Of a DNA stretch of 64,000 nt, positions 1-64,000 are shown in pieces; position 1 is the stretch's first letter, and each line of letters starts with the position of its first letter. The notes under the pieces are model-generated. The model was given only the letters and a program-made list of their open reading frames with translations. It searched no databases and was not told where the DNA came from. Made by a program: the position numbers and the translations under genes. The DNA is taken from sequence record MW349128.1; one strand, written 5' to 3'.

Positions 1-74
1 ATAAAAAAATAAAAAACAGAAATAACTCATAACTTATAAAGTTTTTTATTACCAAGAGGGAGAGTGTCGGATAA

Positions 75-1697
75 TTGAGTAAATACTTAAGTAAAGTTAC
101 AAAGAACATCAACGAAGACATTAGCAAAAAAGAACCATTTAACGAAGACGTAATTTATTTCAGACAAAATGAAAGTTTAGAAAAAATCATCTCAGATATT
201 TATCGATCAGTAGAATTTATTAAAGGAATTAAATTCTTAGATTGTAAAGTTGTTTCACCAAGTCAGGTTTATGAATATAATCAAATGACAGATAAACAAC
301 TTAAATCTAAAGATTATAGAAAAATCAATGTTGAAGAATCTAAATTACTGGAAGTTCAAATTACAGTAGAATTTGAAGATTCAGAAGGTAATAAAGAAGA
401 ATATACACACAAATTAGATTTCCCTGAACTTATTGAAGGTCAATACTACTATATCAATAATAACAAATTTTTCCCAATTCTACAATTAGCTGATGCTGAA
501 TTTTATAAACCAAAAGCTAGTACTGTAGTAATGAAAAACTTATTACAACCACTATCAGTTAACGGATCTAAAAAAGACACTATTATGGATGACGATAATA
601 AGATGTCTAATTTCCAAAGAGGAAGAACTCTATATCTAGAAGTGTTCAATAAAAATAAGAGTGTTCCAGCATTTATGTTCTTTGTTGCAAAAATGGGATT
701 TGACGAAACATTTGAATTTTTAGAAATTAAAGACCATTGTGAAGTAATAGATATTAATGATGATAAAGAAGATAATTACTATTACTTTAAAATTAATAAT
801 AAACTTTCTTTAAAAGTTGAAAAAGAATGGTTAGATGTTGATGATCGTTATAGAAATTCTATGATCCTTTGTATTAAAGATTTATTCAAAGGAATGAGAG
901 CTGGATTAGATAAAATATACGATAGAGAATTCTGGTTAAAGGCTTTAGGTTCTATCTTCAGTGGTTCAACTAATATTGACACTAAAATAGATAAAGCGAA
1001 TTCAATGATACTTTCATTTGATCGTATATTAGATAGTCGTACTCAAGCTATATCACGATTAGAAAAAGAAGATAAAGAATCAACTTATCATGTGGTTAAA
1101 TACATGTTTAAGAACTTTGATAATCTTAACTTATTAGATAATACAGATTTAGCTAATAAACGATTAAGAGTATTAGAATACTTAACTTATCCACTGAATA
1201 GGAAAAATTCTGATACATCTTACCGTATGATTAACTTCTCAGATAAAAAACGTACTATTAAAAACCTTAAAGGTTTATTCTCAGGAGTACCTAGAGATTA
1301 TCTATTGAAAACTATTGGAACTTCTGATGGTATACGTTATTCTAATGCAGTTAATACAATTGATTTATTTACTAGAATTCTTAAAATGACTAAAGCAGGT
1401 CCACAATCAGCTGTAGACACTAGTAAACCATCTATTAGAACAATCAATATCAATAACACTTATTTCGGTAGAATTGATTTGATTGCTACTTCATCAAATA
1501 ATCCAGGTATTACTCGTACGTTAACTCCATTCTGTGAAGTTAAAGATCCTGGTGAGAATGGTTCATTCTATTTTGAAAATAAACCTAATATCAAAGAAAT
1601 TGAAGATATTGAAAATATTGATAAATTAGAGAAAGAAAATGATGATCAGGAAGTTGTTATGGACATTAAAGAAATTGTAGAAGAAGGAGAAGATTAA
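75..1697 (+). CDS. rpoB: Phage multisubunit (non-virion) RNA polymerase beta subunit, N-terminal part
   Basis: YYYINNNKFFPILQL and GRIDLIATSSNNPG correspond to the beta motifs G.FIING.ERV..QL and GRICPIETPEGPN. It resembles the AR9 nvRNAP beta-N subunit from memory. TTG start after a GAGGGAG RBS. Confidence 0.85.
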   Translation: MSKYLSKVTKNINEDISKKEPFNEDVIYFRQNESLEKIISDIYRSVEFIKGIKFLDCKVVSPSQVYEYNQMTDKQLKSKDYRKINVEESKLLEVQITVEFEDSEGNKEEYTHKLDFPELIEGQYYYINNNKFFPILQLADAEFYKPKASTVVMKNLLQPLSVNGSKKDTIMDDDNKMSNFQRGRTLYLEVFNKNKSVPAFMFFVAKMGFDETFEFLEIKDHCEVIDINDDKEDNYYYFKINNKLSLKVEKEWLDVDDRYRNSMILCIKDLFKGMRAGLDKIYDREFWLKALGSIFSGSTNIDTKIDKANSMILSFDRILDSRTQAISRLEKEDKESTYHVVKYMFKNFDNLNLLDNTDLANKRLRVLEYLTYPLNRKNSDTSYRMINFSDKKRTIKNLKGLFSGVPRDYLLKTIGTSDGIRYSNAVNTIDLFTRILKMTKAGPQSAVDTSKPSIRTININNTYFGRIDLIATSSNNPGITRTLTPFCEVKDPGENGSFYFENKPNIKEIEDIENIDKLEKENDDQEVVMDIKEIVEEGED

Positions 1698-1700
1698 GTT

Positions 1701-3373
1701 ATGGTTAGATTTTTACTCAAGAAAAAGGATTTAGAAAATGTTCCAGTTGTAACTAATCATGAATCAATTGATAAGAAAGGTGATTTCACTGAAGATGGTA
1801 TCTTCAGTGAGAAAATCTTTGGTCCTGATTCAGAAGCAGATAATATTACTAATGAAGCTATTGTAGATTTAGGTAATAATTATATTTTAAATCCGTTAGG
1901 TTATGAACGTGTTAAAAAATTAATTGGTAATAAAAGATTCCAAGAAATTATTAGTTCTGAAAAACCTATTGATGAAAATGGTAATGTAATTGAACCTGAA
2001 GATGATCATAACTCTTATATTGGTTTAATTGAATTTAGAAAGAATTTCTTAAAAATTCTTAAAGAAGAAGTTAAACGTGAAAAACGTAAAACTAAAGATT
2101 ACAATAGAGTAGTACAATGGTATTTATCTGATTTACTATTCCAAAATTATGTAACTGTATTTAGTCCTAAATTAAGACCTGCTACAGTTAATAAAGCTAC
2201 TAAAACTTTTAGACATTCTGAAATTAATAAAGATTATAATTTATTAATTGCTCATAGTAATAGTATTAAAGAACTTGATAGACATTATACAGATGATTCA
2301 GTAGAGTTACAAAAATTAAATCTATTAAGTAAAATTCAAGATGATAGTATTAATATTAGTGATCGTGTAATTAATGAGAATATTAAAGGTAAAGGTGGAA
2401 CTATTCGTAAATTACTAATGGGTAGTCGTGTTGGTTTTTCTGCACGTTCAGTAATTGTTCCAGCACCTGATCTTAAATTAAATGAAATTAGATTAAATTA
2501 TACTATTTTCTTAGAAGTTTATAAACCTATCTTAGCAAATTTAATGTATGTAACAGAAAATATTCCTTTAGCTAAAGGTGAAGAAATATTAGACAGAGCA
2601 CTAGATACATTTAATCCTAAAGTATATAAATATATGAGAGAACTAGTTGATAAAACTGAAAATGGAATGAGAGTTATTTTAAATAGGAATCCCAGTATTA
2701 GTGAAAGCTCAGTTCAAATATTGAAAATTAAAGATATTATTCAAGATATAGAATCATCAGTAGTAGGTATTAGTAATAATATACTTGCTGGTATGGGTTA
2801 TAAAGGTAGCCTTTCATTATAGTGATATAATGTCAAAAGAATTTTAATTGCTGAGAAGATTATTAAATTAATCAGCATCGATCAAAATGATTGTTCAACG
2901 ACTAAATAAATTCACTCACTAATATGAGTTTGATATAGTCTAATCTTCATAGAAAAATCTCTATGAAGTTAATATACATGGCCGATTAAATAATAGTCGC
3001 TTTAAATTGAGAGATTTATAGAAAAGAATATTAATTGCTGAGAAGATTATTAAATTAATCAGCATCAAGTTAATACAATTTGTTCAACGACTAAATATAT
3101 TCTACCTTAAATGGTAATGATATAGTCTCGTCTATATGATAATATTTATATAGATTAAGATAAACGTATGATGGTGATACTTTAAATATTATAGCACTAT
3201 TTTCAGAAGAACAATACGAACAGTTAAAAGTTCAAGATCCAGTAAATCAATTAATTTCATATAATGATGGATTATTTAATAGAACTTACTCGCTTAATAA
3301 AGACTCACAAATAGCTGTTTATTTACTAAATAACCCTAAATCAAAAAATGTAGGTATTAAAGCTAGTGAATAA
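1701..3373 (+). CDS. rpoC: Non-virion RNA polymerase beta' subunit, N-terminal catalytic part. Spliced: join(1701..2798,2981..2986,3167..3373), 436 aa
   Basis: Motifs EDGIFSEKIFGP, LMGSRVGFSARSVIVP and LNRNPSI are present. Removing two group I introns restores ATG GGT GCC GAT TAT GAT GGT GAT = MGADYDGD (the NADFDGD motif) followed by TLNII...LLNN. Confidence 0.9.
2799..2980 (+). ncRNA. Group I mini-intron R1 (182 nt, no ORF) in RNAP beta'
   Basis: P1 GGU/UAU pairs with GUAGCC, with U-G at the splice site. Core motifs: ttaattgctgagaa (P), aatcagcat (Q), gttcaacgacta (R), gatatagtc (S). P3 gaattt/aaattc. Ends ...tacatG. Confidence 0.9.
2981..2986 (+). other. 6-nt micro-exon GCCGAT (Ala-Asp of the RNAP catalytic ADYDGD motif)
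   Basis: It lies between the terminal G of R1 and the P1 splice site of R2, and it supplies exactly the two missing motif residues in frame. Confidence 0.85.
2987..3166 (+). ncRNA. Group I mini-intron R2 (180 nt, no ORF) in RNAP beta'
   Basis: P1 CGAU/UA pairs with UAGUCG. P, Q, R and S motifs are present. P3 gaatat/atattc. Ends ...taaacG before TAT GAT GGT GAT. Confidence 0.9.
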
Positions 3374-3381
3374 GTAATTTT

Positions 3382-3408
3382 AATGGATAATCTTTATGAT
3401 TATCCATT
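3382..3408 (+). terminator. Probable intrinsic terminator after rpoC-like gene
   Basis: Stem aatggataatc/gattatccatt followed by a T-rich tract. Confidence 0.6.
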
Positions 3409-3444
3409 CTTATTATACTTTATAAATATGGAGGATTTTATAGA

Positions 3445-4020
3445 ATGATAAAATATAAAACGAATAATGAAAAGAATTTAATCGATATGGCTGAAAAATC
3501 GTTAGATATATTTTATGAAGAAATTTATAAAGAATTACTTAAGATTGATCAGGATTATATTAATCAAGATATTATTAATGATATTATAAAAGAATCTAAC
3601 ATTTTTAAAGATAATTCTAAAAAACATATTAAAAAGATTGTTAACAATGATATTAATAAAGTTGTAAGTGTAACTTTAACTACAACACATTATGAAATAT
3701 CTAGATTTTTATGTAATACTTTTGCTGAAAGACTTAATATGGTTTTAAATGCTTTATATAGAGTTAATAAAGGAACTTTAGGACATAAATATGAAAATGA
3801 ATCATTAGGAATAAGTGGTACTTATGATATAACTGATGGAATTAATACGTGGAAAAACGAATTAATTTCAGAAATATATAATACAACTAATTTCTTAGAA
3901 AATGTCATTAAAAGTAGAATTAGAAAATATATTAGAAGTAATTTTAATTATAAAAAATTAGATAATACTGGTGCTTATACATTTAACAATAATATTTTTA
4001 TTGATAGACTATTAAATTGA
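3445..4020 (+). CDS. Hypothetical protein
   Basis: 191-aa ORF with GGAGG RBS. Confidence 0.7.
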   Translation: MIKYKTNNEKNLIDMAEKSLDIFYEEIYKELLKIDQDYINQDIINDIIKESNIFKDNSKKHIKKIVNNDINKVVSVTLTTTHYEISRFLCNTFAERLNMVLNALYRVNKGTLGHKYENESLGISGTYDITDGINTWKNELISEIYNTTNFLENVIKSRIRKYIRSNFNYKKLDNTGAYTFNNNIFIDRLLN

Positions 4021-4668
4021 ATGGAGAAATGCGACATGAATAAACGACAAAGAAAAAAGTTAGAAAAAGAAATTAAATTAGAAAACTCAAATAACGAAAA
4101 AATTATAGATTTGCCAAAAAATAATATTAAAAAGGATGATTCAAAAATGACTAAAAAACAAACAACTACTAAAGGTACACCAAAATTAACTAAAGAACAA
4201 GTTCACTTTATTGCTGGTTTAATCGATAAAGGACATGGTAATACTTACATTTTAAAAGAATTCAAAGAGAAATATGGAATTGAAAGAAAAACTCACACTA
4301 TTACTCATATTCGTAGAGCTGAATATTTTGGACATTTAACTGAAGATTATAGATTTGCTAAAGAAGGATATCCTACATTTAACGAATATAAGAAAATTTT
4401 ACGTGGAGACGATGTTAAACCAAGTAAAGTAGAATTAGCTGTAGAAACTGTAGTTGAATCACCTACAGTAGAGAAAACAAAAGAAGCTGCAGAAGGTCTT
4501 AAAAATAAAACAGAAGAAAAAGCTAAAGATATTAAATCTAAAATGCAAAATGTTCAAAAAGATCCTGAAACTGGTAAAGAATATCGTGATAATGTAGATA
4601 TTAAAAAAGCAGGAAAACAAGAATCTATCTTTGATAAGATTGTTCGAAAAATTATTAATCTATTATAA
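4021..4668 (+). CDS. Hypothetical protein, possible helix-turn-helix DNA-binding domain
   Basis: KLTKEQVHFIAGLI...EKYGIERKTHTITHIRR resembles phage HTH segments. The remainder is Lys/Glu-rich. Confidence 0.55.
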   Translation: MEKCDMNKRQRKKLEKEIKLENSNNEKIIDLPKNNIKKDDSKMTKKQTTTKGTPKLTKEQVHFIAGLIDKGHGNTYILKEFKEKYGIERKTHTITHIRRAEYFGHLTEDYRFAKEGYPTFNEYKKILRGDDVKPSKVELAVETVVESPTVEKTKEAAEGLKNKTEEKAKDIKSKMQNVQKDPETGKEYRDNVDIKKAGKQESIFDKIVRKIINLL

Positions 4669-4682
4669 TATAAAAGAAAGAA

Positions 4683-5744
4683 GTGTTAATCTACATGAGT
4701 AAATACGATTTAACTTTATACCATCATTTAAAACAGAATGTTAATCCATGTAGATTAACTTCTTCTCAAGATGAAACAATGGTTAGATGTCCATTTTGTG
4801 GTGATTCTAAAAAATCTAATAAATCAACACATATGTATATTCAAAATAATACACCATTTAAATATTTCTGTCAGAGATGTAATGCTTCAGGAGTTATGAA
4901 TAGTAAAGTATTAGAAATGCTAAACTCTAATCAAGCTGATATTGGTAGTTATATTAATAGTGAATATAATAATTATTTATCTAACTTAAATAGAAAATAC
5001 GGTAAAAGTTTTATAGATAGAAATACTAAAATATTAGATTACTATCCAGATCAATATAATGAATTAGAAATAGGAAAAATTAATTATATCAATGAAAGAT
5101 TAGGAATTAATATTAGTGAATCAGATATTGATTTATATAAACTGATATTAAATATAAATGATTTCTATAGAAAAAATAATTTTGATATGGACAATACGCT
5201 TCAAATAAATACATTAAATCAAAATTATTTTAGTTATATGTTAAATGATAGAAACACTATAAATTGTAGAAAAATGTTTAATGAAGTTACTGGTAGAAAA
5301 CACTTTAAACAAAAGATATTTAAAAATCTAGCAGAAGAAAGTAATAGATTTTATTCAATCACGAATAATTTGGCATTGGATCAAAATGTGTATAACATTC
5401 ATATAGCAGAAGGTTTCTTTGACATTATATCTATATTTAATCATATTCATAATAGGGAGATAAATGACAATGATTTATTTATAGCTAATAATGGAAAAGG
5501 ATATAAATTTGTATTTGATTATTTAAGTAAATTAGGTTTACTTAATATGAATATAAATATTTATTCAGATAAAGATGTTAAATTATCAGATTATAAAAGT
5601 TATAGAATGTTGGGCAATTCAATTGCAGTTAAACTTAATGATGCTAATATTTATTACAATTTACATGAAGAAGAAAAAGACTTTGGAGTTCCTAAAGAAA
5701 GAATTAAATTATCAGATCCAATATTATTTAGTAGTATTAAATAA
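4683..5744 (+). CDS. DNA primase (Zn finger plus TOPRIM)
   Basis: N-terminal CPFCGDS...YFCQRC zinc-binding motif. TOPRIM-like IAEGFFDIISI and YSDKD. Confidence 0.8.
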   Translation: MLIYMSKYDLTLYHHLKQNVNPCRLTSSQDETMVRCPFCGDSKKSNKSTHMYIQNNTPFKYFCQRCNASGVMNSKVLEMLNSNQADIGSYINSEYNNYLSNLNRKYGKSFIDRNTKILDYYPDQYNELEIGKINYINERLGINISESDIDLYKLILNINDFYRKNNFDMDNTLQINTLNQNYFSYMLNDRNTINCRKMFNEVTGRKHFKQKIFKNLAEESNRFYSITNNLALDQNVYNIHIAEGFFDIISIFNHIHNREINDNDLFIANNGKGYKFVFDYLSKLGLLNMNINIYSDKDVKLSDYKSYRMLGNSIAVKLNDANIYYNLHEEEKDFGVPKERIKLSDPILFSSIK

Positions 5745-5750
5745 GAAATA

Positions 5751-5763
5751 AATATATATTATA
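5751..5763 (+). promoter_or_regulatory. Putative early promoter motif (A)TATATATTATA. Other copies near 7783, 8791, 10131, 14658, 18222, 19461, 21987 (variant), 62328 (variant) and 43833 (minus strand)
   Basis: The same motif is repeated upstream of accessory gene blocks, usually followed by a hairpin and an RBS. It resembles the TATATTAC-type early promoters of phiKZ-related phages. Confidence 0.65.
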
Positions 5764-5816
5764 AATAGGTAATGAGCAAATATTATAACGCTCATTACCT
5801 ATATTAAATTATTAAA

Positions 5817-6344
5817 ATGGAGAGTGAAATGGATATGTCAAACAAACAAGAAATTTTTACATTTGAAGAAATATTTAAAGAATTAACGGATTTTCAAACA
5901 AGTAGTAAATTGGAAGAATTTCCTAATAAGAATATTTTAAAAGGTATATTAGAGAATATCAGTAATAAGAGAGATTTAGAAAATAATAAAATGTATATAA
6001 GTATCAATATTAATAATTCACTAAAAGAATTAAAGAACATTGAAGATAATATAATTGATATCTTCAAAGATAATGAAGTTAATGAAACTGATAAAGAGAA
6101 TATCAGTACTTTATTAAAAACATCAAGTGATATTAAAACAAATATTAATAAAGATGATTATAAATCAGTATTAATATTAGAAACATCTTTAGATGAAATT
6201 ATTAATAAAATTAATAAAGATGAATTTAATAATAAAGATCTTAAAGAACTTTATGTATCAACTTATAATAATTTATCAGTAACATTAATGTCATATAAAT
6301 TACTTAAATTAATAGACGGATTTGACAAAATTAAAAACGGATAA
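5817..6344 (+). CDS. Hypothetical protein
   Basis: 175-aa ORF after an early promoter. Confidence 0.7.
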   Translation: MESEMDMSNKQEIFTFEEIFKELTDFQTSSKLEEFPNKNILKGILENISNKRDLENNKMYISININNSLKELKNIEDNIIDIFKDNEVNETDKENISTLLKTSSDIKTNINKDDYKSVLILETSLDEIINKINKDEFNNKDLKELYVSTYNNLSVTLMSYKLLKLIDGFDKIKNG

Positions 6345-6358
6345 GGGTGAAATGAATT

Positions 6359-6976
6359 ATGAAAAATAAATTTCTAATATTTCAAGATAAAGACAATAAT
6401 AATTATTTATTATTGTCTAATTTTGAATTTAATAAAAAGGTTAAACCAGATTACACGCATGATATAAAAGATATTAATGAAGTTGTTAAATTCAATAAAA
6501 AAGGAAAAAATCAATTTAAAATGAGATTTGATTTCCATACAGGTCATATCGTTAGATTTAATGAATTTTACAATTATCTAGATAATATTGATAAAGACTT
6601 TAAAAATTCAAATGCTAAAATTATTGATAATATTATGAATTCTGATTTAAAATCAGTTGATAAAGTTAATATTATTTATACAGGAAATAAAACAGAAGAT
6701 AATGAAATAATTAAGACTAACTTATACTTTATTATACCTGTTGATATTGATACCATTGAATTAAACGAACATATTTCTAAAATAGATACTACTCTTATGA
6801 ATAAACGTTTAAATGATGTTTTTAAATCAGAGACGGTGAATCAGAAAATTCTTAATCTTAAACCAAGCGTAACAGAGATTAATATACTATCTAAACAGAG
6901 TAAAATTATAGATGAATATTTTAAAGATATTGATCAAGAATATAATTTTATTAATGAATTTAGTAAATCAGAATAG
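6359..6976 (+). CDS. Hypothetical protein
   Basis: 205-aa ORF with RBS. Confidence 0.7.
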   Translation: MKNKFLIFQDKDNNNYLLLSNFEFNKKVKPDYTHDIKDINEVVKFNKKGKNQFKMRFDFHTGHIVRFNEFYNYLDNIDKDFKNSNAKIIDNIMNSDLKSVDKVNIIYTGNKTEDNEIIKTNLYFIIPVDIDTIELNEHISKIDTTLMNKRLNDVFKSETVNQKILNLKPSVTEINILSKQSKIIDEYFKDIDQEYNFINEFSKSE

Positions 6977-6995
6977 AAAGAATGTGTTTTAAATT

Positions 6996-7721
6996 ATGAT
7001 GGATTTAATAAATAAATTAAATTTTATATCATTGATATTAAATATACCTTTCTTATTAATATCAATATATATTACATTTTATTTTTATACCTATAAGAAT
7101 ATAAAAGATAAAAAGAATAGTATATATGATATTGCTCCAGTTTCTTTTACAGTTTATTTAAGTTTATTATTAATAATATTTTTACAAATTATAATTGATG
7201 ATATATCTTCATATGGAAATTTAATATGGAATTGGAGCATTTTAATCGTAATATTAAGTGCAATAATTATTAATATATTATTAGATTTAGCATTTGTTGG
7301 TTTTATTAAAATGAAAAGTATTTTAAGAATATTTATTGTTGCTAATATATTTTTATTTGGTTTATTAATATCCGATTCTTCTATATTAAATTCAGTATTT
7401 ATGTTTTTTATAATGATATTACTTATAATAACGGTATTACATTATTCTTCAGATTATGGAATATATAAAGATAAAAGTATGAGAGTTACTTTTGCCTCAT
7501 TCTTTTCTTTATTTCCATTAATATTTTCAATACTAATTTTAAATATGAATACAATAAATTTTGAATTATCGCATTACAATATTAATAATAATGTCAATGA
7601 AAAATATATAATTATATCAATTCAAATATTATTATTACTATGGAATATGGTTGTAATTATATTTAAAGGTTTCAATATTAATATTTACACAGTAATAAAA
7701 GAATTAATAAAATTGAGGTAA
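6996..7721 (+). CDS. Polytopic membrane protein
   Basis: About 7 hydrophobic segments. Confidence 0.7.
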   Translation: MMDLINKLNFISLILNIPFLLISIYITFYFYTYKNIKDKKNSIYDIAPVSFTVYLSLLLIIFLQIIIDDISSYGNLIWNWSILIVILSAIIINILLDLAFVGFIKMKSILRIFIVANIFLFGLLISDSSILNSVFMFFIMILLIITVLHYSSDYGIYKDKSMRVTFASFFSLFPLIFSILILNMNTINFELSHYNINNNVNEKYIIISIQILLLLWNMVVIIFKGFNINIYTVIKELIKLR

Positions 7722-7761
7722 TGATCATTAATTTGATCATTACCTCTAATATTTTTTTTTT
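7702..7761 (+). repeat. About 60-bp terminator cassette, copy 1 (inverted copy at 42931..42990)
   Basis: Hairpin gaggtaatgatca-ttaatt-tgatcattacctc (7715..7746) plus a T tract. Its reverse complement matches 42931..42990. Confidence 0.8.
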
Positions 7762-7855
7762 TTCGTAATTATCATTTATTTAAATATATATTATAATAAT
7801 GAAGATATATAATATATAATGATATATCTTAAATAAATAAAAAGGAGATGAATTA

Positions 7856-8098
7856 ATGTTTATATTAGATATAATAATTGCTTTATTATATTATACGTTA
7901 ATACCAGTAGCGATAGCTTTTGGATCTTTTGAAATTTCTAAATATTTATCTACTTATTTAGAGAATTATATATTTAAAAGAAAATTAAGCTTAAGGACAA
8001 AACTTATATTAGCAATATCACTTGTAATGTTAACATCAATAGTAAAATCAATAGTTGAAATGCGAGTACATGTTGTATCTAGTTTTCTAGGTCTATAA
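7856..8098 (+). CDS. Small membrane protein
   Basis: 80 aa, two hydrophobic segments, AGGAG RBS. Confidence 0.65.
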   Translation: MFILDIIIALLYYTLIPVAIAFGSFEISKYLSTYLENYIFKRKLSLRTKLILAISLVMLTSIVKSIVEMRVHVVSSFLGL

Positions 8099-8116
8099 TT
8101 TTCTATGATCCAACAA
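8088..8116 (+). repeat. Repeated element taggtctataattttctatgatccaacaa (copies 8088, 9086, 10539; partial 11696)
   Basis: Identical 29-mer in three intergenic or gene-end positions, each just upstream of an RBS. Confidence 0.85.
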
Positions 8117-8144
8117 AAAATAAGAATTAACGGAGGAATTTATT

Positions 8145-8774
8145 ATGATAAAAGTAAATAAAAAAGTTAAAAAGGGTTTATTCAATAATGGCATTAAAAT
8201 TAAAACAGAAAATACTTATACAAAAGTAATTAATGAATATACAGATATTCTAAATGATACGATTAATGATGAAGATCTTAAAAATAATGTAGTTTTTAAA
8301 GATAGTCTTAAATTTATCATTTATTATGTAGGAAAGCTTAGAGAAGATGCTTTATTACAAAATCAAGATAATGAAACTAAATTAGATATTTTTGAATTAT
8401 CTAAGGATTTAAAATATTTTAAATCTATTCTTGATAGTAAATTATTTGACTCTAAATTGATACTTCAATCAACAGGTTTTAAATTAACAAATGGAAACTC
8501 ATATTCAATGATAATAAAAAGTATTAAAAATTTATTAGATGAATTGATAAAAACAATCAATGATAAAGATAATAAAATAATTTACGAAAATGCTTATCAT
8601 TATCTTAATGAATTAAATATCTTCTTAGAAAATAAAACAAATATTGAAAAGGAGATACGAGTAAATAAATATGACATATTAGAATTTATACCAAATAATG
8701 AAAATATAGATAAAGATGAATTTTATATTATGGTTAACCATTTATATGATTTAGGTGTTTTAGAAAAAGCGTAA
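8145..8774 (+). CDS. Hypothetical protein
   Basis: 209-aa ORF with GGAGG RBS. Confidence 0.7.
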   Translation: MIKVNKKVKKGLFNNGIKIKTENTYTKVINEYTDILNDTINDEDLKNNVVFKDSLKFIIYYVGKLREDALLQNQDNETKLDIFELSKDLKYFKSILDSKLFDSKLILQSTGFKLTNGNSYSMIIKSIKNLLDELIKTINDKDNKIIYENAYHYLNELNIFLENKTNIEKEIRVNKYDILEFIPNNENIDKDEFYIMVNHLYDLGVLEKA

Positions 8775-8860
8775 TGTATACTAAAATAAGTATATATTAT
8801 AATAATGAAGAAAGATAAAATATTAATATCTTTCTAATAAAAATTAAAGGAGAAATTATT

Positions 8861-9028
8861 ATGAAAAACTTAGTATTAAAAACATTAGTGGGATTTGGAG
8901 TAGGAATCGTATTAGGAGTAATTAACAATAAGATTGACGAATTAATTATGCAAAAGGAAATGGAAAAACAAGTTCTTAAAAGAGCTTCAGAAATAACGTT
9001 TGAACATCCGTTTTCTAATTTAGGATAG
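8861..9028 (+). CDS. Small membrane-anchored protein (55 aa), paralogue of 10201..10368; missing from the ORF track
   Basis: MKNLVLKTLVGFGVGIVLG...MQKEMEKQVLKRASEITFEHPFSNLG, with AGGAG RBS. Confidence 0.75.
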   Translation: MKNLVLKTLVGFGVGIVLGVINNKIDELIMQKEMEKQVLKRASEITFEHPFSNLG

Positions 9029-9134
9029 AGGAGGAAAGAGGATAACTGTTTTAAAGACTTAATGAATATAATGTATCAAGTTCATTAGGTCTATAATTTT
9101 CTATGATCCAACAATAAAAAGGAGCTAAAAATCA

Positions 9135-9443
9135 ATGAATAACAAAAATAAATTAGTAGAGTTAAGAAAAGAATTAAAAACTGTATATTCAAATATAGGA
9201 ATAAACAGATCATTCACTATAAGAGAAAGACTTCATAAAGAAAAAGAAAGATTAATTAAAGAAATTAATGAACTAGAAAAAGATGAAAAAACTTTCGATA
9301 GAGAAAAACATATAGCGAGAGTTAAAGATCAGAATAATGATAATATTTACAAAGGATCAGATGAATTTTCTAAAGCAGGTAGACTTCATAGAAAATATCA
9401 GAAACAAGAGAAACACGCAATTTTCAATAATTCAGAACAATAA
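9135..9443 (+). CDS. Hypothetical protein, paralogue of 10772..11077
   Basis: Shared KAGRLH motif and N-terminal coiled coil. Confidence 0.7.
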   Translation: MNNKNKLVELRKELKTVYSNIGINRSFTIRERLHKEKERLIKEINELEKDEKTFDREKHIARVKDQNNDNIYKGSDEFSKAGRLHRKYQKQEKHAIFNNSEQ

Positions 9444-9456
9444 AGGAGAAATAATT

Positions 9457-10104
9457 ATGTTAAAAATAAATAAAAGTAATTTAAAAGAGTCAAATTTAGA
9501 ATTTTCAGGAATTAAAGATTCATATCAAAAAGCTATAGATTATATTGATTTAGCATTTTTAGGAGATCAAAAGCATATAGTTAAAGGAAATGAATTTGTT
9601 AAGTTATTTTTAGAAAAAGAAAAAGAATTAAATACTGAAAAATATAATGGAAAATTAAGTAGATTAGATGTAATTTCAGTTAATGATTCTTTGAAATTCT
9701 TAATGAGAATCATGAATAATGAAATTCTAAATCCTAGAAATATTGTAGAAGAGAATACAATATCTTTATTAAACAAAGAAGATTGGAAATTAACTCATAA
9801 ACATATTATAAGATTATGTAATCAAATTATCCAACTTAATAATGAAGAACCTGAACAACAAAATGGTCTATATTATTTTTACATTATACAAAAAACTTTA
9901 AAAAATAACGAAATAGAAAATGTTAATAACATTGAAGATCTTAGAGAATTAATTATCGAGCTAGTCTATATGGATATTGATATTGAATATTTTGAAGATA
10001 AAAATTATGTAACATGGGATAATGTATTAATAGAAGAATATTTTGGAAGAGATATTGATATTATTGTAGATCAATTAATTAATAGTAAATCAGTTGAATT
10101 TTAA
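9457..10104 (+). CDS. Hypothetical protein (start moved from 9337 to the RBS-supported ATG)
   Basis: AAAGGAG RBS precedes ATG at 9457. Confidence 0.65.
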   Translation: MLKINKSNLKESNLEFSGIKDSYQKAIDYIDLAFLGDQKHIVKGNEFVKLFLEKEKELNTEKYNGKLSRLDVISVNDSLKFLMRIMNNEILNPRNIVEENTISLLNKEDWKLTHKHIIRLCNQIIQLNNEEPEQQNGLYYFYIIQKTLKNNEIENVNNIEDLRELIIELVYMDIDIEYFEDKNYVTWDNVLIEEYFGRDIDIIVDQLINSKSVEF

Positions 10105-10200
10105 AAAGCGTAACGTATAATAAAATAAGCATATATTATAATTATGAAGAAAGAGTTAATGATAATCTCTTTCTTCATAAAATTAATGGAGGAATATATT

Positions 10201-10368
10201 ATGACAAAATTATTATTGAAATTATTAGCAGGATTTGGATTAGGAATTGTGATGGGAGTTGTTTTAGACAAGATTGAAGAAATGTCTATGCAAAAAGAAA
10301 TGGAAAAACAAGTTTTTAAAAGAGCTTCAGAAATAACTTTTGAACATCCGTTCGCTAAATTAAAATAA
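10201..10368 (+). CDS. Small membrane-anchored protein (55 aa), paralogue of 8861..9028
   Basis: MTKLLLKLLAGFGLGIVMG...MQKEMEKQVFKRASEITFEHPFAKLK, with GGAGG RBS. Confidence 0.75.
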   Translation: MTKLLLKLLAGFGLGIVMGVVLDKIEEMSMQKEMEKQVFKRASEITFEHPFAKLK

Positions 10369-10384
10369 AAAAGGAGGAAACATT

Positions 10385-10483
10385 ATGAAAATCACTATCA
10401 TTAATAAACAGAATGAAAAATCTTCTTATAGAATTAGTCTTAAAACTATTCTATTTGAAAGAAAATTAATTAAGAAATTATAA
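10385..10483 (+). CDS. Small hypothetical protein (32 aa)
   Basis: Strong AGGAGG RBS. MKITIINKQNEKSSYRISLKTILFERKLIKKL. Confidence 0.5.
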   Translation: MKITIINKQNEKSSYRISLKTILFERKLIKKL

Positions 10484-10595
10484 GGAGTTGAAAAAGATAC
10501 TGTTTTAAAGAGACCTAATGGACATGGATCAAGTTCATTAGGTCTATAATTTTCTATGATCCAACAAAAAACTAAAAAGAAAAGGATGATTTATT

Positions 10596-10766
10596 ATGTT
10601 AGACTTATTAAATGAAATTGAATTTATGGAAATTAACGAAGAGGAATTGCTAAACAATTATTCAGATGGAGCAAGATACCCATCTGAACAAACGTATAAA
10701 GAAATAGAATCTATACTAGATAGCTTTGATAATTCAGCTTTCGGATTAAGAAAATGGGGAGTTTAA
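10596..10766 (+). CDS. Small acidic hypothetical protein (56 aa)
   Basis: AAAGGA RBS. MLDLLNEIEFMEINEEELLNNYSDG... Confidence 0.55.
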   Translation: MLDLLNEIEFMEINEEELLNNYSDGARYPSEQTYKEIESILDSFDNSAFGLRKWGV

Positions 10767-10771
10767 TTAAA

Positions 10772-11077
10772 ATGGTCAGAGAAGAAAAAATCAAACAATT
10801 GAAACAAGAATTACAAGCAATATTAGAAAAAGAAATTAGATTCGGAGATAAACCAATTTCAAATAAACAATTTGAAAGGAAATTAGATTTAATGAAACAA
10901 ATAGAGAAATTAAAATTTGACATTAGATCAGAAAGATATTTAAGAAATGTCAAAAAGAATAAAATTAAGGAATATAAAGTTAACAGTGATTATGCGAAAG
11001 CTGGAAGATTACATCAATCTTTCCAAAGTAAAGAAGAGCATAATCTATGGAAAGACGATTTATTAGTAATTCAATAA
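10772..11077 (+). CDS. Hypothetical protein, paralogue of 9135..9443
   Basis: DYAKAGRLHQ versus EFSKAGRLHR. Confidence 0.7.
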   Translation: MVREEKIKQLKQELQAILEKEIRFGDKPISNKQFERKLDLMKQIEKLKFDIRSERYLRNVKKNKIKEYKVNSDYAKAGRLHQSFQSKEEHNLWKDDLLVIQ

Positions 11078-11097
11078 TATAAATGGAGGATTTTATT

Positions 11098-11340
11098 ATG
11101 AAAATTTTAAGATTAAGAACTGAATGGGCATTAGTTTTAGGTATGACATTAGGATCAACTATTGGTTTAATGTCAAATGATTTCTTTGTAGGAGCTACAA
11201 TTTCTATGTTAACACCATTAATTGCTATAGCAATTAATTATGCAATTGGAGATGAAAGAAAATCTAAAATACAAGAAAGTAAAAGTAATAAAGTATACTA
11301 TATTAGAATAAATAGTGAGAAAGGAGATGTATTTAGATAA
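11098..11340 (+). CDS. Small two-TM membrane protein, paralogue of 11340..11537
   Basis: LRLRTEW...INYAIGDERK versus LKLKPW...INYTVGEIRK. Confidence 0.7.
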   Translation: MKILRLRTEWALVLGMTLGSTIGLMSNDFFVGATISMLTPLIAIAINYAIGDERKSKIQESKSNKVYYIRINSEKGDVFR

Positions 11341-11537
11341 TGAATGAAGAAAAAAGATTATTGAAACTAAAGCCATGGATATTATTTTGGTTTACTTTTA
11401 TAATTGGTTTTATCATAGGAGAAATGATTGGATACGTAGAAGGAAAATCTTTAGCACTTGGATTAGTATTATCAGCTGTATCATTATTAATTAATTATAC
11501 AGTAGGAGAAATTAGGAAAGGAAATTTTTGGAAATAA
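11340..11537 (+). CDS. Small two-TM membrane protein
   Basis: Hydrophobic and translationally coupled (TAATG). Confidence 0.7.
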   Translation: MNEEKRLLKLKPWILFWFTFIIGFIIGEMIGYVEGKSLALGLVLSAVSLLINYTVGEIRKGNFWK

Positions 11538-11567
11538 TCAATTAAACTATAAGGAGGTGTATCGGAT

Positions 11568-11678
11568 ATGTTAATCGCAAACTTTATTACAATCATCGTG
11601 TTGCTTGTATTCATGAAAGCAACAGGATGTTTCAAATTTATGAAAGAAGTCTTCAATAATAACAATGAAGATAAATAG
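11568..11678 (+). CDS. Small hydrophobic peptide (36 aa)
   Basis: Perfect AAGGAGGTG RBS. MLIANFITIIVLLVFMKATGCFKF... Confidence 0.55.
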   Translation: MLIANFITIIVLLVFMKATGCFKFMKEVFNNNNEDK

Positions 11679-11743
11679 ATTTAAAAGAGTGGATTATTTT
11701 CTATGATCCACTCTACATATTAAAAATAAAGGTGGACGACAAA

Positions 11744-12013
11744 ATGACAGATACAATTAAAATTATTAAAACAAAAAGAGGATTCCAACCTCAAATAAAT
11801 GGAGTGACAGTTCTAGAGGTGGTAGCTAAAGACAAAGAGGGTCTGGATCTTGCTCTATCTCAAGATGTGTTTGACCTAACTGAAGCCATCGAGAGACAGT
11901 TTCACGATGAGGAGAACAACTTCGGTCTCCTGTTCCACATGGCAGGAGCAGACGGAAGAAAGCAGGAAGAAGTCTTTGAATTCTTTGAAGGCTTTGACGT
12001 TGACGTATTCTGA
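11744..12013 (+). CDS. Acidic hypothetical protein with anomalously high GC
   Basis: Hand count of 83 G+C in 180 nt (46 percent) over 11821..12000, against an AT-rich background. Confidence 0.65.
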   Translation: MTDTIKIIKTKRGFQPQINGVTVLEVVAKDKEGLDLALSQDVFDLTEAIERQFHDEENNFGLLFHMAGADGRKQEEVFEFFEGFDVDVF

Positions 12014-12090
12014 TCATTGTTAGGCTATCTATTAAGGTAGATAGCTTATAGAGTGATTAACTCACTATTAAAATTAAAGGAGAAATTATT

Positions 12091-12681
12091 ATGAAAAAAA
12101 TTTTAGGTGTATTAGGTGTAGTAGTATTATTAGCGGTATTAGGTGTAACAGTTTTATTTGGATACAGTCAATATAAGAATATAAAAAGTAATGATAAAGA
12201 ACTGAAGACAGAACAAAAACAAGAAGTTAAAGAAAAACCTAATAAAAATAACAACGAAGAAAATAACAAAGAAGTAAACAACGAAGAGAATCAATCTTTA
12301 GAAACAGAACAAAGTTCAGATTCAACAGAAGTTAATAGTAATGTTGAAAATACTCAAGAAGTTGATAACAGTGACCAACCAAAAGCAGATGATCCTCAAA
12401 GCATAAACGAAGAAATTATTAAGGCTGATAAGAATGGAGATGGAATTGCCACAACAGATGAAATGACACCAGAGCTAAATAGATTAGCCGAAGAAGGTAA
12501 ATTCCAACCAGTTTCACCTGAAATGGCGAATCCTGAACTTCATAAAAAATATGAATTGAGCGAAGAAGAAAAACATAGTGGTTCTGAAGAAGAAGATATG
12601 GATGCAGAATATGAAAAGCAAAAAGAGATGTATGAGAAAGCATCTAGAGGGGAAATTCCAGAACCAGGCGAAGGTATGTAA
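12091..12681 (+). CDS. Membrane-anchored Glu/Asn/Gln-rich protein 1 (tandem paralogue family)
   Basis: MKKILGVLG...LFGYSQYK anchor, low-complexity stalk, DKNGDG loop. Confidence 0.8.
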   Translation: MKKILGVLGVVVLLAVLGVTVLFGYSQYKNIKSNDKELKTEQKQEVKEKPNKNNNEENNKEVNNEENQSLETEQSSDSTEVNSNVENTQEVDNSDQPKADDPQSINEEIIKADKNGDGIATTDEMTPELNRLAEEGKFQPVSPEMANPELHKKYELSEEEKHSGSEEEDMDAEYEKQKEMYEKASRGEIPEPGEGM

Positions 12682-12728
12682 TTGATATAATTGAATAGAA
12701 TAAATAAAATATTAAAGGAGAATTTATT

Positions 12729-13184
12729 ATGAAAAAATTATTAGGTGTATTAGGTGTATTAGTATTATTATCAGTATTGGGAGTAACAGTATTATTTGGT
12801 TATTCAGTATATAAAGATCTAAATGAAACTCAAGAAGAGCAAAATAAAGTATCTCAAGAAAATAATCAAAAAGATTCTGAAGAAGATAAAAATCAAGAAA
12901 CGGTAAGTAACACACAAACAAATAACAATCAAGAACAAGCAGTTCAAGAAGAAACTCCAAGTCAAGAAGAAAATAATAATGTAGACACTAGTAATAAAGT
13001 TAATACAGATATCGGTACTATGAGCGATGAAGAATTAATGGAATACTATATGACTTACATGGATGAAAATGACAGAGCTATTACTGAAGGAAAAGTAGAA
13101 GCACAACGTGGTAATGAATATGTTGATAGCATCAGAGAAGAAGTAAACAATAACCCAGACATCATTAAAGAATGGGCAAAATAA
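12729..13184 (+). CDS. Membrane-anchored Glu/Asn/Gln-rich protein 2
   Basis: MKKLLGVLG...LFGYSVYK, nearly the same N-terminus as 12091. Confidence 0.8.
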   Translation: MKKLLGVLGVLVLLSVLGVTVLFGYSVYKDLNETQEEQNKVSQENNQKDSEEDKNQETVSNTQTNNNQEQAVQEETPSQEENNNVDTSNKVNTDIGTMSDEELMEYYMTYMDENDRAITEGKVEAQRGNEYVDSIREEVNNNPDIIKEWAK

Positions 13185-13210
13185 AAATAAATTAAAAGGG
13201 GAAATTAAAA

Positions 13211-13651
13211 ATGAAAAAACTATTAATAGGTTTAAGTGCAATTTTAGTATTGGCAGTATTATTCGTAGGAGCTTTATTTGCATACACAAGTTATAAGGAT
13301 TTACAATTAGAAAAACAAAAATTACAAACTGAACAAAAAGAAGTTAAAAAGGAAAAAGAGAATAAGAAAGAAAAAGAACAACAGCAAAATACAGAATCTC
13401 AACAACAGGCTACAAATGAAAATGATCAACAAACTACAAATAACAATGTAGCAGAAAATGATAATGTAAACACTAGCAATGAAGTTCAACAAAATGAAAC
13501 ATCAACAGAAGAACCAGTATATTCAGCGAATGGTCGTGAAGAAGAGTTAGCTGCAGAAGGTGAAGTTAAATCACCAGGTGAACCAGGAAGTACTTCAAGA
13601 GAAATCACTCCAGAAACAGATCCAGAATTATTTGAACTTGAAGAAGAATAA
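13211..13651 (+). CDS. Membrane-anchored Glu/Asn/Gln-rich protein 3
   Basis: MKKLLIGL...LFAYTSYKDL, with a TEQK.EVK segment shared with 12091. Confidence 0.8.
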   Translation: MKKLLIGLSAILVLAVLFVGALFAYTSYKDLQLEKQKLQTEQKEVKKEKENKKEKEQQQNTESQQQATNENDQQTTNNNVAENDNVNTSNEVQQNETSTEEPVYSANGREEELAAEGEVKSPGEPGSTSREITPETDPELFELEEE

Positions 13652-13678
13652 TAATATAAATTATAAGGAGAAATCATA

Positions 13679-13921
13679 ATGATTAAAACGTTAACTAGAA
13701 AAGAAGAAACATTTAATAGATTTATTTCAAATTTAGGACTAACTAATGTGTATGATAGTTTCATTATACATGTACCATCAGGACCTAAATTTATTAAATT
13801 AAATGAATTTGATGAAATTGAAGTGTATAAAAATCATCATAGTGAATTAATCAAAGTAGTTATTATGGATGAATACAATGATGATCTAGATTTATTTCTC
13901 AAAATAACAAGAGGTATTTGA
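13679..13921 (+). CDS. Hypothetical protein
   Basis: 80-aa ORF with AAGGAG RBS. Confidence 0.65.
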   Translation: MIKTLTRKEETFNRFISNLGLTNVYDSFIIHVPSGPKFIKLNEFDEIEVYKNHHSELIKVVIMDEYNDDLDLFLKITRGI

Positions 13922-13927
13922 ATTATT

Positions 13928-13959
13928 AGATCATGGATCTTTTTATAGATCCATGATCT
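13928..13959 (+). terminator. Probable intrinsic terminator
   Basis: Perfect 13-bp stem agatcatggatct/agatccatgatct. Confidence 0.7.
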
Positions 13960-13987
13960 TCATTAATTATTTTTTTACAAGAAAGAA

Positions 13988-14659
13988 GTGTATAAAGTGG
14001 AAGAAATTATAATAACAATTTTAACTGTAATAATGGTATATATTACTTATTTTTCTTTATTTAAAATTCTTGTAACAGCGTATAAAGAAAAATTAGATAA
14101 GAAATTTTTACCAACTGTATTAACATTATCAGGTTTAGTATTTCCAATAGTTTCACTTATATTTAATCATGAAGTAGCTAAATCATATATTGTATATTAT
14201 TTCTTTATAATACTTATGATAAATATAATTATAAGAAAAATTTTAAAAGGTTATGACGTAATTATTTATACAATAATATTTTATTCTTTATATATGGTGA
14301 ATGTAAACTATGAGATAACTGATACTACTTATATGGGTATATTCATTATAATTATAATGAGTCTAATACCTATGATAAGATATACATTATTTCAATATGA
14401 ATTAATAAAAGAAAGTGATGGAAATTTAAGTTTTGAAAACAAGAAATATGTATTTAGTAATTTAGAAATGAAAGATAAAGATGGAAATATAATTAAATTT
14501 GAAGAACTTATAAAAAATTTTAAAGACAATAAGGACTTAGAAAAGTATTTAGATAGTATAATATTTAAAGTATATGAAGAAAGAATAAATAAAAAATTAT
14601 TCTATTTTCATATTATAATGGGATTATTAACTATATACTTTCTATTATCTCAAATTTAA
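13988..14659 (+). CDS. Polytopic membrane protein
   Basis: Several hydrophobic segments; GTG start. Confidence 0.65.
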   Translation: MYKVEEIIITILTVIMVYITYFSLFKILVTAYKEKLDKKFLPTVLTLSGLVFPIVSLIFNHEVAKSYIVYYFFIILMINIIIRKILKGYDVIIYTIIFYSLYMVNVNYEITDTTYMGIFIIIIMSLIPMIRYTLFQYELIKESDGNLSFENKKYVFSNLEMKDKDGNIIKFEELIKNFKDNKDLEKYLDSIIFKVYEERINKKLFYFHIIMGLLTIYFLLSQI

Positions 14660-14716
14660 ATATATATTATAAAAATGAGTAATATTAATTAATATTACTC
14701 AAAAATAAAATAAAAG

Positions 14717-15241
14717 GTGGAAATAAAAATGAAATATTATTTAATTGGTAAATTTACTAGTAACAGAGAATTTAAAGGAAGAGAATATATTTATAAAGTG
14801 CCAGAAAAATTAGTAACTCCAGAACTTATAGAAAATATTGGATCTTTTGATAGAGATTATGCTTTAGTAACTACTGCAAATTATAGCACAGCTACAACAT
14901 TAGAAGATTTTGCGGTTAGCGTTAAACCAATTAGAGTTGAATCTATTATGACAGAAGATGAATTCATTAGATCAGAATATGTAAAAGATTTAAATGATTT
15001 AGAATATAGAACTGATGAAGAAGATGAAGTTCATGAATATAAAGAAATTATAAGTTTTATTGGTAGAGATATTTTTGAACATTTTAAAAATCTAGATAAG
15101 AAGAAAGAAAAAGAAAAATTAGAAAAGTTAATGAAATTAAGAATGCAGAAATTAGAATCTGAAAAAGATATTGAAGACAAAATTTCTAAATATGAAGATA
15201 AAGAATTATCTGAATTGTATAATAAATACAAAGAACTATAA
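14717..15241 (+). CDS. Hypothetical protein
   Basis: 174-aa ORF after an early promoter; C-terminal coiled coil. Confidence 0.7.
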   Translation: MEIKMKYYLIGKFTSNREFKGREYIYKVPEKLVTPELIENIGSFDRDYALVTTANYSTATTLEDFAVSVKPIRVESIMTEDEFIRSEYVKDLNDLEYRTDEEDEVHEYKEIISFIGRDIFEHFKNLDKKKEKEKLEKLMKLRMQKLESEKDIEDKISKYEDKELSELYNKYKEL

Positions 15242-15243
15242 TA

Positions 15244-15465
15244 ATGAATCCCAATGAGATAAATATTCTCATTGGGATTATTTTAATTAAATTAATAGGA
15301 GTTGAATTGGATATGTTTGAGACGATATTTTTATTTTCTTTATTATTAATTGCTTTTATAATAGGTTTTATTGGAATGAAAAAAGAATTAATGACAATGG
15401 TATTATTAGCTATGATAATTGCAATTGGAGAAGTCATATTAACAATAACATTTTTATCAATATAA
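15244..15465 (+). CDS. Small membrane protein
   Basis: Very hydrophobic 73 aa in the operon direction. Confidence 0.55.
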   Translation: MNPNEINILIGIILIKLIGVELDMFETIFLFSLLLIAFIIGFIGMKKELMTMVLLAMIIAIGEVILTITFLSI

Positions 15466-15487
15466 TAAATAGGGAGCTGAAACGGAT

Positions 15488-15985
15488 ATGTTAAAAAATA
15501 AAAATATTGAAATTAATCAAGATATTATTAATAATGAATTACTAAAAACAAAATACTTAGAAATGGAGATTACAAAAATGTTTAAAAATGACTTATTATT
15601 AAATTTAAGATATCTAAAAGATAATCTATTATCATCATGGTTATTTGATATGAGTGTAGCACATTTTACTAATTTAGAGGTTTTCTATGATCCTGACTAT
15701 AAAATTAAAATGACTTTTATAGTAGATGATAAAAATATCGAATATACTTTAAATGAATCAGTTCAAGAAATGATTTATAATTTCATGATTAAAAAATCAG
15801 ATGATGAAAGAGCATGTGAGATTATTAAATCTATTATTGAATTTGAATATTTTAAAAAGATGAATAAAAAGGGTCATGATATTGATATGGAGTATGCTAA
15901 TTTACTTATGGATAAAGTTAAAGAATTACAAGATAAATACAATATTAGTAATAAACAAGCTAAGAAATTATATATTGCTTATTAA
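15488..15985 (+). CDS. Hypothetical protein
   Basis: 165-aa ORF with RBS. Confidence 0.7.
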   Translation: MLKNKNIEINQDIINNELLKTKYLEMEITKMFKNDLLLNLRYLKDNLLSSWLFDMSVAHFTNLEVFYDPDYKIKMTFIVDDKNIEYTLNESVQEMIYNFMIKKSDDERACEIIKSIIEFEYFKKMNKKGHDIDMEYANLLMDKVKELQDKYNISNKQAKKLYIAY

Positions 15986-15996
15986 AGGAGATAGTT

Positions 15997-16191
15997 ATGG
16001 CTGGAAGAAACTATAAATTAACACCTAAAGAACGTAAAGAAGTAATGCAATATATAATTCATAATAATTGGAAAACATTAGATCAATTTGCTGAAAGATT
16101 TAATGTTAGTAGACAGTGTATTACTGATATTATTGATTATTATGAAAATATGTACGGAAGAACATTTTATAGAAGGAAGAAAGAGAAGTGA
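15997..16191 (+). CDS. Small helix-turn-helix DNA-binding protein
   Basis: KLTPKERKEV...TLDQFAERFNVSRQCITDII is an HTH pattern. Confidence 0.7.
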   Translation: MAGRNYKLTPKERKEVMQYIIHNNWKTLDQFAERFNVSRQCITDIIDYYENMYGRTFYRRKKEK

Positions 16192-16197
16192 TAAATT

Positions 16198-16821
16198 ATG
16201 AAAAATAAAGTAAATATATTTGACTGGTATCTTTATAAAACAGGTTATGATGCAATGATACCTTTTATAATTAAAATGATAATGATGCTTGGATCAGTAT
16301 TATTATTCTTTTCATTACTAGGAGTTAGCTCTAAATTAGCATTACTATCTTTATTTGTATTAGTTCCAATAATAATTTCTTCTATAATTATAGGTGAAAA
16401 ATATTTTAATTCAAGAATAATGGAAGAGTATCAACATTTAAATAAATCATATAAGTATAAAGGAAAATATTATTCTGCATGGTATATAATATTAAATAGT
16501 AAAGATCCATACTTCAAAGAGTTAATGGATATTATGAGAAATGACGGCACTCTTAGTGAAGACCGTAATATACTTTATAATCTAGACGGACTATATATGC
16601 CTCCATTTAAAAAAGGAGTTATAGAAAGTCATGAAAGGAAATATAAAAATCACTGGAAAAATAATATTGAAACTAATCGTCTTTTAACGTATATTGAATT
16701 CTTAAGATATAAAAAGAATAAACTTAAGATAGAAAAATCAAATGAGATGGTTAAAGAAATAAAAGAATTTCAAGATTACTATAATTTAAACACTAAAGGA
16801 GAAAATAAAAATGAATACTAA
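16198..16821 (+). CDS. Membrane-associated hypothetical protein
   Basis: Two N-terminal hydrophobic segments. Confidence 0.65.
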   Translation: MKNKVNIFDWYLYKTGYDAMIPFIIKMIMMLGSVLLFFSLLGVSSKLALLSLFVLVPIIISSIIIGEKYFNSRIMEEYQHLNKSYKYKGKYYSAWYIILNSKDPYFKELMDIMRNDGTLSEDRNILYNLDGLYMPPFKKGVIESHERKYKNHWKNNIETNRLLTYIEFLRYKKNKLKIEKSNEMVKEIKEFQDYYNLNTKGENKNEY

Positions 16822-17275
16822 AATTATCGCAGCATTTCCAGGTACAGGTAAATCTTATATTAAAAACAATATCACATTCTTAAAAACATCTGATTCGGAT
16901 TCAACTAGCTTTTCATGGTTAGTAAAAGATGGGGAAAAGATTAGAGATCCTAGATTTCCAAAGAATTATATTCGTTATATTAAAGACCTTTATTATAAGA
17001 ATGTAATGGATTACATTTTTGTATCTACACACAAAGAGGTTATCCAAGAATTGATTGATAATAATTTAGAATTTGTTGTAGCTTATCCTAAACGTTCAGA
17101 TAAAGAAATTTATCTAAATAGATATAAAGAAAGAGGTTCAGATAGTAAATTCATTGAACTTCTTGATAATATGTTTGATAGTTTTATAGATGATATAGAG
17201 AATAAAGTTCCTGAAGAAAACAGAATTGAACTCAATCATAATGAATATCTAGCTAATGTATTAGATAAAATTTAA
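16811..17275 (+). CDS. Small P-loop NTPase (nucleoside/nucleotide kinase-like)
   Basis: Walker A AAFPGTGKS at the N-terminus. Confidence 0.7.
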   Translation: MNTKIIAAFPGTGKSYIKNNITFLKTSDSDSTSFSWLVKDGEKIRDPRFPKNYIRYIKDLYYKNVMDYIFVSTHKEVIQELIDNNLEFVVAYPKRSDKEIYLNRYKERGSDSKFIELLDNMFDSFIDDIENKVPEENRIELNHNEYLANVLDKI

Positions 17276-17291
17276 ATAAGGAGATATTAAT

Positions 17292-17744
17292 ATGAAATAC
17301 TTTAAAACAATTTTGAGAGGAAAAGAATGTTATTTTCAAGGTAAAAGTAAAGAAACGGTCTTTGATGAATTAATAAAAAGTGAAATATTTAAGGTGAATA
17401 GTTTTGTATTAACACTAACCAGCGAAATATCTTTTGATACCGAGACTTTATCCGAAGATATTATATTTTTCTTTTATGGTGAAGAAGATGATGGTTTAAT
17501 AGTTAAAGATGTTAATAATTTAATTATAAGTAAATTAAAAGATGAATTTGAATATGAACAATATTATGATGATACGATACTTATTCCAGAAGATGAAGAA
17601 GGATTAATAAAAATAATAGACAATGTACTATTAATTATTAAAAATAATCTAAGTGAAGGATATTGTAATTCAATGGATTTTAATTTAAGAGATATAACAG
17701 AGAAAGAGTATAAAAATAATTTAATAAAGGACAATTTTAGATAA
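17292..17744 (+). CDS. Hypothetical protein with shared C-terminal EYK...K..F motif
   Basis: Ends ITEKEYKNNLIKDNFR. Confidence 0.7.
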   Translation: MKYFKTILRGKECYFQGKSKETVFDELIKSEIFKVNSFVLTLTSEISFDTETLSEDIIFFFYGEEDDGLIVKDVNNLIISKLKDEFEYEQYYDDTILIPEDEEGLIKIIDNVLLIIKNNLSEGYCNSMDFNLRDITEKEYKNNLIKDNFR

Positions 17745-18214
17745 TGAAGAATAAAAAGAATATAGATAAATTAATAAATAATAACTTAAAATTACCAGTT
17801 GAAGTTACACAAAATTATATCAATAATTTCATATATAAATCATTAGATACAATTAATAAAGAAACTGAAGTTAAACCAAATAGAACTTATATTATTAATG
17901 AAAAACATAATCTATTTCATAAAGCAGAAAATTTTATTGATTGTATATTAGAAATGTTGGATGTTGAAGTGGGAACTTTAATAGACAATGAAGATTTAAA
18001 ATTAGTAAGGAATATTAAAAAGGATGATATAGGTAGAGATATTGAAATATATACAACTATAGAAACCTTAACATACAATAATTCAATTACAATGTTGTTA
18101 GTAAAAAGTATTAATAATAAAAATAAATCTGTAGTTGGAGATTTAATATTTGATATTAATATAGGTAATAAATTAGGTAAGGATAATTATAATAAAAATA
18201 TCTATTTAAATTAA
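17744..18214 (+). CDS. Hypothetical protein
   Basis: 156 aa, translationally coupled. Confidence 0.65.
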   Translation: MKNKKNIDKLINNNLKLPVEVTQNYINNFIYKSLDTINKETEVKPNRTYIINEKHNLFHKAENFIDCILEMLDVEVGTLIDNEDLKLVRNIKKDDIGRDIEIYTTIETLTYNNSITMLLVKSINNKNKSVVGDLIFDINIGNKLGKDNYNKNIYLN

Positions 18215-18286
18215 TTATAAGTATATATTATATAAATGAAGTTGATAAACTTCATATCAATTAAAACAATAGGAGTGAAATAGATA

Positions 18287-18619
18287 ATGTTAAAAGATAG
18301 TAAAAAAGTTATAGATAGAATTTATGATAAAATTGTAGGAGACTTAATTGTTATATCTAATTGCAGACATTTGATGGAAGAAAGTTTCTTCTATAATATA
18401 GAAGATTCTAGAGAAAAAGATCTTGATAATTTAGCAGATTCTCTAACAGTAGTATCTTCAGATATATTTACATTAAAAGAAATATTAGAAATTGATGAAG
18501 AAACTATTAATGTAGAATTATTAGAAGAATATGGTTTAAATTATAAAATGATAGAGAACTTTCACCTTAAATTAGAATTAGGAAGTTATCATATGAAAGA
18601 ATTAAATAGTTTTGTATAA
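18287..18619 (+). CDS. Hypothetical protein
   Basis: 110 aa after an early promoter, AGGAG RBS. Confidence 0.7.
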   Translation: MLKDSKKVIDRIYDKIVGDLIVISNCRHLMEESFFYNIEDSREKDLDNLADSLTVVSSDIFTLKEILEIDEETINVELLEEYGLNYKMIENFHLKLELGSYHMKELNSFV

Positions 18620-18645
18620 ATAATATATTAAAGGAGATTAAATAT

Positions 18646-19131
18646 ATGAAGTATTTGGAGAATAAAAATAAGGAGGTCTTTCCAGTCACAGAAGAAGGAA
18701 TTGAAGATTTATTATTCTTTCTTCTAGACTACTCACAGAAGAATAACTTTAATACAATGCCTATAGTGAAAGAGATTAATGACCATGTGATGTTAGGGGA
18801 AGATATTAGAAAGAAATTTATTAATTCTAAAACAAATGAAAGTATCTTAGAATTAGGTAATGTAAAAGGAAGTTTAACAAATGAATTAGCTAGAAGTGGT
18901 TATATAACTAATTTTTCCGGTAATAAAAGATCTATTTCAATATATGTAAAAAACAATAATTTTAAATTTATTAGAATTTCAGATCATGCAATTAATAAAA
19001 AAGTAAACAATAAAGGAATCATTACAAATAGGTTTGACGGACAATTAGTATGTAAAAATAATTTAGTTAAATCTTCTGATTTGAAAAAGCATGGAATTGA
19101 TATTAGTGAAGGAATATACTATTTAGAATAG
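18646..19131 (+). CDS. Hypothetical protein with IRISDH motif
   Basis: 161 aa, AAGGAG RBS. Confidence 0.65.
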   Translation: MKYLENKNKEVFPVTEEGIEDLLFFLLDYSQKNNFNTMPIVKEINDHVMLGEDIRKKFINSKTNESILELGNVKGSLTNELARSGYITNFSGNKRSISIYVKNNNFKFIRISDHAINKKVNNKGIITNRFDGQLVCKNNLVKSSDLKKHGIDISEGIYYLE

Positions 19132-19148
19132 AATGGAGAAAATAAATT

Positions 19149-19454
19149 ATGAAAAAGATTTTAATGTTATTTGGAGTTATAGTATTAACAACAGTACTGG
19201 CAGGTTGTACATGGTTTGACGATGCTGCTAAAGATCATAAATCAGATACATCAGGTCTAGAAAGAAAAGTAACTATATATAGTAAAGATGGTAAAGTATT
19301 ACATCAATATGAAGGAAAGAAAATCAGAACTAAATATAGTGATGAAGCAGGTGGTAGTTACATTGTTATTAATGTAGATGGTAAACGTTTGCAAGTATTA
19401 AATGCAGATGTAGTTATTGAAGAAAAAGGTATTGAGAAATTTGAAACGAAATAA
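19149..19454 (+). CDS. Lipoprotein
   Basis: Signal peptide with lipobox VLAG-C. Confidence 0.8.
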   Translation: MKKILMLFGVIVLTTVLAGCTWFDDAAKDHKSDTSGLERKVTIYSKDGKVLHQYEGKKIRTKYSDEAGGSYIVINVDGKRLQVLNADVVIEEKGIEKFETK

Positions 19455-19534
19455 AGATTAAATATATATTATAATAATGAAGAAAGATAGAATATTAATA
19501 TCTTTCTAATATAAAATTAATGGAGGAATTTGTT

Positions 19535-19834
19535 ATGGCAAAATTAAATGAAGAAGTACTAAGAGATTTACAACTTAAAGGTGAAGTAGATGGAGAATAT
19601 GAAGTACTAGAAAGTAATGAATTAGGTGTTGATGAAGGTTATGGAACTGAATCAGGTTTAATTGAAGAATTAGGATTAGATTCAGATTCAAGTATCTTCT
19701 CTTATACAGTAGTTAATATTAATGATGAAAATGACATGTATACTTTAGAATATTCTCATGAAGATGTGTTATTAACTATTCATGATTATGATGAAGAATT
19801 TGTACCTGAAACTATCTATAAAAATGTAATTTAA
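19535..19834 (+). CDS. Acidic hypothetical protein
   Basis: GGAGG RBS before ATG 19535, after an early promoter. Confidence 0.7.
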   Translation: MAKLNEEVLRDLQLKGEVDGEYEVLESNELGVDEGYGTESGLIEELGLDSDSSIFSYTVVNINDENDMYTLEYSHEDVLLTIHDYDEEFVPETIYKNVI

Positions 19835-19842
19835 TAAAATAT

Positions 19843-19872
19843 GAGATGATACTTTAATTAAAGTATCATCTC
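19843..19872 (+). terminator. Probable intrinsic terminator
   Basis: Stem gagatgatacttt/aaagtatcatctc. Confidence 0.65.
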
Positions 19873-19915
19873 TATTATAATTAATTTTTTTATTTGAAGG
19901 AGATGAAAAAGGTAG

Positions 19916-20542
19916 ATGAATTATTTCATGTTGGATTTTAGAGGTTTATTAAGAAATTTTAAAAATATTGATGCACTAAAATTACCATATAAACAAAATA
20001 AAGATAGTATTGATTCTCAAGAATTAAATATTATTTTATTTGAACAATTTTTCAATGAATTTTATACTGATAGAATGAGAAAAATAATTAAATATAACAC
20101 AATCACTATTGAATTGAATAGCTTAAGAAATATTATAGAATTTAAATACCATATAGTATCAAGAGGTAATATAGGTTTATTTAGAGAAGACGTATATGGA
20201 GATTATTATAGATTGACAGATAATATAGAAAATTCTAAAAATATATTTAATCTAATTAAAGAAGATATCAACAATTTAGATTTAGAATTTTCAAACCTAG
20301 AATTAATTATCGATATAAGTGAAAATAGGAATATCGTATTTGAATTAATTTCACATTGTAACTCTAAAGAAATTATCGAACCTATAAATAATAATATTGG
20401 ATATGATAATGGAAATAGTGCAAGAATGTATAAAGTTAATAATATGAGGCTATACAACTTTATGAATATTGTAAATAATAGAATACAAGAAATTAATGAA
20501 AAAGAATATAAAAATGAATTAATAAAAAGGGGATTTAAATAA
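19916..20542 (+). CDS. Hypothetical protein with shared C-terminal motif
   Basis: Ends INEKEYKNELIKRGFK. Confidence 0.7.
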   Translation: MNYFMLDFRGLLRNFKNIDALKLPYKQNKDSIDSQELNIILFEQFFNEFYTDRMRKIIKYNTITIELNSLRNIIEFKYHIVSRGNIGLFREDVYGDYYRLTDNIENSKNIFNLIKEDINNLDLEFSNLELIIDISENRNIVFELISHCNSKEIIEPINNNIGYDNGNSARMYKVNNMRLYNFMNIVNNRIQEINEKEYKNELIKRGFK

Positions 20543-20543
20543 T

Positions 20544-21083
20544 ATGGAAATCATTAAAAAATTTAGAATAGAACAAGACGGTCACTTTGATATATTTCAT
20601 TTAATAAGAGATGAAGGAGAAATTTCAGATAAGGAAATCATCGACACTTATATGTTTTATAGATTTAAACATAATGTAGAAACTACACCAGGAAATGTAT
20701 TGATTAATTTTAAATTGATAAATATGAATAATGAAGTAGTTAAACATATATCATTTGAGAATAGTCCTGAATGGGTTGAAGATAATCATTTAAATAATAT
20801 AATTCACGTTCATGAAAATGGAGAAGAATATACTAAAAATATTAGTTTCTTAGAAAGTAAAAATATGAATAAATTTATATTTAATAGCTATATACGTAAT
20901 ATTAAAGAAGATATGTATATAGTTTTTTCATACAATTTTGATTTTCTTCCAGAACATGATGGAGAGGAAGAAGATGTTATTTTCTATAGTTCTGATTATA
21001 ATTTATATGAATATAAAGGGTATATAGATGATATGTCTAAAGAAGAATACAAAAAATTTATAGTAAGAGAGACATTTAAATAA
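20544..21083 (+). CDS. Hypothetical protein with shared C-terminal motif
   Basis: Ends MSKEEYKKFIVRETFK. Confidence 0.7.
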   Translation: MEIIKKFRIEQDGHFDIFHLIRDEGEISDKEIIDTYMFYRFKHNVETTPGNVLINFKLINMNNEVVKHISFENSPEWVEDNHLNNIIHVHENGEEYTKNISFLESKNMNKFIFNSYIRNIKEDMYIVFSYNFDFLPEHDGEEEDVIFYSSDYNLYEYKGYIDDMSKEEYKKFIVRETFK

Positions 21084-21101
21084 GGAGATGAAATTGTTAT
21101 T

Positions 21102-21944
21102 ATGGAAATCATTAAAATAGATAAAAGACTAACTAAAAAGGATAATGAGAATACAAAATTGAATATGTTGTATAAAAATAATGAAGATGATAATTTTTAT
21201 AAATTCTTTATCAATTCTGTTGTAGATTATAATTCAAATTATAAAAATGATGGAAAATTTATGCCCCAAGTAGGTACAATATTTGTACATGATATTGTAC
21301 CTGAAGATGAAAGATATAGTGATAATTATTTTGACATAAGTGAAGTAATGCAATTATTTAATAAAAAATTATTTAGACATGTTAAAAAGGATATAGACAA
21401 TAGAATAGATATATTATATATAGAAAATCGTGGTACTAAAGAAAGTTATTATTTAATTTTATCTAATAAAGTAAATAAAAGAATATTAAATAGATTTAAA
21501 GAGTATCAATTTAAATTAGATAATTATGTAAAAGGTAAAAATAGAAAGCAAATCAATCCTTATCTTTTTAATAATTATTCATCTCCAAATAAATTATATG
21601 AAGTTATTTCAAAAACAATAACTTCATATATCAATATATCTAGGAGAGATCGTATAAATAATAAAGAAATGAAAAATATGAAATTCTTTTTAATTCCTAA
21701 TAAAGAAGAATTAAATAATTTCTTATCAGTTTTAATGAAAAAATATAATTATGAAATACTAAATTGCAATTTCTTTAGAGATAAAAAAGGTATTGAATTA
21801 TATTCTTTATATTTTAAAGATGAAGTAATAGATAATTTAGATTCTATATCATATAAAGATATTATTAATAAAAATAAAGAAAAAATAACTTTTGTACCAG
21901 AAGATGAATATAAGAAGATAGCAGTAAAAGAAAGTTTTAAATAG
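21102..21944 (+). CDS. Hypothetical protein with shared C-terminal motif
   Basis: Ends VPEDEYKKIAVKESFK. Confidence 0.7.
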   Translation: MEIIKIDKRLTKKDNENTKLNMLYKNNEDDNFYKFFINSVVDYNSNYKNDGKFMPQVGTIFVHDIVPEDERYSDNYFDISEVMQLFNKKLFRHVKKDIDNRIDILYIENRGTKESYYLILSNKVNKRILNRFKEYQFKLDNYVKGKNRKQINPYLFNNYSSPNKLYEVISKTITSYINISRRDRINNKEMKNMKFFLIPNKEELNNFLSVLMKKYNYEILNCNFFRDKKGIELYSLYFKDEVIDNLDSISYKDIINKNKEKITFVPEDEYKKIAVKESFK

Positions 21945-22021
21945 ATTATATAACATCTCATCCATAAATAATATAGTAACTTTTTATTATATTATAATAT
22001 AGAAATGGATGAGATGCTTTT

Positions 22022-22684
22022 ATGGTTAACTACTTATATCGTTTTAACAAAGAAAATGTAAATATATTTTATCATAAGAGAAGTGCCAATGGTAATAAAA
22101 AGATCTATGACTTTAATGATAATAAAGACAGATCAATTTATTTAATTAATTCTGATGAAGAAATTAATAATATGGAAAAAGCATCTAAATGTATAGCTAA
22201 TAAAATATTTGAAATTCTTAATAGAGAAAATATGAAAGTAGTTCATATGGATTTCTTTAATAGTAAATTAGAATTCTTTATTAGTAAAACATCTAAAAAT
22301 AGATATATAATGAATATGTATTTCAGTTTAAAAAGTTATTCAGATTTAATTGAAAACGAAAAAGAATTTATAGATAGTATACATGAAATTGATCTAGATT
22401 TTTTAAAATCTGTTTCTCTGGATCATTACAATACAGAGTATGTATTAGATTTGACATTAATATTTTTAATAGATAAAAATAAAATAGATGAATTTATAGA
22501 GAATTTATTTTACTCAAACTATATTAAGATCATTCAATTCATTTTGGATAATATTGCAGTATATGCAGATGATTATAATAAATTCAATAATGAGATAAAA
22601 GTTCTTTTGGATCATAGAAATTTTATAGAAAGTATAGATAAAAAAGAATATAAATCAATATTAACTAAAGAATTATTTATATAA
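22022..22684 (+). CDS. Hypothetical protein with shared C-terminal motif
   Basis: Ends IDKKEYKSILTKELFI. Confidence 0.7.
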   Translation: MVNYLYRFNKENVNIFYHKRSANGNKKIYDFNDNKDRSIYLINSDEEINNMEKASKCIANKIFEILNRENMKVVHMDFFNSKLEFFISKTSKNRYIMNMYFSLKSYSDLIENEKEFIDSIHEIDLDFLKSVSLDHYNTEYVLDLTLIFLIDKNKIDEFIENLFYSNYIKIIQFILDNIAVYADDYNKFNNEIKVLLDHRNFIESIDKKEYKSILTKELFI

Positions 22685-22697
22685 TAATAGAAAGAAA

Positions 22698-23396
22698 GTG
22701 ATTAATATCAGAATACTTAAAGAAAAAGAACTAATAGGTCCTAGAGTAATTCCTTTAAGTTTTAATCAATTATGTGATCTATATAAAGATAATCCAGTTT
22801 ATTTAAGAATACCAAACATGGTTAATAATTTTAATAAATCAGTAAAATTAAATGACATGCATCTAGACTATTTAAAAACTTTTATAAATAAAGAAACTAT
22901 AGTTGATATACTGAAATCTTTAAATGATTATAATAATATGGATTATTATAACAATGAAGACTTTTTAAATATAGTGTTATATAAAAGTAATTACAATAGA
23001 CCTTATAATCCTAATGATGAAAGAGCATTATTAAATATGAGCTTTGAATTCATGATTAGTAATAAAGAACAAAAAGAACAAGCTGAATTATTAATAAAAA
23101 ATATTCATAAAGAAATAAAATATTTAAGGGATAAGTATACCTATATATTTACATTAAGTAAACCTAAAAATAGAAAACGAGATAGAATAATAATTAATAT
23201 AAAGAATTATAATGATGAAGACACTTTTTCTATAATAGATTTGATAAGTAATTTAGGAGAAGAATATTGTAAGAAAAGTCCTATTTTTAATACATTGACT
23301 TATGCATTAATGTCTAATTATAATTTTGATTTTATAGAAGAAGATGAATTCAAAGATATAGAAAGAAAAGCAAAAATTAAAAATGCATTTATTTAA
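22698..23396 (+). CDS. Hypothetical protein with shared C-terminal motif (variant)
   Basis: Ends IEEDEFKDIERKAKIKNAFI. Confidence 0.7.
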   Translation: MINIRILKEKELIGPRVIPLSFNQLCDLYKDNPVYLRIPNMVNNFNKSVKLNDMHLDYLKTFINKETIVDILKSLNDYNNMDYYNNEDFLNIVLYKSNYNRPYNPNDERALLNMSFEFMISNKEQKEQAELLIKNIHKEIKYLRDKYTYIFTLSKPKNRKRDRIIINIKNYNDEDTFSIIDLISNLGEEYCKKSPIFNTLTYALMSNYNFDFIEEDEFKDIERKAKIKNAFI

Positions 23397-23412
23397 TGTT
23401 TATTAATAACAT

Positions 23413-23444
23413 TCACATATCTTAATTAATTTTAAGATATGTGA
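23413..23444 (+). terminator. Probable intrinsic terminator
   Basis: Stem tcacatatcttaa/ttaagatatgtga plus a long T tract. Confidence 0.7.
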
Positions 23445-23487
23445 TTTATTTTTTTTTATCAGAAATTGTATTTTTTAGATTAATATG

Positions 23488-23499
23488 AACAATTTTTTA
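23488..23499 (+). promoter_or_regulatory. Putative late promoter AACA-N6-TA. Other + copies: 44967, 52326, 54101, 54157, 58027, 59613. Minus copies: 27756, 29612, 30711, 30920, 31412, 41122, 52300
   Basis: Exact AACA-N6-TA match upstream of structural genes. This is the established AR9 nvRNAP late consensus. Confidence 0.7.
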
Positions 23500-23585
23500 T
23501 TAATCTGTACACGTATTTAGAAAAATAACAAAACATAATTTTTATATCATTATATAAATATTTTGAAAAAGGAGAATTACTTATT

Positions 23586-24197
23586 ATGGAAAAACAAAAT
23601 GCAATTCAAGAAGAGTTAGAACAACTTTTCGAACAAGCTCAGGAAGAAGCTCTTGAAGAACAATTCGAAAGTATCATTGAATCAGCAGATGAAGATGAAA
23701 GTAAATCTAAAGAAGATTCTGAAACAAAATCTGATGAAGATGATGATGAAACTTCAGTAGAAGAACAATTCGAAAGTATCATTGAATCAGCAGATGAAGA
23801 TGATTCTGAAGATGATGAAGATTCAGTTGAAGAGTCTGATGAAGATGATTCTGAAGATGATGAAGATTCAGTTGAAGAAGACGAAGATGAAGATTCTGAA
23901 GATGATGAGGATTCAGTTGAAGAAGACGAAGATGAAGATTCTGAAGATGATGAAGATTCATTAGAAGAAGAATTAGAACGTCTATTCGAAGAAAATGAAA
24001 AGCCTGAGATGGATGTTTCTAAACAAACAACTAAAGCTAACAAAATGAATTCAGAAAAATCTCCAGATTCTAAAGAACACCCAGAAGAAGATGTAGATAA
24101 AATTACTAAAGAAGATGAAGACGAAGAAGAAGATTCAGAAGATGAAGAAAGCACAAACGAATCATTAGAAGAATCATTAGATCGTATCTTTGGATAA
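23586..24197 (+). CDS. Highly acidic repeat protein, possible internal head or scaffold protein
   Basis: Repeats EEQFESIIESADED x2 and SEDDEDS(V/L)EE x4. Late promoter upstream. Confidence 0.7.
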   Translation: MEKQNAIQEELEQLFEQAQEEALEEQFESIIESADEDESKSKEDSETKSDEDDDETSVEEQFESIIESADEDDSEDDEDSVEESDEDDSEDDEDSVEEDEDEDSEDDEDSVEEDEDEDSEDDEDSLEEELERLFEENEKPEMDVSKQTTKANKMNSEKSPDSKEHPEEDVDKITKEDEDEEEDSEDEESTNESLEESLDRIFG

Positions 24198-24215
24198 TTA
24201 AAATTTAAAAATATA

Positions 24216-24245
24216 TCCCCTAACCTATTAATTTAGGTTAGGGGA
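24216..24245. terminator. Bidirectional terminator between convergent genes
   Basis: Stem tcccctaaccta/taggttagggga. Confidence 0.75.
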
Positions 24246-24261
24246 ATTTTATTATTTTTTT

Positions 24262-24696
24262 TTAATATATACGATTACCAAAAGCATCAATACCATCTAA
24301 AGGATTTGTTTTGCTACCTAATGACTGGAAGTCGTCTCCACCATAAGTTCCTTTAAAGTTTGTATCTACACCTTTAGATAACTCTTCACTCATAAGATTC
24401 ATATTCTTAATACGATCTATTTTACGTCTTTGATGATCTTCAATATCAGATTCTGACATTAATCTATTTTCATCAATTTCTTCATTTTCTTTTAATTTAG
24501 TTACCGGTTTAAATCCTTCCATAACTACATAAAATTTATCTATTTGATCTTTATATTTAAAAGGTATTTTTGTTTTTAAATGTAAAGTTGTAGGTTCATC
24601 TTCATATTGAAGAGTTTCATAGTCAATAATATTTCCTTCTTTATCAACTGTTACCGCTAAATCTAACATAACTTCTTCTTTATTTTCTTCTGACAA
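24262..24696 (-). CDS. Hypothetical (tail-associated) protein
   Basis: 144 aa, downstream of the tail fibre-like gene. Confidence 0.65.
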   Translation of the reverse strand: MSEENKEEVMLDLAVTVDKEGNIIDYETLQYEDEPTTLHLKTKIPFKYKDQIDKFYVVMEGFKPVTKLKENEEIDENRLMSESDIEDHQRRKIDRIKNMNLMSEELSKGVDTNFKGTYGGDDFQSLGSKTNPLDGIDAFGNRIY

Positions 24697-24717
24697 AGTT
24701 CTTCATCCTTTCATATA

Positions 24718-27714
24718 TTAATTTCTACCATAAATATAAGAGTTTAAGAACCAAGCATTACCTTTTTGACCCGGTTTAACTCTAGCTCTAATAGCAATGG
24801 ATGCTATAGATTGGTGAGGAGTTCCCATATCTACTCTTATCTCTTTAAATTTAGTCTTAGTTACACTAGTTGAAGTATCTTTAGCTATAGAAATAGTTTT
24901 ATCAAAGATAACACCATTTTGTTCATTAAATGAATCTACTTTAATATCTATTCCACATTGTGGAGTAGCATACCAAATACCTATATGCAACCATCTAGTT
25001 TCATGTTGACCGTATAGAGTCATTGCACGTCTGAAATAACTACCTGTAGTTTTATCACTAAACATAAATGCATTACCAACATTTTTAAATCTAGGTGTAC
25101 CATTAGACATTAAATCTTGTACCCCTGGTTCTGAACGTACATAAGCTGTAGCAAACTGAGGCATACCATTGTATATAATATAACCTCCATCTGGACGTTT
25201 TATCGTCATACCACCTTTAACTTGTCCCATTGCATCCATCATAGTTTGGATAACTATATTTTTAGACATCAAATTAGTAATAGAAGCTTCTTTAATAGTA
25301 GCTCTACCATTTTGAATAATAACGTCTCCATCATTAATATTAACCATATTAGATTTAAGAGCAATACTATTAGGATCAATATCAAAAGTAGATAGCTTAT
25401 CATTTGAACTAGATGACATAGAAATACCGTTTGCTAATATAGATAATGCAGAACCCATTTTTTCCATTTTAGATTTATCTGCATTATATGTTTCTTTTGT
25501 TACAGATAAGTCTATTTTAGATTCAGTTTGACTGATTCTACTTTCCATATTAGTTATTCTAGCATTACTATCATTTATTGAAGGTTGCCAAGCAGTAGCT
25601 TTATTACCTTCTTCTACTTTTAATCCTTCTACATCTACAGATAATGGGAATGCACCATTACGATTAATAACCATTTCTATAAGATTACTAGCTGTGAAAC
25701 TGTCATTAGGTATAAATACAACTTCAATAAATGTTAATGATGTTGTATCGTTAAATGTAATACTTCTAGAATCACTTCCAATTTTATTACCATTAACAGA
25801 ACAAGAAGTTACAGAAGCATTAGGAATATTAATATCAACATTTGTAAGTGTCCCAGTTTTCTTTTCTAAATTAAAACCTAATACATGTTCACGTCTATTT
25901 CTCACTTTATCTAATTTAAATTTAATACCTTGTCCGTTAGCAGTTAAAGCTACATTCATTTCACCGTTCTCTTTATAAGTATTCTTATTTAGAGTTGCAG
26001 ATCCTATAGCTAAAATATTTTCATAACTTACTAAGTTCATTCCACCTACAGTGATTTTGCTAGCTTCATCAACTGCATATCCATTAGAAATATTATCTAC
26101 TGCCTTTTGAATAGATGATTTAATATTTGACTGTGCTTCATTATATCTTAAGAAATTTGTATTAAATTGAGCTACTTCTTCTTTAGTAGCTATTCCATCT
26201 GAAATTGTATTAGTTATATCTTGTAGTAATATATTATATTTTTCATTGAATAAATCATAATTATTTTTCAATTCAGTTTTAACACTATTTGTCATCATTT
26301 TATTTGCATATAATGAATTAAATATTTGATCTATTTCTTTTTTATCTTTATCAATGATATTCTTTTGCTTTTCAATAGCTATTTTTTCTGCATTAGATAT
26401 AATACCATCTTTAAAAGCTTCAGTAACAGTATCTCCTAATCCAATGGCATTCTCTTCAATATTATCTATTTTACTATTGATATCTTTGTTATAATTCTCT
26501 AACATATTATCAAAGTCTTCTGGAGCAGGAGTCCAGTCAGATGATACACTACCTCTTTCAACTTTAACACTAGATATATCAAATGTACCATTTAATTGAT
26601 TTAAATTAGTATCCACACCAATTAATAATTTTGTACTATTTCTTCCAGTTAAAGTTTGTTTATATACAAATGAATATCTATGCCATTCTTCATCAATATC
26701 TAAATATTTTTCAGAAATAGGTGTAGTATAATTACCTGAAGGATCAATAAAGTAACAATGATCAAGTCTATTAAATGTATCTGATCTAAAATCAAATGAA
26801 ATAGTATAAGTCTCATTATATTTTAAAGGGAAAGAATTATAGCTTATAGCTCCAACTTCTCCTTCTATTCCATCGGTATTAATAGTAAAATAACTCTTAC
26901 CGTTATTATCTTGACCGAATGTTAAAGCATTCTCTTTAGTTGAAGATAAACTTTCAGGGTATAATAACCAATTACCTTTAATAGCTAATGAATTTTCTAG
27001 TAAGTTTTTACCACCAATAGTAATTCCGTCAATTTCTGATTTAGAAACAGTCTGTTCTATTAAATCTGCAAACTGAGATACTTGACTTTCAAATTCAGTT
27101 ACTTTATTATTCATAGTATCTATATCAGCTCTAGTAACTGTATCTTGTAAAACTCTAGCTGTTTGTTCTCTAAATGATTCTAATTTAGTAATACTTTGAT
27201 TAATTTCATTAAGTGTGTAATCAGTAGCAATACTCTTAATAGACTCAGCTGTTTGTTCAACTTTAGTACTTAAATATTGTATAGATGATTCATATTTATT
27301 AACTTTAGACATAGTTGAAGAAATTGATTCTTCATTAGCTGAGACTCTGCCATTAAGGTTTTCTAAATTACCTTTAATATCAGAATCCCAACCACCTTCA
27401 GCTAATCTATCAATATAGTCAATACTTAATTTTTGATATTTTCTTAATTCTGTTTTAAGTGTATCAAGTGTAACATAATTAGAAAGATCTAAATCAATAT
27501 CATGACTACCATCTAAATTTCTTAATTTTTCTATTAAGTTATCATTTTCTTTATCAATATTATCCAGATTTTCATTAAGTACATTAATCTTATTCTTATT
27601 ATCTTCTGATAAATTCTTAATACTATCTTGATCTTGAACTAAAGAATTTATCTTAGACTTAATAGAATTCATCTCTTCACTTATTTGTAAGAGATTTTTA
27701 TCTTTATCTTCCAT
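24718..27714 (-). CDS. Tail fibre / receptor-binding-like protein (998 aa)
   Basis: Coiled-coil stretches plus two modules of the form IGGKNLL...KVERG..SDWTPAPED. Late promoter at 27756. Confidence 0.7.
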   Translation of the reverse strand: MEDKDKNLLQISEEMNSIKSKINSLVQDQDSIKNLSEDNKNKINVLNENLDNIDKENDNLIEKLRNLDGSHDIDLDLSNYVTLDTLKTELRKYQKLSIDYIDRLAEGGWDSDIKGNLENLNGRVSANEESISSTMSKVNKYESSIQYLSTKVEQTAESIKSIATDYTLNEINQSITKLESFREQTARVLQDTVTRADIDTMNNKVTEFESQVSQFADLIEQTVSKSEIDGITIGGKNLLENSLAIKGNWLLYPESLSSTKENALTFGQDNNGKSYFTINTDGIEGEVGAISYNSFPLKYNETYTISFDFRSDTFNRLDHCYFIDPSGNYTTPISEKYLDIDEEWHRYSFVYKQTLTGRNSTKLLIGVDTNLNQLNGTFDISSVKVERGSVSSDWTPAPEDFDNMLENYNKDINSKIDNIEENAIGLGDTVTEAFKDGIISNAEKIAIEKQKNIIDKDKKEIDQIFNSLYANKMMTNSVKTELKNNYDLFNEKYNILLQDITNTISDGIATKEEVAQFNTNFLRYNEAQSNIKSSIQKAVDNISNGYAVDEASKITVGGMNLVSYENILAIGSATLNKNTYKENGEMNVALTANGQGIKFKLDKVRNRREHVLGFNLEKKTGTLTNVDINIPNASVTSCSVNGNKIGSDSRSITFNDTTSLTFIEVVFIPNDSFTASNLIEMVINRNGAFPLSVDVEGLKVEEGNKATAWQPSINDSNARITNMESRISQTESKIDLSVTKETYNADKSKMEKMGSALSILANGISMSSSSNDKLSTFDIDPNSIALKSNMVNINDGDVIIQNGRATIKEASITNLMSKNIVIQTMMDAMGQVKGGMTIKRPDGGYIIYNGMPQFATAYVRSEPGVQDLMSNGTPRFKNVGNAFMFSDKTTGSYFRRAMTLYGQHETRWLHIGIWYATPQCGIDIKVDSFNEQNGVIFDKTISIAKDTSTSVTKTKFKEIRVDMGTPHQSIASIAIRARVKPGQKGNAWFLNSYIYGRN

Positions 27715-27793
27715 TATGAATATTCACCAAACTTTCGCTCCTATTTTTATTATTATAAGAGAATGTTTTACTAGTTTTAATAGTATTCATGTA

Positions 27794-28309
27794 TTAAATA
27801 AATAATGAAAGATTGATTGCATTAGTATAAGGATCTGATAATTTATATACATAAATATTTGTAATCATTAAATCTTTCATTTCTAGCTCATTATCTTTTA
27901 ATAATCTATCTAATTCACTATCATCTTTAATAGAATCAAAAATAGCTTTACCTATATATTTTAAAACTTCTCTATCAAGCTTATCAGCTACATCTTTTTC
28001 ATAATTATCTATATAACTTTGATAATCACTTTCACTACCTTCAAAGCTTTGTTTATTCTTAGCAGATAGTTCACTATCATCTAACTTAATAACAAATACA
28101 GGTTTTTTAACATCAATAAATTTTTCAGCTTGTTTAGATCTAAAGCTAAAGTTTTCAGAATCATTAATTACATCTCGAATAATATCAATTGTATTTTCTA
28201 CATCTACATAATTCATAATATTATTTCTAATTCTCATTAATAATTGTAAATCTCTAATATCTTTTTCTTCTCCGATTAATACATCTCTACTATTTTTCAT
28301 TTCAGCCAT
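27794..28309 (-). CDS. Hypothetical protein
   Basis: 171-aa ORF. Confidence 0.65.
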   Translation of the reverse strand: MAEMKNSRDVLIGEEKDIRDLQLLMRIRNNIMNYVDVENTIDIIRDVINDSENFSFRSKQAEKFIDVKKPVFVIKLDDSELSAKNKQSFEGSESDYQSYIDNYEKDVADKLDREVLKYIGKAIFDSIKDDSELDRLLKDNELEMKDLMITNIYVYKLSDPYTNAINLSLFI

Positions 28310-28310
28310 T

Positions 28311-28940
28311 TTATAAAATACCTCTTTCTTTATACATTTTAATTTTTTCTATTAATTCTTTATATTGCTCTTTTTCTTCTTTAGTTAATGAACCTTTTTC
28401 ATAATCTTTATGATCTTCATGATAAGTCAGTTTTATGTAAGTCTTATCTTTAAAATCATATGAGTATTTTTTCTCTGCATTAATTTTAACAATTTGTGCA
28501 TCATCTTTCCAAAATATATCATTCATAATATCGAATATAGTTTTTTGAAAATTATCTGTATCAGGCGTTTTAACTCTAAAAACTTTACCTAATAATTTAT
28601 ATAATATTTTTTTAATAGAGTCTGTATTGTTAACTGGATTACATTCTACTATTAAAGTTATATCTATTGCATTATTGAAATTTTCTTTAACTAACTCATT
28701 TATATCATCATTTATTATTAATAAATTTTTAAACATATCTTCTAATACTTTTTTATAAGCATGTAGAGGATCATACATTCTATAACCATTTCTACGGTGT
28801 CTTAAGTATTGATAAACTTCATGGTCTTCAATATCTATTATAATAGAATTTTCTTTTTTATTCATATTTATATTACATTTTTTAGCTTCTTCAATTTTGT
28901 CTAGTATTTTTTTAGGAACTTCTTTTTTCTTTTTTGCCAC
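28311..28940 (-). CDS. rusA: RusA-like Holliday junction resolvase
   Basis: KTPDTDNFQKTIFDIMNDIFWKDDAQIV matches the RusA KPD.DN..K...D......DD.QIV signature. Confidence 0.8.
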   Translation of the reverse strand: MAKKKKEVPKKILDKIEEAKKCNINMNKKENSIIIDIEDHEVYQYLRHRRNGYRMYDPLHAYKKVLEDMFKNLLIINDDINELVKENFNNAIDITLIVECNPVNNTDSIKKILYKLLGKVFRVKTPDTDNFQKTIFDIMNDIFWKDDAQIVKINAEKKYSYDFKDKTYIKLTYHEDHKDYEKGSLTKEEKEQYKELIEKIKMYKERGIL

Positions 28941-29017
28941 CCCTAAACTCCCTTTCTAAGTAACACATTAATTTATAATATTAACGTTATATATGTATTA
29001 AAAATTTTTATAAAATA

Positions 29018-29047
29018 ACGGTAACACTCAGTTAAGAGCGTTACCGT
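29018..29047 (-). terminator. Probable terminator after holin
   Basis: Stem acggtaac.ctc/gag.gttaccgt, with a T-rich tail on the minus strand. Confidence 0.6.
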
Positions 29048-29069
29048 AAATTATATTTATTATTGATTT

Positions 29070-29594
29070 TTAATTATCTTCAGAAGAAGATCCTCCACCA
29101 AATATTTCTGGATTGTAATTAGAATCTATATTAACTTCATTATCAATAGTTTCATTACCTACTGATCCACCACCAAAATTACTTTCATTGGAATTTTGAT
29201 TGTTTTGCAAGTTTGTAGTTTCTTGGTTGTTGTTTTGCTCCAAAAAAGGTTTAACTGGAGGTAAAACTGAACCATCATAATCCATTGCTTGAAGAGATTT
29301 TTCATCATTTGTAGTTAATCGAGTTTTAGCTAAGTTACGTTCAGAGTCTGCTGTTCCACTAGTTGTAGGATCCATAAATCTACCTACTATACTTGAAATG
29401 GCCATTGCTGCAACTTGAATAATACTACCTATATTTTCTTCAGTACTACCTGAAACATTCCCACCAAATGCTCTAATCATAAAAATTACAAAGTTTACAA
29501 TTTGAACTAATAATGCTGCTGTCCAAGTAGTATTTTTAAATCTTAAAGCTACATTAATATATTTATCTTTACCTACTTTTAAATTCTTTGCCAT
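29070..29594 (-). CDS. Holin (phi LC3-like family) with long Asn-rich tail
   Basis: VALRFKNTTWTAALLVQIV resembles VRFKN..FW of the family. Two TMs, then DPTTSG..DS. Confidence 0.7.
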   Translation of the reverse strand: MAKNLKVGKDKYINVALRFKNTTWTAALLVQIVNFVIFMIRAFGGNVSGSTEENIGSIIQVAAMAISSIVGRFMDPTTSGTADSERNLAKTRLTTNDEKSLQAMDYDGSVLPPVKPFLEQNNNQETTNLQNNQNSNESNFGGGSVGNETIDNEVNIDSNYNPEIFGGGSSSEDN

Positions 29595-29621
29595 TAAATT
29601 TTCCTACTTTCTATATTATTG

Positions 29622-30170
29622 TTACCAAAATTTTTGGATTAAATATAAAACAACTGAAGGTGATAGTAATACCGTTAGTATAGTTAAAGAAGCATTACGT
29701 CTAAAAGCTTTGGTCTCTTTGTCACTATCATTTTCAGCCTTTTCTATATCATCAAATTTAGTCTCAAAATCATCAATATTAAGTTTTGTATCTAACCCTA
29801 ATTTAACTTCTTTAATTTCATCACTAAGTTTTCTCTCTACAGTCTCTACATTATCATTCAATTCATCTTTGACAGACATTATTTGTTTTTCTAAATCATT
29901 ATGTCTTCTAATTCTGTCTTCTTCTTCTAATTTTCTGACTGCACGATCTTCTTTCATTTCTTTTCTAATTTCTTCTGTATTTTTCCCCATATTTTCTAAT
30001 AGTACTTCAACTCTCACTAAAGTATTATTAGTTTTAACATTGTCTGTTTTTATATCTTCAATTTTTTTATCGAATTTTTCTTCTATTTCCTCTTTTAAAG
30101 AATTATTAACTTTATATAGGTCTAACTCTGTTATATTTTTGTTATTTTGAAAATGTTTATTTTCGGACAT
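29622..30170 (-). CDS. Coiled-coil protein with C-terminal membrane anchor
   Basis: Heptad-rich body and a hydrophobic C-terminus, next to the holin. Confidence 0.65.
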   Translation of the reverse strand: MSENKHFQNNKNITELDLYKVNNSLKEEIEEKFDKKIEDIKTDNVKTNNTLVRVEVLLENMGKNTEEIRKEMKEDRAVRKLEEEDRIRRHNDLEKQIMSVKDELNDNVETVERKLSDEIKEVKLGLDTKLNIDDFETKFDDIEKAENDSDKETKAFRRNASLTILTVLLSPSVVLYLIQKFW

Positions 30171-30663
30171 CTATAATATTCTCAACTTTCATTTCTAAAA
30201 ATGTAAATATTGCTAAGAATAAGTTAACAAAAGAAAATACAATTCGAATAATCATAGTAGATTGCATTCCTGCACTATCTAAAGATATAACAGCGTATAT
30301 GAAGAATAATACGAAAGATATAAATGAACCGACAATTAAAAAAGGTCTTCCTATATATTTGTTTAAAAATAATGAAATACCTATACAAAAACCTGAGACT
30401 AATAAAAATACACCGTATATTTGCAAATCCATAAATTTTGATAACGCAATATATAATTCAGATGTCCTATACGCTTCTCTAGTTCTAAAAACAAATTGAA
30501 TACCGTAAATTATTGCGTAAACAGAAAGGAAAATTGGGGTTAAATAAAATTTAAATTGCTTAATATAGTAGTATATTTTTACAATTAGATTTTCATTAGT
30601 ATCATTATTAATGTCAATTTCATTTTCATCTTCTACAATATTTTTATCTTTACTATTTTCCAT
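30157..30663 (-). CDS. Membrane protein (about 4 TM)
   Basis: Hydrophobic segments; located in the lysis cluster. Confidence 0.65.
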   Translation of the reverse strand: MENSKDKNIVEDENEIDINNDTNENLIVKIYYYIKQFKFYLTPIFLSVYAIIYGIQFVFRTREAYRTSELYIALSKFMDLQIYGVFLLVSGFCIGISLFLNKYIGRPFLIVGSFISFVLFFIYAVISLDSAGMQSTMIIRIVFSFVNLFLAIFTFLEMKVENIIDVRK

Positions 30664-30774
30664 TTTATAAATTACCTTCCTTTCTTCTATTTAATTAATT
30701 TATTTATTTATAAATCATTGTTCCAATAGAATGAACAAGAGATATGATAGATTTGATCGACTTGCAAATAAATA

Positions 30775-30803
30775 GTCCTAACAATCATTGAGATTGTTAG
30801 GAC
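30775..30803 (-). terminator. Probable terminator of the tail operon
   Basis: Perfect 12-bp stem gtcctaacaatc/gattgttaggac followed by TATTTATTT on the minus strand. Confidence 0.6.
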
Positions 30804-30958
30804 ATTTTGAAGACTTTGCCAAAAATTAATAGAAAAAGAATAAAGCTTTATAGAGTCAACTCAGAAAAGAACAAAGAAAAAGTTAGTATGAAAGCTAAAT
30901 ACTATGTAAATAACTTTCATATATTTTTGTTCTATTTTTATTAACTTAATGAACTCTA

Positions 30959-31384
30959 TTATTGAGGTAAAATTCCTCCACGAGCAGAATTTTCATTTTC
31001 AGAATCTTCTTGAGGTTCAACTTCAGTAGCTCTACCAATACCTTGAACTTCTGAATCTTCATTAAAACCTTCTACACGATGTTCTTCTTCAATCGGATCG
31101 ATCTCAGCTTCAACAGGTGTATTTTCAGGTTTTGAAGGAATAGGTTCCTCATCTGAATATTCATAATCTGGTAAAGATTTTGGTAATACTAGATTTGAAG
31201 ATTGAATTGATGCAGTAGTCCAATCATCATTATTTTCTTTTTCTCCAAAACCAATTTCATTTAAAACTTCTTCAACTAATGATTTTAATCCATTACCTTC
31301 AGACACTTCTTCTAATTCTAACAAACCTTTAACTACTAAAGTAGCATGGAATGTTACAATAAAAGATTTTTTATTTAAAACCAT
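30959..31384 (-). CDS. Acidic hypothetical protein
   Basis: 141 aa, GGAGG RBS, late promoter at 31412. Confidence 0.7.
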   Translation of the reverse strand: MVLNKKSFIVTFHATLVVKGLLELEEVSEGNGLKSLVEEVLNEIGFGEKENNDDWTTASIQSSNLVLPKSLPDYEYSDEEPIPSKPENTPVEAEIDPIEEEHRVEGFNEDSEVQGIGRATEVEPQEDSENENSARGGILPQ

Positions 31385-31443
31385 AATTTAATTTCCTCCT
31401 TGGAATTATTATAATTATATGTTGTTGTATGAAATATAATGTT

Positions 31444-31815
31444 TTATTCATCCCTTTTCATATTTTCTAACATAAATTTTAACTCTCTATTTTCTCTTTC
31501 CATTTCTTCTCTCTCTCTTTCTCTTTTTTCTTCTTCTGTTTCTACTTTTGGTACAAATGTTTCTCCTTCCTTAACAACTAATTCGTTTCTTCCATCCACT
31601 GTTTTAACTGCAAGTTTGTCAATTTGTTCATAGGTATATTCATCTATAACAAAAGAAATTGCTGGTGAAGATGAACTAAACATATTGCCTATAGACATTG
31701 CATTGAACGAACCATCTTCTTCAATTTGTTTATTTTCAATAACAAGCAAAAGTCTTCCCGGAATTAACTCTCCAGTTTTATCTCTTATATCTTCATAAGT
31801 TTTTATAATCTCCAT
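31444..31815 (-). CDS. Hypothetical tail-associated protein
   Basis: 123 aa directly after the giant tail gene. Confidence 0.65.
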   Translation of the reverse strand: MEIIKTYEDIRDKTGELIPGRLLLVIENKQIEEDGSFNAMSIGNMFSSSSPAISFVIDEYTYEQIDKLAVKTVDGRNELVVKEGETFVPKVETEEEKREREREEMERENRELKFMLENMKRDE

Positions 31816-31837
31816 ATTATTTTAAATTCCTTTCTTT

Positions 31838-34800
31838 TTAATCTTTGAAATTACTCATAGTCATACGTGTTATACGGAATTCTCCTGTATTGAAATTGGC
31901 ATTAGCTTTTGACAAACCTGCTTGCAATTCAAAGAATTTATTTCTATTATCAGGCTTTCCTAAATCTATTACTATATCAGGAAAAACAAATGATGTCTCG
32001 GTTACTATAAGTTCATGATATATAGTCCCTCCAGTAGTAGACATCCATCTGAGATGAAGTCTCATACCACTTGTATTGACTCGACATGATAATTTTACTT
32101 TAAGATATCTTTGATTGTGAAAATATGTGTATCTATTAACACGAGCAAATGCAGTATTATTTTTTTCAATTAACTGTTTTTTGTCTCTCCCTAAACTGTA
32201 TGCTCCCCAGTCTATTCCATATAACCCATTTATGCCTTCGGTAACTATTTTCCTACTATCGTATTGACTGCCAGTCCCTGCAAAGTTCCACGTAACAAAC
32301 TGAGGTTCATATGCTTGGACATTGGACTCACCCAAGTCAAGTCCATCAATCATTTTATTTACTCCATCTTTTCTTATAGTTATTCCTTCTGAATTCATTT
32401 CAACATAGTTGTCTTTATCTGAAGAAGTTTTAGATATTTGTAATTTATCATCTACAAATGTTAAGTTGCCTTTATCATTGTATATTCTTGCATTATTTGT
32501 ATTGATATTTAAATGATTACTTATGATGTCAATTGATTCTGGATTCATAGATATTTTACTTGCCATAGATTCTGTACTAAAAGTATCTAATCTGGATGGT
32601 GTCCATTTAGTTAATTTGTCGTTTATTTCTATCTGAGGCAGTCCATAGTAAAATGTAGCATTTGTATTTTTTGGTTGACCTGGTCCTGAGAATCTCATTA
32701 AGAATCTGATATAATTAGTTTTACCATTACTAGAAGTAGAAGGTATTTTTCCTTTAAAAGAAACTCTTACCCATTCATCATATTTAAAATCTTTAGGTAA
32801 ATATTCATATCTAGCAAACATAGAATTGGAACCCTGAGATTTATTTTCGTAAGTTGCAAATTCAATATAAGGATTACTAACCAAATTATCTAAAGAAGAT
32901 GATGGAACATATATATAAACTGAACCAGTGATCGTATCACCAATGTCAAAATCTCCACCTTTACCAATAGACATGTAATTAGACGTAATGGAAGGCCATG
33001 AATCAGTTCCTGTCATAGAAAATTTAAAAACTCTTTTAGAAGATCCATAACTGTAAGGTAAAGAATCTTTTTCGCTTTCTCCTTCTATCATAGTTACATT
33101 TTCAAATAAAGCATTTGCATTAGCATTATCATCTGTACCTGCTTTAGCTGCATAAAGTAAGATTTGGTTAGCATCTCTATTTGCAGTGAATTTGATTATA
33201 TTTCTTTTACTAGAACTTACAGGTGCCTCAAATCTGTCACTATCTGGTGCCATATCCGGTAATTTGGGATTTGATCTACTATGTGGATATATATAAGGGA
33301 ACACACTTACTTCATTAGTTGTATTACTACCGGAAAGTAGAGTATAATCAAATGAAAGTATATACGTTTTACCTTTTTTAATAGGTCTTGTTAAGTAAAA
33401 AGTTGTACGCTTATATGTTCCAGATGAAATATGATCGTCTCTATATCTACCTCCGACAATCATATTATTGTCAGTATTAATCGACATCGTATTAACGTCC
33501 TCTATATTATAGTATCCAGAAGAATACCCACTTATTTCCCATCCTTCCATACCATTACGTAAATCACTGTTAATAAGCATATTATTACTATCAAAATAAC
33601 TTTTCATTTGACTAACAGATAATTCTATAGAATCGGTTTTTTGGTCTATTTTAGATGATACAGTTGAAATAGATGTTTGAACGTCTTCAGGAGATGGAGA
33701 CCAATCAGTAGCTTTATTACCTTTTTCAATTTTAATATTAGATACATAAATAGGAGCAGTGGAATTTGCTTCTCTCGTTAAATAAAAACGCATATAATTA
33801 CATTCATAAGAATTAAATGGAATACTATATCTAACTATATCATTTGTAAGAGATTTATTAAATTCATTATACCCAAAAATAGCAACAAATGGATCAAAAT
33901 CAGTCTTATCATCTTTTAATTTTCTAATTTGAGGATAAATATTTCCTGTATTCGAACCATCTTTATAAGCATCAAAAGATATAATATATTCTGTATTAGG
34001 ATCTGTTTTAAAGGTTTGATTGATCCAATTTTGAGTTCCGTTTGTATTTTGTAAAGGTACAAAAATTCTTCCATTATTTTGAAATTTATTTGTAAAATTA
34101 CCATTCCAAAAAATTGGATTAAAATCACTAGTTCCATTTAATATATTTTTACCACCAACCTCAATTTTACCAATTTCAGTTATAGTGGTTTTCTTAGCTT
34201 CTAATAATATTTGTTCAGGTAATTGATTGATAGATGTAGTTAATGAAATTACGCTATTATCAATATCTTCTGGTGCTAAACCATAACCAGTTAATTTAGA
34301 TCCTTCAACTAAAATAGCATCTTTTATAGTAGCACTTATAGTTCCATTATTTGTAGTTCCTGTTTGAGCTGGATATAAATAGAATTCTGTACTAGCTGCA
34401 GTAGGTATGAATGTATATTCATTTCTATTATTTTCATTATTTTCAAAAGTTAAAACTTTAGATGCTGGTGTATAAGGATAAATTGAGAATTTACCTCCAT
34501 CATCACCTGAATTAACAACCTTAGTAAAAGCAAAAGTATATTCCACATTAGGTTTTAAAGGTTCAGAAAGTTTGTATTGAATACGTCTTGAATTAGTTCC
34601 TCCAACAATATCATTACGAACTCTACTATTTAATAGTAAGTTTCTAGAACCTATTTTAATATTATTAATTTTGCTATCAACATCTTCAGGAGCCGGTGTC
34701 CAATCAGTAGCTTTATTACCTTTTTCAAGTTTAGCATTTATTATACTACCATTAGAATTTAGATTTTCATCAGTGTATCCAGTTCCAAAATAAATAGATA

Positions 34801-37800
34801 TTTCATTAGAATTTGCACTTGCGACAAAAGTATATGCATTTCTTATTTTTGTGTCTAATGTTACATTTTTTCTATCGGATGAGTTATTTGTAAATTGTAA
34901 TGAAGTTTTGTTATTGATATTTCCAGAAGTAACATTAATTTCATAAGTTAATGTATAAGTTTCTCCAGCTATTATATTATTACTTAAATTATAAGTAACT
35001 CTTTTAGAGTTTGTAGAACCATTTATAGGAGCTCTATTTTTAGAATCTAATAATAGGTTTCTAGCACCAACTTGAATATTATTAATATTCTCATTAACTC
35101 TACTTTCGACAGCAGAAACTTGTGATGTTATTTGACCTGGTAACTGTTCAATACTAGAAGTATTAGCAGAAATTTTACCATCCATTTCATCTTGTTTATT
35201 AACAATACTACTAATCTTATCAGTCTCTACTTTTAATTCACTATACTGATTAGTAGTTTTAGTATCTAATTTTGTAATAGAAGATGCATTTAAACTTATA
35301 TCTTTTTCAGTTTGAGTTATACGAGTTTCACTTGCAACTAATCTACTTTCAATATCTTCTGGTGCTGGAGACCAATCAGTTGCTTTATTACCTTTTTCTA
35401 ATTTAGGTTTATTATAAGTTAAAACTAAATCTGTAGCAGAAGTTTTTATTACTATAGGTATATTAGTTATAGCATTTGAATTTATCCATTTAAATGTGTA
35501 ATAAATTCTTTTAAATTCTCCTACATTTAATGAATAAGTATTAACCTTAATTGTATTACTATTAGGATTAATAACTCCTGAACTATTTATTCCAATATCA
35601 ATATCAGTTGATTTATTACTTTTAACATCCATAGAAAAAGTATACCATTCATTAAGAACAATAGGTTCTGAAGTTATATTGTCTGTATTATTTTTTAAAA
35701 ATACATATGAACTTATATAATTACCTGAAGTTGGTGTTATATTCCAACTATTGTCACTATTTTTTACAGGTGTACCTAAACCAACATTATTAGGTTTAAA
35801 AATTATATTTGTTAAACTTTTTAATAGTAAATTTCTACTACCTATCTGAATATTATCAATTTGATCATCTACATCTTCAGGAGCAGGTGTCCAATCTGTG
35901 ACTTTATTACCTTTTTCTAATTTTAAATTTTTAATTTTTATTTTATTACTGTATCTATCTGTAGCTGAAGTTCCATCAGGAGTATATAACCCAGAATAAA
36001 TTATAAATCTATGATCAGTTAATTTAGGACATACAAAAGTTTGACTTACTTTTATTTTATTTCCTATAATTGCTTCTATACTTTGGTAACCCATTACTCT
36101 ATCGGATACAACAGAATCACTATAAAAAATTATACCATGACTTCTACTATTTATCTTATATCCTTTAGTATCTACTTCTAAAATTTCTAAATCATAAGAG
36201 TAAGTGTAAGTTTCTCCTTCAGTTAAAACATTTTTTAAATAATCAACGGTATATAAGTTCGTAGCCCAATAACTTCCTGTAAATTCTCCTGTTGATGTGA
36301 CATCTTTATTTATTGATGTACTGTATTTAGGTTTATATTTTTGGAATAAGTTTCTTCCACCAATTTGAATATTATTGATATTATTATTAACTCTATTCTC
36401 TACAGCAGAAACTTGACTAGTAATTTGATTTGGTAACTGTTCAATACTAGATCGGTTAGCAGAAATTTTACCATCCATTTCATCTTGTTTGATAACAATG
36501 GAAGTGATTTTATCAGTTTCTACTTTTAATTCACTGTATTGGTTAGTAGTTTTGGTATCTAATTGAGATATAGATGAAGCATTCAAAGTAATATCTTTCT
36601 CAGTTTGAGTTATACGAGTTTCATTTTTAGCAAATCTACTTTTATAATCTTCAGGAGAAATATCCCAAGCAGAAGCTACATTACCTTCTTCTAATTGAAT
36701 ATGACCAACATAAGTATCTTTAGTTGTATTATCTGAAGTGAACTGAATTTTAATGAAATTGTTAGTTCTAGAATTAAATTTCAACTCATAACGAGTAGGA
36801 GTTGTTGTCAATGTTTTAGCACTTTCAGTTAAAGTAATTAAATAGTTTTTAGGTGAAACTTCAGTAGTTAGACTTGAAGCTTTCGTAATAGGTGTTTTAA
36901 TTACTGGAGATGCAGCTGCTGAATAAGCATCATAACTTAACACATAATTTGTATTAGGTTTAACTGCTACTATCTGAGATACTTCAGCTAAATTTGTTTT
37001 GGTATTAGCATAAGTAATACCATTATTATCTTTTTTAGTAATACTAGCTAAGAAAGGTAAATCAAATTTTTCAGTTCCAGCAAGCATATTCTTAGTACCA
37101 ATTTTAATTTTACCTGAAATAGCTTCAGTACTTGTCTCAGAAGTTACTCTTTGATCAATTCTACCAATTTCAGCTGTAATATTAGTATTTAGATTTGATA
37201 CAGTTTCATTAACAGAATTTTTGGTAGCATAATCTTTAGAAATATCTTGTTTAATAGAATCAGCTGTAGCAGTAATACTAGCTTGTAAAGTTTGTGTAGT
37301 ATCATCAATAGCCGATTTTCTATCAGTAACTTCTTGAGTAATGGCATCATTTGCTACAGTTAATTTACCCGAAAGATCTGTTATATTTTCACCTTGTTTT
37401 TCAACCTTTTCGGCAGTAATAGAATAACTACTATCAAGTTGTTCTACTTTAGTTGATAAATCACTATAGTTATCTTCAGTTGCTGTTATTCTTTGTACTA
37501 ATGATGTAATTTTATCAGTTTCAATTTTTATTTGACCGATTTGTTTTTCTAATTCTTCTTTATCTACTTTTTGAGCTTCAGAAACTAAGTCAATCTGACC
37601 TGCAATAGTTTCTATTCTTGAAGTAACTTCATTAATAACTTTATCATCAAGATCATTAATCTTTTTAGTTACTTCTTGTCGAATCATATCTACTGTTTGA
37701 CTAACCTCAGAGAAACCTTCGATTACTTGTTTACGGTAATCATCCATTTCTTTTTTAGTCATCATAGTAGCTACTAATTCATTAGTATCAATTACAGTTT

Positions 37801-40800
37801 TCTTAACAGATTCTAATCCAGTAACATCATACATTTCTAAATTAGTAACCCAGAATTTAGGTTCATTAGATCCATCTTCAAATTCAACAACATCTGAATC
37901 TTCAGATTGGTTTACTTTAAAGTATAGTGTCATATAGAAAGCACCATATAAGAAACCATTAGTACCTCTAACATTCTCTTTAGTTATTAAACCTTGACGA
38001 TGATACCAACCATTAAATTCTTCTGGATCGTCATCTTCTTCTGTATTAGGAATATCTTCATCTTTAATTAAAGACCATTCTACATTATTGTCAGTGAATG
38101 TTCCTGAAACTTTAGTTCCAGCAGGGAAACCTCCATCTTCAGAATCATAATTAATTAAATCAAAAGGTCTATTTAAATAGATACAATTATTTTCTCTATC
38201 AATAGCACCAAAATCCCAACCATTCATGAATACATTTCTAGAATAAGTTGATTCTCCGTAATTATAACCATCATTACTCTTGAAGTTCCAAATAACTAAT
38301 GAGTGATTATCATTATAATCTGTTAAATTAGGATTGATATTTTTATTAACAATTCCTGCATTAGATACGTTATAATTATTAGTCATATTCTTAATAGCTT
38401 CTTCTTCATCTACTGGAGTTGAATTAGTTTCAACTGGTTCTTCAGATTCTGACATAGGTAAATCAGGTTCTGTAGTTTTATCTTCTTCAGGTGTATCATC
38501 TGCATATATTACACTATCTTCTTCTTCATCAGGTAATGCGTTAGGATCATCTATAGAAAGAATATCGTCTGCATCGTTAGGTAATACAACTGAACCGTCT
38601 CTATCATAATCATAAGCAGGTGTGTCATCTTCTTCATCTAAAGGTGCAGATTGAAATCTATAAGTGTCATCAAGACCATCAAGACTATTGAAATAAATAA
38701 CTTTATCTCCTTGTCTTAATTCTTGAGCTAATTCAATTACAGGTTTCTCACTACCCATTACATGTTGAGATTCTATTAATTGTCCGTCTTTATCATAACT
38801 TAAATGACCTATAGAAGAAGGAAGAGAATTATTATTTTTCATAAACATAGAAAGTTTGTATGTCTTCTCTGGATTAATCGGTATTAATCTTTCAGAAGAA
38901 GTAGTGGAGTTAAATCCTTCCATTCTAAATGAAGCTGCTGACTGAAAGGCATCTGAATTATCGTAATACATTCCAGGGAAGTTTGATTCATCTCCTTGAT
39001 CTGCATTACCGTTAAAAATTAAATTATCTCCACGAGAATCCATATAGTAATTAAACTCTTTTTGAGAAACTTCTAATTCTTGACCTAAATCTTCTCTAAC
39101 ACTATTAGCTTCAGCCATAGCTTTATCTATATCTTTAGATTTTTGATCTAACTCTTCTTGTTGTTTTTCTAATTCTGTTTTAGTATTTTCTAAATTAGCT
39201 TTAGATTCATTAATTTCATCTTTAGTTTTCTGAATCTGTTCTTGGATAAGGTCAAACATGTCTTGTTTATCTATAGTTCCATCTATTAAACCAGATTCAG
39301 AATTAAGAGGTAAACCTAATACGCTGGATAGATTTTCTTTCAGTTTAGTTAAGTTTTCTTTTAATCCTCTATCAGAATCATTAAGATCATTTTCAATTCT
39401 ATTAACTTTTACTTTCATTAATTCTAAAGAAGTTTTTACTTCATTGATATCCTCAGTTACATTGATATTTCCTGTTAATTTTTGAGTTTTACTATCATAA
39501 GATAATCCTAAAACTCTTCCAATTTCAGAAAATACAGTATCTTTAATACCATGAGAATATTCATTTTGAAGCTTATTCATTTCTAAATTAATAGCTTCAT
39601 TAGATAATTCAATAATATTTTTAGTACTATTAACTACAGAATAGAATCCTACAAAAGATTTATTAATATCTTTCATTAATGATTCATTCTGATCAGCTCT
39701 ATTAAGTTTATTAACTTCGGATTTTATTTTATCAAAATCATTATTAATTTCTTTAATTTTGTCTCTAACTTGAATTTTAATTGCATCTTCTTTAAGATAA
39801 GCAGAATCAAATATGGATTTCAATTGGTTAACAACTTGATCTTTTTGAGATTTAATTAAATTAAAATCAGAAATAATAGCATCAAAGTTAAGCTCTTTAT
39901 TTGATTGTAATACACTTGAACCATCTGTACCACTATTACTATTATTACTGATATCATTAATATAATTTTTAAATGACTCTAATTGTTTATTAACTAAAGA
40001 TTCAACTAATTTAACATCATTACTTTTAGAAGATGTATTGTCTTTAATAAAGATGTTATCATTAGCGTATTTAGTATAATTCTCTAACATTTCAGGTTTA
40101 TAAACTTCATTAGAATCTTTATACTTAGCAAAGAAGTTAAATTTCTCTATATTATAATCGAATAAACTTCTCTCTAATTTATATATTTGGAAACCTGCTG
40201 TTAATTCAGGTTTTATATTTTTATAATTGATGAATATTTGACTTGATATAAATTTATTATAATGACAGTTAGTCCAATTTCTTAATACTAAACCAGTCAT
40301 TTTTAAATCTATAGCATTCAAAGAACTATCGTTAAGGTATTTAGAAGCAATTTCTTCCATTTCATCTCTAGTTTTTCCTTTAACTTCCATAGTGTCAAAT
40401 ATATAATTTTCATCTTTAATAAATCTAGCTTGGTTTAATGAGTCTTTAACAGTAATAGATTCATTATTATCATTATACATGATTAAACCAGTTTTAATAT
40501 TTGATTTGTCTACATTAAATTCAAAACCAGGTATTCTACCAGAAATTTCTTTAGGATTAGATTTTCTTAAATCTTTACCTTTATTAATTATTAAAGTTCT
40601 TTCATTTGTATTAATATCATATTTATGTCTAATAGATAAATCTTTTTCAAATACAATATCTAATAATTTCTTAAATACAGATTTATTATCTTCAGGTAAA
40701 GTGATTTCCTCATCAACAACTAAATCATTATACTCAATACTATATCCTGTATTCAATAATAAAGTACTTAACACTGATTTTAATTGTCCATTTAATTCTT

Positions 40801-41092
40801 TATTAGAATTCATAAAGACATTATCTAAATCTTTTACATAAGCAGGAATTAATGAAGATTTTAAACCATTTTCTTCAATACAAACAAACTCAGAATCATT
40901 CTTACTTTCATCTTTAATAATTATATGTGTATTTTCTGAAATGTAGTTTTTACTTTTGAATTCAATATTGATAATTTCAGTTTTTTTACTAAAATCATAT
41001 ACTAATTTCTCACTAGAGATTACATTTTCAAAAGTTTCTGCAACTAATTTACCTTCAATTCTTTTATGTTCTTTATCTAGAATACTAATCAA
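31838..41092 (-). CDS. Giant modular tail / receptor-binding protein (3084 aa)
   Basis: N-terminus resembles phage tail spike/endopeptidase-type proteins. Coiled coils follow, then 7-8 repeats of IG.RNLL...LEKGNKATDW.PAPED (carbohydrate-binding-like modules typical of Firmicute phage antireceptors). Confidence 0.75.
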   Translation of the reverse strand: MISILDKEHKRIEGKLVAETFENVISSEKLVYDFSKKTEIINIEFKSKNYISENTHIIIKDESKNDSEFVCIEENGLKSSLIPAYVKDLDNVFMNSNKELNGQLKSVLSTLLLNTGYSIEYNDLVVDEEITLPEDNKSVFKKLLDIVFEKDLSIRHKYDINTNERTLIINKGKDLRKSNPKEISGRIPGFEFNVDKSNIKTGLIMYNDNNESITVKDSLNQARFIKDENYIFDTMEVKGKTRDEMEEIASKYLNDSSLNAIDLKMTGLVLRNWTNCHYNKFISSQIFINYKNIKPELTAGFQIYKLERSLFDYNIEKFNFFAKYKDSNEVYKPEMLENYTKYANDNIFIKDNTSSKSNDVKLVESLVNKQLESFKNYINDISNNSNSGTDGSSVLQSNKELNFDAIISDFNLIKSQKDQVVNQLKSIFDSAYLKEDAIKIQVRDKIKEINNDFDKIKSEVNKLNRADQNESLMKDINKSFVGFYSVVNSTKNIIELSNEAINLEMNKLQNEYSHGIKDTVFSEIGRVLGLSYDSKTQKLTGNINVTEDINEVKTSLELMKVKVNRIENDLNDSDRGLKENLTKLKENLSSVLGLPLNSESGLIDGTIDKQDMFDLIQEQIQKTKDEINESKANLENTKTELEKQQEELDQKSKDIDKAMAEANSVREDLGQELEVSQKEFNYYMDSRGDNLIFNGNADQGDESNFPGMYYDNSDAFQSAASFRMEGFNSTTSSERLIPINPEKTYKLSMFMKNNNSLPSSIGHLSYDKDGQLIESQHVMGSEKPVIELAQELRQGDKVIYFNSLDGLDDTYRFQSAPLDEEDDTPAYDYDRDGSVVLPNDADDILSIDDPNALPDEEEDSVIYADDTPEEDKTTEPDLPMSESEEPVETNSTPVDEEEAIKNMTNNYNVSNAGIVNKNINPNLTDYNDNHSLVIWNFKSNDGYNYGESTYSRNVFMNGWDFGAIDRENNCIYLNRPFDLINYDSEDGGFPAGTKVSGTFTDNNVEWSLIKDEDIPNTEEDDDPEEFNGWYHRQGLITKENVRGTNGFLYGAFYMTLYFKVNQSEDSDVVEFEDGSNEPKFWVTNLEMYDVTGLESVKKTVIDTNELVATMMTKKEMDDYRKQVIEGFSEVSQTVDMIRQEVTKKINDLDDKVINEVTSRIETIAGQIDLVSEAQKVDKEELEKQIGQIKIETDKITSLVQRITATEDNYSDLSTKVEQLDSSYSITAEKVEKQGENITDLSGKLTVANDAITQEVTDRKSAIDDTTQTLQASITATADSIKQDISKDYATKNSVNETVSNLNTNITAEIGRIDQRVTSETSTEAISGKIKIGTKNMLAGTEKFDLPFLASITKKDNNGITYANTKTNLAEVSQIVAVKPNTNYVLSYDAYSAAASPVIKTPITKASSLTTEVSPKNYLITLTESAKTLTTTPTRYELKFNSRTNNFIKIQFTSDNTTKDTYVGHIQLEEGNVASAWDISPEDYKSRFAKNETRITQTEKDITLNASSISQLDTKTTNQYSELKVETDKITSIVIKQDEMDGKISANRSSIEQLPNQITSQVSAVENRVNNNINNIQIGGRNLFQKYKPKYSTSINKDVTSTGEFTGSYWATNLYTVDYLKNVLTEGETYTYSYDLEILEVDTKGYKINSRSHGIIFYSDSVVSDRVMGYQSIEAIIGNKIKVSQTFVCPKLTDHRFIIYSGLYTPDGTSATDRYSNKIKIKNLKLEKGNKVTDWTPAPEDVDDQIDNIQIGSRNLLLKSLTNIIFKPNNVGLGTPVKNSDNSWNITPTSGNYISSYVFLKNNTDNITSEPIVLNEWYTFSMDVKSNKSTDIDIGINSSGVINPNSNTIKVNTYSLNVGEFKRIYYTFKWINSNAITNIPIVIKTSATDLVLTYNKPKLEKGNKATDWSPAPEDIESRLVASETRITQTEKDISLNASSITKLDTKTTNQYSELKVETDKISSIVNKQDEMDGKISANTSSIEQLPGQITSQVSAVESRVNENINNIQVGARNLLLDSKNRAPINGSTNSKRVTYNLSNNIIAGETYTLTYEINVTSGNINNKTSLQFTNNSSDRKNVTLDTKIRNAYTFVASANSNEISIYFGTGYTDENLNSNGSIINAKLEKGNKATDWTPAPEDVDSKINNIKIGSRNLLLNSRVRNDIVGGTNSRRIQYKLSEPLKPNVEYTFAFTKVVNSGDDGGKFSIYPYTPASKVLTFENNENNRNEYTFIPTAASTEFYLYPAQTGTTNNGTISATIKDAILVEGSKLTGYGLAPEDIDNSVISLTTSINQLPEQILLEAKKTTITEIGKIEVGGKNILNGTSDFNPIFWNGNFTNKFQNNGRIFVPLQNTNGTQNWINQTFKTDPNTEYIISFDAYKDGSNTGNIYPQIRKLKDDKTDFDPFVAIFGYNEFNKSLTNDIVRYSIPFNSYECNYMRFYLTREANSTAPIYVSNIKIEKGNKATDWSPSPEDVQTSISTVSSKIDQKTDSIELSVSQMKSYFDSNNMLINSDLRNGMEGWEISGYSSGYYNIEDVNTMSINTDNNMIVGGRYRDDHISSGTYKRTTFYLTRPIKKGKTYILSFDYTLLSGSNTTNEVSVFPYIYPHSRSNPKLPDMAPDSDRFEAPVSSSKRNIIKFTANRDANQILLYAAKAGTDDNANANALFENVTMIEGESEKDSLPYSYGSSKRVFKFSMTGTDSWPSITSNYMSIGKGGDFDIGDTITGSVYIYVPSSSLDNLVSNPYIEFATYENKSQGSNSMFARYEYLPKDFKYDEWVRVSFKGKIPSTSSNGKTNYIRFLMRFSGPGQPKNTNATFYYGLPQIEINDKLTKWTPSRLDTFSTESMASKISMNPESIDIISNHLNINTNNARIYNDKGNLTFVDDKLQISKTSSDKDNYVEMNSEGITIRKDGVNKMIDGLDLGESNVQAYEPQFVTWNFAGTGSQYDSRKIVTEGINGLYGIDWGAYSLGRDKKQLIEKNNTAFARVNRYTYFHNQRYLKVKLSCRVNTSGMRLHLRWMSTTGGTIYHELIVTETSFVFPDIVIDLGKPDNRNKFFELQAGLSKANANFNTGEFRITRMTMSNFKD
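35068..35330 (-). repeat. Internal about 263-bp duplication (second copy 36361..36623)
   Basis: ETRITQTEKDI...QITSQVSAVE.RVN.NINNIQ occurs twice, with high DNA similarity. Confidence 0.85.
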
Positions 41093-41136
41093 ATTTTTTC
41101 ACCATCCTTCCGTCTTATTGATATTAATGTGTTTTA

Positions 41137-41556
41137 TTAATCTTCTAACTGCTCTGCTACACTATCAATAATAATTGCAGTTTCTCCTGATAATTGAGTT
41201 TCCATTCCATCGATAATATTTAATAATATTTCTCTATCTTTTACAGGAATATACGCATATTCAACATCAATAGCAAGTATATCTTCTTTAGCGTTTGGAA
41301 ATTCTTGAATATTAAGAATAATACTATTAGGATCATTAGGATCTTGAATTGAATTTCCTTCACTATCTTTTTTAGAAAATTCATTTATCATTTCTTCTCT
41401 ATCTTTAGCAAACTCTTCATGAGCTTCTTTAATATTATTAATAAATTTAGTACGATGTCTAGATTTATTACCATTTAATGGGATATTAAAAAGAATTTCA
41501 TGTACTTTATTAAGATCTTTATTTTTAATTTTTACTCTTTCAATTGTTTCAGTCAT
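41137..41556 (-). CDS. Tail-associated protein, DUF1617-like
   Basis: KIKNKDLNKV...SRHRTKF...INEFSKKDSEG resembles this siphophage tail-module family from memory. Confidence 0.55.
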   Translation of the reverse strand: MTETIERVKIKNKDLNKVHEILFNIPLNGNKSRHRTKFINNIKEAHEEFAKDREEMINEFSKKDSEGNSIQDPNDPNSIILNIQEFPNAKEDILAIDVEYAYIPVKDREILLNIIDGMETQLSGETAIIIDSVAEQLED

Positions 41557-41667
41557 TTTTAAATTTCTCCTTCATTTTTAATAATATATAATAAAAGTTA
41601 ATAATGCACTTTAAAAAATTACTCAACATTTTTATTATTATAATGATAATAGAAAGTAGGTAAATAT

Positions 41668-42930
41668 ATGCCTCAATTAGGAGAAAATAGTAATTATTCA
41701 ATGTGTACTGCATCGCCTTCATTATCAAGTGTCATAAGTGGTGTACAGTCATTTATGTGGAATTATTTTAAATCAATGTTCCCTAGCAATTTTTTTGCTT
41801 CAACTTATGTAAGTACAGCTTTGAATTCAAATTCTTTAAAAGATATGAAGAATTTAAAAAAGGGATATCCTCATTTAGCTATGACTACACAATTTGAATT
41901 AGGCGATGGTTTTATGTCTAGTTTACCGATGTGGCATAAAACAGATAGATTTGTAATGAAGAATTTAAAAAGAAATTATAGAATGATATTTGAAGATGAT
42001 ACAAGAGGTATAAGAATATTCATGGTACCTCAAAGATATAAAATAGTATTTAATTATGGTATATTATTGCAAACACAAATGGGTGCTTGGAATACTCTTA
42101 ATCATATTAATCAAACTTTTGAATCTGGTGGATATAATTTTGCAAATGAAATAAGAATACCAACACAATTACCAGAAATATTTATTGTAAATATATGTAA
42201 GAAATTAAATTTAGATATTAATAACAATGAAGATAGACTTAAGTTAAATGATTATATGATGTCTAATGGTTTAGGTCCAATAACTAACAAAAAAAATTTA
42301 GCCAATGGTAAAGAGAAATATACTTACGATTTTACAACTAATATACTTTTAAATTATCCAGATTTAGTTAATTATGAAAATGAAATAAGTAACTTAATAA
42401 ATAAACAGAGTGCAGTTAAATATGCAATATCTGCTGAATTATGGGTACCTGGTAGTTATATATTAGAAATTGAAGAAGACTTTAATATTCAAAGGGAGAT
42501 AGAAAATCCTGGTGAAGATATATTACAATTTGATATTGCTATTTTACAAGATATGATTCCTAAAGAAAATGATAGAGGAATGAAATTATTACTTGAAAGA
42601 AATTTCAATACTGAAATGAATGTTAAATTTGATAGTACTCCAATAGAGTCTATAATGGATAAAGACATAATAAAATCTATTAAAGAAATTAATAAAATTG
42701 GTGGAAATATAGAAAAAATTATTGAATTCAAATTATTCAGAAATAATAAACCTATGGACAAAAGTGAATTTTATATTGACTATGATAATTTCGAATTGAT
42801 TGTTAAAGAACCTCAGTCTAATGTAGTTCATACACTTGTATTATATGCAGATATGAGAAAGATTAATATGATTAATGAATTAATTAATCAAGGAAGAAAA
42901 AAAGATATTCATAAAATGGATATTTTTTAG
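41668..42930 (+). CDS. Hypothetical virion structural protein
   Basis: 420 aa in the structural region; no motif recognised. Confidence 0.6.
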   Translation: MPQLGENSNYSMCTASPSLSSVISGVQSFMWNYFKSMFPSNFFASTYVSTALNSNSLKDMKNLKKGYPHLAMTTQFELGDGFMSSLPMWHKTDRFVMKNLKRNYRMIFEDDTRGIRIFMVPQRYKIVFNYGILLQTQMGAWNTLNHINQTFESGGYNFANEIRIPTQLPEIFIVNICKKLNLDINNNEDRLKLNDYMMSNGLGPITNKKNLANGKEKYTYDFTTNILLNYPDLVNYENEISNLINKQSAVKYAISAELWVPGSYILEIEEDFNIQREIENPGEDILQFDIAILQDMIPKENDRGMKLLLERNFNTEMNVKFDSTPIESIMDKDIIKSIKEINKIGGNIEKIIEFKLFRNNKPMDKSEFYIDYDNFELIVKEPQSNVVHTLVLYADMRKINMINELINQGRKKDIHKMDIF

Positions 42931-42990
42931 AAAAAAAAAATATTAGAGGTAATGATCAAATTAATGATCATTACCTCAATTTTATTAATT
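42931..42990 (-). repeat. About 60-bp terminator cassette, copy 2 (bidirectional position)
   Basis: Reverse complement of 7702..7761; hairpin at 42946..42977 between convergent genes. Confidence 0.8.
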
Positions 42991-43780
42991 ATTTTTTATA
43001 TTCAATTAGAGTATTTACTAGTGACATATCTACATTATTTTCATTAGCAATTTTACTTGCTTGTTTCTTAATTTCATGTAGTAAACTATTAATATCAGGT
43101 TTAACTTGTGGTGGAAAATTCTTTAATATACTACTATTAATTTCATCAAATATTTCTGTAGCTTTTATAGATTCATTTAAGAAATCATTAATATAACTTT
43201 CAGAGAATAATTTAATTTCATTAGATTCTTCTTTTAATTCTAAAATATTATTACCGTTCATTAATTCTTCTTTATAGAAGAAAATATACATATCAATATA
43301 AGTAGCTACCATAATATTGTATATATTATAATAATTTAAATTATATTTCTTATTATATTCTTCTGTAATATAACTAGACATTAATGCAATTAATCTATCT
43401 TCAATATTTTCTTTTCCATCTGGAAACATTTCTGATTTATCTTGTTTTCTTAAGATTGTTAAAAACTCAAATATATTTTTAGCAAAGTTATAATCTTTAT
43501 TAAGTTCTAAACTATCTAAAAAGAAATCATTAAAATTATCAAAAGCAATTCCTTTAATAAAATCTGATTTTCTTCTAATCATTTTAAAACTATAAAAATC
43601 TCTAAATGTTTTTGTATCTTCAATATTGATTAATCTTCTTTCTAAATCATCAAATTCTTTTCGATTATCCTCTTCTTTAAGTTCATCCATAATATTTTTA
43701 GCTATATCAATTTCAATATCTTTCTTATCTTCCTTAAATAAATATATAGCCTTGATTAAAGCTTCTTCTGTCATATCCAT
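42989..43780 (-). CDS. Hypothetical protein
   Basis: 263 aa, early-type promoter at about 43833. Confidence 0.7.
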   Translation of the reverse strand: MDMTEEALIKAIYLFKEDKKDIEIDIAKNIMDELKEEDNRKEFDDLERRLINIEDTKTFRDFYSFKMIRRKSDFIKGIAFDNFNDFFLDSLELNKDYNFAKNIFEFLTILRKQDKSEMFPDGKENIEDRLIALMSSYITEEYNKKYNLNYYNIYNIMVATYIDMYIFFYKEELMNGNNILELKEESNEIKLFSESYINDFLNESIKATEIFDEINSSILKNFPPQVKPDINSLLHEIKKQASKIANENNVDMSLVNTLIEYKK

Positions 43781-43863
43781 TTCATCTCCTAATTTTTATA
43801 TAATATATAAATCTTTAATGATTTACATTTATATAATATATATTTAAAATAAATATTAAAAAT

Positions 43864-44499
43864 TTATATATCTGAAGCTTCTATAAGTTCATTATACTGT
43901 TCTATTTGATGGTCAAGTATATAGTCTTTATAATAACTTACAAATTCATTTACTTTACCAAATATTGATGATAATGGTATTATAATCTTACCTGCATGAG
44001 CTAATTGATGATTTGTTTTTGTTAATAATACTAATCCTACTTTATTCTCAAAATGTAATTTTAAAACTCTTTCAGCTATATCTATTGATGTAAACTGTTC
44101 ATCTTCCATGATAGCTTTATTTGTAACAATTTCAACAATTTCATAAAGAGTAAAAGGAAAGTGATGATATTCTGTAGTTGCCATATCTTCTGTAATATTT
44201 GACATTATTATATCATTTTTCAAATTGTATTCTTCTTTTAATATTGATAAATACTTTTTATATTCATTTGATCTTCTTACTAATCCTTCTACATTTTTAA
44301 TGAATTTCTTTAAACTGTTTTCTGATTCTATTTCAAAATATAGACTTGATATTTGAAACTTACTTTGTTTATTTACTAATATTGTATTATTATTAGAATC
44401 TTTTTTTATTAATACATTATTGATCTTATTATTTTTATTTAACTTTACTTTTTTATTATTTAAGTTATTGAATTTTATATCAATATTTTTATTATCCAT
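43864..44499 (-). CDS. Hypothetical protein with HNH-like His cluster
   Basis: EYHHFPF...VLLTKTNHQLAH. Confidence 0.6.
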   Translation of the reverse strand: MDNKNIDIKFNNLNNKKVKLNKNNKINNVLIKKDSNNNTILVNKQSKFQISSLYFEIESENSLKKFIKNVEGLVRRSNEYKKYLSILKEEYNLKNDIIMSNITEDMATTEYHHFPFTLYEIVEIVTNKAIMEDEQFTSIDIAERVLKLHFENKVGLVLLTKTNHQLAHAGKIIIPLSSIFGKVNEFVSYYKDYILDHQIEQYNELIEASDI

Positions 44500-44991
44500 T
44501 TTTATTCAATTCCTTTTTATTAATTAATATCAAATTCATTATTACTTTTTCTTTGAAATTTTCTTTTATTAAATTTAATATATTAATTTATTTTTAATAA
44601 TATTTTTAATTACTATTATTTTTTATAATATTAATTAAAATTAAAGAAAATTTTAAAAATTATTCCCCTAAAAAATATTTATTTATTATTTATATAATTT
44701 TATATTAAAAATATAATAATATATTCTGGAGATTTTCTAAAAAAATTTGTATAAATATTTCATTTCTTTAATTTTAATAATCTTCATTAATATATTATTA
44801 AGTTAATTTTATTTGTATGAATTTCATTATAATTTTTAATTTAATATATTTATTAATACCAATTTTAATATAAAAAATTAAAAATCAAAATAAATATATT
44901 ATTATATTTTGATAGAAATATAATAATATATTATTTTTTATTTGATAAAAATATAAATTCTCAAGTAACAACTAAATATTAAGAAAAATAA
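44500..44991. other. Extremely AT-rich divergent intergenic region
   Basis: Hand count of 31 G+C in 420 nt (about 7 percent) over 44521..44940. Confidence 0.8.
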
Positions 44992-47556
44992 ATGAAAGAG
45001 AGGATTTCAATGGCCATAGAATACACTGATTATAAGAACTTCAGTAAAGATGATTTAAGAAAATACAATCCTCTTTATTTTTATAAAGCCTTTACTGAAG
45101 AAGATATAGAAAATTTAGATGATATAGTTAAATTCTGTCAAGGTTTAATAATAAAAGATCAAGAATTTGCAGATAGATTAGAATCAAATGATTCTATGAT
45201 GGAGTCAGATTTATATATTAGAGCTAAAGAAAACACTTTAGATGATTACTATTCAGTATTTGATAAAGATAGTATTTTAAGAAACTATAAAGAACGTAAT
45301 CCATACTATGGAAAATTACAAAATATATATGATATTGATCCATATGTATCACGTACAGCAAATGATTTTGATATTATTAAAATAAGTAACCATACATTGG
45401 ATAAAAAAGAAGAATCATTATTATTAGAAAGTTATTCTGAAGCTCTTAATTATTTTAAAAAAGTAACACATACTAGAGCTTTTAATAATCAAGTTTATTA
45501 TAGAGAAATGTATTATATGTATTTAATTAATGCAACTATACATAGATATATAAACAAAACAATGTATAGAGTATTTGATGTTGATAGATATACTAAAAGA
45601 GATTTAAAGAATGCTTTCATTTCTAATGGACTTGATTACTTTGATGATTTCCCTTTAGAATATCAAAGAAGAACATACAAACGCATAAATGATTTAATTC
45701 GTAATAAAGGCACAAATGAAATATTTCCAATTATAGAAGATATATTCTCCATTAACTCCATAGACATTAATAAATATTATTTGGCTAAACATGAAGATGA
45801 TCTAAAGTTTTATAAAACAAATGTAAATGATAATCTTGATGTATACAATGATAATCAATACGGTTATAATGAAATCATTGATCTTGATCCATACTGGAGA
45901 AATACTAAAGAAGAAGTTATGGATAAAGCATTTAATGTAATACAAACTAAATATCTTTCTACCGATGCTGTTATAGATATAATTAATAATAGTAAATCTT
46001 TATCATTCTTATACAGTTTAATTAACTTAATGAAAGAAGATAAAGATATTATTGAAGATGATAGCTTTAATATGACTAACTCAAGAATCAGTTCTAGAAA
46101 GTTTAATGTTTTTGATGGAATTGTTACACTTAATACACTTGTCATAAATTATATTAAATGGAATGATAGAATCAAGAATGATAAGAATATGAATATTTAT
46201 GGTTATAATTTTAATGCAGATATTAAAGATACCGTAGATGATATTCGTAGTTATATTTATTCCAGACAATTTGATAAATCAGATTACACTGATTTTGCTA
46301 GAGAACTAAATTTCCTTAATATTAAGAAATTTAAAAATAGAAATACGCTAAGCTATGAAGATATTGTTAAAGAATATGAAATGTCTGATTTAGCTCAAAG
46401 ACAATTTAAATTTATTTCAGAAATAATGACCGGTATAAATGGTTCTACGCAATTAGAATACTATATTGAAAATGATTTAATTATAGATGGAATGAGATAT
46501 TTGTGGACACAGATATCTAAACCTGAAAGAGAATTTGATTTTAAAAATATATCTTACTATAAGAACTTTATGGAAATATACAAAAAATTTTTAAATGTAA
46601 TGATTCATGATGGTCGTATAAATAAAGAAGATGTATATTTAATTATGATAGAAGATAATTCTATTGATAAAGATATTGATGAATTTGTTAAAGTTATGAA
46701 TGTTAAGTTTTTAGATAAATCTTATCAAGATTATAAACAAAATAAAAATGAAGAAAATATAGATAATTTAGTAACATCTATAAGAAGATCAATAGATTAT
46801 TCAATTAAGAATAAATTATACACTCCTAAAAAGCAAATAACTAGATATCCAGCTTTAAATTCTTACATCAGTGATATATTAGCTTACAGTGATTCTGATA
46901 AAGATCTTATTAACATTTATGATATTATTGAAATGTATAAATATAATGAAGAATTTCGTAAAGAATTAGAAGAGTTAATATATAATTCAAATGATCCTCA
47001 TTTACGAAAAAAATTTACTAATCTCCATAAACAGCTATTTATAACTAATTCTAGTAATGATATTTTTAAAGGTTTTAAAACTTATTCAGATTATCTTAAA
47101 TTTAAAGAACCTGATTTGTATTATTATACAGTTGTTGAAAGTGAAATTTATGATGAAGATGTTTTTGATAGAGAAAATATTTTTAGAGAAAGAATATTTG
47201 AATTAGTAAGTAGTATTGATAATCATCTTAATCTTAAAGAACAGTACTTCACAAATAGTAATTTTGTAGGTGTTGTTAATTTTATTAGAGATTATATTAC
47301 TATATTGATAACTCTATTCAAATCATATACAACTGATTTAATTTATACAAGTCTATTATTTAAATTGGATGATAAATTTGAAAATAGTATTCATTTAATT
47401 GATGAAGGAAATATTAAATATACTGGAACTACAAAATATGTAGATAAGATTAATACATTAGATAATAGAAATATAACTGATAAGATCATCAGAAAAGAAA
47501 ATATTGAGATGAAAGACAATGTTAACATTTCAATAATCAAAAGGGAGGAAAATTAA
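44992..47556 (+). CDS. Large structural protein, probable baseplate component
   Basis: 854 aa with a late promoter at 44967. LIRNKGT resembles baseplate wedge KGT motifs. Confidence 0.55.
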   Translation: MKERISMAIEYTDYKNFSKDDLRKYNPLYFYKAFTEEDIENLDDIVKFCQGLIIKDQEFADRLESNDSMMESDLYIRAKENTLDDYYSVFDKDSILRNYKERNPYYGKLQNIYDIDPYVSRTANDFDIIKISNHTLDKKEESLLLESYSEALNYFKKVTHTRAFNNQVYYREMYYMYLINATIHRYINKTMYRVFDVDRYTKRDLKNAFISNGLDYFDDFPLEYQRRTYKRINDLIRNKGTNEIFPIIEDIFSINSIDINKYYLAKHEDDLKFYKTNVNDNLDVYNDNQYGYNEIIDLDPYWRNTKEEVMDKAFNVIQTKYLSTDAVIDIINNSKSLSFLYSLINLMKEDKDIIEDDSFNMTNSRISSRKFNVFDGIVTLNTLVINYIKWNDRIKNDKNMNIYGYNFNADIKDTVDDIRSYIYSRQFDKSDYTDFARELNFLNIKKFKNRNTLSYEDIVKEYEMSDLAQRQFKFISEIMTGINGSTQLEYYIENDLIIDGMRYLWTQISKPEREFDFKNISYYKNFMEIYKKFLNVMIHDGRINKEDVYLIMIEDNSIDKDIDEFVKVMNVKFLDKSYQDYKQNKNEENIDNLVTSIRRSIDYSIKNKLYTPKKQITRYPALNSYISDILAYSDSDKDLINIYDIIEMYKYNEEFRKELEELIYNSNDPHLRKKFTNLHKQLFITNSSNDIFKGFKTYSDYLKFKEPDLYYYTVVESEIYDEDVFDRENIFRERIFELVSSIDNHLNLKEQYFTNSNFVGVVNFIRDYITILITLFKSYTTDLIYTSLLFKLDDKFENSIHLIDEGNIKYTGTTKYVDKINTLDNRNITDKIIRKENIEMKDNVNISIIKREEN

Positions 47557-48392
47557 TGTTCAATTTTGAACGTTTTTCACGTAAATTGGTTGAAAATGGA
47601 GCTATGGAACAAGATCAAATAGATGATATAAGTTCTAGAGTTGAAACAAGAGATTCAAATTCTATAAATGTAAAATCTGGTTTTAAAGAAAATTTAAATA
47701 ATTATATTAAGGGTATTGTTAAATTTACAAATCCTAAAACAGGTGAGTTAATTCATCAAGAAGAAAATTTAGTTTTAATGAGAACTAGAGTTTGGATTTT
47801 AGAAAAACTATTCGGTCAAGGTATACCGTCTAATTATAATGGTGATGAAACTGAAGGAAGAACAATATGCTTATTTTCAGTAGGTTCAGGTGGAGCTGAT
47901 GTAAATAACTCTGCATTTACTCCATACACTGTAAAATTCTCAGATCAAAAATTAAACCGTCCTGTTCCTTTTGTAGTAGAAAATCCAGATAAAGAAAATT
48001 CGGATTTAACTGCAAATAATCCTAGTATGATAGAAGAACTATCAGAACAACAAAAGAAAAAATATTATCTATCAGAAGATAAACAAGATGGTACTACTAG
48101 TTTTTACGGTAAAAGATTTACTAATGCTACAAAAGATAAACCTTTAGGTGAATCAAAAGGATTTATTATTGATAATGAAGATGGTTCAGTTGCATTTTCT
48201 TTAAAAATGTCTGTAGAACCAGATGAATGTAGAGGAAGTATTATTAATGAGTTAGGTCTTTGGTTAGCTAAATATAATGAAGATACTAATAAATTTGATG
48301 GAACTGAATTAGCTACACGTTTAACATTTGATAGTCGTTCATTAAAGAATCTATCTGATGGTTTAGATATAGAATATATTATTTATATTTAG
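47556..48392 (+). CDS. Structural protein, probable baseplate or tail-fibre attachment
   Basis: GSGG...INELGLW...ATRLTFDSRSL...IEYII pattern; translationally coupled to the previous gene. Confidence 0.5.
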   Translation: MFNFERFSRKLVENGAMEQDQIDDISSRVETRDSNSINVKSGFKENLNNYIKGIVKFTNPKTGELIHQEENLVLMRTRVWILEKLFGQGIPSNYNGDETEGRTICLFSVGSGGADVNNSAFTPYTVKFSDQKLNRPVPFVVENPDKENSDLTANNPSMIEELSEQQKKKYYLSEDKQDGTTSFYGKRFTNATKDKPLGESKGFIIDNEDGSVAFSLKMSVEPDECRGSIINELGLWLAKYNEDTNKFDGTELATRLTFDSRSLKNLSDGLDIEYIIYI

Positions 48393-48403
48393 TGCAATAA
48401 TTC

Positions 48404-48431
48404 CCACAACGATATTTTATTATCGTTGTGG
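48404..48431. terminator. Bidirectional terminator
   Basis: Stem ccacaacgata/tatcgttgtgg between convergent genes. Confidence 0.7.
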
Positions 48432-48435
48432 ATTT

Positions 48436-48660
48436 TTATTGCCTATCTTTTTCTTGTTCTTTTATTTCTTCTAAAAGAGCTTCATTAAACTTAGATAATC
48501 TGAAAATTAAATTTCTTTGATTATTTGTTTCCTTTTCTATTTTTGTTAATTTTTCTCTTAAAGAATTCAACTGTTTAGTAATTCTAAAATAACCTAAAAT
48601 CAGTGGAAAACTAAAAATCAAAAAATAAATAAAGAGGCATAGTAAGACTAACTGTAACAA
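48436..48660 (-). CDS. Small membrane protein (74 aa; start moved to TTG 48660)
   Basis: GAGGGGG RBS, N-terminal TM, then coiled coil. Confidence 0.55.
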   Translation of the reverse strand: MLQLVLLCLFIYFLIFSFPLILGYFRITKQLNSLREKLTKIEKETNNQRNLIFRLSKFNEALLEEIKEQEKDRQ

Positions 48661-48709
48661 GACATTTCCCCCTCGATGCATTATAAATAGAAAGGAGCTC
48701 ATAAAATAC

Positions 48710-49378
48710 ATGCAATATAAAGAATCGTTTAAAGAATTTGATTTTAGTAGAGACTTTGAAGCTGTAGTTATAGATAATACAGATTTCGATGAAAAGTATG
48801 AAGTAAAGCTATTTGTGTATGAACTTATTATGACTAAATTGCAGGATTCCCCAAGAAATATCAAAAGAAACCTAAATATTAATAATATAATAAACGTAGA
48901 AGATTTAGATGTAAGAAGTCAAGTAGATATAGGTAATTATTTAATTTGTCAACCATTAATGAATAATGATTTAGATAAACCTTTAAGAAAACCTAACCTT
49001 TATGATAAAGTTATACTTAAATTCCATAATGGTAATCCTAAATTTCCTTATTACTATGATATGCATTTACCTAGAAAATATAAACCTGAAGAACCAATTA
49101 TTTCAAATAATAGAAATCTTAAAGGAAGTTATTACAGATTATTAATGTATAGGGAAGATAACATGAAAGGTAATGATGTTAATACAGTAGGTATCGCACT
49201 GACAGGTTTGGGGTATTCTGCTAATAAATACGATAGTGAAAACTATGTATTTGATAGAACTATGTTAAGTTCTTTATTACAGTTTCAGAGTGATAATAAT
49301 CTTAAACAAGATGGAGACGTTGGTCCTATTACATTTAATAAATTGATAGAGAAATATAATTCAATTAGTTATTGCTAA
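48710..49378 (+). CDS. Protein with C-terminal peptidoglycan-binding domain; N-terminus possibly a gp5-like OB fold
   Basis: GNDV..VGIALTGLGY...LLQFQSDNNLKQDGDVGPITFNKL is a PG_binding_1 pattern. AVVIDNTD at the N-terminus. Confidence 0.7.
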   Translation: MQYKESFKEFDFSRDFEAVVIDNTDFDEKYEVKLFVYELIMTKLQDSPRNIKRNLNINNIINVEDLDVRSQVDIGNYLICQPLMNNDLDKPLRKPNLYDKVILKFHNGNPKFPYYYDMHLPRKYKPEEPIISNNRNLKGSYYRLLMYREDNMKGNDVNTVGIALTGLGYSANKYDSENYVFDRTMLSSLLQFQSDNNLKQDGDVGPITFNKLIEKYNSISYC

Positions 49379-49403
49379 TTTTTAGAAAGAAGTGAAATAA
49401 AGA

Positions 49404-49988
49404 TTGTATTATGATATAAAACAAGATAGACGTAGAAGAAGTAATACATTTCAAACCCATGTAGTTATTACTCATATGAATAATTTAATACTTAAAGAAA
49501 ATAAGTTTAATGACAGAAATATATTAAAGGGATCTTACAAATATTCTTGGGGTAAAGTTCAGAATTATTTAATCAGACATGCTAATATAAGAGCTTTACC
49601 TATGCATTATTTCGTTGAATTGATAGACAAGGATTATGTAGTTATAGAAGCACTATCAGATTATAAACCTAGTTATTATTTACAAGAATTAGCAGATAAA
49701 GGTATCATACCTCAAAAATATAGAAATAGTATTCTAATAGCTATATCTGATGATTTTAGTTTATATAATCCTGACACTAGAATGTTTAAACATTTATCTG
49801 ATAAATTATTAATTCCTTTAGCTAAAAGACATAGACTTAGTTTTCATGAAATAAAATTAATAGATGAGATATATTCAGATGATTATATTGATAAACTCAA
49901 TACAAATCGTTTTGAAACTAAATCAATGATTAAATTTGATAAGCAAAGATTAAAAAATCAATTTAATATGTATAATGTAATGAAATAA
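49404..49988 (+). CDS. Degenerate amidase_2-like protein
   Basis: HVVITHM...MHYFVE...RNSILIAISDDF loosely follows the amidase_2 pattern. Confidence 0.4.
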   Translation: MYYDIKQDRRRRSNTFQTHVVITHMNNLILKENKFNDRNILKGSYKYSWGKVQNYLIRHANIRALPMHYFVELIDKDYVVIEALSDYKPSYYLQELADKGIIPQKYRNSILIAISDDFSLYNPDTRMFKHLSDKLLIPLAKRHRLSFHEIKLIDEIYSDDYIDKLNTNRFETKSMIKFDKQRLKNQFNMYNVMK

Positions 49989-50150
49989 ATTTATGATATA
50001 AATTAGTATTGTAACAAATTTTTATAGAAATTTATTTTTCTATAATTTATTCCTTTTTAAGTAATAAATTAGCGTATAGTTATAATGAAATTACTTATAC
50101 AAAGTTCTTTAATTTTATCCATATCCATTACTCCCTTATCCTAAAAATAT

Positions 50151-50182
50151 ATCCCAATACCTAAATTAATAGGTATTGGGAT
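50151..50182 (-). terminator. Probable terminator
   Basis: Stem atcccaataccta/taggtattgggat. Confidence 0.7.
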
Positions 50183-50186
50183 TTTA

Positions 50187-50900
50187 TTATCCGAAAAATA
50201 ATTTTTTTCTATTAGAATTATAAATAGAGTTATTTTCCATTTTTTCAACTAATTCTCTTCTTTTTTCTCTAGCATCTCTTAAATCATCCATATTTAGATT
50301 TAATTCACCAAAAGTAGTTTGTAAATTTTGAAATCTACCTCTCATAGAGTATAATGACATTTGAACATCATATGAAGCTAATTCTAAAAAGTAATCATGC
50401 ATATTATTTGGTATTGAACCAAAATGTTTATCATGATAAGTATTTGCAATTATTAATAGATTAGTTGTACTCATAACAGATCCATTCATTATCTCTATTT
50501 TATTAGGATGAAGATATCTAAATGTAGATGGATTTAAATTAATAGCCATTAAATCTGCCATCATTTGAGAGTCAATAGGTGAACCCATCATAAAACCTGC
50601 ATAAGGACTCATACTACCAGCATACCCAGTTAAATTAGAAATATTGTTATTAGCACCAATCACTCTATTAATATTAACTATTGGATTTGGTGAATCAATA
50701 TAATAAACATTCTGAGTTCCTTCTACTTTATCTTCAGGCTTTACTATTATTCTTTCTTGTTTAGGATGAAATTTACTAAAAGTAGGAATTGTAAATCTTT
50801 CTACTGTTTTAATAATCTCATCAGGATTTAGTTCTAACTCATTAAACAGAAATCCTGTATCACGTTCTATATAATTAAGTACTTCTGTATTAGTTATCAT
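50187..50900 (-). CDS. Probable neck / head-completion protein (T4 gp13-like)
   Basis: C-terminal TFGELNLNMDDLRDAREKRRELVEKM pattern and head-module context. Confidence 0.45.
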   Translation of the reverse strand: MITNTEVLNYIERDTGFLFNELELNPDEIIKTVERFTIPTFSKFHPKQERIIVKPEDKVEGTQNVYYIDSPNPIVNINRVIGANNNISNLTGYAGSMSPYAGFMMGSPIDSQMMADLMAINLNPSTFRYLHPNKIEIMNGSVMSTTNLLIIANTYHDKHFGSIPNNMHDYFLELASYDVQMSLYSMRGRFQNLQTTFGELNLNMDDLRDAREKRRELVEKMENNSIYNSNRKKLFFG

Positions 50901-50923
50901 AAACTATATCACTTCCATACATA

Positions 50924-52258
50924 TTATTTAAAGTTTCTATAGAAATCATCAAGTCCATTAAGAACAGATTCTTCTAAGAAAACTTTAATAGTTTTATTAC
51001 TTTCTTTAATTGAAGCTAATTGAGATCCTTTATCGTAAATGATATTAGATTCATCAGCTTTATCAAATCCCATATCTTCAGCGATATATTTGATATTGTC
51101 TGAATTTTCTTTAATATAAGTTAAAACTTCTCTAGGAGAAAATTCTGTAACTTTACCGTTAGAAAACATATCAATTGATTCATTAACCATTTGTAAATCA
51201 CTAGTATTGTAATTATTATGATTCTCTGAAATTATATTTTGGATATAAGAATCTTGATGTGATGGAATTACACGTTATCTTAACTATATGATTTTCATAT
51301 AGACGAGACTATATCTTCCTAATTTATATTAGGTAATATATTTAGTCGTTGAACGGAATTTAATCCGATGCTGATTATCTTAATAAAGATTTCCAGCAAT
51401 TAATATTATTTATACTAAGCAATAATTTTTTACCCAGTCATACGTACATCTTAGCTATATGGTTTCCATATAGACGAGACTATATCATACTCTTAGTAAG
51501 AGCGAATATATTTAGTCGTTGAACAACTTGTATTAAGTTGATGCTAATTGGCTTAATTAAACTTCTTAGCAATTAATATTCTTTTTCATTATATATCACT
51601 ATATAAAGCTGCTATAATTTAACAGATTAATCTTAAAGGTTTAGTAACTTCTACTTCACCATTAGGTTTTCTTTCTATTTTACTAAAACCACGCATTGAG
51701 AAAGATACATCAGATTTTTGTCCAATTAAACCTTTCATATCCTTACCAGCTGATGTTTGAGCTGTTTCTACTTCTCCCATTAATTTATTACCATTCCACC
51801 AAGTTCTAGTGATAATATGAGAAATATTACGTTGATCAATATACATTTGACGTTTAGGTTCATCACTTAAAGGATGACCTGCAAATTATTATTCTTTATT
51901 ATTTTAATAAAGATTAGACTATATCATCTAGGTTATATATTTAGTCGTTGAACAACTTGTATTAAGTTGATGCTGATTACTTTAAATAAGATTTCAGCAA
52001 TTAATATAATTTAACGTGAGCCATTTTAACCTAAAACTCACCATAAAAAGTTCTTCTTGCTAATTTTTCTTGTACTACTGGACTATCTAAACCACTTTGG
52101 ATAACATCTTTACGATAAACACGACCATTACGGTTTTGTCTATCAGCTTCTTGTAACTCAGCAATGAATCTAACTGATTTATTATTATCTTGAACTACTT
52201 CTGGTTGAGAAGTTGTATTAGATTCATTAATAATGTAAGCTTTAATATCTTTAGACAT
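50924..52258 (-). CDS. Prohead core protease (T4 gp21-like). Spliced: complement join(52036..52258,51622..51881,51432..51442,50924..51272), 280 aa
   Basis: Motifs LQEADRQNRNGRVY, GESGHP, SFSMRG and CYDWVVIPSH are contiguous only after removing three group I introns. The exon sum of 843 nt is in frame. Confidence 0.88.
51273..51431 (-). ncRNA. Group I mini-intron PC (159 nt, no ORF) in protease
   Basis: P1 ACUGGGU/GCUUAGU; P10 GUAAU/AUUAU. P, Q, R and S motifs present. Ends ...taacG. Confidence 0.88.
51432..51442 (-). other. 11-nt micro-exon TATGACTGGGT (Y-D-W-V)
   Basis: Lies between the terminal G of PB and the P1 site of PC, and restores CYDWVVIPSH. Confidence 0.85.
51443..51621 (-). ncRNA. 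Group I mini-intron PB (179 nt, no ORF) in protease
   Basis: P1 CUGU/UA with UAGCAG. P4 covaries (ttgcta/ttagca). R and S motifs present. Ends ...gtacG. Confidence 0.88.
51882..52035 (-). ncRNA. Group I mini-intron PA (154 nt, no ORF) in protease
   Basis: P1 GUGAGU/GCUCAC with U-G; P10 CA/UG. P, Q, R and S motifs present. Ends ...aatttG. Confidence 0.88.
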
Positions 52259-52345
52259 CTATTTATACTTCCTTTCAAATTTTGATTGTAAATTAAGAAT
52301 ATTTCTATGTTATTCTTCTGAATTTAACAATCTTTTATTAGATTA

Positions 52346-53383
52346 ATGAAATATATGATAGGAGGAAAATCTTTGAAAAGTTTTGAAGAAGTAAAAGATA
52401 TATTACTTAATATTAAAGAACAAACGGATGAAAATTCTTTTCCTAATGAAGCTTATGATTATTTAGTTGATATTGAGAAGTATGCTAATATTGATAGTTT
52501 TACGAATGATCAAATTAGAAAAATTGTAAAATATCTAGTAGGTATTAAAGATTCATTAGAAAGATACGAAATTGAAAATGAACAATCTGAAATGGCAATA
52601 AATATGGTTCTTCATAAAATAGAAACTCTTAAAGATAGATATAATACACTTTATATCAATAATCGTATTCCTAATAATGGTTATATTGATAGTTTATATA
52701 AAGAAGATTTTAGTTCAAATAAAAGTGCAGAATTTAATTTTAAACAATTAACTGTAGCTTTAGCTGAAAGTCCTGCTGGTTCTAAATTAGAAAGAAAAGC
52801 TGTTATTAACTTCTTAATGGAAGGTAGTATGAATTATCTTAATGAAGCTTATGATGATGACGATGATGAAGATTATCTTGATGGTCTTGATAGTAGCTTT
52901 GAAACCTCTAAAGAACCTAAAGTTGCTGAAAAGAATTTAAATAAATTAATTGGTTCTGTTAAGAAAGCTACTGCTTCATCTAAAAATATGGATGACAAAC
53001 AATTAGCTAAAGCAAATAGAATTCGTTTTGTAAGAGCTATTTTAACAGCAATAATCTTCTGTATTGGATTAGAAGTAAGTGCTGGTGTTATTGGTAAAGC
53101 TAAAACTGCTTTATTAGGATTATTGGTTGCTATTGTGTATAATAGTACTAAAAATAGTGAACTTAATAGATTAATTATTGTACTAGAAGAAAGAATTCAA
53201 TCATTAGAAAATAAAATCGATTCAACTGATAATGAACAAAAGAGAAAAGAATTAAGAATATTAAAATCAGACTTAGAAGGTCAATTGAAAAAAGCAAATT
53301 TCCAAAAGAAAGCTATAGATAAAACTAAAAATGCTATCTCTCGTGGAGATGTAAATGACAGTGGTAATGACTATGGATATTAA
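52346..53383 (+). CDS. Probable head-associated protein
   Basis: Late promoter at 52326, divergent from the protease promoter; hydrophobic stretch and coiled coil. Confidence 0.6.
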   Translation: MKYMIGGKSLKSFEEVKDILLNIKEQTDENSFPNEAYDYLVDIEKYANIDSFTNDQIRKIVKYLVGIKDSLERYEIENEQSEMAINMVLHKIETLKDRYNTLYINNRIPNNGYIDSLYKEDFSSNKSAEFNFKQLTVALAESPAGSKLERKAVINFLMEGSMNYLNEAYDDDDDEDYLDGLDSSFETSKEPKVAEKNLNKLIGSVKKATASSKNMDDKQLAKANRIRFVRAILTAIIFCIGLEVSAGVIGKAKTALLGLLVAIVYNSTKNSELNRLIIVLEERIQSLENKIDSTDNEQKRKELRILKSDLEGQLKKANFQKKAIDKTKNAISRGDVNDSGNDYGY

Positions 53384-54044
53384 TAGAGATTTACTAACTG
53401 AATCAATAAATAAACTAATGAAACAAAATATTCTTAATGAAGCTGAAGGTGATGAAGATAATCAAGATCAGAATTCATTAGATGATACTGAATCAACTTC
53501 ATCAGAAGAAGAGAATAACGAAGAAACTGAAGAAGATAATTCTAATGATGATTCTAGTGATGATTCTACAGAAGATCAAGAAGAAAATGAAGATGAATTA
53601 GATAGTGATCCTGAACAACCTGAAGCTGAAGAAACTGACACAGATAATCCAGAAGAAACACCTGAAGAAACTCCAGAAGAAACACCTGAAGAACCCAAAG
53701 AAAGTAATTCAGATAAGTTTTTAAAATTACAAATATTTAATAAATTAGTTGAATTAAAAGATGTAATGGACAAATTTAACTACATTATTAATGACAGAAA
53801 TATGGAAAATTTTTCAGATTCAGAAAGAAACGATATGTTTGATATAACTGAATTAACTACAAAATCTCTTGATCAACTTAAAGATAATATAAATTTATTT
53901 AACAATAAATTTATAAATATTGTCGATGTAGATAAATCTGAGAAGTTATATAAAAAATTTGAAAATACTTACAAAGAAATATTTGACAATTATTTAAAAG
54001 AATACAATAAGTTAGAAAGTACAAAAAAGCGTAGTAAAAAGTAA
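53355..54044 (+). CDS. Acidic scaffold-like protein
   Basis: D/E-rich linker with PEET repeats, directly upstream of the capsid gene. Confidence 0.6.
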   Translation: MTVVMTMDINRDLLTESINKLMKQNILNEAEGDEDNQDQNSLDDTESTSSEEENNEETEEDNSNDDSSDDSTEDQEENEDELDSDPEQPEAEETDTDNPEETPEETPEETPEEPKESNSDKFLKLQIFNKLVELKDVMDKFNYIINDRNMENFSDSERNDMFDITELTTKSLDQLKDNINLFNNKFINIVDVDKSEKLYKKFENTYKEIFDNYLKEYNKLESTKKRSKK

Positions 54045-54228
54045 AATAAATGAATTTAATTACTTTTAATAATAGTTTTATTATTCTTTTTAAATTTAAT
54101 AACAATAACATATGAAAGTAAAAATACCCTTGAATATAATGGTTATTTTATTTCTTAACAAATTTATATAATAAAATTAATAATATAAAACTACACGCTA
54201 ATATATTTGAAAAGGAGCAGAAAAAATT

Positions 54229-55824
54229 ATGTTGAGTGCAAATAGAATTAAAGATGAATTCTCTAAACTCTTAGAGGATATCGAACAAAATATCAACGAA
54301 CAGTACAAATTAAGTACAGTTGGTAATGACTTCGCTTCAATTGCTACTGATGACGTAGTATTTGAAAGTTATAAAGATCAATTATTAGAAGGTTTTGATG
54401 AAGAGGAGCAGCTTTCTTTAGAAAGTATGTTAGATAATACTCGTGAAGAAATCTTATTAGAGTCTTCAATGGGACCTATCCAACCTTATGCTTCATTATC
54501 TATGCCTATCTTAGTTAAACTTTGGGCTCGTTTAGCTTTAACTGAAGCTTTACCAACTCAAGTTGCTAATAAACCACAATTCACAGTGCCAATCTTAACA
54601 CCTTACGTTGTAGATGCTGATGGAAACAAACATGCATTACCTGAATCAATTAATAACACACCTGAAACTTTAGTAGGATTAGTTCCTCTTAAAGAAGAAG
54701 TTACAATTTCTGGTGGTAAAGTTGAAGCTTACGATTTATTCGATGGCTTAAAAGAAGGTAAAGAAGTTCGTAAAGGCATTGATCGTGTTGACCGTAAATT
54801 CAAAGTTGTAGAAGCTAAATGGAGCGATTCTTTTGATGTACGTACAAACGAAAAAGGATTTGTTGAATTAGGTTCTCAAGTTATTAAAATGGAAAATGAC
54901 TCTCTAATGGCAGAAGTTAAATACCCTACAAATGGTGACGGTGAAGTTGCTGTTGATACAGTATTAGGTAAAGTTGACGTTTCTAACGGTACTTTAGCTT
55001 TAGCTTCAACTTCTGGTAAATTAGAAGCAATTAAAATTAAAGGTTATGTAGCTTCTGAACAACATACTTCAGCTACTAACATTGAGCTTGGTTTAGATCG
55101 TAAAGATATCACTATCGATACAGCTCAACACATCGAGGCTACAGTACCTCTTGAAGTAATTCAAGATATGAAAGCTACTTATGATATCGATGGAGTTGCT
55201 CGTTTATCTGAAACAATGTCTCAATTATCTAGTCAAAAAGTTGACTTAGATATCATTGAATTCTTAGATCACGAATACGAAGAAACTGATGCTAAATATC
55301 ACTTCAGCTTCGATGTTTATCCACATAGTGATTACAGTGCTCACCCTAAAGATTGGTTAGAAGGTCTACGTGAAGTAATTGACCATACTACACAATCAAT
55401 GAAAAATGATTACAAACTTTACGATGTACAATTCGTTATCGTAGGTAACCCAGTTGACGTTCGTTTAATCCCTAACGTTTCTTGGACATTTAATGGTGGT
55501 ACTGAAGATTCTTACTCTAACGGAATCAAAATTAACTATTCATTAGGTGCTGCTTCAGGTACTGCTAACTACCGTATTATCGGTTCTGACTTAGTTCGTC
55601 AAGGTGAATTGACTATTATTGCAATTCCTCAACAAGACAACTATAAAACATTCATGTTCTACCCTTACACATTCAACGTTGTAAATGGTGGAGGATACTT
55701 GAATACTCGTAACCCTAATGTTCCTAACATGATGATGACTCGTAGATATACAGTTGAATCATTTGTTCCGATCATTGGTCGTATTACAATCAAAAACAAC
55801 AACGGTTCAGTATACGCTCGTTAA
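54229..55824 (+). CDS. Major capsid protein precursor
   Basis: 531 aa with strong high-expression codon bias, two late promoters and a strong terminator. It lies between the protease/scaffold genes and terminase. Confidence 0.8.
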   Translation: MLSANRIKDEFSKLLEDIEQNINEQYKLSTVGNDFASIATDDVVFESYKDQLLEGFDEEEQLSLESMLDNTREEILLESSMGPIQPYASLSMPILVKLWARLALTEALPTQVANKPQFTVPILTPYVVDADGNKHALPESINNTPETLVGLVPLKEEVTISGGKVEAYDLFDGLKEGKEVRKGIDRVDRKFKVVEAKWSDSFDVRTNEKGFVELGSQVIKMENDSLMAEVKYPTNGDGEVAVDTVLGKVDVSNGTLALASTSGKLEAIKIKGYVASEQHTSATNIELGLDRKDITIDTAQHIEATVPLEVIQDMKATYDIDGVARLSETMSQLSSQKVDLDIIEFLDHEYEETDAKYHFSFDVYPHSDYSAHPKDWLEGLREVIDHTTQSMKNDYKLYDVQFVIVGNPVDVRLIPNVSWTFNGGTEDSYSNGIKINYSLGAASGTANYRIIGSDLVRQGELTIIAIPQQDNYKTFMFYPYTFNVVNGGGYLNTRNPNVPNMMMTRRYTVESFVPIIGRITIKNNNGSVYAR

Positions 55825-55851
55825 GAGTAACTTTACTTTTGTTATTTATAT

Positions 55852-55880
55852 ACCCATACATCTCTCTGAGGTGTATGGGT
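55852..55880 (+). terminator. Intrinsic terminator after capsid gene
   Basis: Stem acccatacatctc/gaggtgtatgggt plus T tract. Confidence 0.8.
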
Positions 55881-55908
55881 TTATTTTATAAAAAGAAAGG
55901 AAAATTAT

Positions 55909-57078
55909 ATGGTATCTTTAAAAGAAGAAATACAATTAAATAAAATAAATAAAATAATGAACATCAATGAAGATGCATTTAACTTTGGTAAAAATACTTC
56001 ATTACTAAAAGAAATAGATGAAGAATTTGATTCATTAATTAGTAAATATAATTTTGAAAAATCTGATTTTGATGTAATTGATAAGAATGAATACAATGAT
56101 ATTGCAAAAAGAATATCAGATATTGCTAAGAAATTATTTAACACTAATATGAAATTAAAATTTATTGAAGCCGATAAGCGTGGAAAAGATAAATTTAGAG
56201 TAGGTTCAGTAGCACATACATTAATTAAACCTGAAGATATTAGAAATATTACAGATGGAATCACTAAAATTGTTATTGAAGAAAAAAATGGTATTTACTA
56301 TTCTAAACCTAGAGAAATTGAAGTAAATATTGAATTATCTTCATTGAGATATTTTATAGAAAAGAAAGAATCAGGTCAAAAAGAATTTACTACTCTTAAT
56401 GGTAGAATGTATACCTTTTTATTATTACATGAAATAGGTCATAATTTATTTTTCCCTGTAGAAATTAATGTACTCTCTGGTGGTAAAACTCCTACATTCG
56501 AACTCAAATATAAAGATAATAAACCAGTTCAGTTTAAGTACACTAAAGAAATAGAAGCTGACACTAGAAGAAATAGAGTATTAGCAGCTCCTATGATTCT
56601 TGCAATGTCAACATTAGTAATGTGTTTAACTGCTGTATTTATAGGTGCTAGCATATCAATGGGTTCATTTATGGGAACAGGAATGTTACTAACAAGTGCA
56701 AGTTTCAATAGAAAAACTACTATGGATTATAATCTTTCAGAAAGATCTGCCAACCAATTACCTGCTCTTTATGGATATTCTGTAGAAATGGTTAAATTTT
56801 ATGATTTAGTGTATAAAGCATTTAGAATGAAATCTGAAAAAAGACCTAATAACTTAATAGCTAAAGCTATGAGAGGACTTTTATATCCTATGAGTGGTTT
56901 TATTAAAAGTTATAAAGATTATCCAACAGATTCAATTGATGCAGTTATTAAGACATTAAAATTTGAAATTAGTAACAATAATAATTCTAATGAAGTTAAA
57001 AAAGAACTCAAAAGACAATTAGATGAAATTCAAAGAATAATAAAATATTCTAATAGACTTAATACTAAGACAAGATAG
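55909..57078 (+). CDS. Hypothetical protein with HExxH zinc-peptidase motif
   Basis: FLLLHEIGHNL, with later ERSANQL and a hydrophobic segment. Confidence 0.6.
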   Translation: MVSLKEEIQLNKINKIMNINEDAFNFGKNTSLLKEIDEEFDSLISKYNFEKSDFDVIDKNEYNDIAKRISDIAKKLFNTNMKLKFIEADKRGKDKFRVGSVAHTLIKPEDIRNITDGITKIVIEEKNGIYYSKPREIEVNIELSSLRYFIEKKESGQKEFTTLNGRMYTFLLLHEIGHNLFFPVEINVLSGGKTPTFELKYKDNKPVQFKYTKEIEADTRRNRVLAAPMILAMSTLVMCLTAVFIGASISMGSFMGTGMLLTSASFNRKTTMDYNLSERSANQLPALYGYSVEMVKFYDLVYKAFRMKSEKRPNNLIAKAMRGLLYPMSGFIKSYKDYPTDSIDAVIKTLKFEISNNNNSNEVKKELKRQLDEIQRIIKYSNRLNTKTR

Positions 57079-57092
57079 TAAGAAAGAAGTGA

Positions 57093-60000
57093 ATGAAGAC
57101 TATGGCTATAACAAAATTAAAGAAAAAAATTTATTACGATTATAAAACTAATAACGTAAGCTTTTTAAGAGTTGCTAAAGAACTTAAAGATAATAATATA
57201 CAAAATTATGGTCTACCATTAACTCTATATGATAAGAAATTAATTGGCGTTGATCCTTGGGATGAAGATTTAGATAATGAAATGAAAACTCGTGTTATTA
57301 GGGAAGCTAAACTTAATATATGGTTTTATTTAAGAGAAGTTATCAGAGTTCCAGTTCCAGGTGGTAAGGTAATGTATGAACTTCATAGAGGTAACTTAGC
57401 TATGACGTTTTGTATGCTGCATAATTTAGATACTGCAATAATGTTACCACGTCAGCACTATAAAACATATTCTGCAGTATGTTATTATTCATGGATTATG
57501 TTATTGGTAGGTAATAACTATACAATGTTATTTACACATAAATCATACTCGGACACTACTGAAAACCTTAAAAGATTAAAAAATCTATTCAAAGAGAAGT
57601 GTTTACCTGAATATGTATTAGCTAACTTTGGAGATAAAAATGATAGAGATAAAATTAATGAATTTTCTTTAGCAAGTAATAACAACACAATAAAAACAGT
57701 ATCACCTCCAACAAATGCTGAGAGTAAAATACGTGCTCTCATTAAACTCTATTAACTGCTGAAAAAGATACTAAACCAATCAGCATCAATCAAATTGATT
57801 GTTCAACGACTAAATATAGAGATAATTAATATTATAAGATATAGTCTAGTGTGTATGAATATCATACAATGTATTACGGCAAACAAAGCAGGAAGAGGTA
57901 GCACCGTATGTAGATGCAGTGCATAAAGATTTTTAATTGCTGGAAGACTAATAATGAAGTTAATCAGCATCACTTTAATTAGTGTTCAACGACTAAATAA
58001 AATCAATTTTAATAATTTTTACTGTTAACATTCCTTTATCAGTACGATAACGGAGGGATAAAATGCCTAAAGGTGTTAAAAGTAAAGAAAAATTCATAGA
58101 ACAAAAAAATAAAACTTTTAAAGAAATAAAAGATATCAATGGAGATAAATTTGAAATACTGGGAGAGTATAAAAATTCTAAAGAACCAATTAAATGTCAT
58201 TGTAATATATGTGATAGAGATTTTTTCTTACCTACTGAAAAACTAAGATTAAAAAGAAAATTCTGTAATAGAAAAGATTGTAGATATTCAGAAAAACCCA
58301 AGAATTCTAAAGGTAAAGAAACTTTTTTAATAGAATTAAAAGATAAGTTCGGATTTAATTATACTTATATTGAAGGATTCAATGGAATGAATAAAAAGTG
58401 TAGATTCCGTTGTGGAAAATGTGGAAATATAAGATATTTTGCAAAGCCTTCTACTCTAATGGATAAAAGAAAGAAGTATAATTCAGTAAACTGTAACAGA
58501 TGTATAAATAATGAAAATTATATCATATTAGATAGTCAAGAATTATCTAAAAAGACAACAGAAGAGTTTCAAGGTGAATTAGATATGATATTTGGATATA
58601 ATAAATTTAATGTGTTAACTGAATATACTAGGAGCAAAGATTATATCTATTTGAAGAGTAATGACTGTGGACACAAATTTAAAACGAGACCAGATGATAT
58701 ACTTAAAAGAAAAAGATGTAGTGTATGTTCTAAAAGTATAGGAGAAATTGCCATCATTGAATTACTTCAAGAGAATAATGTAGAATATGAGAATGAAGTT
58801 ACTTTTGAAGGATCTAGTTTTAGATTTGATTTTTATTTTAAAAAAATAAATACTGTAGTTGAAGTAGATGGAAAAGGTCATATAAAAGGTTATGGAAATT
58901 TCATTAATGATAAAAGAAACAAAAGCAAAAGAACACCTGAAGATATAAAAAAATTAGATAATGAAAAAGATGAATTTATAAGAAGCAAAGGAATAAATAT
59001 GATACGTCTCCCTTACCAGAATAGAATAAATGAAGAATTAATTATCCCTATGAAAAAATTATTAAAATTATGATATAGTCTGATCTGCATGGATTATCAT
59101 GTAGTTTAACGTAAATGACCTATGGTTTGGCTTGATGAGTGGGCGTTTATACCGCATAATCAAGTAATGTTTGAAGCGATGAGTAAAAAGGCTCCATCTT
59201 TATAGAAATATAGATGATGAATAATATTAACTGCTGAAAAGTTTAAAAACCAATCAGCATCATTAAATAATGTTCAACGACTAAATTTATTAAATCTTAA
59301 AAAGATTATGATATAGTCTGATCTGCATGGATTATCATGCAGCTAACATAAATGACCAGCAATAAGTACAGCTTCAAGAATTGCAAAAGAAAATGGTTCT
59401 CCTTATGGACTTCTTATCACAACTACACCTAAAATGACTGGGTGAAGATAAATTAAAATTTATCTTAAGGACTTTATTAATTGCTGAAAGGTCCTTAGAG
59501 CTTAATGAGCTACAACGTGACTGGCAACAGTGAGCGTGATATGCTTAAAAATCATTAAGATTGGAAAATCAGCAGCTAATTTTCAATTTAATAAATTATT
59601 AAATCAATAATGAACAACTCTTTATACAAAAGATGTAGGAGTTGGTAATTTTGGATTTTTATGAAAAATTAAATAAAAAATTTGATAACAGTATAATAAC
59701 AAAAGAAAAATATATAAACGGCAATGAAAAGATTAAATTCTATTGTAAAAATTGTAAAAATTATTTTTATTCTAAACCTAGAAAAATTATTGAATCATCT
59801 TATAAATCATGTCATTTATGTAGGAAAAGGGAAAAAGAAAATATATTTAGGAATAATCTCATTAATATGATAAATAAAGAAATATATGAAATTATTGAAA
59901 TGAAAGATCCTATAAAAAATAATGAAAAATTTTCTTTAAAACATAAAGAATGTGGAAATATCTTTTCTATATCAGTGAGTAATTTTAAAAAAGGAAGAAA

Positions 60001-62190
60001 ATGCCCATATTGCTCAAATAAGCCTATGAAAAGGGATCAAAATTTCTTTTTAGAAAAAATAAATAATATTGATTCAAGTTTCTTAAAAGAATATGAATTA
60101 AAAAGCAATTATATAAGCGTTAACGAAAATATTAAAATTAAACATAAAGAATGTGGAAATATCTTTAATACTACCCCTAATAGAATTTATAGAGGTAATA
60201 GATGTAGTATGTGTTCACATAAATCTGATAAATATAATTTTAAAGAGGTAAAGAGTATAATAGAAAAAGATGGAAAATTTAAACTTTTATCTAATAATTA
60301 TATAAATAATAAATATAAATTAAAAATAAAATGTCTTAACTGTGGTAATATACAAGAGAAAAGTTTAGTTACATTTCAAGATAAAAGAAATAGAAAATGT
60401 ATATGTGAAAAATATTCTTTACCAATTCGTTATATAACAAATTTTTTAATAGATAAAAATATAAATTTTGAGCTAGAAAAAAGATTTGATAATTGTAGAA
60501 ATATTAGACCTTTACCCTTCGATATTTTTATAAATGATTTTAATATTCTAATTGAATATGATGGGGAACAACATTTTAAACCAATATATGGTATAGAAAA
60601 ACTCAATAAAACTAAAATAAATGATGAAATAAAAAATAATTTTTGTAATAAAGAAGGAATAGAATTAATTAGAATAAACTGTTATGATAATTATGAAGAT
60701 AAAATTGAAAATTTAGTTCAACGACTATCGAAAGTTGAGTATACATCGTGAGGATATATACAATATAAATGAGTAGAGTACAGCCAAGCGGTTAGTTTTT
60801 AAGTGATATTAGCTTAATATAATTCTATTAAATGGAAACATAAAGACGTGTATATTAACACATATACGTAAGATATAGTCTCAACGTTTAGGGAAAACCT
60901 AAAGAAGTTCATAAGAGAACTGGTATAGATTAGCGATCTATATTGAAGATTTTGAGTACTCTCGACACATCTCAAGGGCAATTTTTCTTTCAACAAATGA
61001 ATGAAGCAGCTCAATGGAATGAAAAAATATATGATTATTTTATTGATAGTGAAGAAGAAGGAAATTCTAAATTAGAAAAATACATGGAAGATAATTCAAA
61101 TAATGAATTCATGTATATAGAATATTCATATAAAGAATTAGGTAAAGATGAAAATTGGTTAGAAAAACAAAAGAGACAAATTGGTTCTTTAGAAGCTGTT
61201 AAACGTGAGATATTATTGGAATGGGCTTATAGTTCTGATGATTCATTATTCTCTGAAGAACAAATGACTGAAATATCTATGTATGCTAATAAAGAAATAT
61301 ATAATACTCTTGAATTTAATATTGATGGTAGAACTTATTATGTAAATATGATTAAATATATGGATAATATTACAGAGAAAAATTGGCTTATTGGTATTGA
61401 TATGTCTGGTGGTTTAGGACGAGATAATACAGCGTTTACTGTAGTGGATCCAGCTACTTTGGAACCAGTAATGACTTTTAAAAATAATGTAATTAATGGA
61501 CCTACATTCAGAAAATTAATTAAAGAATTGGTTAGTTTCTATATACCTAACGCTATATTAATACCTGAACGTAACTATGCAGGTTTAACAGTAATTGATC
61601 ATATGATATCTTATGATGGTTTAGAATCTAATTTATTCTATACGCTTAAAACTCGTGTAGCTGAAAAGCAAGTAGAAAATAAAAGTTTATTTAATGAAAT
61701 GTCTAGATATAGCAAAACTGAAAAAGTTAAAAAAGAAACTCGTAGATATGGTATTGATACAACTAAAAAATCTCGTGATATAATGTTAAATGAAATATTA
61801 TCTATGCTTGTTGAAGAAAAACCACATTTAATTAATAATAAACCACTTTTCCAAGAAATCAAATCTTTACAAATGATTAAAGGACGTATTGACCATCCAC
61901 CGGGAGGTCACGATGACTTAATGATGTCTTATTTATTCTGTTTATATGCGTATTACTATGAAAAAGATATTAATAAATTTGTAAAAATTAAATATGGTTC
62001 TAAACTCTCACCTAACAGTGAAAATGCAGAAGGAATGAAAAAAGAACAAGAAGCTAGAAGAAAAGATATTGCTTCAATTAAACGTATCAATAGTGTTATT
62101 GAAGGAAATGATATGAGTAATTCTATATTTGGTCAACAACAAAAACCAATGGATAACAATAATAAACGTATTATGGATTTATTCAAATAA
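57093..62190 (+). CDS. terL: Terminase large subunit. Spliced: join(57093..57725,57879..57907,59118..59184,59356..59430,60955..62190), 679 aa
   Basis: Walker A-like LPRQHYKT, then AGRGSTVP, Walker B VWLDEWAF, motif C LITTTP and nuclease IGIDMSGGLGRD and HDDLMM. The central motifs become contiguous only after removing four introns. Confidence 0.88.
57726..57878 (+). ncRNA. Group I mini-intron T1 (153 nt, no ORF) in terminase
   Basis: P1 UGAGAGU/GCUCUCA; P3 ctctat/atagag. P, Q, R and S motifs present. Ends ...ttacG. Confidence 0.9.
57879..57907 (+). other. 29-nt micro-exon (ANKAGRGSTV)
   Basis: In frame between T1 and T2. Confidence 0.85.
57908..59117 (+). mobile_element. Group I intron T2 (1210 nt), mini-intron-type core with a homing endonuclease ORF in the P8 loop
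   Basis: P1 GCACCGU/GCAGUGC. R motif lies before the ORF and S motif overlaps its stop codon. Ends ...aaatG. Confidence 0.88.
58063..59073 (+). CDS. Intron-encoded putative homing endonuclease (Cys-rich repeats plus Vsr/DUF559-like nuclease domain)
   Basis: Multiple CxxC motifs; C-terminal FRFDFYF...VVEVDGKGH...IRLPY. Confidence 0.8.
   Translation: MPKGVKSKEKFIEQKNKTFKEIKDINGDKFEILGEYKNSKEPIKCHCNICDRDFFLPTEKLRLKRKFCNRKDCRYSEKPKNSKGKETFLIELKDKFGFNYTYIEGFNGMNKKCRFRCGKCGNIRYFAKPSTLMDKRKKYNSVNCNRCINNENYIILDSQELSKKTTEEFQGELDMIFGYNKFNVLTEYTRSKDYIYLKSNDCGHKFKTRPDDILKRKRCSVCSKSIGEIAIIELLQENNVEYENEVTFEGSSFRFDFYFKKINTVVEVDGKGHIKGYGNFINDKRNKSKRTPEDIKKLDNEKDEFIRSKGINMIRLPYQNRINEELIIPMKKLLKL
59185..59355 (+). 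ncRNA. Group I mini-intron T3 (171 nt, no ORF) in terminase; 3' boundary anomalous
   Basis: P1 GAUG-AGU/GCU-C-CAUC. P, Q, R and S motifs present. Frame requires the exon to resume at CCA 59356, which makes A59355 the terminal base. Confidence 0.8.
59431..60954 (+). mobile_element. Group I intron T4 (1524 nt), full-size phage IA2-like, with a homing endonuclease ORF in the P6 region
   Basis: P1 CACCU/GGGUG; P10 AGU/ACU. Extended P5, aatcagcagc, gttcaacgactatcg, gtacagccaagcgg (P7.1/7.2 region), aagatatagtc and several P9 helices. Ends ...ttttG. Confidence 0.88.
59642..60751 (+). CDS. Intron-encoded putative homing endonuclease (Cys-rich repeats plus Vsr/DUF559-like nuclease domain)
   Basis: Repeated KHKECGNIF...CxxC; C-terminal LPFDIFI...LIEYDGEQHF. 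The 3' end overlaps the intron R motif. Confidence 0.82.
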   Translation: MVILDFYEKLNKKFDNSIITKEKYINGNEKIKFYCKNCKNYFYSKPRKIIESSYKSCHLCRKREKENIFRNNLINMINKEIYEIIEMKDPIKNNEKFSLKHKECGNIFSISVSNFKKGRKCPYCSNKPMKRDQNFFLEKINNIDSSFLKEYELKSNYISVNENIKIKHKECGNIFNTTPNRIYRGNRCSMCSHKSDKYNFKEVKSIIEKDGKFKLLSNNYINNKYKLKIKCLNCGNIQEKSLVTFQDKRNRKCICEKYSLPIRYITNFLIDKNINFELEKRFDNCRNIRPLPFDIFINDFNILIEYDGEQHFKPIYGIEKLNKTKINDEIKNNFCNKEGIELIRINCYDNYEDKIENLVQRLSKVEYTS

Positions 62191-62198
62191 AATATATA

Positions 62199-62230
62199 AG
62201 AGTAATGATGATTAACTTCGTCATTACTCT
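62199..62230 (+). terminator. Terminator after terminase
   Basis: Stem agagtaatga.g/c.tcattactct plus T-rich tail. Confidence 0.7.
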
Positions 62231-62362
62231 ATTTTATTGGAAATTTTTATAAAATGTTATTAACTAAGTTGTATAGTAGAGTTGATTTTAGAAAAGATAA
62301 AAGAAAATTTTAGTTATTCGTCAGAATAATATATTATATAAAAATAAAAAGATAAATGGGAA

Positions 62363-63163
62363 GTGAAAATTTTGACTAAGACATACTTAATTGATGACAA
62401 AGATGATTTAGAAATGGTTAAAGAAGAATACGATGAAATTATTATGAATATTTCTGAAGATATTATGGTAGATAATATTAAAGATCAAATTCATGAATCT
62501 AATACAAAGCAATTTTATACTGATCAACATCATAAGAATTTCTTTGAATACTTTGAAATCCGATTTAATTTTGTATTAGAAAGATATAAAGATGATAATG
62601 ATATTTTAAATAGAACTAAAGAAGTTTATAATGATATTTTAAATGAAATATTAGAATCAATTCAAGATACTTATCAATTATCTATTGAATTTTCAGAAGA
62701 TATTTTAGTTGAAGATAAAGCTCAGTATATTAAATCATTATACTATTTCTTTGTATTAAATAAAAAAGAAATGATTAATAATCTATTTATTAATTATATT
62801 GAAAAGAATATTGTACATTTATCTAAGACTTATGAAGATAATTTAAATGATGATATTAATACTTCATTATCATATAACAATTTAAAGAAAACTATTGATA
62901 ATGAATACACAGCTATGATTTATTCTATTCCAGATATTATTGAAGGAATTTATATTGGAGATAATGAAGATATTATTGAAACTATAATTCTAGATGAAGA
63001 ATCTGAATTGAATAATTATCAGATTGATAAAATGTTAGTAGAACAATCAATTACTGATGTTAGATTTGATAATAATCTTATTAACGTATTAAGAGAAACA
63101 TTTGAAGATAATAACGTATTATTTAGAGAAATCCAGTATTATTTCATTAATAAATATAAATAA
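62363..63163 (+). CDS. Hypothetical protein
   Basis: 266 aa, GTG start. Confidence 0.7.
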   Translation: MKILTKTYLIDDKDDLEMVKEEYDEIIMNISEDIMVDNIKDQIHESNTKQFYTDQHHKNFFEYFEIRFNFVLERYKDDNDILNRTKEVYNDILNEILESIQDTYQLSIEFSEDILVEDKAQYIKSLYYFFVLNKKEMINNLFINYIEKNIVHLSKTYEDNLNDDINTSLSYNNLKKTIDNEYTAMIYSIPDIIEGIYIGDNEDIIETIILDEESELNNYQIDKMLVEQSITDVRFDNNLINVLRETFEDNNVLFREIQYYFINKYK

Positions 63164-63169
63164 GGAGAT

Positions 63170-63922
63170 TTGTCAAAAATGGTAGAAGAGAATAAATATG
63201 TTGAAGAATTAGAAAAAGATTTACAAAATGCGATGGAAGAATTTGATAAAGAAAATGAAGAATTAGAAAAAGAAATCGAAGAAAAAAAGAAAGATATCAA
63301 TAAAGAATTATCAACTTACTATGGTAAAGATAATATTGATATCAATGACGTACTATCTGTAGATTCTAAAGTTCAAAGATATCAAGAAAAATTAGATTTC
63401 ATTAATGGGGATTTAACTTTTGAAAAAGATGAAGATATTCCTGAAAGATTAAAACCTTTAAAAGATTTAAAGATTAATGATACCAAACAAATTGAAAATA
63501 TCATTGAACAAATTAAAGATAGTAAAGAAGCTAAACATATGTTAGATAATATTACTATTAGTAAATTACCTGTTAAAGAAAATAAACTTAAAAAAGTAAA
63601 TGAAAAATTAAATATGAAAATTTACAATCATAATAAAATTCATGGAAATGAAAATAATGAATACAATTATATTGATCTAGAAGAGATCTATGAAAATCTA
63701 AAAAATGCATTAGACAGTGATAGTTTCAAAGAAACAAATTCATTGTATAAATTTATGTGTTCATTAGGTTCATACATGTTACAAAATTATGAAAAATCTC
63801 CTTATTATATAAAATCTCTTTCTGAAAATGTTGATTATATTGGAAAATTCGGTAATAAATTAGAACAGAACGAAGATTTTATCAAAGTAATTAATAGTAT
63901 CTTAATTAGATACCAAAAATAA
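63170..63922 (+). CDS. Hypothetical protein
   Basis: 250 aa, TTG start after AAGGAG. Confidence 0.7.
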   Translation: MSKMVEENKYVEELEKDLQNAMEEFDKENEELEKEIEEKKKDINKELSTYYGKDNIDINDVLSVDSKVQRYQEKLDFINGDLTFEKDEDIPERLKPLKDLKINDTKQIENIIEQIKDSKEAKHMLDNITISKLPVKENKLKKVNEKLNMKIYNHNKIHGNENNEYNYIDLEEIYENLKNALDSDSFKETNSLYKFMCSLGSYMLQNYEKSPYYIKSLSENVDYIGKFGNKLEQNEDFIKVINSILIRYQK

Positions 63923-63960
63923 ATTATAAAAATTAGAATAGAAAGAGGTTAGAGTTAGTT

Positions 63961-64000
63961 ATGCCAGAAATTAAATTTTATACAAAGAATAATTGTAGTA
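63961..64000 (+). CDS. Start of a probable glutaredoxin/NrdH-like protein (truncated by the window edge)
   Basis: MPEIKFYTKNNCS resembles the NrdH I.VYTK..C..C start. The second Cys is not visible. Confidence 0.45.
   Translation, partial: MPEIKFYTKNNCS

Follow-up and report, generated by a model that had tools for sequence, protein, structure and literature searches.

A group I intron in the terminase gene of Staphylococcus phage Machias with both canonical splice signals intact and offset by one base from the reading frame

A U.G wobble at the 5′ splice site and a G as the last intron base are two near-universal rules of group I splicing. The large-subunit terminase gene of Staphylococcus phage Machias raises the question of how the essential gene of a viable phage is spliced at an intron, T3, where it appears unable to obey both. 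The stretch of DNA analyzed here (the window) comprises bases 1 to 64000 of the record of Machias (MW349128.1), a 274-kb AR9-like jumbo phage; the 5.3 kb around T3 are 100% identical to this record. The terminase gene (57093-62190) is interrupted by four group I introns, T1 to T4, and its counterparts in the sister phages SA1 and S6 are uninterrupted, with 677 codons. GenBank lists the Machias large subunit as two separate CDS (57102-57755 and 60997-62190), with an annotated homing endonuclease and a hypothetical ORF between them. Exons 2, 3, and 4 were missed by this annotation. According to the paper describing Machias (bioRxiv 10.1101/2020.12.14.422802), the terminase was the only intron-split gene for which a mature product could not be pieced together from the exons.

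Exon borders were set by colinearity with intronless sister-phage genes, using tblastn of the SA1 protein against the window together with the junction DNA. Exons were compared singly, with the uninterrupted SA1 gene as the reference, and the analysis covered 164 kb of the Machias record via its annotated regions. Colinearity with intronless alleles was used instead of splice-site prediction by pairing scores, which was too noisy in this AT-rich DNA. SA1 TerL covered all five exons (Table 1); exon 5 is 99.8% identical to the Machias record, and exon 3 aligns without gaps to PALS_2 over 59118-59183 (blastn). Splicing of T1, T2, and T4 would join the exons exactly as in the intronless genes. The Walker B and T-T-T-P coupling motifs are both present in the Machias terminase, and the stretch from one to the other aligns without gaps across 25 terminases, namely SA1 and 24 homologs with 34 to 54% identity; these more distant homologs carry Pfam PF03237. 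T1 has a P1 with 6 bp below the wobble and a P10 of 2 bp. The P1 of T2 covaries with that of its LY01 ortholog, and both introns follow the P9.0 rule described below. PB50 carries T1 to T3 and lacks T4, PALS_2 has T4 only, and AH12, Madawaska, MarsHill, and LY01 show other sets of introns, among them one located 3 to 4 bases downstream from the T3 site. Nine related phages together show at least five sites of intron insertion in the ∼170 nt of coding sequence from the end of exon 1 to T-T-T-P. In LY01, the terminase gene contains a fifth intron, located after codon 540 (locus L009:3850-5776), with an ORF annotated as a mobile element protein.

Table 1. Positions in the window of the terminase exons and introns and of the predicted T3 ribozyme elements
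Feature	Position	Strand	Description and basis
Exon 1	57093-57725	+	Ends at T57725, phase 0; 90% identity to SA1 TerL (tblastn)
Exon 1 junction	57725	+	Colinear with SA1, S6, and PALS_2
Intron T1	57726-57878	+	153 nt, ORF-less; canonical U.G at 5′ site, terminal G57878
Exon 2	57879-57907	+	29 nt; colinear with A-N-K-A-G-R-G-S-T-V of intronless relatives
Intron T2	57908-59117	+	Canonical, U57907 at -1, terminal G59117; colinearity
T2 ORF	58063-59073	+	Annotated homing endonuclease
Exon 3	59118-59184	+	Walker B region, P-M-V-W-L-D-E-W; 95% identity (tblastn); ends at T59184 if omega-A, at G59183 if the 5′ site is shifted
Intron T3, omega-A reading	59185-59355	+	171 nt, last base A59355
Intron T3, alternative	59184-59354	+	171 nt, first base U, last base G
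Disputed base	59355	+	Ends the intron (omega-A) or completes an AGA codon for Arg
T3 P1 hairpin	59181-59194	+	59181-59184 pair with 59191-59194; wobble U59184.G59191
T3 P2 hairpin	59195-59216	+	GNRA-type loop, abuts P1 directly; fold and Rfam alignment
T3 P7, 5′ strand	59273-59287	+	Core element with the G-binding pair; identical to T1 and T2
T3 P7, 3′ strand	59310-59322	+	Core element, followed by J7/9 at 59320-59322
T3 P9 hairpin	59323-59342	+	Loop 59330-59335, inverted in PB50
T3 3′ tail	59343-59354	+	12 nt, matches the family consensus, ends at G59354
Exon 4	59356-59430	+	25 codons, ends in L-I-T-T-T-P; tblastn and translation
Intron T4	59431-60954	+	Canonical, U59430 at -1, terminal G60954
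T4 ORF	59642-60751	+	Inside T4
Exon 5	60955-62190	+	C-terminal nuclease part; 74% identity to SA1 (tblastn)

The conflict lies at the borders of T3, whose 3′ end reads G59354, A59355, and then C59356. Exon 3 ends in frame with F-E-A-M-S, followed by a stop inside T3, and exon 4 reads P-A-I-S...L-I-T-T-T-P from 59356. An initial annotation had already proposed that reaching L-I-T-T-T-P requires this start, which translation and tblastn with the SA1 terminase bore out, as they did its claim that the frame beginning at 59355 is closed: joining U59184 to A59355, as both canonical signals dictate, shifts the frame into a stop at 59430-59432. Both canonical splice signals of T3 are intact, and they are offset by one base relative to the reading frame. 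Strictly canonical splicing is thus predicted to produce a dead, frameshifted mRNA, and an in-frame message would need a one-base slip at one end of the intron. Two junctions provide it. With U59184 joined to C59356, T3 ends at A59355 and the exons meet in an AGU codon (Ser); with G59183 joined to A59355, T3 ends at G59354 and the exons meet in an AGA codon (Arg). The tblastn frames and translations agree with the earlier argument that a 5′ site placed by P1 after 59184 leaves A59355 as the last base of T3. No other combination of U at position -1 and a terminal G preserves both frame and length. Three further candidates were rejected. Joining U59180 after excision up to G59354 yields a protein one residue shorter in the region that is ungapped in the 25 terminases, with no guide pairing; extending exon 3 into T3 meets the stop, and beginning exon 4 further upstream meets an in-frame TGA at 59353-59355. 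Among the 18 family members checked, T3 appears to be the only one not spliceable by the rules.

T3 is an ORF-less mini-intron of ∼170 nt. It gave a full-length match to RF00028 over 59191-59342 (37.3 bits, E value of 2.6e-8 in a 251-base search), which is below the gathering score of 50. This short search alone recovered RF00028; at the gathering threshold, Rfam gave no match in the whole window, and a relaxed search of 10 kb returned noise alone. The predicted P1 consists of 4 bp topped by U59184.G59191, both in the minimum-free-energy fold and in a wobble-constrained table of P1 pairings. The 5′ border runs from T59184 through a run of A to G59190, G59191, and three further guide bases, a guide of the type found in the protease intron PA. 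As the initial annotation had pointed out, G59190, the guide base beside the wobble G, is able to pair with exon base C59356, and the resulting P10 is 1 bp long. In the putative P9.0, 59352-59353 pair with 59321-59322. The T3 core, including a standard G-C G-binding pair, is identical to those of T1 and T2.

The earlier suggestion that the anomaly stems from a sequencing or assembly error, i.e., one base too many at a T3 junction, is very unlikely, and we consider it the least probable of the explanations weighed here. The uracil DNA of these phages does hamper sequencing, according to the phage authors (bioRxiv 10.1101/2020.12.14.422802). Nonetheless, PB50, a separate isolate that was independently sequenced and assembled, has the same T3 and both of its junctions, despite divergence from Machias of 2.5 to 9% in neighboring segments (3.6% in exon 1, 2.5% in the T2 endonuclease ORF, and 9% in exon 4), and neither junction lies within an exon homopolymer. 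The shared junctions thus argue against an assembly error. The sole T3 difference between the two phages is the inversion of the 6-nt P9 loop, and T1 shows no differences. Taken together, the ribozyme parts of T1, T2, and T3 accumulated 1 point difference in ∼480 nt, compared with the 2.5 to 9% in exons and endonuclease ORF, which indicates that the three ribozymes are under purifying selection. All seven exon 4 differences between Machias and PB50 fall at third codon positions of the 59356 frame, and one of them creates a stop in PB50 if read in the shifted frame; exon 4 is thus clearly translated in the 59356 frame in both phages. Collectively, these comparisons indicate that T3 is a real, selected group I intron in the essential terminase gene of Machias and also in PB50. 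Among the public runs searched for Machias, none contained the phage itself or its RNA, and the best matches came from relatives. One of these, the tick metatranscriptome RNA run X9, leaves T3 uncovered. Its contigs of a Machias relative's terminase correspond to window positions 60976-62192 with 95 to 99% likeness, and the exon 4/exon 5 boundary is contiguous in them, as expected either for a phage devoid of T4 or for spliced RNA.

At the 5′ side, T3 was compared with 17 sibling introns (T1, T2, T4, and 14 others) of Machias, LY01, MarsHill, and AH12, which interrupt terminase, protease (PA, PB, and PC), RNA polymerase, and NrdE genes. Their junctions were placed by colinearity or, for NrdE, by protein motif. 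All 17 have a wobble at the 5′ site, U.G in 16 instances and C.A in one, and all end in G. In the Machias virion RNA polymerase beta-prime gene, the intron at 115342-115491 of the record follows a C (Gly codon GGC) that faces a guide A, whereas in MarsHill the intron occupying this site comes after a U (GGT) opposite a guide G. This intron adjoins the catalytic D-F-D-G-D motif. U.G to C.A is a classical isosteric exchange, and its natural occurrence at one site thus shows that wobble geometry is under selection in these Staphylococcus jumbo phage introns, the family to which T3 belongs. The guide of protease intron PA offers a parallel: the 3′ exon there begins with C, which pairs with the base 5′ of the wobble G, just as C59356 could pair with G59190 in T3. 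The 5′-side evidence therefore favors cleavage after U59184; with the wobble present and first-step fidelity high, this is where the cut is expected.

The 3′ side points the other way. We checked 11 Machias siblings against intronless PALS_2 or UFV_DC4 alleles, except for the NrdE intron, which was placed by a conserved protein motif. In all of them, the tail of 10 to 13 nt after P9 ends in G, and in 10 of the 11 the two bases before this G pair with bases 2 and 3 of J7/9 (the P9.0 rule). These pairs covary, with three pair types among the Machias siblings. In T3, the rule holds for G59354 and fails for A59355 as the terminal base, which favors G59354 as the intron end. Since the G-binding core of T3 is identical to that of its canonical siblings, nothing in the ribozyme seems adapted to A, and an adjacent G is expected to outcompete A for the G-binding site. 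Consistently with the initial annotation, T2 ends in the same five bases as T3, followed by the same three exon bases, and is spliced after its G59117. With both canonical signals intact, the main product expected of a textbook ribozyme would be the out-of-frame mRNA. Short exons were seen in two other Machias genes. In the non-virion RNA polymerase beta-prime gene (2799-3166), an exon of 6 nt (2981-2986), which encodes Ala-Asp of the catalytic G-A-D-Y-D-G-D stretch, separates mini-introns 2799-2980 and 2987-3166, as checked against the intronless PALS_2 gene. The prohead protease gene (51272-52036, minus strand) contains three mini-introns and an 11-nt exon (51432-51442), and all three of its junctions are canonical by colinearity with PALS_2.

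The residue encoded at the junction bears on the choice between the two in-frame options. All eight intronless relatives have an Arg codon (AGA, AGG, or CGT) at the T3 site. The Machias flanks up to 59183 and from 59355 match the intronless sequences of SA1, S6, PALS_2, and Madawaska base for base; elsewhere, the codon is AGG in MarsHill and LY01, CGT in AH12, and AGA in another intronless allele, found on an indoor-metagenome DNA contig of a relative. More widely across the terminase family, however, this residue is V, I, R, K, T, S, A, G, or L, and two natural homologs have Ser. A Ser at this position is thus acceptable, which weakens the Arg argument for a shifted 5′ site.

We infer from sequence comparison which end of T3 gives way and with what yield. 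Our tentative preference, held at somewhat less than even probability, is that omega-A is the productive route; we rank it above a shift of the 5′ site on the grounds of ribozyme biochemistry rather than of data from Machias. In the omega-A route, the first step would be normal, with guanosine attacking after U59184, and the second would ligate exon 3 to C59356 with A59355 in the omega position, the single G59190-C59356 pair aligning the 3′ exon. It would probably be a low-yield route, competing with ligation after G59354. The U59184.G59191 P1 as the minimum-free-energy pairing, the wobble in 17 of 17 siblings, and the demand of the frame speak for omega-A, as do the PA-like guide, the variability of the junction residue, and the natural omega-A precedent ND5-717 (PMC8146996). 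Against it stand the 1-bp P10, the consensus tail and P9.0 at G59354, and the rival junction that restores the relatives' Arg; furthermore, deletion of the single base A59355 would make T3 canonical, yet it is fixed in neither phage. The omega-A intron put forward in the initial annotation remains plausible, since the frame demands it once the P1 site is accepted, although the tail, P9.0, and the unadapted core point to G59354. A slightly more doubtful proposition is that exon ligation after an adenosine, despite a G one base upstream, is carried out by a phage group I ribozyme whose G-binding site is unmodified. The combination of a phase-2 5′ site with G59354, which the initial annotation had named as the case against its own reading, is less probable and, in our view, rather unlikely. 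Here, cleavage would occur after G59183, U59184 would be the first intron base, and the exon would resume at A59355. This would restore exactly the intronless flank sequence of SA1, S6, PALS_2, and Madawaska, with the Arg of all eight relatives, and render all 3′ features canonical (consensus tail, P9.0, and unchanged G-binding core). Moreover, U at -1 is impossible for a phase-2 intron in any Arg codon, so that there is no easy fix and the state could persist. The anomaly would then lie at position -1, where a purine in a Watson-Crick G-C pair would replace the U.G wobble; we know of no natural intron with G at this position. The perfect U.G wobble one base further should capture the first step, as all 17 siblings use a wobble and U.G covaries to C.A at one site, and this decoy could be removed by one substitution, yet it is retained in both phages. 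Among more distant terminases, the Arg itself is not conserved. Published mutagenesis of the Anabaena intron also argues against such a cut, since it reports that G is required on the guide side of the cleavage site and that the reaction is lost when the pair is reversed to G-U (PMC12355055). We therefore still lean toward omega-A.

A further reading, improbable and partly overlapping with both of these, is that T3 is a tolerated defect hitchhiking with the T2 homing endonuclease; most transcripts would be out of frame, and a small in-frame fraction, produced at either shifted site, would suffice. The location of T3 only 67 nt downstream of the T2 insertion site, the T2/T3 gene conversion discussed below, and the intactness of both canonical signals fit this idea, but the T3 ribozyme seems to be under purifying selection like those of T1 and T2, and the curative one-base deletion has not been fixed. 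Translational recoding, in which both canonical sites are used essentially always and a +1 shift or four-base decoding absorbs the extra base, is highly improbable. It would explain the conservation of both canonical signals, and dropping any one of the four junction bases leaves a residue seen there in the family. However, neither a slippery sequence nor a stop codon lies in the context of the junction, a search of the first 164 kb of the Machias genome turned up no tRNA genes, and the shifted frame has a stop in PB50. Even jointly, recoding and sequencing error account for a very small share of the probability.

The composition of T3 suggests how the conflict may have arisen. T3 seems to be chimeric, with a 5′ end resembling those of PA and T1 and a 3′ end resembling that of T2, each bringing its own canonical border, and its 3′ part is ∼88% identical to that of T2. 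The P9 loops (59092-59097 in T2, 59330-59335 in T3) are the same within each phage and reverse-complemented between Machias and PB50. The inversion common to T2 and T3 of each phage thus means a loop inversion followed by gene conversion, and the two introns, 67 nt apart, exchange sequence in this way. A conversion scar from T2, suggested earlier as the origin of the terminal A, is supported to the extent that T2/T3 conversion does occur. The terminal bases themselves were not covered recently, since T2 and T3 have different tails of 12 to 13 nt, both of them conserved between Machias and PB50. BLAST with the 5′ part of T3 (P1-P2) returned matches in Machias and PB50 and no other close relative, and two pattern scans of viral contigs found no further T3 copies. 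A scan of metagenome contigs yielded at least 119 chance matches, and none of the stretches inspected had an intron context; contigs with relatives of the T2 endonuclease carried a different intron, 3 to 4 bases downstream of the T3 site.

If omega-A is the productive route, the guide sequence, not the terminal G, would select the 3′ site, competing out-of-frame ligation might throttle terminase production, and T3 would be the first omega-A intron outside hexacoral mitochondria. If the 5′ site is shifted instead, T3 would be cut after a purine, for which we know of no earlier natural example among introns. The three canonical introns in the same transcript offer built-in controls. The case bears on the flexibility of splice-site choice by small ribozymes, which is relevant to intron-based RNA circularization tools, on whether poor splicing can throttle a late phage gene, and on annotation, with the terminase listed as two fragments in the public record.

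T3 shares with its siblings (T1, T2, T4, PA, PB, PC, the RNA polymerase and NrdE introns, and the terminase introns of LY01, MarsHill, and AH12) the common core elements, a short P1, a P9 hairpin followed by a 10- to 13-nt tail, and P9.0 with J7/9; unlike T3, all 17 preserve the reading frame when spliced at the wobble (position -1) and the terminal G. The introns of phages Twort, SPO1, and AR9 are, to our knowledge, described with canonical splice sites. They are likewise group I introns in essential late or replication genes, some with homing endonucleases (bioRxiv 10.1101/2020.12.14.422802). In engineered variants of the Tetrahymena intron, A is an efficient last base only with a compensating change in P7, whereas T3 retains the standard G-C binding pair. 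Rescue of terminal G-to-A mutants by changing the G-binding pair to A-U was reportedly described there by Michel in 1989 and by Been and Perrotta in 1991. The hexacoral (sea-anemone) mitochondrial ND5-717 group I intron is a natural omega-A intron with transcript support (PMC8146996). It differs from T3, a 170-nt phage mini-intron, in being organellar, vertically inherited, and host to genes in P8 (PMC8146996). T3 also departs from this type in having a usable G59354 directly before A59355, with P9.0 pairing to match, and its putative omega-A follows from the frame argument. ND5-717 nonetheless resembles T3 as we tentatively read it, in that it interrupts an essential protein gene and has A as its last base instead of the otherwise universal G, and its ligated mRNA has been observed (PMC8146996).
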